Source: Deltaproteobacteria bacterium (GTDB lineage: Bacteria; Myxococcota_A; UBA9160; SZUA-336). From it: 44,140 nucleotides of DNA. Positions 1-44,140 of the stretch are shown piece by piece. Made by a program: the position numbers and the translations under genes. Positions within the stretch are counted from its first letter, which is position 1, and every line of letters begins with the position of its first letter. The stretch is taken from the NCBI GenBank assembly GCA_004356455.1, contig SMWZ01000118.1, positions 1 to 44,140 on the forward strand, in the 5' to 3' direction. Below the pieces are notes generated by a model. That model saw only the letters and a program-made list of their open reading frames with translations. It did no database searches and was not told the origin of the DNA.

Positions 1-2
1 CG

Positions 3-275
3 CTCTCCATCGGCGTCGGCCTGCACCGCGGCTGGGGCGTCGCGGGACTCGTAGGTAGCCGGGACCTGATGCAATTCGCCTTCGTGGGACGCATCGTGAA
101 TCTCGCTGCCCGCGTTCAAGACCTGACGCGACAGTACCGCGTCGACATCCTGCTGACCGACGCGGTGCGTAAGACGCTGGATCCCCGCTTCAAGCTGCGC
201 GAGCTGCCCGCGACGCCGGTGCGCGGCGTCGCCGAGCCCGTGCTCATCTTCGCGGCGGAGAGCTTCGAGGCTTAG
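3..275 (+). CDS. Class III adenylate/guanylate cyclase, C-terminal part (5'-truncated by window edge)
   Basis: Frame open from nt 3: LSIGVGLHRG..AGLVGS..QFAFVGRIVNLAARVQ matches the cyclase IGxHxG...GxxVNxAxR motifs. Confidence 0.85.
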   Translation, partial: LSIGVGLHRGWGVAGLVGSRDLMQFAFVGRIVNLAARVQDLTRQYRVDILLTDAVRKTLDPRFKLRELPATPVRGVAEPVLIFAAESFEA

Positions 276-330
276 CCCCAGGCTAGCCATCGAGGGGGTG
301 CGGTTCGCTCTTCTCTGAGGTCGGCCCGCC

Positions 331-765
331 TCAGTAGCTTCCGTGGATGTAGCCGCGGAGCGCCTTGATCTCCTGGTCGCGCTCTTCGATCTCAACGAAG
401 AGCAGATCGCGCATCGATAGCATATCGACCACACGGCCGTTCACGACGATCGGGAGGTGGCGGCAGCCTACGCCCGACATCTTCTGGATGGCCGATTGGC
501 GATCTTCATCGGGTGTGGCAGTGATGGGATCGGGGGTCATGACCTCCCGCAGTGTGGTCTTCTCGAGACTTCGCTCCCGAGAGATGACCCGACGCAGCAG
601 ATCGCGCTCGCTGAAGATGCCCACCAGGCGTTCGCCATCGAGAATGGGCACCACCCCCACCCGATGTTCCGCCATCACGGCGACCGCCTGGGCCACGCTC
701 TGATCCGGCGCCAGCAGATGGACCACCGGAGAGCGGCGCTGAAGGATCGAAACCAGGTGTCCCAT
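331..765 (-). CDS. CBS-domain pair protein
   Basis: Two CBS repeats (LVGIFSERD; VMTPDPIT; CRHLPIV...MLSMRDL). Confidence 0.9.
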   Translation of the reverse strand: MGHLVSILQRRSPVVHLLAPDQSVAQAVAVMAEHRVGVVPILDGERLVGIFSERDLLRRVISRERSLEKTTLREVMTPDPITATPDEDRQSAIQKMSGVGCRHLPIVVNGRVVDMLSMRDLLFVEIEERDQEIKALRGYIHGSY

Positions 766-963
766 GCGTTCCTCCCTCTTCCCCCCGAACGCCTAGATTC
801 TCTCACCTGTCAGGCCGGTCGACAAGGGGATGCGTCGAAACTCCGGCGAACCCGCACCTCTTCCTCTAAGCGGTCGGAATCCGAGCCGAATCCAATGTCG
901 AGCTGCTAGAATTCACACCTGCTTGGCGGCCGCGAGCCGCGTTCCCAAGAGGAGACCCGAAGC

Positions 964-1284
964 GTGTCCCCTTCCGAGTCACCTATTGCCTGCGTGCTGG
1001 CTGCACTGGATCCTGATCAGCGCCAGAGGCATCAACGTCTGGTCGGAGAGCTGCGCAAGGCCGTGAGCGGCGTGACCGAGCTGAGCGACGGCTTCGCGTT
1101 CCGGCTGCGCGATGACGATACGACGTGGATGAACACGGCGGAGTTCATCACGCTGGAGCGTCGCTGCTGCCCGTTCCTGAGCTTCAGCCTCGACTCGGAG
1201 CGCGAGCAGGGTTCTTATTCCATTCGCATCACCGGGCGGCCGGGCGTGAAGGAGTTTCTGAGGGACGCGTATAAGCTCGGTTAG
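964..1284 (+). CDS. Conserved hypothetical protein with ACxL...ERRCCPF motif (possible metal/thiol-related)
   Basis: PIACVL N-terminus, DGFAFRL and ERRCCPFLSF pattern typical of a widespread small family; GTG start. Confidence 0.7.
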   Translation: MSPSESPIACVLAALDPDQRQRHQRLVGELRKAVSGVTELSDGFAFRLRDDDTTWMNTAEFITLERRCCPFLSFSLDSEREQGSYSIRITGRPGVKEFLRDAYKLG

Positions 1285-1310
1285 GAGGCGTCGCTCAACA
1301 TCGGAGGCAG

Positions 1311-1658
1311 ATGATGGCACTCTTCGAGAGCCGTGGCATCGACCACGTAGGTATTCGCTACCGCGAGCTGCAGCCGGCCCTGGCCTGGTTTCGCGATACG
1401 CTGGGGCTGAAGATCGACCACGAGACCCCGCGGATGGCGTTCGTGCGGGTCGGCAACGACGGCACCCACCTGGCGCTGTTTCAAGCCGAGGGCGACGAGC
1501 AGCCGAGGCAGCCGCACCACGTGGCGCTGCGCGTGCCCGACGTCGCCGCGGCGGTGGAGGCGCTGCGCAGCGCCGGAGTCCCGCTGAGACCGGCGGGGCC
1601 CAATCAGGCCTTCGAGGACCCGGAGGGCAACGTCTTCCACTTCATGCCCGCGAAGTAG
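1311..1658 (+). CDS. VOC/glyoxalase family protein
   Basis: IDHVGI...FRDTLGL...HHVALRV...EDPEGNVFHF; RBS GGAGG upstream. Confidence 0.85.
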   Translation: MMALFESRGIDHVGIRYRELQPALAWFRDTLGLKIDHETPRMAFVRVGNDGTHLALFQAEGDEQPRQPHHVALRVPDVAAAVEALRSAGVPLRPAGPNQAFEDPEGNVFHFMPAK

Positions 1659-2393
1659 TCAATCCTTGCCGCCCCGGCTGGCGAAGCGGACGTTCGCAAA
1701 GTAGGCCCTGGCCTTCTGGCACGAATCATCGCTGTCCGTCATGAGGGCAACGGCCTGGAGACGCGGGGGCTCCCCGAAGTTCGCCCGATAGTCCGTCAAC
1801 ACATCGACCTCCTCCTGCCGCCAGGCTCCCCAGGGGCCAGCCCCACGCGAGATCATCTTGGATCGCTTCGTGTACGGATTGTCCCAGGTGGCGCCTGCGG
1901 GCTCTCGGCTCGACCATACATAGTTGAGTGCGTTCCCCGGTAGGTCGACGCCGAACACGGCGCGCGCGGTGCGCCGCCGCAGCCGCTCCCAGGTCGACGA
2001 GCGCTCCGGCTCGAACTCGAAGAGCACATATACGCGGGCCGCAAAATCGTCACCGGCCTTGACGCGGTGATCGTCAACCTCGAATCCGCGCTCGACCTTC
2101 CACTCCCAGCGCAGAACGGGCGTCTGCTCGAGATCGATTTCGGCGAGCTGAAAGACCAGCGCCGATGCCGCGCAATGGCTCTCAGCACGCACCGCATCGC
2201 GCTCGTCGACCGTAAGGGGCGTGTAGCGCGTGTGTTGGGAGATCCTAGGGAAGGTGAGCGACTCCCATCCGTCCCTCCCCGGCGCCGGCAGCCGCACCTC
2301 TACCGGCTCGTCCGCCTTCCCCGGAACGCCCTGCAGCAACCACACGCATCCCAAGATCAATGCCATCGCGCAGCGGGTCCGACTCGGCATCAT
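1659..2393 (-). CDS. DUF3047 family secreted protein
   Basis: Signal peptide; TPVLRWEWKV, GDDFAARVYV, LNYVW, LMTDSDD motifs; overlaps upstream permease stop. Confidence 0.8.
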   Translation of the reverse strand: MMPSRTRCAMALILGCVWLLQGVPGKADEPVEVRLPAPGRDGWESLTFPRISQHTRYTPLTVDERDAVRAESHCAASALVFQLAEIDLEQTPVLRWEWKVERGFEVDDHRVKAGDDFAARVYVLFEFEPERSSTWERLRRRTARAVFGVDLPGNALNYVWSSREPAGATWDNPYTKRSKMISRGAGPWGAWRQEEVDVLTDYRANFGEPPRLQAVALMTDSDDSCQKARAYFANVRFASRGGKD

Positions 2394-3937
2394 CTCAAGC
2401 GCTCCAGGAGCGCGCGGGCCACCTGGCGGGGAGCCCGTCCCTCCCCATCTACCTCGAGATTAAGCCGCTGCATGGCGCTCTCATCGAGCACCCCCTCCAG
2501 CTCCCGCAACACGGGAACGAGCCCGGCGTGCTCCCGTGCCGCCCGTGATCCGACCAGAATCAGGGCATCATACGGCGGGATCACCCCAAGATCGTCTTCG
2601 AGCACGCGTAGCCCGAAGGCTACGATGCGTCCATCGGTCGAGAAGGCGCTGATGACGTCGACCTCCCCCGCGGCCGCGGCCTGGTACATGAGCGAGGAAT
2701 CCATGCTTCGCTCGCTGCGGAAGGCGAAGCCGTATGCCTCGCGCAGCGCGCTCCACTCCGGACGAGCGAAGAACTCGTAGTCCCCGCCGATCTCGAGCGA
2801 GCTTGAAAGCGGGGCGAGATCGCTCAGCGTCTCGACCGCCAGCCGCTCTGCCTGGTCCTCCCGCAGCGCCAGGGCGTAGCGGTTCTCGAATCCGAGCGCC
2901 GCGGCCAGAACGATCCCGTGTTCGCGTAGCAGAAATTCTTCGACCTCCGCCAGTACCGCCGCTCGGCTTCCGGGCGCACTCTTTCGCTTCATGATCGTGG
3001 CCCAGATCGTCCCCGAGTAATCGACGTAGACATCGACCTCGCCCCCCTTCAGCGCTTCGAAGAGGACGGTGGAGCCCAGGGATTGCACGGCGCGCGAATG
3101 CAGTCCCGTTTCGCGCTGGACCCAGCCAGCAATGAGCTCGCTCAGGATGTATTGCTCGGTAAAGGTCTTCGAACCGATCGTGATCTCCGGACCCGCCGCC
3201 CGGACCCGCGCCCAGACAAAAGAACCCACGGTAAAGAGGTAGAGCGCGGCGAGCACACCAGCGGCAAACGCGATGCGCCCACGTCGCCGCTCGCGCACAC
3301 CCAGCTCGAGTGAGCGGGTGATCTGGTCGACCAGGATCGCCAGCAGTGCGGCCGCGATGCTTCCCACGCAGACCGCCGCGAAGTTCCGGGTCTGTAGTCC
3401 GCTGAAGATGTAGTTCCCCAGACTGGTAGCCCCCACGGGGGTGGAGAGGGTCGTCATCCCGATCACCCAGACCGTGGCCGTGCGGACTCCCGCCACGATC
3501 ACCGGCAACGCCAGGGGCAGTTGCACCCGGAGCAGCCGTTGCCGATCCGTCATCCCCACACCCCGTGCGGCCTCGTTGAGCGCGGGATCAACGCCCTCGA
3601 TGCCTGCAACCGTGGTCTGCAGGATGGGGAGCATGCTGTAGAGGGTGAGAGCAATCAGGGCGGGCAGGTAGCCGATGCTCCGCAGCTCGAAGCCCAAGGT
3701 GGATGAGGTGAAGTGGCCCAGGACCGCGAGCATGGGCACCATCAGGGCGAGGAGCGCGAGGCTGGGAATAGTCTGAATCACTCCCGCCACGCCCAGCGCG
3801 AGCTGGCCCAGCCTCTTGCGGCGGGTGATCCAGACCCCGAGCGGAACGCTCAGCGTGGTGCCGATCAGCAACGCCATCAGCGAGAGCTGAAGATGCGCCG
3901 TCAGGTAGGTCGGGAGCAGCGCCAGCTGCTCGTTCAT
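2390..3937 (-). CDS. Osmoprotectant (glycine betaine/choline/ergothioneine-type) ABC transporter, fused permease + substrate-binding protein
   Basis: QTIPSLALL, EAARGVGM loop; C-terminal OpuAC-type SBP (GSKTFTEQ, YVDYSGT, STDG, PPYD). Confidence 0.9.
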   Translation of the reverse strand: MNEQLALLPTYLTAHLQLSLMALLIGTTLSVPLGVWITRRKRLGQLALGVAGVIQTIPSLALLALMVPMLAVLGHFTSSTLGFELRSIGYLPALIALTLYSMLPILQTTVAGIEGVDPALNEAARGVGMTDRQRLLRVQLPLALPVIVAGVRTATVWVIGMTTLSTPVGATSLGNYIFSGLQTRNFAAVCVGSIAAALLAILVDQITRSLELGVRERRRGRIAFAAGVLAALYLFTVGSFVWARVRAAGPEITIGSKTFTEQYILSELIAGWVQRETGLHSRAVQSLGSTVLFEALKGGEVDVYVDYSGTIWATIMKRKSAPGSRAAVLAEVEEFLLREHGIVLAAALGFENRYALALREDQAERLAVETLSDLAPLSSSLEIGGDYEFFARPEWSALREAYGFAFRSERSMDSSLMYQAAAAGEVDVISAFSTDGRIVAFGLRVLEDDLGVIPPYDALILVGSRAAREHAGLVPVLRELEGVLDESAMQRLNLEVDGEGRAPRQVARALLERLR

Positions 3938-4710
3938 TGCTCGCTGCCGCCCGTCGCGCGCAGCAAGGCCTCGACCTGCTCCGCCTGGCGACGGGGAGTC
4001 TCCATCAGGCCCGCCACGACCTCGTCCGCGGGCTCACGCAGCAGCTGGCCAGGGCGACCGACCTGCAGCAGGCGACCCTGATCCATGACCGCGATTCGGT
4101 CCCCGAGCAAGAGCGCTTCCACCATATCGTGCGTCACGAAAATGGTCGTCACGTGCAGCTCGGCGCGGATGGTCTGAAACCGCTGCTGCAGGCGATCACG
4201 CGTCGGCGGATCGAGGGAGCCGAACGGCTCGTCCATGAGCAGTACCTCGGGCTCGGCGGCCAACGCGCGCGCGATGCCCACGCGCTGCTGCTGCCCACCG
4301 GAGAGCTGGTGGGGAAACCGCTCGCGGTAATCTCGGGGCTCCAGCTCGACCAGCTCCAGCAGCGCGTCCACCCGGCTACAAACGCGTGCATCGTCCCAGT
4401 CCAGAAGCCTGGGCGTGATCGCAACGTTCTCGGCCACGGTCATGTGGGGGAAGAGCCCGATCTGCTGGAAGCAGTACCCGATGCGGCGCCGCAGCGCCGC
4501 CAAAGGAAGCTCCGCCGCATCGCGGCCACGGATCGACACGCGTCCAGCGCTCGGCTCCACCAGGCGGTTCACCATCTTGAGCGTCGTGGTCTTGCCGCAG
4601 CCCGAAGCGCCGATCAGGACCAGGAGCTCGCCCTCAGCGACCTCTAGAGAGAGATCCTCGACGGCCAGCGTGGACCCATAGCGCTTCGTGAGATGCTGGA
4701 GCTGGATCAC
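3934..4710 (-). CDS. Osmoprotectant ABC transporter ATP-binding subunit (OpuA/ProV-like)
   Basis: Walker [29 protein letters not shown]; GTG start at 4710 preferred over 4788. Confidence 0.9.
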
Positions 4711-4824
4711 GTCGTGCAGTCTGCCACACTCCACCCTCGAGTGGCCCTCGGCGGCTTTGGCACTACTGGCAGCACGCGGACGTCTCACACCTCACTTGGT
4801 TGATCCGCTTCTGAAGCTTCTGCG

Positions 4825-5739
4825 CTACCGCACCTCGCGCAGAGGCAGGTGGGGATAGCGCGCCTGGAGCATGCGACGCATGCCGTCCTTCCACGGTACC
4901 CTGGTTCGGCCCAGCACCTCATGCATCAGGCTCACGTCCGGCCGAAGCGGTGTATACGCGTCCTCCGTGTACACGAATTTGGGCTCGATCCCGACGAGCT
5001 TCCCCATATACTCGCAGTACTCTTCCGCGCTGACGGACTCGCTGCCGGCCCAGTTCACGACCAGTGGAGGCGTCCTGGCCGCGAGCATCGCCCTGATTCC
5101 CAGCTCCACGTAGTCGTCTTCGTAGATCGGGTTGAAATAGTTCGGTTTATCCGGATGCAGCCTGATCGCGCGGCCGTTGATGAGCGCGTCGAGCCGATCG
5201 GCGGGCGCGCCACCGGTAGGGCCATAGGTCGAGCAGATGCGGATAATGGAGGTGGGGATTTCCCAGCTGCGCGCGACAAAGGTTACGACCGACTCGGCGG
5301 CGATCTTGGAGAGGCTGTAGGCGCCGATGTGTACACCAGGTGGGTCGCTCTCCTTGAGCGGTCGCGGCCCCTGGTAGCGATAGACGGATCCCGTCGAGCA
5401 GTGCACGAATCCCTTCGCCGCTCGACAGTGCTGCATGAGCCTTCCCGTGCCCTGGACATTGGCATCGAACATGTAGCGCCAGTCCCTCTCACCCTCCTCT
5501 CCGAAGACCGCTCCAGCGTGGAACACGTAGCCGAAGTCTTGCGGGAGATCGCCGAAGTCGTCCCGGCTCAGGTCCTTCTGAACGCAGGTGATGCCCAGCG
5601 CCTCGAGCCTGGCGCGATTGGCCGGGTCACCGAAGCGGGCCAGTCCATAAACCTCATTCTCCCTGGCCAGCGCCCGAGCGATGGGAAAGGCCACGCGTCC
5701 CGCGGCCCCGGTGATGAGGATTTTCTCGCCTGCCAGCAT
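4825..5739 (-). CDS. NAD-dependent epimerase/dehydratase (extended SDR)
   Basis: ILITGAAG, YSLSK (YxxxK), STYGP; RBS GGAGGGAG. Confidence 0.85.
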   Translation of the reverse strand: MLAGEKILITGAAGRVAFPIARALARENEVYGLARFGDPANRARLEALGITCVQKDLSRDDFGDLPQDFGYVFHAGAVFGEEGERDWRYMFDANVQGTGRLMQHCRAAKGFVHCSTGSVYRYQGPRPLKESDPPGVHIGAYSLSKIAAESVVTFVARSWEIPTSIIRICSTYGPTGGAPADRLDALINGRAIRLHPDKPNYFNPIYEDDYVELGIRAMLAARTPPLVVNWAGSESVSAEEYCEYMGKLVGIEPKFVYTEDAYTPLRPDVSLMHEVLGRTRVPWKDGMRRMLQARYPHLPLREVR

Positions 5740-6041
5740 GGCTCCCTCCTACGCCACAGCGGGTCCCCCAGGGTATCAACCCGCGACCCGAGCCGGTGAG
5801 CCCGCGAAGAGATCTAGGGGGTGGGACGGGACACGTTGCTAAAGCTGATCTCGACGTCCTGACGATCCGCTTCGGTCGCCTTGAAGTACTCCCGATCGCT
5901 CAGGCTCAGCCCCACCGAACCCATAGGCATGGAGCGAACGGTGCACGTCGGTCTCCTGGTCAGCTCGCTGAAGAGACGCACGCTCCGAAGCCAGTCGGCG
6001 GATGCTAGACTCGGCGGCACTCGTCAGCGCAGGAGAAAGGC

Positions 6042-6968
6042 ATGCCCCTCGATCCCCAGGCCAAGGCCATCCTTGACCGTTTCAGCGTCGGCGCGCTCCC
6101 GGAGCTATCAACACTGGAACCCACAGTTATGCGTCAGATGTATGCAGCCATGCCGCAGCCGGCGTCTGTTGAGACCGTGGCCCGGGTGGAGGACCGCAGG
6201 ATCCCGGGTCCGAAACGCGAGATCCCGGTCCGCATCTACACACCGGAGGGGAGCGGTCCCTTCCCCGCGCTCGTATTCTTTCATGGGGGCTGCTTCGTGT
6301 TCGGGGGACTCGAGACCCACGACGGTACCTGTCGAGCGCTCACCAACGCTGCCGGCTCCATCGTGATCTCGGTCGACTACGCGCTCGCACCCGAGGAGAA
6401 GTTCCCGGCCGCACCCGAGGAGTGCTACGCAGCCCTGCGCTGGGTCGCGGATGCCGGCCACGAGTTCAACGTCGACCCCAGGCGCCTGGCCGTCGGTGGC
6501 GACAGTGCAGGAGGGAACCTGGCCGCCGTCGTCGCGTTGATGGCGCGGGACCGCGGCGGTCCGTCCCTGGCTCATCAGCTCCTCATTTACCCAGTCACCA
6601 ACCACGCTTTCGATACCGCGTCCTACGTCGAAAACGCCAGCGGCTACCTGCTCACGCGCGACATGATGATTTGGGCCTGGAAGCATTACCTGGCAGACGA
6701 GCAGGATGGCCGGAACCCGTTGGCCTCACCGCTACGCGCGGACGACCTCTCGGGGCTCCCGCCCGCGCTCGTCATCACCGCCGAGTTCGATCCCCTACGC
6801 GATGAGGGTGAAGCCTATGCCGCCCGACTGCGCGAGGTAAGCGTGCCCACGCGCTGCACACGTTACGACGGGATGTTCCACGGCTTCTTCTCTATGGGCG
6901 AAGGCATCGACAAAACCAAAGAGGCCATGGCCGAGGCGGGCCAGGCGCTTCGGGCCGCATTCGGCTGA
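6042..6968 (+). CDS. Alpha/beta hydrolase, HSL-family esterase/lipase
   Basis: HGGCF, GDSAGG nucleophile motif, DPLRDEG, HGF. Confidence 0.92.
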   Translation: MPLDPQAKAILDRFSVGALPELSTLEPTVMRQMYAAMPQPASVETVARVEDRRIPGPKREIPVRIYTPEGSGPFPALVFFHGGCFVFGGLETHDGTCRALTNAAGSIVISVDYALAPEEKFPAAPEECYAALRWVADAGHEFNVDPRRLAVGGDSAGGNLAAVVALMARDRGGPSLAHQLLIYPVTNHAFDTASYVENASGYLLTRDMMIWAWKHYLADEQDGRNPLASPLRADDLSGLPPALVITAEFDPLRDEGEAYAARLREVSVPTRCTRYDGMFHGFFSMGEGIDKTKEAMAEAGQALRAAFG

Positions 6969-6974
6969 GCTGTA

Positions 6975-7094
6975 CTAGCGCGTTATCGGCGAGCTGAGCT
7001 CGACTGCGCGCACTTCGCTCGGCTTCGCCTCGCTGCGCCGCCCCTGCCGGGCTTGCAAGTGCGCGTTATCGGCGAGCTGAGCTCGACTGCGCGC
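6975..7094 (+). repeat. CTAG-anchored REP-like element with an exact 34-bp direct repeat
   Basis: gcgcgttatcggcgagctgagctcgactgcgcgc at 6978-7011 and 7061-7094; relatives at 8105-8170, 22498-22668 and 43985-44046. Confidence 0.8.
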
Positions 7095-7121
7095 GGATCG
7101 GGCGAAGCTTGAGTCGCCCTC

Positions 7122-7502
7122 CTAGCCGCGGCGGTGCTTTCGGGCCAGGTCCTCGTCTAGAGCGTCGCCGTTCTCACGGTTGAGGATCATCAACCGATCC
7201 AGATGATCGAAGGCCTCAGGACTCATGCCGGTGAACTCGATGGCCGTCCCGCGCCCCGTCTCCAGGCGCACCACCCGGCCGTAAGTCTCCAGCTTCGGTC
7301 CGTCCGGGTTGTAATCGAGGCAGATTTCCATCGCACAGACGTCGCCGGAGCGCAGGCAGTCATCCACCTCCACGAAGATTCCGCCCAGGCCAAGGTCGCG
7401 CACAGGACACGAGAGGACTCCTCGGTCGGGATTGGAGATCTTCGCCGTCATGGGGATGCGGACGCGTTCAAACTCACGTGACTGCGAGTAGGTCGGTGCC
7501 AT
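7122..7502 (-). CDS. PilZ-domain protein (c-di-GMP receptor)
   Basis: RxxxR (REFER) and DxxxGG (DLGLGG) motifs, GRVVR...AIEF; ATG at 7502 preferred. Confidence 0.85.
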   Translation of the reverse strand: MAPTYSQSREFERVRIPMTAKISNPDRGVLSCPVRDLGLGGIFVEVDDCLRSGDVCAMEICLDYNPDGPKLETYGRVVRLETGRGTAIEFTGMSPEAFDHLDRLMILNRENGDALDEDLARKHRRG

Positions 7503-7515
7503 GGTGATCGCCCCT

Positions 7516-7544
7516 TCATCGGCCGGGGGCGCCCGCGCCTTCAG
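7516..7544 (-). promoter_or_regulatory. Putative sigma28/FliA-type promoter of the PilZ gene
   Basis: Minus strand CTGAAG-N15-GCCGATGA versus consensus TAAA-N15-GCCGATAA. Confidence 0.45.
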
Positions 7545-7654
7545 CCCTACGGCCCCTCCAGCGCGAACTTCTTCAGGTTCCGGGTAGCGGGCGAGCCAGG
7601 CTCGGGTCCTCCTCCACACGCCTGGCGATATGGTCCGCAATGGCCCTTCCTTTC

Positions 7655-8074
7655 TCAAGCGCTCAGATCTTGCGCGAGCTCGATCAGGTATCCATCCGGA
7701 TCCCGCACATACGCCGTACGCTGTCCCCAGTGCCGATCGGTCGGGGGTATGACGGCGGGTGCACCTTGCTTCAAGAGAGCAGAGAATGCTGCGTCCACAT
7801 CGCTCACCTTAAAGCCCAGCTCGAACCCGGGCGCGTTCTGCGCTGGGGCTCGCAGCGCTAATCCCAGCGTCTCTGCCATAGCCGCGCGCTCGTAGAGCGC
7901 GAGCCGTGTGGTACCGGTATTGAGCTGTGCGTAGGGACCGGAGCGATGACCGAGGGATAGACCCAGGACTTCGACGTAGAAATCCAACGCACGATCGAGC
8001 TGCTCGACGATCAGAACCACATAGTGGGGCCGCGCATCCATGAGGATGAGTTGCTTTTCCTGAAGCGCCGTCAT
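7655..8074 (-). CDS. VOC/glyoxalase family protein
   Basis: FYVEVLGL, FELGFKVSDVD, PPTDRHWGQRTAYVRDPDG. Confidence 0.88.
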   Translation of the reverse strand: MTALQEKQLILMDARPHYVVLIVEQLDRALDFYVEVLGLSLGHRSGPYAQLNTGTTRLALYERAAMAETLGLALRAPAQNAPGFELGFKVSDVDAAFSALLKQGAPAVIPPTDRHWGQRTAYVRDPDGYLIELAQDLSA

Positions 8075-8104
8075 TTAATTTTCCCTTTCTCCGAATTCGC
8101 TGGT

Positions 8105-8170
8105 CCGCGCAGCGAGGCAAAGCCGGGCGTAGTGCACGCAGGCGAGCGGAGCTCGCCGATAACGCACTAG
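8105..8170 (-). repeat. CTAG-anchored REP-like element, inverted relative to the 6975 copy
   Basis: Reverse complement CTAGTGCGTTATCGGCGAGCTCCGCTCGCCTGCGTGCACTACGCCCGGCTTTGCCTCGCTGCGC aligns end to end with 6975-7040; its CTAG supplies the P450 stop. Confidence 0.8.
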
Positions 8171-9375
8171 GACCGCCCCACCAGCTTCAGCGGCAGCTTC
8201 GTAAAGCCTCGAAAGACGGGGCTCGGGTGCAGCGGAAGAGGCTCATCGTCCAACCGCCGAAAGCTCTCGGTCCGCTCCAGCAGCACACGTAGCGCCGTCT
8301 GCGCCTCGAGGCGCGCCAGGTTCGCACCCAGGCAGTAGTGGGGTCCGAAGCCGAACGCCAGATGGCGGTTCGACGGACGCGTCAGCTGGAAGCGGTCGGG
8401 CTCCTCGAAGACCGTCTCGTCCCGGTTGGCCGAGCCCAGCCAGCAGATCACCACCCGGCCCTTCTCGATCTTGCAGCCCTTCAGCTCGACGGACCGCATG
8501 GCCCGACGTGGGTCAAACTGGACGGGCGAGGCGAAGCGCAGCACCTCTTCGATTGCTCCCGAGATGAGCTCCGGCTGCCGCCGGAGCTGCGCGAGCTGCT
8601 CGGGATGCTCCAAGAGCTCGATCACGGCGTTCCCGATCAGCGTCGTGGTGGTTTCGTTTCCCGCTACCAGCAACAGGACCAGCATCTGCAGCATCTCATT
8701 GAAGGAGAGCTTCGAACCCTCGAGCTCCGCCGCCACGAGACCACTCAAGAGATCCTCGCGTGGCTCCGCGCGCCGCCGCTCTACGAGCTCCGAAAAGTAG
8801 GAGCGCATCTCCTCGATCACGCCGATCTGCGCCTCGATGGAGCGTGAGCCCGGAGCTCCCTGCATGAGACCCACACCGAGCGTTGCGATCAGGGCCTCGG
8901 ACCACTTCTTGAAATGCTCCCGGTCCTCGAGCGGAATCCCGATGATCTCCGCGATCACGACCATGGGCAGCGGATGCGTCAAGGCATCGACCAGATCCAC
9001 CTCCCTGCGCCGAACGGCGGCGCCAACGAGCTCCTGTGCGATTTGCTCGATGCGCGGCTCAAGCCGCGAGATCATGCGAGGCGTGAACGCCTGACTCACC
9101 AGATTCCGTAGGCGCGTGTGCTCGGGTGGATCCTGGGCCAGCATGCTCCGCGGTAGATCGCGCCGCGCGTCCAGCTCCGCGGGAACCGGAAACACCGAGG
9201 ACCAGGTCTCGGGATCCTTGAGAATCTCGACGATATCGTCGTACCCGAAGACCGAAGCGATGGGCAAGTCAGCGTGCAGCATGACGGGGCTCTCACGTCG
9301 GCCTCGGGCGTAGATCGGGAACGGGTTCCTGCGGAACTGCGGATCGAACGGCTTGAAGGAGAGCGGAGCGCTCAT
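8167..9375 (-). CDS. Cytochrome P450
   Basis: DPPEHTRLR, AGNETT (I-helix), EEVLR (ExxR), FGFGPHYCLG heme motif. Confidence 0.96.
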   Translation of the reverse strand: MSAPLSFKPFDPQFRRNPFPIYARGRRESPVMLHADLPIASVFGYDDIVEILKDPETWSSVFPVPAELDARRDLPRSMLAQDPPEHTRLRNLVSQAFTPRMISRLEPRIEQIAQELVGAAVRRREVDLVDALTHPLPMVVIAEIIGIPLEDREHFKKWSEALIATLGVGLMQGAPGSRSIEAQIGVIEEMRSYFSELVERRRAEPREDLLSGLVAAELEGSKLSFNEMLQMLVLLLVAGNETTTTLIGNAVIELLEHPEQLAQLRRQPELISGAIEEVLRFASPVQFDPRRAMRSVELKGCKIEKGRVVICWLGSANRDETVFEEPDRFQLTRPSNRHLAFGFGPHYCLGANLARLEAQTALRVLLERTESFRRLDDEPLPLHPSPVFRGFTKLPLKLVGRS

Positions 9376-12300
9376 GTCCAGGACACGGCGTGCGCACGGT
9401 AGGTGCCGGCCAGGCCCTTCAAGTTGAGGTCTCGCCCCTCGTCGAAGCGCAGATCACGTGAGCTCTCGACCAGCTCCTTCAGCACCGACGATACCAGGAT
9501 CTCCGTTGGCCGCGCCTGGTCCGCGATCCGGGACGCCAGAATCACCGTCTTGCCGAAGAATTTGTTGGCGTCCCTGATGGCCTCGCCCGAGTGAAGGCCG
9601 ATGCGCACACGGATCGGCTGCTCGACGTGCTCCTCGTTGTAGCGGCTGAAGGCCCGCTGGATGGCGATCGCGCACTCGACCCCCTGGCCGGGGCTCGAGA
9701 AGGCCAGCAGGAAGCCATCACCCTGGAGCTCCACCTCATAGCCTGCGTGCTCCTTGAGCGCCGAGCGCACGATGCCATGGTGGGCCTGAATGACCCGGAG
9801 CGCCTCCCGATCGCCGAGGCGCTCTGTCATCGCGGTGAAGCCCTCCATATCGCTGAACATGAGCGTCACGGTGCCATCCGGGGAGGCATGCCGTTGCAGG
9901 TCGGGACGCTCGCTCTCCACCACCGAAGCTACCGCCTCGATCGAAGTGCGGATGTCGGCTCCCCTGGCGATGCCCTGGATCTCGAGCTTCACCCCCAGCC
10001 CGTCCTCGACTAGCCCCTTCATGCCGAGCGAGCGCGCCTCCTCGAGCGCCTGGTTCACGAGCGCGAGCGCCTTGTCACGATCGCCGCCTCGGCCTCGCGC
10101 CAGGCACATCTGGGCGTAGTCGTACCTGGCATACGCCAGGAAGGGCCGCGCGCCCACCTGCTCGTTCCTGCGGATCGCCGCCTCGAAGTGGCGCTCAGCG
10201 TCGTCCCAGCGTCCAAGGATGGTGGCCAGCAGCCCCAGCTGTCCCTCGACCGACCCGAGGCTCAGAAAGAACACCAGGCAAGCCATGCGATCGGCCAGGG
10301 GCGTCAGACGCTCGTAGAGGAACTCCGCGCGCTGCGTGTCACCCAGAAGGACGCAGGCGCGGGCGAGTATGCTGAGCGCGAAGGTCCATCTGAAATCCTT
10401 CAGCTCCTCGTCGAGATCGGCGCCCAGGACCCGATCGAGCTCGGCGCGCGCCTCGGCATCTCGGCCGGCCTCGGCGTGGAGAAAAGCCAGGATCACACTC
10501 ACGCTCAGGTCCGGATCCTGGCCGCCGTGGTCCTCGAGACCCGAGATGGCCTGGTCGAGCTCTCCGCGCATGAGCAGAAGGACGCCCTTCTGAATGATCA
10601 CGATCCGCTCCACGGTAGGAGCCTGCACCCGCTGCGTAACGCGCTCCGCTTCCGCCAAGAGCTGCTCGGCTTCCTCGAAGCGGCCGCGCAGCAGGGCGCG
10701 CGCGATGCGGATCCGGATCACACCCGCCTCTCGCAGGGGCTGACGCATGATCTGGACCAGGCCTGCGAGCGCCTCGAGCTGGCGATCGATCGCGACCCAG
10801 TCGCCGAGGACCATGAGATCTACGACGACGTGGACCCGACCCGCCCACATGAGCTCGTAGTCGCCGATCGACTCGGCCACCTCGAGCATCTCCTGCGGTA
10901 CGGCGAGACGCTCCCGGGGGTCGCACAAGGGGTCGGACAGGAGGTGGAGCACGTCGAGCACGTGCGTCAGCGTCGGTCGATCTCCCACGCGCCGGGCCAT
11001 CTCCACCGCCTGCAGCGCGAGCTTCTCCGCCTCGGGGCGACCGATCCCGAGGCGCGACACCAGCGCGAGCAGCCCAAGCAGCCGCGCGTGCAGGGCGCTG
11101 TCGTCCTTCCCCAGCCCGGCCAGCGCCTGCTCGATCAGCTCGATCGCGCGCGGGTTGGGAAATCCGAAGATCATCAGTCGGGCGTATCCGACCGCCGCGT
11201 GCGCAAGCTGCTCCACCGAGCCGATCTGCTGCGCCAGGCCGGCGGCCCGCTCGAAGGTCTCGCGGGCGCCATCGTGGTTGCCCGCCGCGCGCTGACTGTC
11301 GCCCAGAGCCAGGTAGAGCTCGCAGCGCTTTGCGTCGTCGAGCGGCTCCTGGAGCTCGGACGCTTGCAGGGCACGATCGTAATGCCCGACGGCCTCCTCG
11401 TAGGCACGTTGGCTCACGGCGCTCTCCGCCGCCGCCACCGCGTAGTTCACGGCCTTGTCCACACTGCCGGCCTGGATCGACTGGAAGAAGTGGTGCGCCA
11501 GCTCTGCCAGGTGCGGCTCGGGATTCGTCCGGTGCAAGTCCTCGAGCACCTCGCCGACGCGACGATGAATGCGTACGCGCCGCGGTGTGCTGAGCTCCTC
11601 GTAGAGCGTCTCGCGAACCAGCGCGTGCAAGAAACGGTAGCGGCCTACGCTGTCGGCCACATCCGTAACCACACGGGCGGCGGTCGCCTCCTCGATCGTC
11701 TCGAGCAGTCCATCGCCCTCGAGCTCGCACGAACGCTCGAGCACGCTCAGGTCGAACTCGCGGCCAATCACCGACGCGACGCTCAGGATCTCGTTGCAGG
11801 ACTCCGAGAGCTGGTTGAGCCGCCGCCCGATCACGTCGCGCACGCTCTGCGGGATGGTGAGATTCAAGCTGCCGGCGTCCTCGAGACGTCCATCGCTGAT
11901 GAGCAGCCTCACGACCTCGTGCAGGAAGAAGGGATTGCCCTCGGTCTCGGTGTAAAGCGCCTCGGCCAGCCTAGGAGGCGCCTTGTCGCAGATACTCATG
12001 GCGACGAAACGGGCCACATCGGGCCGGCTCAGCCCGCGCAGCAGGACGCGTTCGCTGAGGCCCGCACGCGTGAGGATCGCGAGTGTCTCGGAGAGCGGGT
12101 GACCGCGCTTGAGCTCCACATCGCGGTACGTCCCCAGCAGCAGCAGACGCGATTGGTGGATCTCGCGCACCAGGAACTGCAGCAGCAGCAGAGAGGACTC
12201 GTCGGCCCAGTGCAGGTCATCCAGCACCAACACCAGGGGCTGCTCGTTCGAAAAATTCTTGAGGAAGGTCGTGATACTGTCAAAGAGACGAAAGCGGGCC

Positions 12301-13748
12301 GCCTCCGCCTCGAGCTCGGGGGGCTCGGGCAGGTCGGGCAGAACCTCGCGCACCTCGGGAGCGATCGCCGCAATGTCGGTCGCGCCCGAGCCCATCCAGC
12401 TACGGAGCTTCTCGGCATCACGCTCGGCGATGCTCGCACGAACGATCTGCACCCACGGCCAGTAGGCGGGTGCACCCTCGCCCTCATAGCAGCGCCCCCA
12501 GAGCACCTCGGCTCCACGCAGGCGCGCGTAGGTCACGATCTCCTCGGCGGTCCGGGTCTTCCCGATCCCCGGCTCGCCCACCAGCATGAGCACGCGCCCG
12601 CTGCCGGCCAGGGCCTGATCGACGCCTTTGCGCAGCAGCCCAACCTCGTGCTCGCGCCCAACGAAGATGCCCCCGGCCAGCCGATCCAATGGGTTGCTGT
12701 GCTCCGGCGGCAGCTCCACAGCGCCGCCCTGCTGTGCCGTCGAGATCGCCTGCAGAGCCTGCTCCACCGCCGCCGCGCTCTCGAGACGGTCCTGCGGGTC
12801 CTTCTCGAGCAGCTTCAGGATCAGCGTCTCGAGCGGCTTAGGCACCTCGGCGTTGTGCCACGAAGGCGCGACCGGGGCCGTGTTGATGTGCTGAGAGATG
12901 ACCGCGACCACGCCGTCGCCCACGAACGGCGGACGTCCCGTCACCAGCTCGTACAGCATGGCTCCGAGCGCGTAGAGGTCGCTGCGCACGTCGGGCGCTC
13001 GCCCCAGCGCCTGCTCGGGGGGCATGTAGGCCACGGTGCCGACCATGAGCCCCTCCTGCGTGAGTCGCGAGCGGTCCAGCGATACGGCCAGGCCGAAGTC
13101 GCCGAGCTTGGCGGTCCCGTCCTGCGTAAGCCAGACGTTGCTCGGCTTCAGGTCGCGATGAATCACGCCCCGGCTGTGGGCGTGCTCGAGGCCCCGGCAG
13201 ATCTCGATCCCGATCCGGACCGCCTCGGCGATGGGCAGATGCTGGTTCTCCGCCTGCGCCACCCACGACTCGACCGTCCCTCCGGCCAGGTACTGGCTCA
13301 CGATGTAGAGCTGCTCGTCCTGCTCCAGGATGTCGTACACGGTGACGATGTGCGGGTGGTCGCCCAGCTCGCCCATGGCCTGCACCTCGCGGCGCACGCG
13401 AACGAGACCGGGCTCGCCGAGACCGTCGTTCTTGATCACCCCGATCGCAACGTCGCGGTTGAGCTGCGTGTCCCGCGCCAGGTAGACGCGTTTCTTCGAC
13501 CCCTCCCCCAGAAATTTCAGCACCGGGTAGCGTCCGTTTGAGAACGCGGTGGGCATGGGGGGTGTAGCACCCAGCTGCGGAGCGGGTGCAGTCTTCAGAC
13601 TGCGCCCGCAAACGTTACAGAAGCGCTGGCCCTGGGGGTTGGAGGAGCCGCAGTGCTGGCAGGAGGTCTCGGCCACGAGTGGCGTCCCGCACGCCCCACA
13701 GAAGCTCGCGGTGTCGGGGTTCGGGCTCTCGCAGGAAAGGCAGTTCAT
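9372..13748 (-). CDS. Multidomain signalling protein: double zinc ribbon + Ser/Thr kinase + STAND AAA ATPase + TPR + class III nucleotide cyclase
   Basis: CxxC pairs; HRDLKPSN/DFG; FVGRE, GEPGIGKT, LDDLHWAD, GNPFF; helical TPR region; FSDMEGFT...GDG...RIGLHSG. Confidence 0.92.
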   Translation of the reverse strand: MNCLSCESPNPDTASFCGACGTPLVAETSCQHCGSSNPQGQRFCNVCGRSLKTAPAPQLGATPPMPTAFSNGRYPVLKFLGEGSKKRVYLARDTQLNRDVAIGVIKNDGLGEPGLVRVRREVQAMGELGDHPHIVTVYDILEQDEQLYIVSQYLAGGTVESWVAQAENQHLPIAEAVRIGIEICRGLEHAHSRGVIHRDLKPSNVWLTQDGTAKLGDFGLAVSLDRSRLTQEGLMVGTVAYMPPEQALGRAPDVRSDLYALGAMLYELVTGRPPFVGDGVVAVISQHINTAPVAPSWHNAEVPKPLETLILKLLEKDPQDRLESAAAVEQALQAISTAQQGGAVELPPEHSNPLDRLAGGIFVGREHEVGLLRKGVDQALAGSGRVLMLVGEPGIGKTRTAEEIVTYARLRGAEVLWGRCYEGEGAPAYWPWVQIVRASIAERDAEKLRSWMGSGATDIAAIAPEVREVLPDLPEPPELEAEAARFRLFDSITTFLKNFSNEQPLVLVLDDLHWADESSLLLLQFLVREIHQSRLLLLGTYRDVELKRGHPLSETLAILTRAGLSERVLLRGLSRPDVARFVAMSICDKAPPRLAEALYTETEGNPFFLHEVVRLLISDGRLEDAGSLNLTIPQSVRDVIGRRLNQLSESCNEILSVASVIGREFDLSVLERSCELEGDGLLETIEEATAARVVTDVADSVGRYRFLHALVRETLYEELSTPRRVRIHRRVGEVLEDLHRTNPEPHLAELAHHFFQSIQAGSVDKAVNYAVAAAESAVSQRAYEEAVGHYDRALQASELQEPLDDAKRCELYLALGDSQRAAGNHDGARETFERAAGLAQQIGSVEQLAHAAVGYARLMIFGFPNPRAIELIEQALAGLGKDDSALHARLLGLLALVSRLGIGRPEAEKLALQAVEMARRVGDRPTLTHVLDVLHLLSDPLCDPRERLAVPQEMLEVAESIGDYELMWAGRVHVVVDLMVLGDWVAIDRQLEALAGLVQIMRQPLREAGVIRIRIARALLRGRFEEAEQLLAEAERVTQRVQAPTVERIVIIQKGVLLLMRGELDQAISGLEDHGGQDPDLSVSVILAFLHAEAGRDAEARAELDRVLGADLDEELKDFRWTFALSILARACVLLGDTQRAEFLYERLTPLADRMACLVFFLSLGSVEGQLGLLATILGRWDDAERHFEAAIRRNEQVGARPFLAYARYDYAQMCLARGRGGDRDKALALVNQALEEARSLGMKGLVEDGLGVKLEIQGIARGADIRTSIEAVASVVESERPDLQRHASPDGTVTLMFSDMEGFTAMTERLGDREALRVIQAHHGIVRSALKEHAGYEVELQGDGFLLAFSSPGQGVECAIAIQRAFSRYNEEHVEQPIRVRIGLHSGEAIRDANKFFGKTVILASRIADQARPTEILVSSVLKELVESSRDLRFDEGRDLNLKGLAGTYRAHAVSWT

Positions 13749-13801
13749 CGTTTCGGGGGGCTCGAGGCCTCGGTCTCCCAGTGTAGCGCGCGCCGCCTGC
13801 C

Positions 13802-14590
13802 TCAGCCCCCGAAGGGTGGGAAGCCCGCGAGGTGCAACCCACTCGTCAAACCTCCGTCCACGACGATGGCCGCACCGGTGATGGCGGACGCCTCATCGCT
13901 CGCCAAAAAGAGCACGACGTTCGCGATCTCTTCGGGCTGGATGAAGCGGCCGATCGCATGCTGTGCCATAACCTGCTCACGCGAGTTCGGACTGACATCG
14001 AGCAGCCGCTCGAGCATGGGCGTTTCCACCGCACCGGGGCAGACGGCGTTGGCCCGGATGCGCTTGCGTCCGTACTCGATGGCCACGTTTCGCGTCAGGT
14101 TGATCACAGCGGCCTTGGCCGTCGTATAGGGTGCAGCCATGATCTCCCCGAAAAAGCCCTCGACCGAGGCCGTACTGATGATCGAGCCCCCGCCGCGCTC
14201 GAGCATGGCCGGGATCGCAGTGCGCATGCCGTAGAAGACCGAGTCCAGCATGACCGCGAGGCTCCGGGTCCAGACCTCGGGCTCGATCTGCGCCACGTAG
14301 CCACCGCCCGACCAGGCTGCGTTGTTGTACATCACGTCCAGTCCGCCGTAGGTCTTCACGGCGAGCTCGACCGTGGCCTCGATGTCCGCGAGCTGACTCA
14401 CATCGCAGTGCTGAAACACGGCCTTCGCCCCGTCGGCCCCGAGCTTGGACACGATCTCCACCCCGGCCGCGTCGTTGATGTCGGCACACACGACGCTCGC
14501 GCCCTCCGCCGCGAAGCGGCGCAGCGTGGCCGCGCCGATTCCCGACGCCCCACCCGTCACGATCGCCACCTTGCCCTTGAGTCGATCCAT
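13802..14590 (-). CDS. SDR family oxidoreductase
   Basis: TGGASGIG, NNA, YTTAK, NAVCPG, VDGG; ATG at 14590. Confidence 0.92.
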   Translation of the reverse strand: MDRLKGKVAIVTGGASGIGAATLRRFAAEGASVVCADINDAAGVEIVSKLGADGAKAVFQHCDVSQLADIEATVELAVKTYGGLDVMYNNAAWSGGGYVAQIEPEVWTRSLAVMLDSVFYGMRTAIPAMLERGGGSIISTASVEGFFGEIMAAPYTTAKAAVINLTRNVAIEYGRKRIRANAVCPGAVETPMLERLLDVSPNSREQVMAQHAIGRFIQPEEIANVVLFLASDEASAITGAAIVVDGGLTSGLHLAGFPPFGG

Positions 14591-14603
14591 TACTCCGGTC
14601 TCC

Positions 14604-15467
14604 TCACGCGCTGCGCGGATACTTGAGCATGCGCTTGAGCATCTCATCCCGCAGCCGAGTGGGAAGAATGCGGATCAGCAAGGACTGCACCTTGGCGTCC
14701 GGCCCCACGACGTAGCGAACGCGTGGGCGCCGCGCCGTCAGGGCGTGGTGAATCTGCTTGGCCACCCGCTCAGGCGGGATGGCACCCTTCTCCATCCCGC
14801 CGAAGGCGCCGCGCACCGCCTCGATGGCCTCGCCATACAGCTCGATGCCTTCCTTCGGGATCTGCGCGACCATGCTGTCGGCGTGCGCTTGTCCCTTTTC
14901 GAACAACGGGGTGGCGATCGCGCCGGGCTCGATCACCGAGACGTGCATACCCCAGGGGCTGAGCTCGATGCGCAGCGAATCCGAGAACGCTTCGAGCGCG
15001 TACTTCGAAGCGTTGTAGGGACCGAGGACGGGAACCGCCAAGCGACCGCCGATGGACGAGACGTTGACGATGCGCCCCCGCCGCTTGCGAAGCAGCGGCA
15101 GAAACGCCTGGGTCACCGCGACCGGTCCGACGAAGTTGACCTCGAGCCCTCGGCGCAGCTCATCCAGGTCGAGGAACTCGTACGGACCCCCGACACTGAT
15201 CCCCGCGTTGTTCACGAGTCCCGCCAGCCCGCCGTCCCCGAGCGCCTCCTCGACCTTCTTGCGGGACGCCTCGATCGAGCGGCCGTCCACAACGTCGAGC
15301 TGAATCGGGTGCAGATTCTCCGACGCCTCCTTGCGCAAGGACTCTGCATCCACATCACGCCGCACCCCTGCGAAGACCTGAAAGCCGTTGCGGTCCAGAA
15401 AAAGTGCCGTCGCTCGACCGATTCCCGTGGACGCGCCCGTGATCACCACCGCGCCTTGGTGGGTCAT
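14604..15467 (-). CDS. SDR family oxidoreductase (17-beta-HSD/RDH-like)
   Basis: TGASTGIG, LVNNAG, YNASK, IEPG; ATG at 15467 (the ORF extension to 15959 overlaps the next gene). Confidence 0.9.
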   Translation of the reverse strand: MTHQGAVVITGASTGIGRATALFLDRNGFQVFAGVRRDVDAESLRKEASENLHPIQLDVVDGRSIEASRKKVEEALGDGGLAGLVNNAGISVGGPYEFLDLDELRRGLEVNFVGPVAVTQAFLPLLRKRRGRIVNVSSIGGRLAVPVLGPYNASKYALEAFSDSLRIELSPWGMHVSVIEPGAIATPLFEKGQAHADSMVAQIPKEGIELYGEAIEAVRGAFGGMEKGAIPPERVAKQIHHALTARRPRVRYVVGPDAKVQSLLIRILPTRLRDEMLKRMLKYPRSA

Positions 15468-16066
15468 TTTTCTCCCCCTAGGAGTGGATCGTAGAGCAGC
15501 TCGACGATCCGGTGCTGGAGCTCCAAATACTCGAAGCGGCACTGCGCGTGCTCGCCCTCTCCATGCTTGTGAAACTCGGGACCGGGGTGGATGTGCCGGA
15601 TCCGACCCTGCCGATCGATAAGAAAGCTTACGGAGGTGGCACGCCGCCGCCCACCATCCAGCCAGAACTTCCTCAGGTTCGACCAGTCCAGATCGAGCCC
15701 GATCGGAAACTGGAACCCGCGCTGCTCCACTACCTTTTGGATTTCTTCCGCGCTGACCTGCCGGGTGCTCGGCTTGGGGTGGTACATGCCGATCACCACC
15801 AGTCCGCGCTTCGCGTACAGATCGTGGAACTCGTTCAAGGCGGGGGCGCTGCGCGCGCACATCGGACAGGTGTCCGTCCACCAGCGTATCAGCACCACGC
15901 GGCCCCGCAGGTCGGCCAGCTGCAGCGGCTCCGACTGGAGCCAGTCGACCGCGTTCCACTCGGGCGCCCTGCGGCCCAGCAGCTCTTCGCCCTCGGCCGC
16001 TAGGGACGGAACGGCCTTGCCCATAGCCCAGGCGCCCAGAGTGAGCCAGATGAAGAGTTTCAGCAT
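15464..16066 (-). CDS. TlpA-like thioredoxin/redoxin, exported
   Basis: Signal peptide, GRRAPEW, LRGRVVLIRWW-TDTCPMC (CxxC), FLIDRQGRIR. Confidence 0.82.
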   Translation of the reverse strand: MLKLFIWLTLGAWAMGKAVPSLAAEGEELLGRRAPEWNAVDWLQSEPLQLADLRGRVVLIRWWTDTCPMCARSAPALNEFHDLYAKRGLVVIGMYHPKPSTRQVSAEEIQKVVEQRGFQFPIGLDLDWSNLRKFWLDGGRRRATSVSFLIDRQGRIRHIHPGPEFHKHGEGEHAQCRFEYLELQHRIVELLYDPLLGGEK

Positions 16067-16112
16067 GCCAGCGTCTACGATATCACGCGGCAGTCCCGGA
16101 GATGAGCGCAGC

Positions 16113-17129
16113 TCAGCCGATCGGGTAGGGGATCTCGCGCGCCACCCGGTCGCAGGCTTGCCGCACCTCATCCGAAAGCTTCAGGTCGGCCGCGGCGAGA
16201 GATTCGGTGAGCTGGTCCACCGAGGTCGCGCCGATCAGGGTCGAGCCAACGAACTCGCAGGTCAGCGTCCACGCGATCGCGAGGGTCACCGGCGGCAGGC
16301 CGGCCTCTGATGCCACCTGCATGAAGCGCGCGGTCGCCGCCAGGGTCTTCTCGCTCAGGAAGCGACGGGTTAGCGCCTGCGTGCGCGGGGTGTCGGTCTC
16401 GTAGAGGCTGAAGCGAGCGCCCGGGGGCCTCGCGCCGCCCTGGTACTTGCCGCTCAGCACCCCGGCCGCCAGCGGACTGTAGGGGAGCAGCGAGATGCGC
16501 TCGCTGCGGCAGACCTCGCGCAAGTCCTCTCCCGCACGCCGGTCGAGGAAGCTGAAACCGTTCTGAACGGTCTCGAAGCGCGGGTACCCGCCGACGTCCG
16601 CGGCCCAGAGGCTCTTGGTGAGACCGTACGCGCTCTCGTTGCTACAGCCGATCACGCGCACCTTACCGGCATCGACGACGCGCGCGAGCCCCTCGAGCGT
16701 CTCCTCGAAGGGCAGCCCCCGGTCCGACCAGTGCGTCTGGTAGAGGTCGATGTAGTCGGTCCCCAGCCGTCGCAGGCTGAGCTCGACCGCGCTCTCGATC
16801 GAGTGCCGGTCCAGCCCCACCTTGCCGCCACGCACGGGCGCCTGGAACCAGCCCCCGCCCGGGCCAGCGATCTTGGTGGCAATGAAGACGGAGTCGCGTT
16901 GCCGCCCGGAGAGCCACTTGCCCAGGATCTCCTCGCTGCGTCCCGCGTACTTGGGATCCGGCGGCACCGGATAGATCTCCGCCGTGTCGAAGAAATCGAT
17001 CCCCGCCTCGAGGGCCCGATCCATGATCGCCAGGCTCTGCGCCTCGTCGGCCATGCTGCCGAAGGTCATGGTTCCCAGGCCCAGCTCCGATACCACCAGG
17101 GCCGAACGCCCGAGTCGTCGACTCTTCAT
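16113..17129 (-). CDS. Aldo/keto reductase (Tas-like)
   Basis: LGLGTMTFG, DTAEIYP, SLRRLGTDYIDLYQTHW, YSPLAAGVLSGKY. Confidence 0.92.
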   Translation of the reverse strand: MKSRRLGRSALVVSELGLGTMTFGSMADEAQSLAIMDRALEAGIDFFDTAEIYPVPPDPKYAGRSEEILGKWLSGRQRDSVFIATKIAGPGGGWFQAPVRGGKVGLDRHSIESAVELSLRRLGTDYIDLYQTHWSDRGLPFEETLEGLARVVDAGKVRVIGCSNESAYGLTKSLWAADVGGYPRFETVQNGFSFLDRRAGEDLREVCRSERISLLPYSPLAAGVLSGKYQGGARPPGARFSLYETDTPRTQALTRRFLSEKTLAATARFMQVASEAGLPPVTLAIAWTLTCEFVGSTLIGATSVDQLTESLAAADLKLSDEVRQACDRVAREIPYPIG

Positions 17130-18031
17130 GCGTAGCTCCTAGCTTCCAGCTCTTTCAGCCCGGAGAAGCATGCGAGTGCCTGCGGGTTCGCGAGCGCGTC
17201 CCGGTTCTTGACCTCCTGTCCGTGGATCACCTGCCGCAGCGCAAGCTCCACCTTCTTTCCGCTGAGCGTGTACGGGATATCGGCCACGGCCAGAATCGAG
17301 GCCGGCACGTGTCGAGGCGTGGTGTTTTCGCGGATCCGCCGCTGGATGCGAGCCAGGAGATCGGCATCCAGCTCGAGGCCGGGCTTGAGCATCACGCAAA
17401 GAATCACCCGCACGTCGGCCACCACGTCCAGCGAGCCGTGGCTCTTTCCGTTGTAGTGATAGCCATCGTTGGGCTCGATCTGACCAAAGCGATCGAACAC
17501 ACCCGCCCTCCCGAAGTCAGGCGAGCACGAGGACCAGATGGCCCCCAGGCTGGTGGCGGCCAGCATCGCAACCACCGTCTCGGGCATGTTCGGCATGAGC
17601 CCCGCCACGCGCTCCCCGACACCGACGCCAGTCTCCCTCAGCGCGTGAGCCAGACGGGCCACTTGATGCTAGAGCTCGGCGTAGGTCATGCGCACCGGCG
17701 GCTGTCCTTCGCCTCGGAAGACGAGCGCCGTTCGGTCGTCGCGATGACGCAGCAGGTTCTCTGCGAAGTTGAGTGGCGCTCCCTCGAACCAGGTCGCACC
17801 CGGCATACGGGCGGGATCGTCTACGACCCGTACGTAGCCCCTGGAGTGGATGACCCCGCAGAAATCCCATACGGCGGCTCCGAGCTCCGCCGGGTTCTCG
17901 ACCGACCAGCGGTAGAGTGACTCGTAGTCCTCGAGTGCAACGCGGTGCCGATCACAGATCAAGCCGAGGAACCGGTAAAGCTGCGTCCCTCTCGCGCGCT
18001 CGGCGGACGGCTGCCACAGTAGCTCGGCCAC
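17126..18031 (-). pseudogene. Acetoacetate-CoA ligase pseudogene
   Basis: LWQPS, WFEGAPLNFAENLL, GAIWSSCSPDFG, PRHVP, PYTLSGKKVE are recognisable; in-frame TAG at 17669-17671; only about 300 codons of a usually ~650-aa enzyme, AMP-binding core absent. Confidence 0.85.
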
Positions 18032-18082
18032 GGATTCTCCCCTCGAGCTCCGATGCTACCATGCTCCCGAGCGGGAGGAGCC

Positions 18083-19231
18083 ATGCAGCGCGAAATCTTC
18101 AGCGAGGAACATGATCTTCTGCGGGAGCAGTTCCGGCGCTTCGCTCAGAAAGAGATCGAGCCCAAGGTGGCCGAGTGGAACGCGAACCGCACGAGTGACC
18201 GCGAGAGCTGGCGGCGTATGGGAGAGGAGGGCTTCCTCGGCGCCTGCGCCCCCGAGGAGTACGGCGGTGCGGGTGGGGACTTCCTGTACGACGCGGTCAT
18301 CATGGAAGAGCTGGCGTGGTTTCGTGCCCACGCACTGATGATGTCGCTTCACTCCAGCATCTGCATGCCCTACATCATCCACTACGGGAACCAGCAGCAG
18401 AAGCAGAAGTACCTGCCAGGAACCATCACGGGCGAGATCCCGCTGGGCATCGCCATGACGGAGCCCGGCACCGGCTCCGATCTGGCCAACATACAGACCA
18501 GCGCGCTGCGCGACGGAGATCACTACGTCCTGAACGGCTCCAAGACCTTCATCTCGAACGGACAGATCGGTGATCTCTTCATCGTGGTCGCGAAAACCGA
18601 TCCCCAGGCGGTCCCGCCCCACAACGGCATCAGCCTGCTGTTGGTCGAGGCCGACACGCCTGGCTTCGTGCGCGGTCGCAAGCTCGAAAAACTGGGGCTG
18701 CCAGGTCAGGACACGAGCGAGCTCTTCTTCCAGGACTGTCGCGTTCCCGCGGAGAACCTGCTCGGCGAAGAGGGCCAGGGCTTCAAGCTGCTGATGCAGC
18801 AGCTCCAGCAGGAGCGGCTCTGCATCGCGGTCAGCTCGATGGCCTCTTGCCGACGGGCGCTCCACGACACGCTCGAGTACGTGAAGCAGCGTCACGCCTT
18901 CGGCAGACCGATCGCCGCATTCCAGAACACACAGTTCAAGCTTGCCGAGCTGGCAAGCGAGGTGGAGATCGGCCAGGCCTTTGTCGACAAGCTGCTCGTC
19001 GCACATGTGCGGGGCGATGAGATCGTGTCCGAGGTGAGCATGGGGAAGTGGTGGACCACCGATCTCCAGAAGCGGCTCACCGGCGAATGTCTGCAGCTCC
19101 ACGGTGGCTACGGCTACATGAGCGAGTATCCGATCTCGGGTGACTACGCCGATGCGGCGGTACAGTCGATCTACGCCGGCTCGAACGAGATCATGAAGGT
19201 GATCATCGCCCGTCGCCTCGGGCTCGAATGA
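18083..19231 (+). CDS. Acyl-CoA dehydrogenase (long-chain type)
   Basis: IAMTEPGTGSD, LNGSKTFISNG, QLHGGYGYM, IYAGSNEIMK; RBS GGAGGAG before ATG 18083. Confidence 0.95.
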   Translation: MQREIFSEEHDLLREQFRRFAQKEIEPKVAEWNANRTSDRESWRRMGEEGFLGACAPEEYGGAGGDFLYDAVIMEELAWFRAHALMMSLHSSICMPYIIHYGNQQQKQKYLPGTITGEIPLGIAMTEPGTGSDLANIQTSALRDGDHYVLNGSKTFISNGQIGDLFIVVAKTDPQAVPPHNGISLLLVEADTPGFVRGRKLEKLGLPGQDTSELFFQDCRVPAENLLGEEGQGFKLLMQQLQQERLCIAVSSMASCRRALHDTLEYVKQRHAFGRPIAAFQNTQFKLAELASEVEIGQAFVDKLLVAHVRGDEIVSEVSMGKWWTTDLQKRLTGECLQLHGGYGYMSEYPISGDYADAAVQSIYAGSNEIMKVIIARRLGLE

Positions 19232-19320
19232 GCCTGGGACTCAAGTGAACATCTGAACACGGGCGAGTTTCGCCAACTACCTCGCCCGTGACGGAAAACC
19301 GAAGAGAGGGGACCCTCATC

Positions 19321-19998
19321 ATGGCATGGATTCGAGTAGGAGTTATTGGACTGGTGTTCGTGCTGATCCCGGCGTGCACGCCGCAGGCCGAGGTCAAGCT
19401 CGAGACGGAAGACCAGAAGACGATCTACGCCCTGGGCCTGGGCCTGGCTAGAAACCTCGCGGTCTTCGAATTCAGCGAGGAGGAACTCGAGTTCGTGGTC
19501 GAGGGCATTCGGGACGGAGCGCTGAAGCGCCCGCCCAAGGTCGACGCGAAACAGTACCGGGCAAAGATTCAGACCCTGCAACGCTCGCGCCTCCAGGCGC
19601 AGGCAGAGGGCGAGAAGAGCGCGTCGCAGGCGTTTCTGGACAAGGAGGCCGGCATGGAAGGCGCCGAGCGCAGCACGTCGGGGCTGGTCTACCGGGAGCT
19701 CGAGGCTGGCAGCGGCGAGAGTCCCACAAAAAACAACACCGTCCGGGTTCACTACCACGGAACGCTGCGCGATGGAACGGTCTTCGACAGCTCGGTGGAT
19801 CGGGGCACACCGTTCGTCACCAAGCTGACCCGCGTGATCCCATGCTGGACCGAGGGCTTGCAGAAGATGCGTGTGGGCGGCAAGGCTCGACTCGTCTGCC
19901 CGTCTCAGATCGCATACCGCGACCGGGGCTCCCCCCCTCATATTAAGCCAGGCGCAACCATCGCCTTCGACGTCGAGCTGATCGAGATCGTCAAGTAG
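19321..19998 (+). CDS. FKBP-type peptidyl-prolyl isomerase (FkpA/Mip-like), probable lipoprotein
   Basis: LIPAC lipobox-like; VHYHGTLRDGTVFDSS, VIPCWTEGLQ, FDVELIEI. Confidence 0.93.
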   Translation: MAWIRVGVIGLVFVLIPACTPQAEVKLETEDQKTIYALGLGLARNLAVFEFSEEELEFVVEGIRDGALKRPPKVDAKQYRAKIQTLQRSRLQAQAEGEKSASQAFLDKEAGMEGAERSTSGLVYRELEAGSGESPTKNNTVRVHYHGTLRDGTVFDSSVDRGTPFVTKLTRVIPCWTEGLQKMRVGGKARLVCPSQIAYRDRGSPPHIKPGATIAFDVELIEIVK

Positions 19999-21703
19999 CG
20001 ACGGGTCTTGGGCGGCCGGAGCCCGCCAGGACCCCCACCAGCAGTGTGGCCAGGCCCAGACTGAGACCACTCCAGCCGAAGGCAGGCCGCCCCAGGAGAA
20101 GGCCGCCGGTGCCGAGCAGGAGCGCGTAGACGCCCAGCGTCGCGCACGCCACCTCGACCCACGGCCATACGCCCAGGGGCTGCCCCTTTTCGCCGAGCGT
20201 GGCGGCGACCGGTCCCCACCAGCCTGCCGGCCGCACCCTTTCGTAAAAGGCGCGCAGGCAGGCGGGCTCCTCCGGCGAGGTCAACCAGGTGAGTGCGAGC
20301 GCGAAGGGGACGGAGATCGCGACCACCAACGCAAGCGAGAAGGGGAAGGGAATGTCCGTGAAGAGGAAGAGCCCGTTTGCGAGCAGCAGCGATGCCGCCA
20401 TCACACCGATCTCGCTCCAGGCGTTGATGCGCCACCAGAGCCAGCGCAGCAGCACGATCAGCCCCGTGCCCGCGGAGATCGAGGCGAGGAACTTCCAAGC
20501 GCCCGAGATCGAGGGCATGGCCAGCGTGGCCAGGGCCCCCAGGGCGGCCAGCAGGACGACACTCGCGCGGGCCACGCGCATGAGCGCTAGCTCGGAGGCC
20601 CCGGGTCTCAGAAAGCGCCGGTAGACGTCGTGTGTCAGGTACGACGCGCCCCAGTTGAGCTGGGTATCGATGGTGGACATGTACGCGGCAAGCAGACTCG
20701 CCACCATCAGTCCGCGTAGACCGTTCGGGAGCTGGTCCAGCATCACGCGCACGTACCCGGCCTCCGGATCTTCCAGCCCGGGATGCACGACGAAGGCGAA
20801 GAGCCCCACCAGAATCCACGGCCAGGGGCGCAGGACGAAGTTGGCGACGGCGTACCAGATGGCCGCGAGACGGGCGTGCCGTTCGTCCCGGGTCGCCAGC
20901 AGACGCTGGGCAATGTAGCCACTGCCATCGGTGTTTCCGCTCGACCAGCCCTTGACCGCGACGTAGATCACGAAGGCCCAGAAGGCCTCCCGCTCGGGCG
21001 GCACCAGCGCCAGGGTGCGGCTCGCGGCCCGCGTGCCGTGCACCAGTCCCAGCTGCTCGATCAAGCTCCCCAGCCCCCCGGCGGCTCCGACGGCCAGGAC
21101 CGCGAGCAGGATCGAGCCCACCATCGCGAGCGTGAACTGAAGCACGTCCGTCAGCACCACACCCCATAGGCCGGAGAGCAGCGTGTAGCTCAGGGTGAGC
21201 GCAAACAGGCCCGCCAGCACCCAGCTTCCAGTGGCGGGATCCAGGCCCAGCGCAAGCTGAAGCACCTTGAGCATGGCCAGGTTCACCCATCCGATCACGA
21301 TCGCGTTGCGCAGGACGCCGAAGTAGAGCGCTCGAAAGAGTCGCAGGCCCGCGGCGCTACGGCCTCCGTAACGAAGCTCAATGAGCTCGTTGTCGGTGAG
21401 GACCCCGCTGCGGCGCCAGAGATGCGCGATCAGGAACGCGCCCAACATGGCGGGCAGCACGTCTGCCCACCAGAACCAGTTGCCCGCGATGCCCTCAGTA
21501 GCCACCAGCCCGGCAATCGCCAGAGGCGTATCCACGGCGAAGGTAGTGGCAACCATCGACGTGCCTGCGAGCCACCACGGAAGGCCGCGCCCGGCCGCAA
21601 AGAACTCCTCAGTGCTCGAGCCGGCGCGGCGCGCGTGCCACGCGCCCCAGGCGAGGGTCACGAGCAGATAGCCCGCCACCAGGATCCAATCCAGGTCCGT
21701 CAG
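19991..21703 (-). CDS. Sodium:solute symporter (SSS family)
   Basis: FFAAGRGLPWWLAGTSMVATTF, QRLLA, AAYMSTIDTQLNWGASY; start uncertain (CTG 21703 or GTG 21679). Confidence 0.9.
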   Translation of the reverse strand: MTDLDWILVAGYLLVTLAWGAWHARRAGSSTEEFFAAGRGLPWWLAGTSMVATTFAVDTPLAIAGLVATEGIAGNWFWWADVLPAMLGAFLIAHLWRRSGVLTDNELIELRYGGRSAAGLRLFRALYFGVLRNAIVIGWVNLAMLKVLQLALGLDPATGSWVLAGLFALTLSYTLLSGLWGVVLTDVLQFTLAMVGSILLAVLAVGAAGGLGSLIEQLGLVHGTRAASRTLALVPPEREAFWAFVIYVAVKGWSSGNTDGSGYIAQRLLATRDERHARLAAIWYAVANFVLRPWPWILVGLFAFVVHPGLEDPEAGYVRVMLDQLPNGLRGLMVASLLAAYMSTIDTQLNWGASYLTHDVYRRFLRPGASELALMRVARASVVLLAALGALATLAMPSISGAWKFLASISAGTGLIVLLRWLWWRINAWSEIGVMAASLLLANGLFLFTDIPFPFSLALVVAISVPFALALTWLTSPEEPACLRAFYERVRPAGWWGPVAATLGEKGQPLGVWPWVEVACATLGVYALLLGTGGLLLGRPAFGWSGLSLGLATLLVGVLAGSGRPRPVAT

Positions 21704-21809
21704 CGCGAAGACCCCCGGGGAGTGGATTTAGCGCAAACGCAAACGCTTGGCGTGATATGAGAGAATCGGAAACCCTCGCGCGACGTAAGCGCCGCCAGCA
21801 GGAGGTCCC

Positions 21810-22472
21810 ATGATTCAGCTCTACACCGCCCCGACCCCCAACGGTTGGAAGGCCTCGATCATGCTTGAAGAGCTCGGGGCCCGCTACAGCGTGCGGCCGA
21901 TTCGACTCGACCAAGGCGAGCAGAAGGAGCCCTGGTTCCTGGAGCTGAACCCGAACGGCCGCATTCCCGTGATCGTCGACACCGAAACCGAAAACTTCGT
22001 CGTCTTCGAATCGGGAGCCATCCTGATCTATCTAGCCGAGAAGCACGGCCGCTTCCTGCCAACCGATCCCAAGGCGCGCTGCGAGGTAATCCAATGGCTC
22101 ATGTTCCAGATGGGAGGCGTGGGACCCATGCAGGGACAGGCGCACGTCTTCCTCCGTTACGCGCCGGAGAAGATCGAGTACGCCATCAAGCGCTATCAGG
22201 GGGAGACCGCTCGGCTCTACGGCGTTCTCAACGCGCGGCTGAAGGATCGCGAATATCTGGTGGGGGAGTACTCGATCGCCGACATCGCGACCTGGCCCTG
22301 GGTGCGCCTGCACGGCTGGGCCGGTGTGGAGATCGACGATCTCACCCATCTAAAACGCTGGTGCGAGACCATGGAGAAGCGCCCCGCGGTGCAGCGCGGC
22401 TTCGAAGTCCCCGGCAGCGATCCCGAGGCGCAGCGCCGCTGGCTGAAGGAGTTCCAGAAGGGCAATGCCTAA
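21810..22472 (+). CDS. Glutathione S-transferase, YfcG/YghU (Nu-class)-like
   Basis: [38 protein letters not shown]. Confidence 0.92.
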
Positions 22473-22497
22473 CGCCCTCCGGGGAGGCGCCAACGCA

Positions 22498-22668
22498 GTC
22501 CGGCGCCCGCGCGCAGGCGACAAGGCAAAGCGGAGCTTTGCCGTGCCGGCAGGCGGGCTTGACCCGCCGATACCCGGCCAGTCGCGCTCGCCGATAACGC
22601 GCTACCTGGGCGCCGACAAAGTCCGGCGCCCGCGCGCAGGCGAGCTTAGCTCGCCGATAACGCGCTAG
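22498..22668 (-). repeat. Cluster of REP-like units between convergent genes
   Basis: gtccggcgcccgcgcgcaggcga at 22498-22520 and 22621-22643; gctcgccgataacgcgcta at 22586-22604 and 22649-22667; ends in CTAG abutting the symporter stop. Confidence 0.8.
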
Positions 22669-24354
22669 TTAGTGAGGCAGGCGGATCTCCGCTACCAGCG
22701 CTTGGACTTGGGCGGGAGGTCGCGGGGTTAGCCAGCTGACCACGGTCGTCACCGCGAAGTTGAGTAGCATCCCGACGGTACCGATCCCCTCGGGGCTGAT
22801 CCCGAAGAGCCACTCGGACTCGCCAGCGCCGCGGTTGAAGAAGCGGAAGTAGATGATGTACCCGGCCGTGAACAGGATGCCGCTCAGCATACCCGCGATC
22901 GCGCCCTGCTTCGTGGTGCGCGCGCTGAACACACCCAGCACCAGGATCGGGAAGAAGCTGGCCGCCGCCAGCCCGAAGGCGAAAGCAACCACCTGCGCCA
23001 CGAAGCCCGGAGGGTTGATGCCGAAGTAGCCCGCCACCAGCACCGCGACACCCGCCGTCCAGCGCGCGAGCAGCAGCTCCTGACGCTCGCTCATGTCCGG
23101 CCGCAGCATCGATTTCACGACGTCGTGCGAGATCGACGAGGAGATGACGAGCAGAAGCCCGGCAGCGGTAGAGAGCGCGGCGGCCAGCCCGCCAGCCGCG
23201 ACCAGAGCCACCACCCACGCGGGCAGCCGTGCGATCTCGGGGTTGGCCAGAACGATGATGTCGCGATCGATCACGAGCTCGTTGCGCGATTCGTCCCCGC
23301 TGTAGTTGATGATTCCATCCCCGTCCTTGTCAACGAACCGTATGAGTCCGGTCTTCTCCCAGCTCGTGAACCACTCGGGCGCATCCGCGTAGCTCGCGCC
23401 GTGCAGGGTCTGGATCATGTTCACCCGCGCGAAAGTCGCCACCGCGGGCGCGGTCGTGTACAGGAGCCCGATGAATACCAGCGCCCACACCGCACTCCAG
23501 CGTGCCGCGCGCGGGCTCGGCACGGTATAGAACCGGATCAGCACATGCGGCAGACCGGCGGTCCCGACCATGAGGGCCATGGTGATCGCGAGCACATCGA
23601 TCATCCCCTTCTTCCCCGCCACGAAGGCGGCGGTGTACTCGGGCAATCCCAGATCGCGATGGATCGCATCGATCGCCTGGAGCAGGTACATGCCCGCATT
23701 CGGTCCTTCCGTGATCTTGGAGCCAAATCCGAGCTGTGGGATAGGATTTCCGGTCATTTTCCAGGAGATGGCAACGGCGGGAATCAGGTACGCAACGATC
23801 AGGACCGAGTACTGCGCCACCTGCGTGTAGGTGATCCCGCGCATACCGCCGAGCGTGGCGTAGAGGAGCACGAGCGCCATGCCAGCGATGACGCCCGTGT
23901 TGACATCCACCTCGAGGAAGCGCGAGAAGACTATGCCTACGCCGCGCATCTGACCGGCGATATAGGTGAACGAGATAAAGATCGCGCAGAACACAGCCAC
24001 AAGCCGCGCGGCCTGTGAATAATAACGATCGCCCACGAACTCGGGCACCGTGTACTTGCCGTACTTTCTCAGATAGGGAGCGAGCAGCAGGGCCAGCAGC
24101 ACGTAGCCTCCGGTCCAGCCCATGAGATAGATCGCGCCGGTATAGCCCATGAACGAGATCAACCCTGCCATGGAGATAAAGGAGGCGGCGCTCATCCAGT
24201 CGGCAGCGGTCGCCATGCCGTTGGCCAGAGGGGACACGCCCTGCCCCGCCACGTAGAAGCCGGAAGTGGAGCTGACGCGACTGAAAAAGGCGATCCCGAT
24301 GTAGAGTGCGAAGGTGAGCCCGACGATGATGTAGGTCCACGCCAGTATGCTCAC
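22669..24354 (-). CDS. actP: Cation/acetate symporter, ActP-like SSS family
   Basis: NGMATAADWMSAASFISMAG, GTAGLPHVLIRFYT, AAALSTAAGLL. Confidence 0.85.
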   Translation of the reverse strand: MSILAWTYIIVGLTFALYIGIAFFSRVSSTSGFYVAGQGVSPLANGMATAADWMSAASFISMAGLISFMGYTGAIYLMGWTGGYVLLALLLAPYLRKYGKYTVPEFVGDRYYSQAARLVAVFCAIFISFTYIAGQMRGVGIVFSRFLEVDVNTGVIAGMALVLLYATLGGMRGITYTQVAQYSVLIVAYLIPAVAISWKMTGNPIPQLGFGSKITEGPNAGMYLLQAIDAIHRDLGLPEYTAAFVAGKKGMIDVLAITMALMVGTAGLPHVLIRFYTVPSPRAARWSAVWALVFIGLLYTTAPAVATFARVNMIQTLHGASYADAPEWFTSWEKTGLIRFVDKDGDGIINYSGDESRNELVIDRDIIVLANPEIARLPAWVVALVAAGGLAAALSTAAGLLLVISSSISHDVVKSMLRPDMSERQELLLARWTAGVAVLVAGYFGINPPGFVAQVVAFAFGLAAASFFPILVLGVFSARTTKQGAIAGMLSGILFTAGYIIYFRFFNRGAGESEWLFGISPEGIGTVGMLLNFAVTTVVSWLTPRPPAQVQALVAEIRLPH

Positions 24355-24363
24355 GGGCTGCCC

Positions 24364-24621
24364 TCAGTCCGCGCGGAAGCGGCCATCTACGCGATCCATC
24401 CAACACGCGTACACGAAGATCAGTAGGATGAAGATGTAGATGGCGCCCTGCTGAGCGAACCAGAAGCCCAGGGGGAACCCAGCGATCTGGATACGGTTCA
24501 GAAGCTCGACCCCCAGGATCCCCAGCCCAAAGGCGGTGAAGAACCAGATCAGCAGCAGGAGGGTCAGGATGCGCAGGTTGGCCCGCCAGTAGCGCGCCTC
24601 GTCGACCCGCCTGTCCGCCAC
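24364..24621 (-). CDS. DUF4212 small membrane partner of ActP-like symporter
   Basis: YWRANL...GFPLGFWFAQQG; RBS GAGGAGGAG before GTG 24621. Confidence 0.88.
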   Translation of the reverse strand: MADRRVDEARYWRANLRILTLLLLIWFFTAFGLGILGVELLNRIQIAGFPLGFWFAQQGAIYIFILLIFVYACWMDRVDGRFRAD

Positions 24622-24736
24622 CGCTGCTCCTCCTCGGCCTCGAAGGCCGGCGCGAGCGGTTGTACTGGAGCCCTCGACGGGAGTCAAATCGGAGGGCGCT
24701 GCGGCCCGCCGCAGAATGCGCTAAAAGGCCACGCCC

Positions 24737-27061
24737 ATGTGGCGGCCCGGCAGCAAGCTCGCTCATCCCTTCAACCCCGAGCTCGGCGTGGGCGTCGTGC
24801 GCTCGGTCGAGGGACGCTTTTTGGTGGTCTATTTCCCCTCCGCCGAGCGCGAGCTTACGCTGGCGGCGGAGGGCGCGGGGCTGACCCGCCTGATCCTGCC
24901 CGAAGGCGGCCGCGCGCGCTTGCTCGCGAGCGGAGAGGAGGTAAGGATCGCGCGCAGTATTGAGCACCGCTACCTGCTCAGCGACGGCCGCGAGGTGGAC
25001 GATGCGGATCTCTGGCCGCTCGAGCCCACGGATTCCCCGATCGAGCGACTCGCGGCCCAGCGGCTGGATGCGCTCGCGGATTTCCGCAACCGCATTGACG
25101 GACTCAAGCTGATGACACTGCGCGAAGCGGGCGGCCTCGGCAGCTTCCTGGGGGGGCGCATCGAGCTCTTCCCCCACCAGCTCCACACCGCGTTGCGGGC
25201 GGTCGAGCAGGAACCGGTGCGCTGGCTTCTGGCCGATGAGGTTGGGCTGGGCAAAACCATCGAAGCCTGCCTGATCATCTCCGCGCTCGTGCGCACGGGT
25301 CGTACGCGCGGGGCGCTGATCGTCGCCCCCAGCACACTCACGGTACAGTGGCTGGGCGAGCTCTACCGGAAGTTTCATCAGATCTTCGTGCTGCTGGACC
25401 ACGACCGCATCGAGAGCGTGGAGACGGACTTCGGGGAGGGCCTGAATCCCTTCGATGTTCATCCGTTCGCGGTGATCTCGATGGAGATGTTGGGCTCCGA
25501 CCGGCGCCTCGCCCGGCTGGCCGCAGAGGTGAGTCCCGAGCTCGTGGTCGTGGACGAAGCCCATCGCCTGGCGCAGGACAGGTTCAAGAACGCGCTCTCG
25601 CCGCTGGTAGCCAACGCACGCCACGCCCTGCTACTGACGGCGACGCCGCTCCAGGCGGACCGACGCGGCTTCTGGCAGCTGCTCTCCCTGCTGCAGCCCG
25701 ATCACTTCTGCGCTTTCGAGGAGTTCGAGCGCGCGCTCGAGCGTAGCAACACGGTCGTGCCGTGTACGAGTGCCGTACGCCGCGTGGACCTGGGCGGTCT
25801 GCCGCCCCGCCGGCCCCGCGCGATCGACCTTCCGCCGCCGGACAAGGCGGTCTCACGCGATCCCCGCGCACGTTGGATCGCGGACCACGTTCGTGTGTGG
25901 TTCGAGCGGCGTGAGAAGGTGCTGATTTTCCTGCACGAAGCCAAGGAGCTGGAGACACTGAAGAACTTCCTCGAGACGAGCACGCGTACGCGCATGATGG
26001 TCTTTCACGAGGGACTCTCGGCCGTGCGCCGCGACATAGAGGTTGCGGGCTTTCGCGAGAGTCAGGCCCCGGTGCTGCTGTGCTCGGAGGCCGGCGCCGA
26101 GGGACGTAACTTCCAGTTCTGCGACCGCATGGTCCACTACGATCTGCCCTGGGATCCGGTCGTGCTCGAGCAGCGCATCGGACGCCTCGATCGTATCGGA
26201 AGGACAAGCGACGTGGAGATCATCTACTTCCGGCACGAGGGAGCGAGCCCGGACGTGGCCCGTCTGTACGAACGGCTGGACCTCTTCTCCCGACCGAGCG
26301 CCGCTCTGGACGTCGCGCTAACACCTGTCCGGCAGGCGCTCAAGGCGGCGGACGGCGGCGAGCTCGCGCTCAACATGGACCAGCTCATCGCGCGCGTGGA
26401 CGCGGCACGCAAGGCCCTGGGGTACGACGTGTCTCGGGTCGTCTACCGCGACGGCTACGACCGCTCACGCGATGCGGAGATTCTGGCTCGGGTTCCCCCC
26501 GACCTGGAGCTGCGCACGCGCAGCTTCTGCGTCGAGGCCGCTCACCGACTGGGACTCAAGGTGGTGGAGAAGGTGGGGCGCGCACTCTACTACATCGAGC
26601 TGGGCGAGCATGCGACGGTGGATTCCCTGCCAGGCGTTGCGGGCGGAACCCGCTACCTCGGCACCTTCGATCGACTCGAGGCCATCCACAAGGACGAGGT
26701 CGATTTCTTTGCCAGCGGTCACGCCCTGGTCGAGGGTCTACTGCTCGAGCTGGAGGACGGGCCGCGCGGGCGCAGCTGCCTGTTCGAAGTACCCGGGGAC
26801 GGCACGGAGGGGGTGGGGCTGCTCTGTCTGTACAAGGAGGGGCCCCGCTGGCAAGCGCGGGTGGTCGACCGCGAGGGCAAGCCCGAGCCGGCCTGGGCCG
26901 AGCGCGTGCTGCAAGCGCTGCCCGCCGCCCGCTCCCTCCAGCCCGATGAGCTGGAGCTTGGGGACGACTGGGTCACGAGCGTGCGCGCCATGGGAGCTCA
27001 GCTCGAGCGTGCGGGCGCGCGGGGTCAGCTGGTCGCTGCGGCGCTCTTCCGCTTCAGCTAA
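24737..27061 (+). CDS. SNF2-family helicase, RapA/HepA-like
   Basis: PELGVG N-terminus, LFPHQL, LLADEVGLGKTIEA, DEAH, LTATP, EGRNFQ, LEQRIGRLDRIG. Confidence 0.88.
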   Translation: MWRPGSKLAHPFNPELGVGVVRSVEGRFLVVYFPSAERELTLAAEGAGLTRLILPEGGRARLLASGEEVRIARSIEHRYLLSDGREVDDADLWPLEPTDSPIERLAAQRLDALADFRNRIDGLKLMTLREAGGLGSFLGGRIELFPHQLHTALRAVEQEPVRWLLADEVGLGKTIEACLIISALVRTGRTRGALIVAPSTLTVQWLGELYRKFHQIFVLLDHDRIESVETDFGEGLNPFDVHPFAVISMEMLGSDRRLARLAAEVSPELVVVDEAHRLAQDRFKNALSPLVANARHALLLTATPLQADRRGFWQLLSLLQPDHFCAFEEFERALERSNTVVPCTSAVRRVDLGGLPPRRPRAIDLPPPDKAVSRDPRARWIADHVRVWFERREKVLIFLHEAKELETLKNFLETSTRTRMMVFHEGLSAVRRDIEVAGFRESQAPVLLCSEAGAEGRNFQFCDRMVHYDLPWDPVVLEQRIGRLDRIGRTSDVEIIYFRHEGASPDVARLYERLDLFSRPSAALDVALTPVRQALKAADGGELALNMDQLIARVDAARKALGYDVSRVVYRDGYDRSRDAEILARVPPDLELRTRSFCVEAAHRLGLKVVEKVGRALYYIELGEHATVDSLPGVAGGTRYLGTFDRLEAIHKDEVDFFASGHALVEGLLLELEDGPRGRSCLFEVPGDGTEGVGLLCLYKEGPRWQARVVDREGKPEPAWAERVLQALPAARSLQPDELELGDDWVTSVRAMGAQLERAGARGQLVAAALFRFS

Positions 27062-27788
27062 ATGCCGCCTGGCGCAGGCGCTCGGCGGCGACTGCCGCCA
27101 CCGCGGCCTGTAGGTTGTAGGAGGGAATGAAGCCGGACGTGGGAATCCGCACCAGGCTGTCGCAGCGTTCGAGTACTGGCGCCGGAATCCCATGGGTCTC
27201 GCCACCCACGACGAATAGCACCCGGCCCGTGAGATCCACCTCCCACGGCGCCTGCGTGCCCACGTCTTCGATGCCCACGATACGACGGCCCGCCTCCTGC
27301 GCACCCGCCAGCACCACGTTGGCGCGTTCCCAGAGCACGGGCATGTACCAGTCCGCGCGCATCGAGAAGCGCAGCGCAGCCTTGCGCTTCGCGCGATCGA
27401 GCTCGGCGTCGATTACGACCCCGTCGGCGCCCGACACCTCGGCCGTGCGCGCTACCATCCCGATATTGCCCGGATAGGTCGTGCCGACGAGCAGCCAGAC
27501 CGCGCCCGGCCCCGCCAGCACCTGCTCCAGGTCGCCACCGGGCGTGCGACCGAGCAGGGCAAGCACCTCGCCCACAGGCTCGACCTGGCTCATGCGCCGC
27601 AGTACGTTCGCGCTCGCTTCACGCACTGGAACTCCAGCCGCACGCGCGCGCAGAGCGAGCTCCTGCACGGCCTCGTCCTTGGCGTCCTTCTGCACCAGCA
27701 GCAGCGCCACGGGTGCACCCTCGCGCAGCGCGGCGTCTATGCTTGACACACCGCTGAGCTGAAGGATCCGCGTCTCCGGCCGAGCCAT
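27054..27788 (-). CDS. TrmH/SpoU family RNA methyltransferase
   Basis: PGNIGMVARTA, VGGETHGI, VRIP...SYNL SPOUT motifs. Confidence 0.88.
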   Translation of the reverse strand: MARPETRILQLSGVSSIDAALREGAPVALLLVQKDAKDEAVQELALRARAAGVPVREASANVLRRMSQVEPVGEVLALLGRTPGGDLEQVLAGPGAVWLLVGTTYPGNIGMVARTAEVSGADGVVIDAELDRAKRKAALRFSMRADWYMPVLWERANVVLAGAQEAGRRIVGIEDVGTQAPWEVDLTGRVLFVVGGETHGIPAPVLERCDSLVRIPTSGFIPSYNLQAAVAAVAAERLRQAAFS

Positions 27789-27798
27789 GGAGTCCAGT

Positions 27799-27858
27799 CT
27801 AGCCCGGATATTTCACCGGGTTGCCCTAGTAGGCCACCCGGTGAGATTTCCGGGCTTA
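27799..27858. repeat. Approximately 60-bp imperfect palindrome (REP/MITE-like hairpin)
   Basis: Arms 27801-27825 and 27832-27856 match at 22/25 positions; loop CTAGTA; CTAG at left end. Confidence 0.75.
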
Positions 27859-27877
27859 CTTCCTGCCAACTCCCTGC

Positions 27878-29719
27878 CTAGGGCAAGGCGGGCGCGCAGA
27901 TCTGCGCGACGCCCGGACCCAGTGTTTCGCGCGCGCGCGTCAGCACCACGAGATCGAGGACATCGCACTCGGCCGCCCCCGATTTCCCCGCCACGTTACA
28001 CTTGTCGGGGAAGGGTAAAGCCAGCGCCGGCTCAGCCAGGAACAGGCGAACCGCGTCGACATCGCTTTGCAGCACCTTTCCATCGCCGTCCACATCGCCA
28101 CACTGGCACGGGTCTCCCACGCCGTCGGGCAGGGAGCTCTCGACGCCTCCCGAGTCGGGCTGGGGCGGCGTGCCGTTGGGGTGGACGGGGCAGTTGTCGA
28201 CGGCGTCCTCCGTTCCGTCCGCGTCGTAATCGCCCGTCGCCGGCGAGAGCGCTCCCAGCAGCCGCGCACGCGTAACAACCCCGTCCGGCGCGAGCGTGAG
28301 CCAGATGACGTCGCTGCCGTCCACACCCGCGACCGAGTTCGTGTGCACGAGCATGGGTCCGGGGCAGCACTCGTCTCCGAAGCCGCCCGAGGGTGGCGCG
28401 GCAACCTCGGTCTCGGCAGGACCGAAACGCGACGGTAGCAGCGGGTGCGGACGCTCCAGGTTGCGAGGATCGAAGGCGAGCACGCCCAGACCCCCATCGT
28501 TGAAGGAGGTGGCCACGATGAAGTCCCCCGAGGCCCCGAACCGAACCTCGACCACGAACCCCGCGGTCCCCGCTGCGCCCGATGGCGGCGGCAGTGCGAT
28601 CGGATTCTCGAACCCGCGGATCACGCGCTTGCGCAGACAGGGCACGCCACCCGCCTCGGCACCCATCACGTCATTACAGGACGGACGCTGCAGCGTCGGG
28701 TCGAGGTCGGGTCGCGGCAGGTCCTGAAGCCCGCGAATGTCCACCGCAAACAGGGCCCGCAGCGTTTGTGAGCCCACCACCGCCACCGAGCCCGTGGGAT
28801 CGATGGCGAGCGAGAGGCCGCCAGGGTTGACCTTGCCCAGCGGGAAGGACCCCACGATCGTCGCCGCAACCGGATCGATGACGTCGATGCTCCCGACCCC
28901 GGTGACCAGCGGCGGAACGGCCACGTCGAGAAGTCCGCTGTTCGTGACGGCCACCAGTCCTCCGGGGAGCGCGGTCAACGCGGTAGGATTGGGGTCCGAG
29001 GTGACGATGAAGGGCGGCGTGGCGGGCTCGATACTCGTCTGCGGTCCCGAGTCGTCGATATCAAACAGTAAAACGGTGCCGGGATTGAGAATCGGGTTGC
29101 TGCCCACGCGCTCGAAATTGGAGGTGCTCACGAGCAGACGACTCCCGACCCGAAGCACGTCGCTGGTCAAGCTCGTGTCGAAGCCCGTGATCGCAGTCCC
29201 AGTTCCGTCGGAATCGTAGGTCGTGAACGAGCCCGCGATACAGCGCTTGGTGGGCACGGAGCGTCTCGACTCGCCCTGGTAGATGACGGGCCAGTCCGCG
29301 CCCGTCGAGCTGTTGAACGGTACGACCAACTCGCAGTTGGAGGTCGTGACCCAGCCCCGCGTCAGGCTCCCGTCCATGGGATCGAGGTAGAGGTTTCCCA
29401 GCGTGCCAAAGTCGAAGCCCGTGGGATCGCCGCAGTTCGCGAGCGACTCGCTGCAGTTGAGGTTGGCCGGCAGGATGTAGACGGGATCGGCGAAGTCGAG
29501 CGCGACGCCGGGCGTGATCCCGATTCCGAAGACGCCCGGTACCACTGCCGCGCAGGACACGAAGGCCAGGTCCGGATCGAATGGATGCGCCTCGATTGCG
29601 GGCGGTGCGGGACAGAAGAGCGGAAGCGTATCGACGGCCTCCACGCCCGGCTGCAGCACTACGCCGAACGCCTCGAGCGGAATCAGCGCAAGCAGCAGCG
29701 GCAGGCCCGGCGCGCGCAT
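27878..29719 (-). CDS. Secreted beta-propeller-like protein with C-terminal thrombospondin type-3 repeats and dockerin-like domain
   Basis: Signal peptide; YncE-like blades (NPTAL..VAVTNSG, GSIDVIDP, LAIDPTG); DADGTEDAVDNCP...DGVGDPC; CGDVDGDG...DV; TGATG overlap with the receptor gene. Confidence 0.7.
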   Translation of the reverse strand: MRAPGLPLLLALIPLEAFGVVLQPGVEAVDTLPLFCPAPPAIEAHPFDPDLAFVSCAAVVPGVFGIGITPGVALDFADPVYILPANLNCSESLANCGDPTGFDFGTLGNLYLDPMDGSLTRGWVTTSNCELVVPFNSSTGADWPVIYQGESRRSVPTKRCIAGSFTTYDSDGTGTAITGFDTSLTSDVLRVGSRLLVSTSNFERVGSNPILNPGTVLLFDIDDSGPQTSIEPATPPFIVTSDPNPTALTALPGGLVAVTNSGLLDVAVPPLVTGVGSIDVIDPVAATIVGSFPLGKVNPGGLSLAIDPTGSVAVVGSQTLRALFAVDIRGLQDLPRPDLDPTLQRPSCNDVMGAEAGGVPCLRKRVIRGFENPIALPPPSGAAGTAGFVVEVRFGASGDFIVATSFNDGGLGVLAFDPRNLERPHPLLPSRFGPAETEVAAPPSGGFGDECCPGPMLVHTNSVAGVDGSDVIWLTLAPDGVVTRARLLGALSPATGDYDADGTEDAVDNCPVHPNGTPPQPDSGGVESSLPDGVGDPCQCGDVDGDGKVLQSDVDAVRLFLAEPALALPFPDKCNVAGKSGAAECDVLDLVVLTRARETLGPGVAQICAPALP

Positions 29720-31758
29720 CAGCGCGGAGCCAGGCGCAGGCGCATATACCACAGCGTGTCATCCGGCAGTGGCAAACCGAGCGAATCCACTCGCTGCTCG
29801 CCCGTCAGGTTGATCCACTCGAAGCTCAGCGTAAGGTTCTCCGGGACCCAGGCCAGGCCCGGGAGGTCGGACGGACGCAGGCTGATGCCGGCATCGAGTT
29901 GGGTCGCGCTATCTACCTTGAACCTCCCGCCTGCGTTCAGAAAGAGGTCGTCCTCGTGGGTGAACTCCACCCACAGCCGGTTGCCCGCAAGGCGCAGCGC
30001 GGCCCGACCGAAGAGCTGGTTGCGCGGCGAGTGCGGCAGCGGATTTCCCGTGCTCTTGATCTCGGTATCCAGATAGGTGTAGTTCCCGCCCAGCTCCAGG
30101 CGGTTCCAGAGCGTGAGTGAGCCGCGCAGCTCGTAGCCACGGGCCTCTGCCTGACCGGTGTTGCGTGGCACGAAGCTGTTGTTGAACTGGACCCACTCGA
30201 TGGCCTGCTCGATGTCCCTGTGAAAGAACACGCCCTCCAGGCGCAGCTGAGCGAGGGGCCCCCAGCCGTGGTTCGAGAACTCCAAGCCCACGTCGAAGTT
30301 CCAGCTCTGCTCGGGCTCGAGCTCCGGGTTGCCGCGAATGAAGCCGTAATCAGGATGAAAGAGCTCTGCGAAGGTCGGGCGGCGGTAGGCGCGTAGGTAG
30401 TTCGTCTTCAGCCGCAGACCAGGCGCAAGCCGCAGGATGGCGCCGATCTGGGGGAGCCACTCGCTACCGTCATCGACGTCGACCTCCTCGAATCCCTTGA
30501 ACTGCGCGGAGCGAACCTGGCCCGAGCTCGTATCGGCCAGCTCCAGACCGAGTGCGGGCAGCAGACGCAGGCGTCCACCGAAGAGCCGCACTTCCGACTG
30601 GGTGAAGAGGTTGCCCACCCAGCGCCGCTTGGAATCCACGTCATCGGTGCGCACGCGTTCGATTCGCACGCTCGAGACCGCACGATTCACCAGCCACGCA
30701 CGGCCGAGCCGTACAGGCTCCCCGATATAGTTCAGCTCGATACCGGTTTGCGTGTCGGTCGACTGCGAACGTGTACGATCGGGGAAGAGCCTGGCCGGAA
30801 AAAAGCCGCAGCGCTGGCCATCGTCGTGCAGCTCCGAGTACTCGTAGCGGTGGTAAACGGAGGCCTTGAACGCACCCGGGCCCAGCGCGCGATCGCTCCA
30901 GCCGAGGCTGAACACCGCGCGCCGGAACTGCTCCTCGCCATCGACGCAGCTCAGCTGCTCGTCCGTGACATCTCTGCGGGGGACGCCCAGCGTACCTCCA
31001 GGCTGGCCGTTGTCCTTACGCGAGAAGCGCAGAATCGCCGACGCCTCCGAGGTGGGGCCCGTGTCGAGGTAGGATGAGAGCAGGCCCGTCTCGCGTACAA
31101 AATCCGCGTTGAGACGTGTGTGACGCTCGTTCTGTGCCAGATCCTGGATCCCGCCGTCGCCCTCGATCAGATCGAAGTCGAAGTCATTCTGGCTGCGCAG
31201 TCGGCTGTAGGCGAGGGAGCTGCGCACGCGCTCGCCGTTGAGGGAGAGCAGCAGATCGGCCCCCAGGGTCTCGTAGCTCCCGGTCGTAGCTGACACATCC
31301 ACAGCACCCTCTTGAGCCGGCGCGCGGCTGGTGATCGAGATCACGCCGCCCATGGCATCGCTGCCGTAGCGTGCCGCGCCACCGCCGCGAATGACCTCGA
31401 TCCGCTCGATGGTACGCAGCGACAAGCTCGAGAGATCCACGCCGCCGCGCAGCGTCGAGTTGAGCCGCACGCCGTCCATGAGCACCAGCACCTGCTCCGA
31501 CTTCGCCCCGCGGATCGAGGCCGTGCTGTGCGCACCCAGCCCGCCGAAGCGCCGCACGCGCATGCCCGCCGCGTGATGCAGCACATCCTCGACGCTCTCG
31601 AAGCGATCGTCGTACTCCCGGGCCTCGATCACCGTGACGAAGGCCGAGGGAGCCTCAACCGCCTCCGGAAACTCCTGGGCGTGGACCGCGGCGGCCAGGG
31701 CCGCGAGGATTAGAAGCGCGAGTACAGGGGTGGCGCGCTGTGCCGGTGGGGAACGCAT
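29719..31758 (-). CDS. btuB: TonB-dependent receptor, BtuB-like cobalamin transporter
   Basis: Plug motifs (SIRGA..EQVLVLMDGV, IERIEVIRG..YGSDAMGGVISI), barrel motifs (RRPTFAEL, GNPELEPE); cobalamin riboswitch directly upstream. Confidence 0.85.
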   Translation of the reverse strand: MRSPPAQRATPVLALLILAALAAAVHAQEFPEAVEAPSAFVTVIEAREYDDRFESVEDVLHHAAGMRVRRFGGLGAHSTASIRGAKSEQVLVLMDGVRLNSTLRGGVDLSSLSLRTIERIEVIRGGGAARYGSDAMGGVISITSRAPAQEGAVDVSATTGSYETLGADLLLSLNGERVRSSLAYSRLRSQNDFDFDLIEGDGGIQDLAQNERHTRLNADFVRETGLLSSYLDTGPTSEASAILRFSRKDNGQPGGTLGVPRRDVTDEQLSCVDGEEQFRRAVFSLGWSDRALGPGAFKASVYHRYEYSELHDDGQRCGFFPARLFPDRTRSQSTDTQTGIELNYIGEPVRLGRAWLVNRAVSSVRIERVRTDDVDSKRRWVGNLFTQSEVRLFGGRLRLLPALGLELADTSSGQVRSAQFKGFEEVDVDDGSEWLPQIGAILRLAPGLRLKTNYLRAYRRPTFAELFHPDYGFIRGNPELEPEQSWNFDVGLEFSNHGWGPLAQLRLEGVFFHRDIEQAIEWVQFNNSFVPRNTGQAEARGYELRGSLTLWNRLELGGNYTYLDTEIKSTGNPLPHSPRNQLFGRAALRLAGNRLWVEFTHEDDLFLNAGGRFKVDSATQLDAGISLRPSDLPGLAWVPENLTLSFEWINLTGEQRVDSLGLPLPDDTLWYMRLRLAPR

Positions 31759-31798
31759 TTTCGACTCCCTCCTCGGAGAGCGGACTTCCGTCCTTCCA

Positions 31799-31957
31799 CC
31801 CCGGCAGGTCTCCTGGCTGAGGGGTCGAGCGCTTGCGGCCGAGCCTTCCCCGATCGGCGATCGAGTGGCGTGTTTCGGCGAAGCTTCCCCATCACAGTGG
31901 CGGGACCACGGCCGATTCTCACGGCCTTCCCTTTTGAGTCCGAAATGGACACCGGAG
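31799..31957 (-). promoter_or_regulatory. Cobalamin riboswitch upstream of btuB
   Basis: Minus strand: GGTG..AAAGGGAA-GGCCGTGAGAATCGGCC-GTGGTCCCGCCACTGTGA..GCCACT..GGGAAGG..AGCCAGGAGACCTGCC (B12 box); anti-SD CTCTCC next to RBS GGAGGGAG. Confidence 0.93.
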
Positions 31958-31989
31958 TCAGTGGATCGCTACCACCCGAGGTGCGGTGC

Positions 31990-32040
31990 TGTCAACTCCA
32001 GGCACCGAAGTTGACGGGGCGAAGCCGGCTGCGCTAGAAA
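31990..32040. promoter_or_regulatory. Back-to-back sigma70-type -35 elements for the two riboswitch leaders
   Basis: TTGACA on minus strand (31995-31990); TTGACG-N18-TAGAAA on plus strand (32011-32040); the minus-strand -10 is weak. Confidence 0.45.
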
Positions 32041-32055
32041 GGAGATCACATAGCC

Positions 32056-32257
32056 GTGGATGGTGTCCCTCGAGCGGACGCTCGAGGGCAGCTCCCGCCC
32101 GGAACCTTGACGGGGGGAGCTGCGGGAAGCCGGTGAGAATCCGGCGCGAGCCCGTCGCTGTGACCGGGGACGAGCGTCGAGTAATACCACTGGCCCGCTC
32201 AGGGCTGGGAAGGTTCGGCGCTCGCGGGATCCGGGAGCCAGAAGACCGGCCAGCCAC
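32056..32257 (+). promoter_or_regulatory. Cobalamin riboswitch upstream of the PEP-CTERM gene
   Basis: GGTG..CGGGAA-GCCGGTGAGAATCCGGC-GCGAGCCCGTCGCTGTGA..ACCACTG..GGGAAGG..GAGCCAGAAGACCGGCC; downstream hairpin TTCTC-CGAGGTC-GAGAA over the RBS region. Confidence 0.92.
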
Positions 32258-32293
32258 ATCGGATTTGCGTTTCTCCGAGGTCGAGAAGGCAGA

Positions 32294-33097
32294 ATGATGC
32301 ACGCCCCCAGAACCCTCTTCGCATTCCCCCTGATCCTCCAGCTGGCGCTCGCGGCCACCTCGTACGCGACCCCCTTTGCCACCCGCGTCGTGGACTTCAC
32401 CCCGGGCACGAACGGCAGCGCTGGCTTCGACGACCCCGGCGTGGCGCTCGGAATCCCGAGCCTGGACACCGGATTCGGGGACGTAACGCCCTTCAACGCG
32501 CCCTTCTCACCGGATCAGATCGTCTCCATCGGCGCGGGCGGCGAGCTCATCGTAAGTTTCACGGAGCCCGTCGAGGACAACCCACTTAATCCCTTCGGGA
32601 TCGATCTTCTCATCTACGGCAACGCCTTCTTCTTCGACCCGAGCTTCGCGCCCATCGCGAACGACATCTTCGCTGAGCCCGGACGGATCAGCGTGAGCCA
32701 GGACGGGGCTTCGTGGTTCGACATCACGAGCATCTTCGCCGACGGACTCTTCCCCACGCTGGCCTTCGTCGACGGCTCGGGCCCGTTCAGCAGCGACGGC
32801 ACGATCCTGTCGGACTTCACCCGGCCTGTGGATCCCTCCATCGATTGGATGGGCAAGGCCTTCGACGAGATCGTCCAGCTCTACGCGGGGGCTGGCGGCG
32901 GGGCCGGCGTCGATATCGCCGAGACGGGCCTACCGTGGATTCAGTTCGTGCGTATCTCGCAGGGCATCGACGACGCGTTCGCGACGGAGATCGATGCCTT
33001 CGCCGATGTGCGACCGGTGCCCGAGCCAACGGTGCTGCTGCTGCTCTGCGTCGGACTCGCGGGCCTGGGCCTGCTGCGCCGCGCCGCTCAGGCGTAA
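32294..33097 (+). CDS. PEP-CTERM (exosortase-sorted) cell-surface protein
   Basis: Signal peptide; C-terminal VPEP + hydrophobic helix + RR; body VSIGAGGELIVSF...DLLIYGNAF...EPGRISVSQDG. Confidence 0.9.
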   Translation: MMHAPRTLFAFPLILQLALAATSYATPFATRVVDFTPGTNGSAGFDDPGVALGIPSLDTGFGDVTPFNAPFSPDQIVSIGAGGELIVSFTEPVEDNPLNPFGIDLLIYGNAFFFDPSFAPIANDIFAEPGRISVSQDGASWFDITSIFADGLFPTLAFVDGSGPFSSDGTILSDFTRPVDPSIDWMGKAFDEIVQLYAGAGGGAGVDIAETGLPWIQFVRISQGIDDAFATEIDAFADVRPVPEPTVLLLLCVGLAGLGLLRRAAQA

Positions 33098-33099
33098 CT

Positions 33100-34329
33100 C
33101 TAGATCACCCCCGCCTCGCGCAGGCGGCGTCGTTCGGCCTCGTCGAAACCACACTGGGCCAGGATCTCGTCCGTGTGGGCGCCGAGCGCCGGCGCACCGC
33201 TGCGTACGGCCGTGGGCGTGCGCGAGAACTTCGTAGCCGGTCCGGTCACGGGTGCAATGCTACCGTCCTCCTGCGGGGTGGATTGGAGCATGTCGCGCTC
33301 GAGCACGTGGGGATCGCGCGCGGCCTCGGCATAGGTACGTACCGGCGCCACCGCCAGGCCCTCCGCCTTGAAGAGCGAGACCACCTCGTCGACCGGGCGT
33401 GTTTCGAGCCAGTTTGCAAGCAACTCGTTGACCTCGTCACGCCGCTCCACGCGTGCGCGGGGCGTCGCGTAGTCGGGGTGATCCGCCAGCTCGGGACGGC
33501 CGATTAGACGCGCCAGCCTCTTCCAGTGCGAGTCCAGCAGCACGCCCGCCATCACGTGGCCATCGCGGCAGCGGTATACGTTCGCGGGCGCGGCGACCAC
33601 GAACTGGCTTCCCATACGTCGGGGCGGAGCGCCCAGCGCGGCCAGGGTCAGGTACCCATTCGACTGGAAGAGCAGCGCGTCCAGCAGCGCGACATCAATG
33701 TGCTGCCCCTCTCCCGTTCGATCGCGATGGCGCAGCGCCGCCAGCGCCGCGACGGCGCCGTGCAGGCCCCCAAGGTCGTCCGCGAGGAAGGTCGGCGACT
33801 TGACCGGTACGCCATCGGCTTCACCGTTCAGCGAGATGAAGCCGCTCGCGGCCTGCGCGGCGGGGTCGTAGCCCGCCTGGTCGTGCTCGGGCCCGAACTG
33901 ACCGTAGCCGCTGATCGAAACGTAGACGATGTCGGGCTTTGCGGCGCGCAGGTCCGCATAGCCCAGGCCCCAGCGCGCCATCGTGCCCGGTCGGAAGTTC
34001 TCCACCACCACGTCCGCGCGAGCCGCGAGCCGCAGAAAAACCTCTGCTCCCTCTCGCCGCCGCAGGTCGAGCGTGAGACTCCGCTTGTTGCGGTTGACGG
34101 TCGTATGCATGCAGGAGAGCTGAGGCTGCGGACCGGGAAGGAAGGGCGGTAGACGACGCGCCACCTCGCCCTCTGGCAGCTCCGCCTTGATCACGTCCGC
34201 GCCGAGGTCGGCAAGCACGCATGCGCACATGGGTCCCGCCCAGGTGGTGGTGGCCTCGAGCACACGCAGCCCGGCGATGGGTCCGGGGAGATCGCGGCGT
34301 GCGTTGCGATAGAACTCGCTCTTCTCCAC
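33100..34329 (-). CDS. CaiB/BaiF family (class III) CoA-transferase
   Basis: AGPMCACVLADLGADVIK, NRNKRS, ENFRPG, ISGYGQFGP, GEGQHID, APALGAHT. Confidence 0.93.
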   Translation of the reverse strand: MEKSEFYRNARRDLPGPIAGLRVLEATTTWAGPMCACVLADLGADVIKAELPEGEVARRLPPFLPGPQPQLSCMHTTVNRNKRSLTLDLRRREGAEVFLRLAARADVVVENFRPGTMARWGLGYADLRAAKPDIVYVSISGYGQFGPEHDQAGYDPAAQAASGFISLNGEADGVPVKSPTFLADDLGGLHGAVAALAALRHRDRTGEGQHIDVALLDALLFQSNGYLTLAALGAPPRRMGSQFVVAAPANVYRCRDGHVMAGVLLDSHWKRLARLIGRPELADHPDYATPRARVERRDEVNELLANWLETRPVDEVVSLFKAEGLAVAPVRTYAEAARDPHVLERDMLQSTPQEDGSIAPVTGPATKFSRTPTAVRSGAPALGAHTDEILAQCGFDEAERRRLREAGVI

Positions 34330-35556
34330 CTAGCGTTCCCCGCGCTTGATCTGCAGCGAAAGGCCCGCCCGCTCCACCGACACCCCCCCGCGCTCGAGCG
34401 CTTGCCGGCCAAAGCGATCCTGCACCGCATCGACCACCTGGTTCAAGCGCCGCCGTCGCGGGTCCTCCCCCTCGGAAGGAAGCAGCGCGAGCTGCTCCGC
34501 GTCCGACGGCTCCAGCCGACTGAGGGAAATCCCCAGCAGGCGTACGGGCTCCTGCAGCTCCGCGCGAGCGAGAAGCTTCGCTGCCGCACGCGCGATCAGC
34601 CGGCCGTCATCGGTCGCAACGGGCAACGTGAGCGAGCGCGAGAGCAGCGGATAGCGGCCGCCGCCAAGACGCCGTGCGAGCTTGAGCTTCAACGTCACAC
34701 GGCGTCCCCGAATGCGATCTCGACGCAGCCGCCGAGCCACCGCCTCGGCGTGAGCGCGGCAGGCAGCTGCGAGCCGCGCAGGCTTCGAGACGTCCTCGGC
34801 GAAGGTGTTCTCTTCACCGTAGGACTTGGCCTCGCGGTAGGGCTCCACCTCGCGTAGATCCTGCCCACGGGCCAGACGGGCGGCCACGGGCCCCCAGCTC
34901 CCCATCAGCTCGCGCAGCAGGAAATCCGGCGCGAGCGCAAGCTGACCGATGGTATCGATTCCCCGCTGCGTCAGGGACTGCCGGGCCACCGGACCTACGC
35001 CCCAGATCCGTCCCACGGGCAATGGGTCCAGAAACTCCCGAACGCGCTCGGCATCCACCACCAATAGACCGTCGGGCTTCGCGAGATCGCTGGCGATCTT
35101 GGCCACCATCTTCACCGGCGCCACGCCCACCGACACGGCCAGCTGAAGCTCCCTGCGCACATCGGCGCGCAGGCGCTTCGCCGCATCCTCGACCGGGCCC
35201 AATAACTTCTCGGTTCCGCTGAGATCAAGGAAGGCCTCGTCGAGCGACAGACCCTCCACACGCGGGCTGTAGCGCCGGAAGATCTCGAAGATCCTGCGGC
35301 TCTCCCGGCGGTACTTGGCCATGTCACCGCGTACGAAGATGGCCCGCGGGCAGCGCCGGCGAGCCTCCACCGATGGCATGGCCGAGTGGATGCCGTACGC
35401 GCGAGCCTCGTAGCTGGCGGCCGCCACCACACCGCGCGAGGAGGCGCCCCCGACGACCACGGGCTGACCGCGCAGCTCGGGACGATCCCGCTGCTCGACG
35501 GAAGCGTAGAAAGCATCCATGTCGGCGTGGAGCAGGGTGCGCATGGCCTCGGGCAT
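34330..35556 (-). CDS. dinB: DNA polymerase IV
   Basis: HADMDAFYASVEQRD, AASYEAR, SLDEAFLD, KIASDLAKPDG, IWGVG; start may be 35544. Confidence 0.95.
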   Translation of the reverse strand: MPEAMRTLLHADMDAFYASVEQRDRPELRGQPVVVGGASSRGVVAAASYEARAYGIHSAMPSVEARRRCPRAIFVRGDMAKYRRESRRIFEIFRRYSPRVEGLSLDEAFLDLSGTEKLLGPVEDAAKRLRADVRRELQLAVSVGVAPVKMVAKIASDLAKPDGLLVVDAERVREFLDPLPVGRIWGVGPVARQSLTQRGIDTIGQLALAPDFLLRELMGSWGPVAARLARGQDLREVEPYREAKSYGEENTFAEDVSKPARLAAACRAHAEAVARRLRRDRIRGRRVTLKLKLARRLGGGRYPLLSRSLTLPVATDDGRLIARAAAKLLARAELQEPVRLLGISLSRLEPSDAEQLALLPSEGEDPRRRRLNQVVDAVQDRFGRQALERGGVSVERAGLSLQIKRGER

Positions 35557-35592
35557 GATGATAAGCCCTCACTCTGCCGATACGAGCGTGCG

Positions 35593-36471
35593 ATGGCAGT
35601 GAGGTCGCCCAGGTGCGGGCGGAATACGCACCCGCCAGAGGACCCGCCAGCCTCCCCGGATCCCAACGCTCTGATGATCGCGGATCGCCTGGCCTCCCTG
35701 GGGACGCTCGTGGCAGGCGTGGCGCACGAGATCAACAACCCCATCACCTACGTGCTGGGTAACCTGGGGGATCTGGACCGGCTCGTCGGTGCGATGCGAG
35801 AGGCGATCCTGACCTACCGTGGCAGCACCACCCCGGACGTGATCGCGAGCGCCGAGACCAAGATCTTCCAGGCCGGCGGGCTCGAGGTCCTGGACGAGAT
35901 CCTGTCGGACGCGCAGGAGGGGGCGGTCCGGATCCGAGATCTGGTGCGCGACCTGCTGCTGCTGAGCCGTGTCACTGAGCAAGCCTCGACACCTGTAAAC
36001 GTGCACGAGATCCTGGACTCCTCGCTGCGGCTGGTGGCGAAGCAGCTGGCCGCTCGTGCGGTTCTGGTGCGGGACTACCGCGCGACCCGCAAGGTCGCAG
36101 GCGATCGGGCCAGGCTGGCACAGGTCTTTATGAACCTCATCACCAACGCCATGCAAGCCTGCACGCCACCCGATCCTCCACGCCACAGCATTGTGGTGCG
36201 CACGCAGAACACGGACGCGGGAATCGAGCTCGAAATCCAAGACAGCGGCAACGGGATTCCGGAGGAGATCCAACACGAGATCTTTACGCCGTTCTTCACC
36301 ACCAAGGATTTAGGGGAAGGCACGGGGCTAGGTCTTTACATCAGCCGCAGGATCATCGAGCAGCACGGCGGCAGTATCAGCTTCCGCTGCCCGCCGTCAG
36401 GCGGTACCATCTTCAGAGTTCACCTGCCCGAGTGCGGAGTGCCCCCCCCACACCCCCCCCAAGAAGGCTAG
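35593..36471 (+). CDS. Soluble histidine kinase (HisKA + HATPase_c), no sensor domain
   Basis: [37 protein letters not shown]; start uncertain. Confidence 0.88.
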
Positions 36472-36960
36472 ATGGCAACTCGCGAAACCGATCTACCCGG
36501 CGTTGGAACGAAGTACTCCCTCGACGTCGGAAAAGACGAGCAGCTGGTGGTCGTGCACCACCGTGTCGGTCACTGGGAGCTCGCACGGGTCGACGCCGAG
36601 GGAAAAGTCTCTCCTCTCGTTCAGCTCCAGGCCCGAGAGGCCACGGAGCTCGGCCGTATCCTGTCTCGAGGTGAGGTGCTGCAGGAGGACCCGCGCAAGC
36701 GCATGCTCTTCGAGGAGTTCGGGATCGAGTGGGTCAAGCTCGAGCCCGAGTCGTCCCTGGTGGGTCTGAGTCTCGAGGAGTCTGGTATTCGAGCCCGAAC
36801 CGGCGCGAGCGTGATCGCCGTGCTGCGGCCCGAGGGGTCCATCCCGAGCCCGTCTCCCGACACGCGCTTCGCCAACGGCGATACGCTGGTCTTGATCGGC
36901 CATCCCGACCAGATCGAGCGCTTCCTGAGCGCTTTTACCAGTCTCTCTTCCGACAAGTAG
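36472..36960 (+). CDS. KhtT/YhaT-like regulatory subunit (TrkA-C/RCK_C)
   Basis: ETDLPGVGTKY N-terminus; IRARTGASVIAV...PSPDT..GDTLVLIG. Confidence 0.88.
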   Translation: MATRETDLPGVGTKYSLDVGKDEQLVVVHHRVGHWELARVDAEGKVSPLVQLQAREATELGRILSRGEVLQEDPRKRMLFEEFGIEWVKLEPESSLVGLSLEESGIRARTGASVIAVLRPEGSIPSPSPDTRFANGDTLVLIGHPDQIERFLSAFTSLSSDK

Positions 36961-36966
36961 CTCTCA

Positions 36967-38196
36967 GTGGAGGGGCACCTCTTTCAGTTCGCCGTGCTCC
37001 TGGCGGTCCTCGGTCTGGCTGCCGTGGTCTCGATCGCGCTGCGCCTGCCCGTGGTGCCGCTCTATATCGGCGTGGGTGTGGTGCTCGGCGATCTGCTGGG
37101 GCCCGACGACATGATTCGCTTTCTCGGCTCGCTGGGCGTGGTGTTTCTGCTCTTCTCCCTGGGGCTGGAGTTCTCGCAGACGTCGATCACCCGCGACCCC
37201 AAGCGTTTCGTGCGCGCCGGCTCGATCGACTTTCTGTTCAACTTCCCGGTCGGGCTCTTCGTGGGCCTCGCGCTCGGCTGGTCCTGGATCGAGAGCTTCT
37301 GCCTGGCCGGCGTGCTCTACATGAGCTCGAGCGCGGTCGTGTCCAAGTGCATCGTGGACTTCGGCCGGGCGACACGTCCCGAGACCGAGACCATCCTCTC
37401 GATCATGGTCTTCGAGGACCTGGTGATCGCGGTCTACCTGGCGGTGCTGAACGCGTTGATCACGGGCGGCCCGGACCCGACTCTGGCGGGCGTCGGGCTT
37501 CAGATCCTCAAGGCGGCGGCCTTCGTGCTACTGCTCCTCTTACTCGCGCGCCGCTTTCAAGGACCCTTCGAGCGAATCATCAGCCACCGCTCCGAGGAGG
37601 CCTTTACGCTCGTCCTCTTCGCATTCATCCTGCTGGTCGCCTCCTCCGCGATCGCCGCCGGACTCTCCGAGGCCGTGGGCGCGTTCCTGGCGGGGCTCGT
37701 GATCGGGTCCACCCGGCTCAAGGAGCGAGCGGCGCACACGCTGCTTCCCTTCCAGACACTCTTCGCAGCGCTCTTCTTCGTCTCCTTCGGGATGGGTCTC
37801 GAGCTGCGCAGCATGCTCGGCGTGCTCGCGCCAGCGCTCTTGCTCGTTGCGATCGGGTTCGGAACCAAGGTGATGGGCGGCTTCCTGGCGGCGCGCAGCA
37901 CGGGCCACCCGCCCTACCAGGCCGCCGTCGTCGGCCTCTCGCTCGTACCCAAGGGGGAGTTCTCCATTCTGATTGCCGCGCTGGCAGCGTCGGTCGCGAG
38001 TCCCGGATCCAACCTCCAAGCGCTGACCGCGCTCTACGTCTTTGTGCTCTCGATCATCGGACCCATCGGCATGCGCGAGGCGGACCGCATCTGGGCCCTG
38101 CTCGTCCCCAGCAAGCCCGAGTCCAAGCCCAAACCCAAGCACCAAGGGCCGGCCAACGAGCAGCGTCCGGGGACAAACGCTACGAGCGCCCCGTGA
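36967..38196 (+). CDS. CPA2-family K+/H+ antiporter (KhtU/YhaU-like)
   Basis: GVVFLLFSLGLEFS, SSSAVV, VFEDL, GAFLAG, PKGEFS; about 12 TM segments. Confidence 0.9.
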   Translation: MEGHLFQFAVLLAVLGLAAVVSIALRLPVVPLYIGVGVVLGDLLGPDDMIRFLGSLGVVFLLFSLGLEFSQTSITRDPKRFVRAGSIDFLFNFPVGLFVGLALGWSWIESFCLAGVLYMSSSAVVSKCIVDFGRATRPETETILSIMVFEDLVIAVYLAVLNALITGGPDPTLAGVGLQILKAAAFVLLLLLLARRFQGPFERIISHRSEEAFTLVLFAFILLVASSAIAAGLSEAVGAFLAGLVIGSTRLKERAAHTLLPFQTLFAALFFVSFGMGLELRSMLGVLAPALLLVAIGFGTKVMGGFLAARSTGHPPYQAAVVGLSLVPKGEFSILIAALAASVASPGSNLQALTALYVFVLSIIGPIGMREADRIWALLVPSKPESKPKPKHQGPANEQRPGTNATSAP

Positions 38197-38217
38197 CTGG
38201 TCCCGGGCGGAGTACGC

Positions 38218-39051
38218 CTAATCGTCCTGGTTGAAGATCTGGGCACCCAGGAATCCTCCGTCGCAGGGAATGGCGGTGGCTGTGATGAAGCTGGCGCCGG
38301 GCGAGGCCAGGAACACCACCAGGTTCGCGATGTCATCGGGCTCGCCGATGCGGCCGACGGGAGTTCGCTTGGCGATGCTGGTGCGCAGCGACCCAGCCAT
38401 CGAGAGCACCAGGGGCGTGCCGATCAGACCCGGCAGTATCGCGTTGGCGGTCACACCCCCTGGCCCGAACTCCTGGGCCACCGACTGCGTGAACCCGACC
38501 AGTCCCGCCTTGCTGGCGGTGTAGGCGGGCTGCGCGGGGCTGGGCACGCGCGCCGCGGCGGAGGCGATGTTCACGATCCGACCCCAGCCCCGGCTCGCCA
38601 TGGACGGTGCGACCGCCTGCACGCAGTTGAACGCCCCCGTCAGATTGACGCGGAGCTCGCGCTCCCAGGCCTCGAACTCCATCTGGCCGATGGGCGCGAT
38701 GTTCGTCACGATGGCTGCGTTGTTCACCAGGATGTCGATCGGCGCGAGCTTTGACTCGCACTCGCGGATCGCCGACCGCACGGCTACGGGATCCGCCACG
38801 TCCAGCTCGAGCTCCAGCGACGAGCGACCCAGCTCGCGCACCGCGTCGGCGGTACGAACGTCTTCATCCTTTCCCGACCAGCGTTTGCGCAGGCGGTAAT
38901 ACGGCTCGCCCTCGAAGCGCTGCGGGTGGATATCCGCGATCGCCACATCGGCTCCGGCGCGGGCAAGGCCGAGTGCGATGGCCCTTCCGATGCCGCGCCC
39001 GGCGCCGGTTACGAGTGCAGTCCTCCCGCTCAATATCCCGCTGTCGACCAT
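38218..39051 (-). CDS. SDR family oxidoreductase (FabG-like)
   Basis: TGAGRGIG, LVNNAA, YTASK, NAILPG, DGG. Confidence 0.92.
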   Translation of the reverse strand: MVDSGILSGRTALVTGAGRGIGRAIALGLARAGADVAIADIHPQRFEGEPYYRLRKRWSGKDEDVRTADAVRELGRSSLELELDVADPVAVRSAIRECESKLAPIDILVNNAAIVTNIAPIGQMEFEAWERELRVNLTGAFNCVQAVAPSMASRGWGRIVNIASAAARVPSPAQPAYTASKAGLVGFTQSVAQEFGPGGVTANAILPGLIGTPLVLSMAGSLRTSIAKRTPVGRIGEPDDIANLVVFLASPGASFITATAIPCDGGFLGAQIFNQDD

Positions 39052-39219
39052 CTAGTATCCTGATCCGGAAGTTCGCTCGCATTCTCGGCGCCCGCTGCAT
39101 CCATGCTCGCGGCGTTGCACTCGCTCGCCGAAGCTACGGATTCGCCGCGCTCGCGCGCCTTGCGAGCGTGGCGCCTCGGCCGCGAGAACTGCGCCGGAAC
39201 TCCCGCAACAGAACACTAG
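39052..39219. mobile_element. 168-bp MITE-like element bounded by CTAG with imperfect terminal inverted repeats
   Basis: Left CTAGTATCCTGATCCGGAAGTTC versus right (reverse complement) CTAGTGTTCTGTTGCGGGAGTTC, 18/23 identical; internal self-complementarity; no transposase. Confidence 0.75.
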
Positions 39220-39965
39220 CGGTAGAGCGGGTTGGGGTGATCGAAACGGCAGCCCGCGTCCCACAGGGAACGCTGGTTCCCATGAGCGGGAACTCCGCCC
39301 GCATCCTTCAGCATGCGCGCCAGGTGCATCAGGTTCCAGCTGAGGAAGGTCGTGTTGCGGTTGGTGAACTCGTTCTCGGGACCCCCGGATCCGGGATCGA
39401 GATAAGACGGCCCCGGACCCGCCTCTCCCAACCAGCCGGCATCCGCTTGAGGTGGGATCACGTACCCCAGGTGCTGGAGGGAGTAGAGGATGTTCATGGC
39501 GCAATGCTTGGCACCGTCCTCGTTACCGGTGATCAAACAGCCGCCTACGCGACCGTAGTAGGCGTATTGACCGCGCTCGTTCAGGTCCCCGGAGGTGGAG
39601 TAGAGGCGCTCGATCACCTTGGTGCAGACCGAAGACTTCTCCCCCAGCCAGATCGGCGAGGTGATCACGAGCATGTCCGCCGCCCTCACCTTTCCGTAGA
39701 TCTCGGGCCAGTCATCCCGTTCCCAGCCGTGCTGCGTCATGTCGGGATACACGCCGTAAGCCAGGTTGAAGTCCACCGGGCGCAGGACTTCGACGGTGAC
39801 GCCGTTCTTTTCCAGGATCGCGCGCGAGATCTTGATCAGGCCTTCCGTATGCGAAAGCTCCGGAGACCGCTTCAGGGTGCAGTTCAGAAAGAGGGCCTTG
39901 AGATCCGAGAAATCCCACTTGCTCGACTCGCACAGCTCGAGCTGATGTTCACTGAGCGTCATCAT
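39216..39965 (-). CDS. Flavodoxin-like/NADPH-dependent FMN reductase family protein
   Basis: FLNCTLKRSP..SHT, SPIWLG, ITGNEDGAKH, GEAGPGPSY. Confidence 0.88.
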   Translation of the reverse strand: MMTLSEHQLELCESSKWDFSDLKALFLNCTLKRSPELSHTEGLIKISRAILEKNGVTVEVLRPVDFNLAYGVYPDMTQHGWERDDWPEIYGKVRAADMLVITSPIWLGEKSSVCTKVIERLYSTSGDLNERGQYAYYGRVGGCLITGNEDGAKHCAMNILYSLQHLGYVIPPQADAGWLGEAGPGPSYLDPGSGGPENEFTNRNTTFLSWNLMHLARMLKDAGGVPAHGNQRSLWDAGCRFDHPNPLYR

Positions 39966-40029
39966 CGCGTCCCTCCCGGTGGCTCTAAGGGAGCGATCTT
40001 GAAGCCCGGGCGAGTCCTATGTCAATCGT

Positions 40030-40319
40030 TCAAGCGGACTCCTGCTCCCACTCCTCGGGCGTGAAGGCGCGCACGGACAGGGCGTGGATGTCGGCCTTCA
40101 TGGCATCGCCCAGAGCGTCGTAGACCATACGGTGGCGCGCAAGACGCGCATGCCCGACGAAGCGCGGCGAGACGAGCGTCACCCGAAAGTGTCCGCCGCC
40201 AGCGGCGGCGCCGGGGTGCCCACGGTGGAGATGACTCTCGTCCTGGACTTCCAGGTGCTCGGGCTCGAAGTGCTCGCGCAGGGTCGTCTCGATCCAGGCC
40301 GGGCGCTCGCCCGCTGGGA

Positions 40320-40323
<4 letters not shown>
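40030..40323 (-). CDS. bolA: BolA family protein
   Basis: [29 protein letters not shown]; GTGA overlap with acnA stop. Confidence 0.92.
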
Positions 40324-43043
<2,720 letters not shown>

Positions 43044-43081
43044 TGCGACCTCCTAGTCTTTCGCTGATAGCGAAAATAGCG

Positions 43082-43216
43082 AGAGGATGAGGTTCACGCT
43101 GGGGACCGGAGCCTTCGGGCTTCACCGGCTGCGGCCAGCCGGAAGACGAGCGGCGAGTTGGGAGTGCCCACCTGGCCCCGGTCCCAGCGCACGAGCGACC
43201 TCGTGATGGGACCTCT
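43082..43216 (-). ncRNA. Candidate structured RNA in the acnA leader (unassigned)
   Basis: Nested pairings AGAGG/CCTCT, GAGGT/ACCTC, CGCTGGGACCGGGGCC/GGCTCCGGTCCCCAGCG, GGGC/GCCC, apical CCGGCTG/CAGCCGG; a G-U pair favours the minus strand. Confidence 0.4.
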
Positions 43217-43383
43217 GAATCAGTCAGCCCGAGGAAATAGCAGGAATCGTACCGAGAGCGGCGCCGTTCGGGTCTAGTATACGGACCCGAGCGCTTGCAG
43301 CTGCTCTTGCCAGCTGCTGTCGGCGACGGGAGGGTCATCGAGGGAAGCGATCTTCCAATATTTCCCGTGGCCCTACCCGTGGC

Positions 43384-43686
43384 TCATAGCACCACCTCGA
43401 AGGCCTCGAGCCGCGGGTGGCCGAGCAGTGTTCCCTCGGGCGAGCGCGCCGACGCGTGAGCCTTGCGAAAGGCCTCAGAACGCGTCCAGGCCTCGAAAGC
43501 CTCGCGCGATTCCCAGGTGGAGTGGGAGAGGTAGAGCGTCTTCTCGCCATCGCCGGGACCGCGCAGAAGATGGAACTCGCTGAAGCCGGCGACCTCGTCC
43601 ATGTAGGTCTCGCGCTCGCGCCAGAGCTTCTCGAAATCAGGCTCGCGCCCTGCCCGGATCTCGAAACGGTTCATCGCGATGTACAT
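43384..43686 (-). CDS. ABM-domain monooxygenase, IsdG/HmoA heme-degrading-like
   Basis: MYIAMNRF..FEKLW..GFSEFHLL..WESREAFEAWTRSEAFRKAH; RBS GGAGAGG. Confidence 0.88.
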   Translation of the reverse strand: MYIAMNRFEIRAGREPDFEKLWRERETYMDEVAGFSEFHLLRGPGDGEKTLYLSHSTWESREAFEAWTRSEAFRKAHASARSPEGTLLGHPRLEAFEVVL

Positions 43687-43725
43687 GCTACTTCCTCTCC
43701 TACTCTGCGCCATTGGCGTCGTACT

Positions 43726-43752
43726 TGAGTTCCTGTGTCAAAGAGCCGATGT
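43726..43752 (+). promoter_or_regulatory. Putative sigma28-type promoter for the downstream RNA candidate
   Basis: TGAG-N15-GCCGATGT; predicted +1 near 43759-43761 coincides with the 5' end of the long stem. Confidence 0.4.
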
Positions 43753-43760
43753 TCTCGTCG

Positions 43761-43959
43761 GTCGGCCCCTCCCCGACAGTGACCGGGACCGATCATTCGA
43801 AAAGGCAGAGGTTCGAGGGACCACCGGCGCGGCATGGCCTGCGATAGGCGTGACCGCTGTCCGACCCCTTGGCGTCGGGCCGATCGAGCCAGAACAGCTC
43901 GAAGGGCTTCTGACCCTCTGATCCATAGCGTGTCCGACAGGCACGGGGGAGGGGCCGAC
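43761..43959 (+). ncRNA. Candidate ~200-nt ncRNA with 6S-like closing stem and central bubble plus a three-hairpin apical domain
   Basis: GTCGGCCCCTCCCC/GGGGAGGGGCCGAC terminal stem; GGAC/GTCC; bubble; CAGAGG/CCTCTG; three internal hairpins; G-U pairs favour the plus strand; no credible ORF. Confidence 0.55.
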
Positions 43960-43971
43960 AGTGCCCGGCAC

Positions 43972-44046
43972 TACTAGCGGGGTACTAGCGGGGTAACGGC
44001 GGGCAAACCCGCCTGCCCGCACTGCCCTCGCCTCTGCCTCGCTGCG
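43972..44046 (+). repeat. Diverged CTAG-anchored REP-like unit preceded by an 11-bp tandem duplication
   Basis: tactagcgggg twice (43972-43993), then CGGCGGGCAAACCCGCCTGCCCGCACT...GCCTCGCTGCGC, aligning to the 6975 family. Confidence 0.65.
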
Positions 44047-44140
44047 CGCGCCGCCCCGCGGCGCTTGCGGGGCGTGAGATCGGCGGACGCCCGGCTGCGC
44101 TTGCACGTGCCTCAGGCTAGAGGCCACGGTCGCGGAGCTC

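Follow-up and report, generated by a model that had tools for sequence, protein, structure and literature searches.

A PEP-CTERM protein behind a cobalamin riboswitch in Myxococcota, a probable surface B12 binder with a predicted BtuH-like fold

The PEP-CTERM protein encoded at 32294..33097 of the window (the whole 44,140-nucleotide stretch of DNA analysed here) stands behind its own cobalamin riboswitch, and the closest solved structures to its predicted fold are the B12-binding domains of BtuH. We consider it likely that the protein is a B12-repressed, exosortase-anchored surface corrinoid binder working like BtuH, and probably a type of B12 scavenger that has so far been described only in Bacteroides. 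A surface B12 binder had already been proposed in the initial annotation of this DNA; the predicted fold and the conserved genomic context support that idea, although the relative named there, BtuJ, was the wrong one. The more general likeness to cell-surface proteins of Bacteroides btu loci stands, with BtuH domains (7BIZ and 8BLW) in the place of BtuJ.

Few microbes produce B12 and most require it; the way environmental bacteria capture the vitamin therefore shapes communities. Among its surface binders, those of the BtuG, BtuH and BtuJ types have so far been worked out in gut Bacteroides. Our literature searches returned nothing relevant for PEP-CTERM together with a cobalamin riboswitch, the PEP-CTERM genes of the single study matched standing behind c-di-GMP riboswitches and not behind B12 ones, and they found no report that joins a B12 riboswitch to exosortase. 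Among the matches listed for BtuH, the microbiological part dealt with Bacteroides only. No publication on riboswitch-led, BtuH-like PEP-CTERM proteins was found in the literature searched.

A PEP-CTERM gene in a twin-riboswitch locus

The locus comprises the following features, with positions given in the window.

27878..29752, minus strand: gene for a secreted seven-bladed beta-propeller, its reading frame overlapping the end of the receptor gene
29719..31758, minus strand: gene for a BtuB-like TonB-dependent receptor of 679 aa with plug and barrel Pfam domains, the presumed outer-membrane importer of the captured corrinoid
31786..31971, minus strand: second, divergent cobalamin riboswitch, ahead of the receptor operon (RF00174, full model, 116.6 bits, E 1e-28)
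32044..32268, plus strand: cobalamin riboswitch aptamer ahead of the PEP-CTERM gene (RF00174, model positions 1-189 of 189)
32270..32288, plus strand: candidate SD-sequestering hairpin, UUUCUC paired with GAGAAG around a 7-nt loop, in the MFE and centroid folds of 32030-32320
32294..33097, plus strand: PEP-CTERM protein gene (ORF list); product of 267 aa, secreted, BtuH-like by prediction
32294..32368, plus strand: signal peptide, residues 1-25, read from the sequence, with likely cleavage after SYA
32369..33016, plus strand: BtuH-like beta-sandwich domain by prediction, residues 26-241, the proposed corrinoid-binding module
33014..33082, plus strand: PEP-CTERM sorting signal, residues 241-263 (VPEP, hydrophobic helix, RR; PF07589, TIGR02595)
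33100..34329, minus strand: CoA-transferase III gene (PF02515, E 8.7e-124), convergent with the PEP-CTERM gene

The aptamer ahead of the PEP-CTERM gene reaches 99.4 bits in Rfam (E 8.4e-24; gathering score 31.5), and its 3' end lies 25 nt from the ATG. The SD, GAGAAGG at 32283-32289, is located 4 nt upstream of the ATG and is paired in both the MFE and the centroid fold. A scan of 31700-33400 found no terminator-like site between the aptamer and the ATG. Together with the paired SD, this suggests translational rather than transcriptional control, in which the hairpin may act as the expression platform. The same scan found no promoter-like site, and its single terminator-like site, at chance level, lies inside the other aptamer. 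Downstream, the stop codons of the PEP-CTERM and CoA-transferase III genes are 2 nt apart. Since this neighbour is convergent, the PEP-CTERM gene is alone behind the 32044-32268 riboswitch. The initial annotation had recognized both the riboswitch and the monocistronic arrangement, and it had missed the second riboswitch, 72 nt away and divergent. No further RF00174 match occurs in the 3.40-Mb, 89.8%-complete genome beyond the two at this locus.

The receptor behind the second riboswitch has TIGR01779 (TonB-B12) as its best NCBIfam match, at 153 bits, which is under the equivalog cut-off of 599.7. Its best solved relatives by sequence are structures of E. coli BtuB (E 1.5e-22). The overlap of the propeller frame with the end of the receptor gene places the two in the same riboswitch-led operon. 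The propeller product has 613-624 aa and a Cys-rich, thrombospondin-3/dockerin-like C-terminus, and its model has a pLDDT of 88.9. A complex prediction that paired propeller residues 17-490 with residues 25-243 of the PEP-CTERM protein (the BtuH-like domain) scored 0.00 in both runs, which were made with no controls, and weighs neither way.

The N-terminus of the PEP-CTERM protein, MMHAPRTLFAFPLILQLALAATSYA/TP, reads as a Sec-type (SPI-type) signal peptide, judged by eye rather than by a predictor; in the structural model this region is a helix (residues 10-20) of low pLDDT. Residues 25-243 are acidic and rich in aromatics, with a pI of 4.05 and 31 D+E, 6 K+R and 28 F+W+Y among the 219 residues; a composition count of this segment gives zero Cys and zero His. 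Residues 1-243 hold no Cys at all, hence no lipobox Cys, so the protein does not share the surface-lipoprotein (SPII) character of the BtuH family. The tail runs from VPEP through a hydrophobic stretch to RR, and both sorting-signal models match it above their cut-offs (PF07589 at 23.9 bits against 20.7 in Pfam, TIGR02595 at 20.9 bits against 16). The body contains the segments SIGAGGELIVSF...NPFGIDLLIYGNAFF...EPGRISVSQDGASW. No Pfam domain covers it in the window protein or in 20 divergent members of its family, and the protein has no enzyme-family match in Pfam or NCBIfam. The same genome encodes an exosortase of the EpsH family on contig C11 (PF09721, 237.7 bits); contig C68 holds a further match, at 40.2 bits. 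The initial annotation had called exactly this ORF and had read from it the signal peptide, the acidic and aromatic-rich domain, the VPEP-TM-RR tail and the motif string, which is literally there; it had also proposed a search for an exosortase gene, which the genome does contain.

The host itself appears to need B12. Four proteins encoded in the genome (frames of 651-1256 aa) carry the B12-binding domain PF02310, and there is one FecCD-type permease; CbiC, CobD/CbiB and CobS have no match at 89.8% completeness. The B12-binding-domain proteins and the unmatched biosynthetic enzymes suggest, as far as gene content can tell, a B12 user unable to make or finish the cofactor.

Predicted fold and relation to BtuH

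An AlphaFold2 model built from a 36-sequence alignment has a pLDDT of 92.3 and a pTM of 0.85. In a Foldseek search against the PDB, the top matches are 8BLW chain B (BtuG1 with BtuB1, E 1.9e-6) and 7BIZ (BtuH2, E 1.4e-5), all remaining matches having E > 1e-3. VIA-align places the same two structures on top, both among the Foldseek candidates and, independently, among 48,161 PDB representatives. Over the three structure searches, identity is 24-27% to the two BtuH-domain structures and 5-18% to lectins; generic CBM32/F-lectin sandwiches trail the two by only about 3 Z units. The initial annotation had named an unrelated fold, together with a lack of corrinoid binding, as evidence against its proposal; for the predicted fold, BtuH domains rank first.

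According to the BtuH paper, residues 317-593 of 7BIZ are the C-terminal globular domain of BtuH2, which holds cyanocobalamin in the crystal, and it is through this domain, the one matched here, that BtuH2 binds its ligand (PMC8941943). The predicted model has the fold of this C-terminal domain (about 317-593 of 7BIZ). In 8BLW chain B, the match falls on the BtuH-type domain of BtuG1/BtuGH (PMC8941943; PMC13616437). The BtuH authors call the similarity of BtuH to a CBM32 (AlyQ) modest (PMC8941943), and this reported CBM32 likeness is the same background as that seen in the fold searches with the window protein.

Sequence comparison provides no bridge to BtuH. The BtuH authors' own similarity threshold was BLASTX at E <= 0.03. 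In our searches of PDB sequences, three HMMER profiles, A1 (the family), A3 (20 divergent members) and A4 (the sister family from other Myxococcota plus a planctomycete paralogue), gave no match to 7BIZ or 8BLW at E <= 10, and phmmer with the planctomycete paralogue alone gave no BtuH match; similarity to BT1488, BT1490 or BT1956 was thus not detected. The matches returned from the PDB sequences are chance ones (a GTPase, fucose synthetase and ribosomal proteins, E 0.25-1.6). In a profile search of 1.84 billion proteins, the matches listed were close family members only, down to E 1e-46, with no BtuH among them as a bridge. With no sequence link, homology rests on the predicted model, from which we infer that the domain is a remote structural homologue of the BtuH B12-binding domain and not a sequence-level member of the BtuH family.

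In BtuH2, the corrin ring and the nucleotide loop are contacted by Tyr510, Trp511, Trp577, His476, Asn399 and Gln333, and a Na/Ca site is formed by Glu406, Glu584, Asp522, Asn399 and Ser582. Counted from the ends of the aligned ranges, and not from an alignment, N110-x-F112 of the window protein falls near Asn399-x-Phe401 and E232 near Glu584. Residues invariant across the family include N110, F112, Y197, D207, W214, E232 and D234, along with a DP..ALG.P loop. As the domain contains no His, an identical counterpart of His476 is ruled out.

Conservation of the riboswitch and of the locus layout

We scanned 80 related loci, on contigs from one genome per species, with Rfam. RF00174 is found above the gathering score, upstream and on the same strand, in 72 of them (17/17, 17/20, 17/20, 17/19 and 4/4 by batch). 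A rescan of the eight misses at E <= 1 recovered one sub-threshold aptamer (L040, 29.2 bits) and none in the other 7 of the 80 loci, and one of these seven, L077, offers just 487 nt upstream. A genome holds one or a few such riboswitches, so chance cannot explain 72 of 80. The aptamer lies directly ahead of the homologue in 61 of the 72 riboswitch-bearing loci; in the other 11, a gap of 745-2170 nt holds DUF1559/prepilin-like genes and genes for further PEP-CTERM proteins.

The complete layout of the window is kept in all nine Myxococcota loci (L001, L004, L006-L009, L012-L014). Each has a divergent second riboswitch and, on the other strand, homologues of the receptor (43-57% identity) and of the propeller (49-66%). 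A riboswitch-controlled locus with a btuB-type receptor, a trait of the BtuH family, is therefore present throughout this group. Plus-strand ORFs of 624 aa downstream in L006 and L014 were considered as propeller homologues and rejected, having no similarity to it; we read them as antisense shadows.

In the other 71 loci, no receptor match (E <= 1e-5) was found within about 4 kb. Among 64 downstream ORFs examined there are 16 PQQ-type propellers (in Planctomycetota), 13 prepilin-type/DUF1559 proteins and five methyltransferases. Of four long relatives, three (P0122-P0124) carry the domain ahead of a fused PQQ-like propeller, and one of these, P0123, ends in a dockerin; the fourth, P0125, carries a dockerin and has no propeller match at E <= 0.1.

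The family is large. A word-indexed search returned 672 homologues at E <= 1e-3, and a profile search returned 2204, 1012 and 431 cluster representatives (50% identity) at E <= 1e-3, 1e-10 and 1e-30, respectively. Where sources are named, they are MAGs from Myxococcota and from Planctomycetota, Phycisphaerae among them, plus a few that bear an Omnitrophota or Verrucomicrobiota label; the ESM Atlas gave unnamed clusters only. By a simple pattern, a PEP-CTERM-like tail is present in 102 of 120 close homologues and in 85 of 147 more distant representatives, and some of the remaining members have dockerin-like ends or fusions. Of 301 genomes sampled from the phylum of the window, 15 contain a homologue at E <= 1e-10. 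Matches at E <= 1e-78 are confined to the window's own taxonomic family, where they occur in 8 of 11 genomes, the window's own counted; this genome has one copy of the gene. Other Myxococcota have a sister family, whose relationship is clear from hhalign (99.8%, E 1.2e-28); a cobalamin riboswitch is present in 2 of 7 of the sister family's loci, all of them narrowly cut.

Proposed role, alternatives and comparison with known systems

We propose the following mechanism. At low intracellular cobalamin, the riboswitch would leave the ribosome-binding site free and the protein would be made. It would be exported by Sec and then processed and anchored via the exosortase/PEP-CTERM pathway, exposing a single beta-sandwich domain of about 215 residues at the cell surface. 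There it would bind cobamides outside the cell and pass them to the BtuB-like TonB-dependent receptor, which would be induced in parallel with its propeller partner through the divergent second riboswitch. With ample B12, the two riboswitches would turn the system off.

The protein could instead belong to B12 uptake without being the binder of the ligand, either as a structural or docking partner of the receptor and propeller or by carrying something else, for example cobalt, cobinamide-type precursors or lower-ligand bases. Such a role would fit the co-regulation of the gene with the receptor and propeller, the missing identical counterpart of BtuH2 His476, and the many invariant Asp, Glu and Asn of the family, which could form just a structural Ca site like that of CBM32 folds. 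We regard it as unlikely. In most of the 61 loci with the riboswitch directly ahead of the gene (those of Planctomycetota), no receptor homologue lies within 4 kb, which argues that the protein is not merely an accessory of the receptor. Furthermore, the binding of the corrin ring and nucleotide loop is the one function reported for the domain that is its closest fold match (PMC8941943).

A second alternative is a PEP-CTERM protein of the lectin or adhesin type, a CBM32-like sugar binder of the envelope or exopolysaccharide matrix that binds no corrinoid. B12 would then be a regulatory cue which, for example, signals neighbouring producers and switches surface properties. PEP-CTERM proteins are classically tied to exopolysaccharide and floc formation, and the tail of the window protein matches PepA-type models, through the sorting signal only. 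In addition, the LIC_13355 lipoprotein family, reportedly studied in Leptospira as a binder of host components, has weak matches in 6 of 20 divergent members (best E 6.3e-6). The fold searches weigh against this explanation, with BtuH-domain structures first in all three and lectins well below in identity (5-18% against 24-27%). So does the genomic context: the riboswitch is kept in 72 of 80 loci, the Myxococcota gene always faces a riboswitch-led BtuB-like receptor, and in the window no polysaccharide synthesis or export genes lie beside the gene. We judge a sugar-binding role improbable too.

Cobalamin riboswitches also control, and repress, B12-independent isozymes, so riboswitch control alone is not proof of binding; a B12-independent substitute function, repressed by B12 like the metE and nrdAB-type genes, is nevertheless very improbable for a protein that is exported and surface-sorted, matches no enzyme family and has a predicted binding fold of the lectin/BtuH type.

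A BtuH-like surface binder at this locus would carry several implications. The BtuH fold would extend much further than known, into Myxococcota, Planctomycetota and additional groups (2204 clusters at 50% identity), and would be re-mounted on another surface anchor, PEP-CTERM/exosortase. This PEP-CTERM family would gain a testable function, most PEP-CTERM proteins having no assigned one. The domain, small (about 215 aa) and cysteine-free, would be a candidate B12-binding module for biochemistry. More tentatively, exosortase-sorted BtuH-like proteins may stand at the centre of a large B12-capture system that spans phyla and is so far undescribed. In Myxococcota, they might form, with the BtuB-like receptor and the seven-bladed propeller, a non-lipoprotein functional analogue of the BtuB-BtuG-BtuH relay; in Planctomycetota, they might serve as the binder in riboswitch operons that also encode DUF1559 pseudopilin-like proteins, additional PEP-CTERM proteins and PQQ-type propellers. 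The Planctomycetota operons have no nearby TonB-dependent receptor, so that under this broader proposal B12 would have to enter by another route. The proposal would also provide the first physiological cargo function for a PEP-CTERM protein family and the first ligand for DUF1559.

With PEP-CTERM cargo such as the flocculation protein PepA (NF033554), the window protein shares the VPEP motif, transmembrane helix and basic tail, as well as an exosortase in the genome. In contrast, the named PEP-CTERM families match only its last ~35 residues, and none of them has a vitamin-related role or a riboswitch. CBM32, F5/8 type C and F-type lectin proteins differ in their low identity and in context, which here is vitamin uptake and not glycan degradation; Pfam F5_F8_type_C (PF00754) gives no match on the window protein. 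LIC_13355 of Leptospira (NF033170) is matched weakly over the core strands (residues 78-148, E 0.011), and all its matches, those in divergent members included, are far under the 120-bit family cut-off; it is a lipoprotein with no known B12 link.

BtuJ, the relative first suggested, belongs to a different family. BtuJ1 and BtuJ2 are DUF4465 (PF14717) augmented jellyrolls with a conserved NTPAY/GTPAYF HI loop, which carries a B12-binding tyrosine, and a helix tyrosine (PMC13398666). A DUF4465/BtuJ identity was rejected: PF14717 has no match at E <= 1 in the window protein and none at E <= 0.1 among the 20 divergent members, and no TPAY string occurs in the 267 residues. The resemblance to Bacteroides btu-locus proteins therefore points to BtuH. 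BtuJ entries (fold like 9FCT/9I2L) are absent from the best 50 matches listed in three fold lists, which does not exclude that fold. The role of BtuJ proteins is comparable to the one proposed here: they scavenge B12 at the surface or in secreted form, their loci are riboswitch-regulated and receptor-linked, and they are widespread outside Bacteroidota (PMC13398666).

The closest comparison is with BtuH, known as BtuH1 (BT1488, the domain only), BtuH2 (BT1956, 7BIZ) and BtuG1/BtuGH (BT1490, 8BLW chain B). The window protein is likewise surface-directed by its signals, stands behind a cobalamin riboswitch and adjoins a btuB-type receptor. It differs in having a domain about 60 residues shorter (aligned span of 217 against 277), no PKD spacer domains and no histidine, and in its Sec signal and PEP-CTERM/exosortase anchor, every characterised BtuH being a lipoprotein. 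The hosts differ as well. The window family comes from Myxococcota and Planctomycetota of environmental samples, while the published BtuH homologues are reported from gut Bacteroidota and three Firmicutes (PMC8941943; PMC13616437), and a 2026 review describes BtuH homologues as predominantly Bacteroidota plus three Firmicutes (PMC13616437). This review also describes the BtuH domain as occurring alone (BtuH1) or fused or adjacent to a beta-propeller (BtuGH), an arrangement seen again in the window family, where the P0122-P0124 propeller fusions echo the BtuH-BtuG fusion BT1490 of Bacteroides (PMC13616437).

Operons around homologues of the BtuH-like protein

In Pirellulales-type loci from other genomes, the cobalamin riboswitch is followed by a gene for a DUF1559/prepilin-type (H-X9-DG) protein, a second PEP-CTERM protein and the BtuH-like gene, in this order, and often next by a methyltransferase gene. 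In the second PEP-CTERM protein, which has no Pfam family, the motif WGYRWDG is conserved and one stretch is dockerin-like.

Pirellulales-type cassettes (locus, coordinates)
L015: 2276-3993
L020: 2156-3864
L039: 2210-3950
L051: 2332-4004
L070: 503-2337
L075: 1261-3079

Many planctomycete loci also have in common a tRNA gene (68.2-68.7 bits) approximately 3 kb upstream of the homologue and on the same strand (positions ~480-980 in L025, L026, L030, L043, L045, L058, L062, and L076). This shared gene indicates that synteny is conserved around the planctomycete cassette.

Three long homologues of 782-825 aa (P0122, P0123, and P0124) combine a BtuH-like protein and a PQQ-type beta-propeller in a single reading frame. 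Their BtuH-like part keeps the PEP-like tail and basic cluster ahead of the propeller, and a clear dockerin match is found in one of the three, P0123. Long frames also occur in two further loci, reaching to 5569 in L011 and to 6340 in L021. Either the two parts are genuinely fused, with a membrane helix inside the protein, or several lineages lack the stop codon.

Sister family and similarity to LIC_13355

Further riboswitch-led operons encode a sister-family paralogue, a PEP-CTERM protein with a GxDFxVFE..F core, together with a 370-aa PEP-CTERM protein for which no family match was obtained.

Positions in these operons (locus, coordinates)
L019: 1798-2718
L019: 2782-3891
L059: 2747-3871

Sister-family members from other Myxococcota genomes (L084-L090), some of which begin with an Ig-like extension and contain pairs of conserved Cys residues, are related to the window protein (hhalign 99.8%). 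Since a cobalamin riboswitch lies within ~1 kb in two of these seven loci (L090 and L084), the connection to B12 may hold more broadly across the superfamily.

Residues 78-148 of the window protein weakly resemble NF033170, the LIC_13355 lipoprotein family of Leptospira, and the resemblance recurs, again weakly, in 6 of 20 aligned divergent members (best E 6.3e-6). LIC_13355 has reportedly been studied as a binder of host components; among the papers listed for it, none considers a corrinoid-related role.

B12 regulation and the propeller gene in the source genome

A whole-genome scan revealed only two cobalamin riboswitches, both at the window locus, and the single FecCD-type permease (contig C162) is not preceded by one. 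B12 regulation therefore appears limited to the outer-membrane and surface steps.

Elsewhere in the window, a 178-aa ORF (17126-17662, minus strand) aligns with the AMP-binding enzyme model over no more than positions 32-85 out of 384. It could be an acyl-CoA synthetase gene that is either truncated or mis-started.

The BtuB-like receptor gene is directly followed by a gene for a secreted protein:
27878-29752, minus strand, seven-bladed beta-propeller

The two genes adjoin in all nine Myxococcota loci (9/9). The model (pLDDT 88.9) predicts seven blades, and the C-terminus is Cys-rich and thrombospondin-3/dockerin-like. Few of its 88 homologues have a source name, those nearly all Myxococcota; one is named 'YncE family'. 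In function the protein may correspond to BtuG, the Bacteroides surface B12 protein, but fold searches with it returned only generic propellers, tied with one another.
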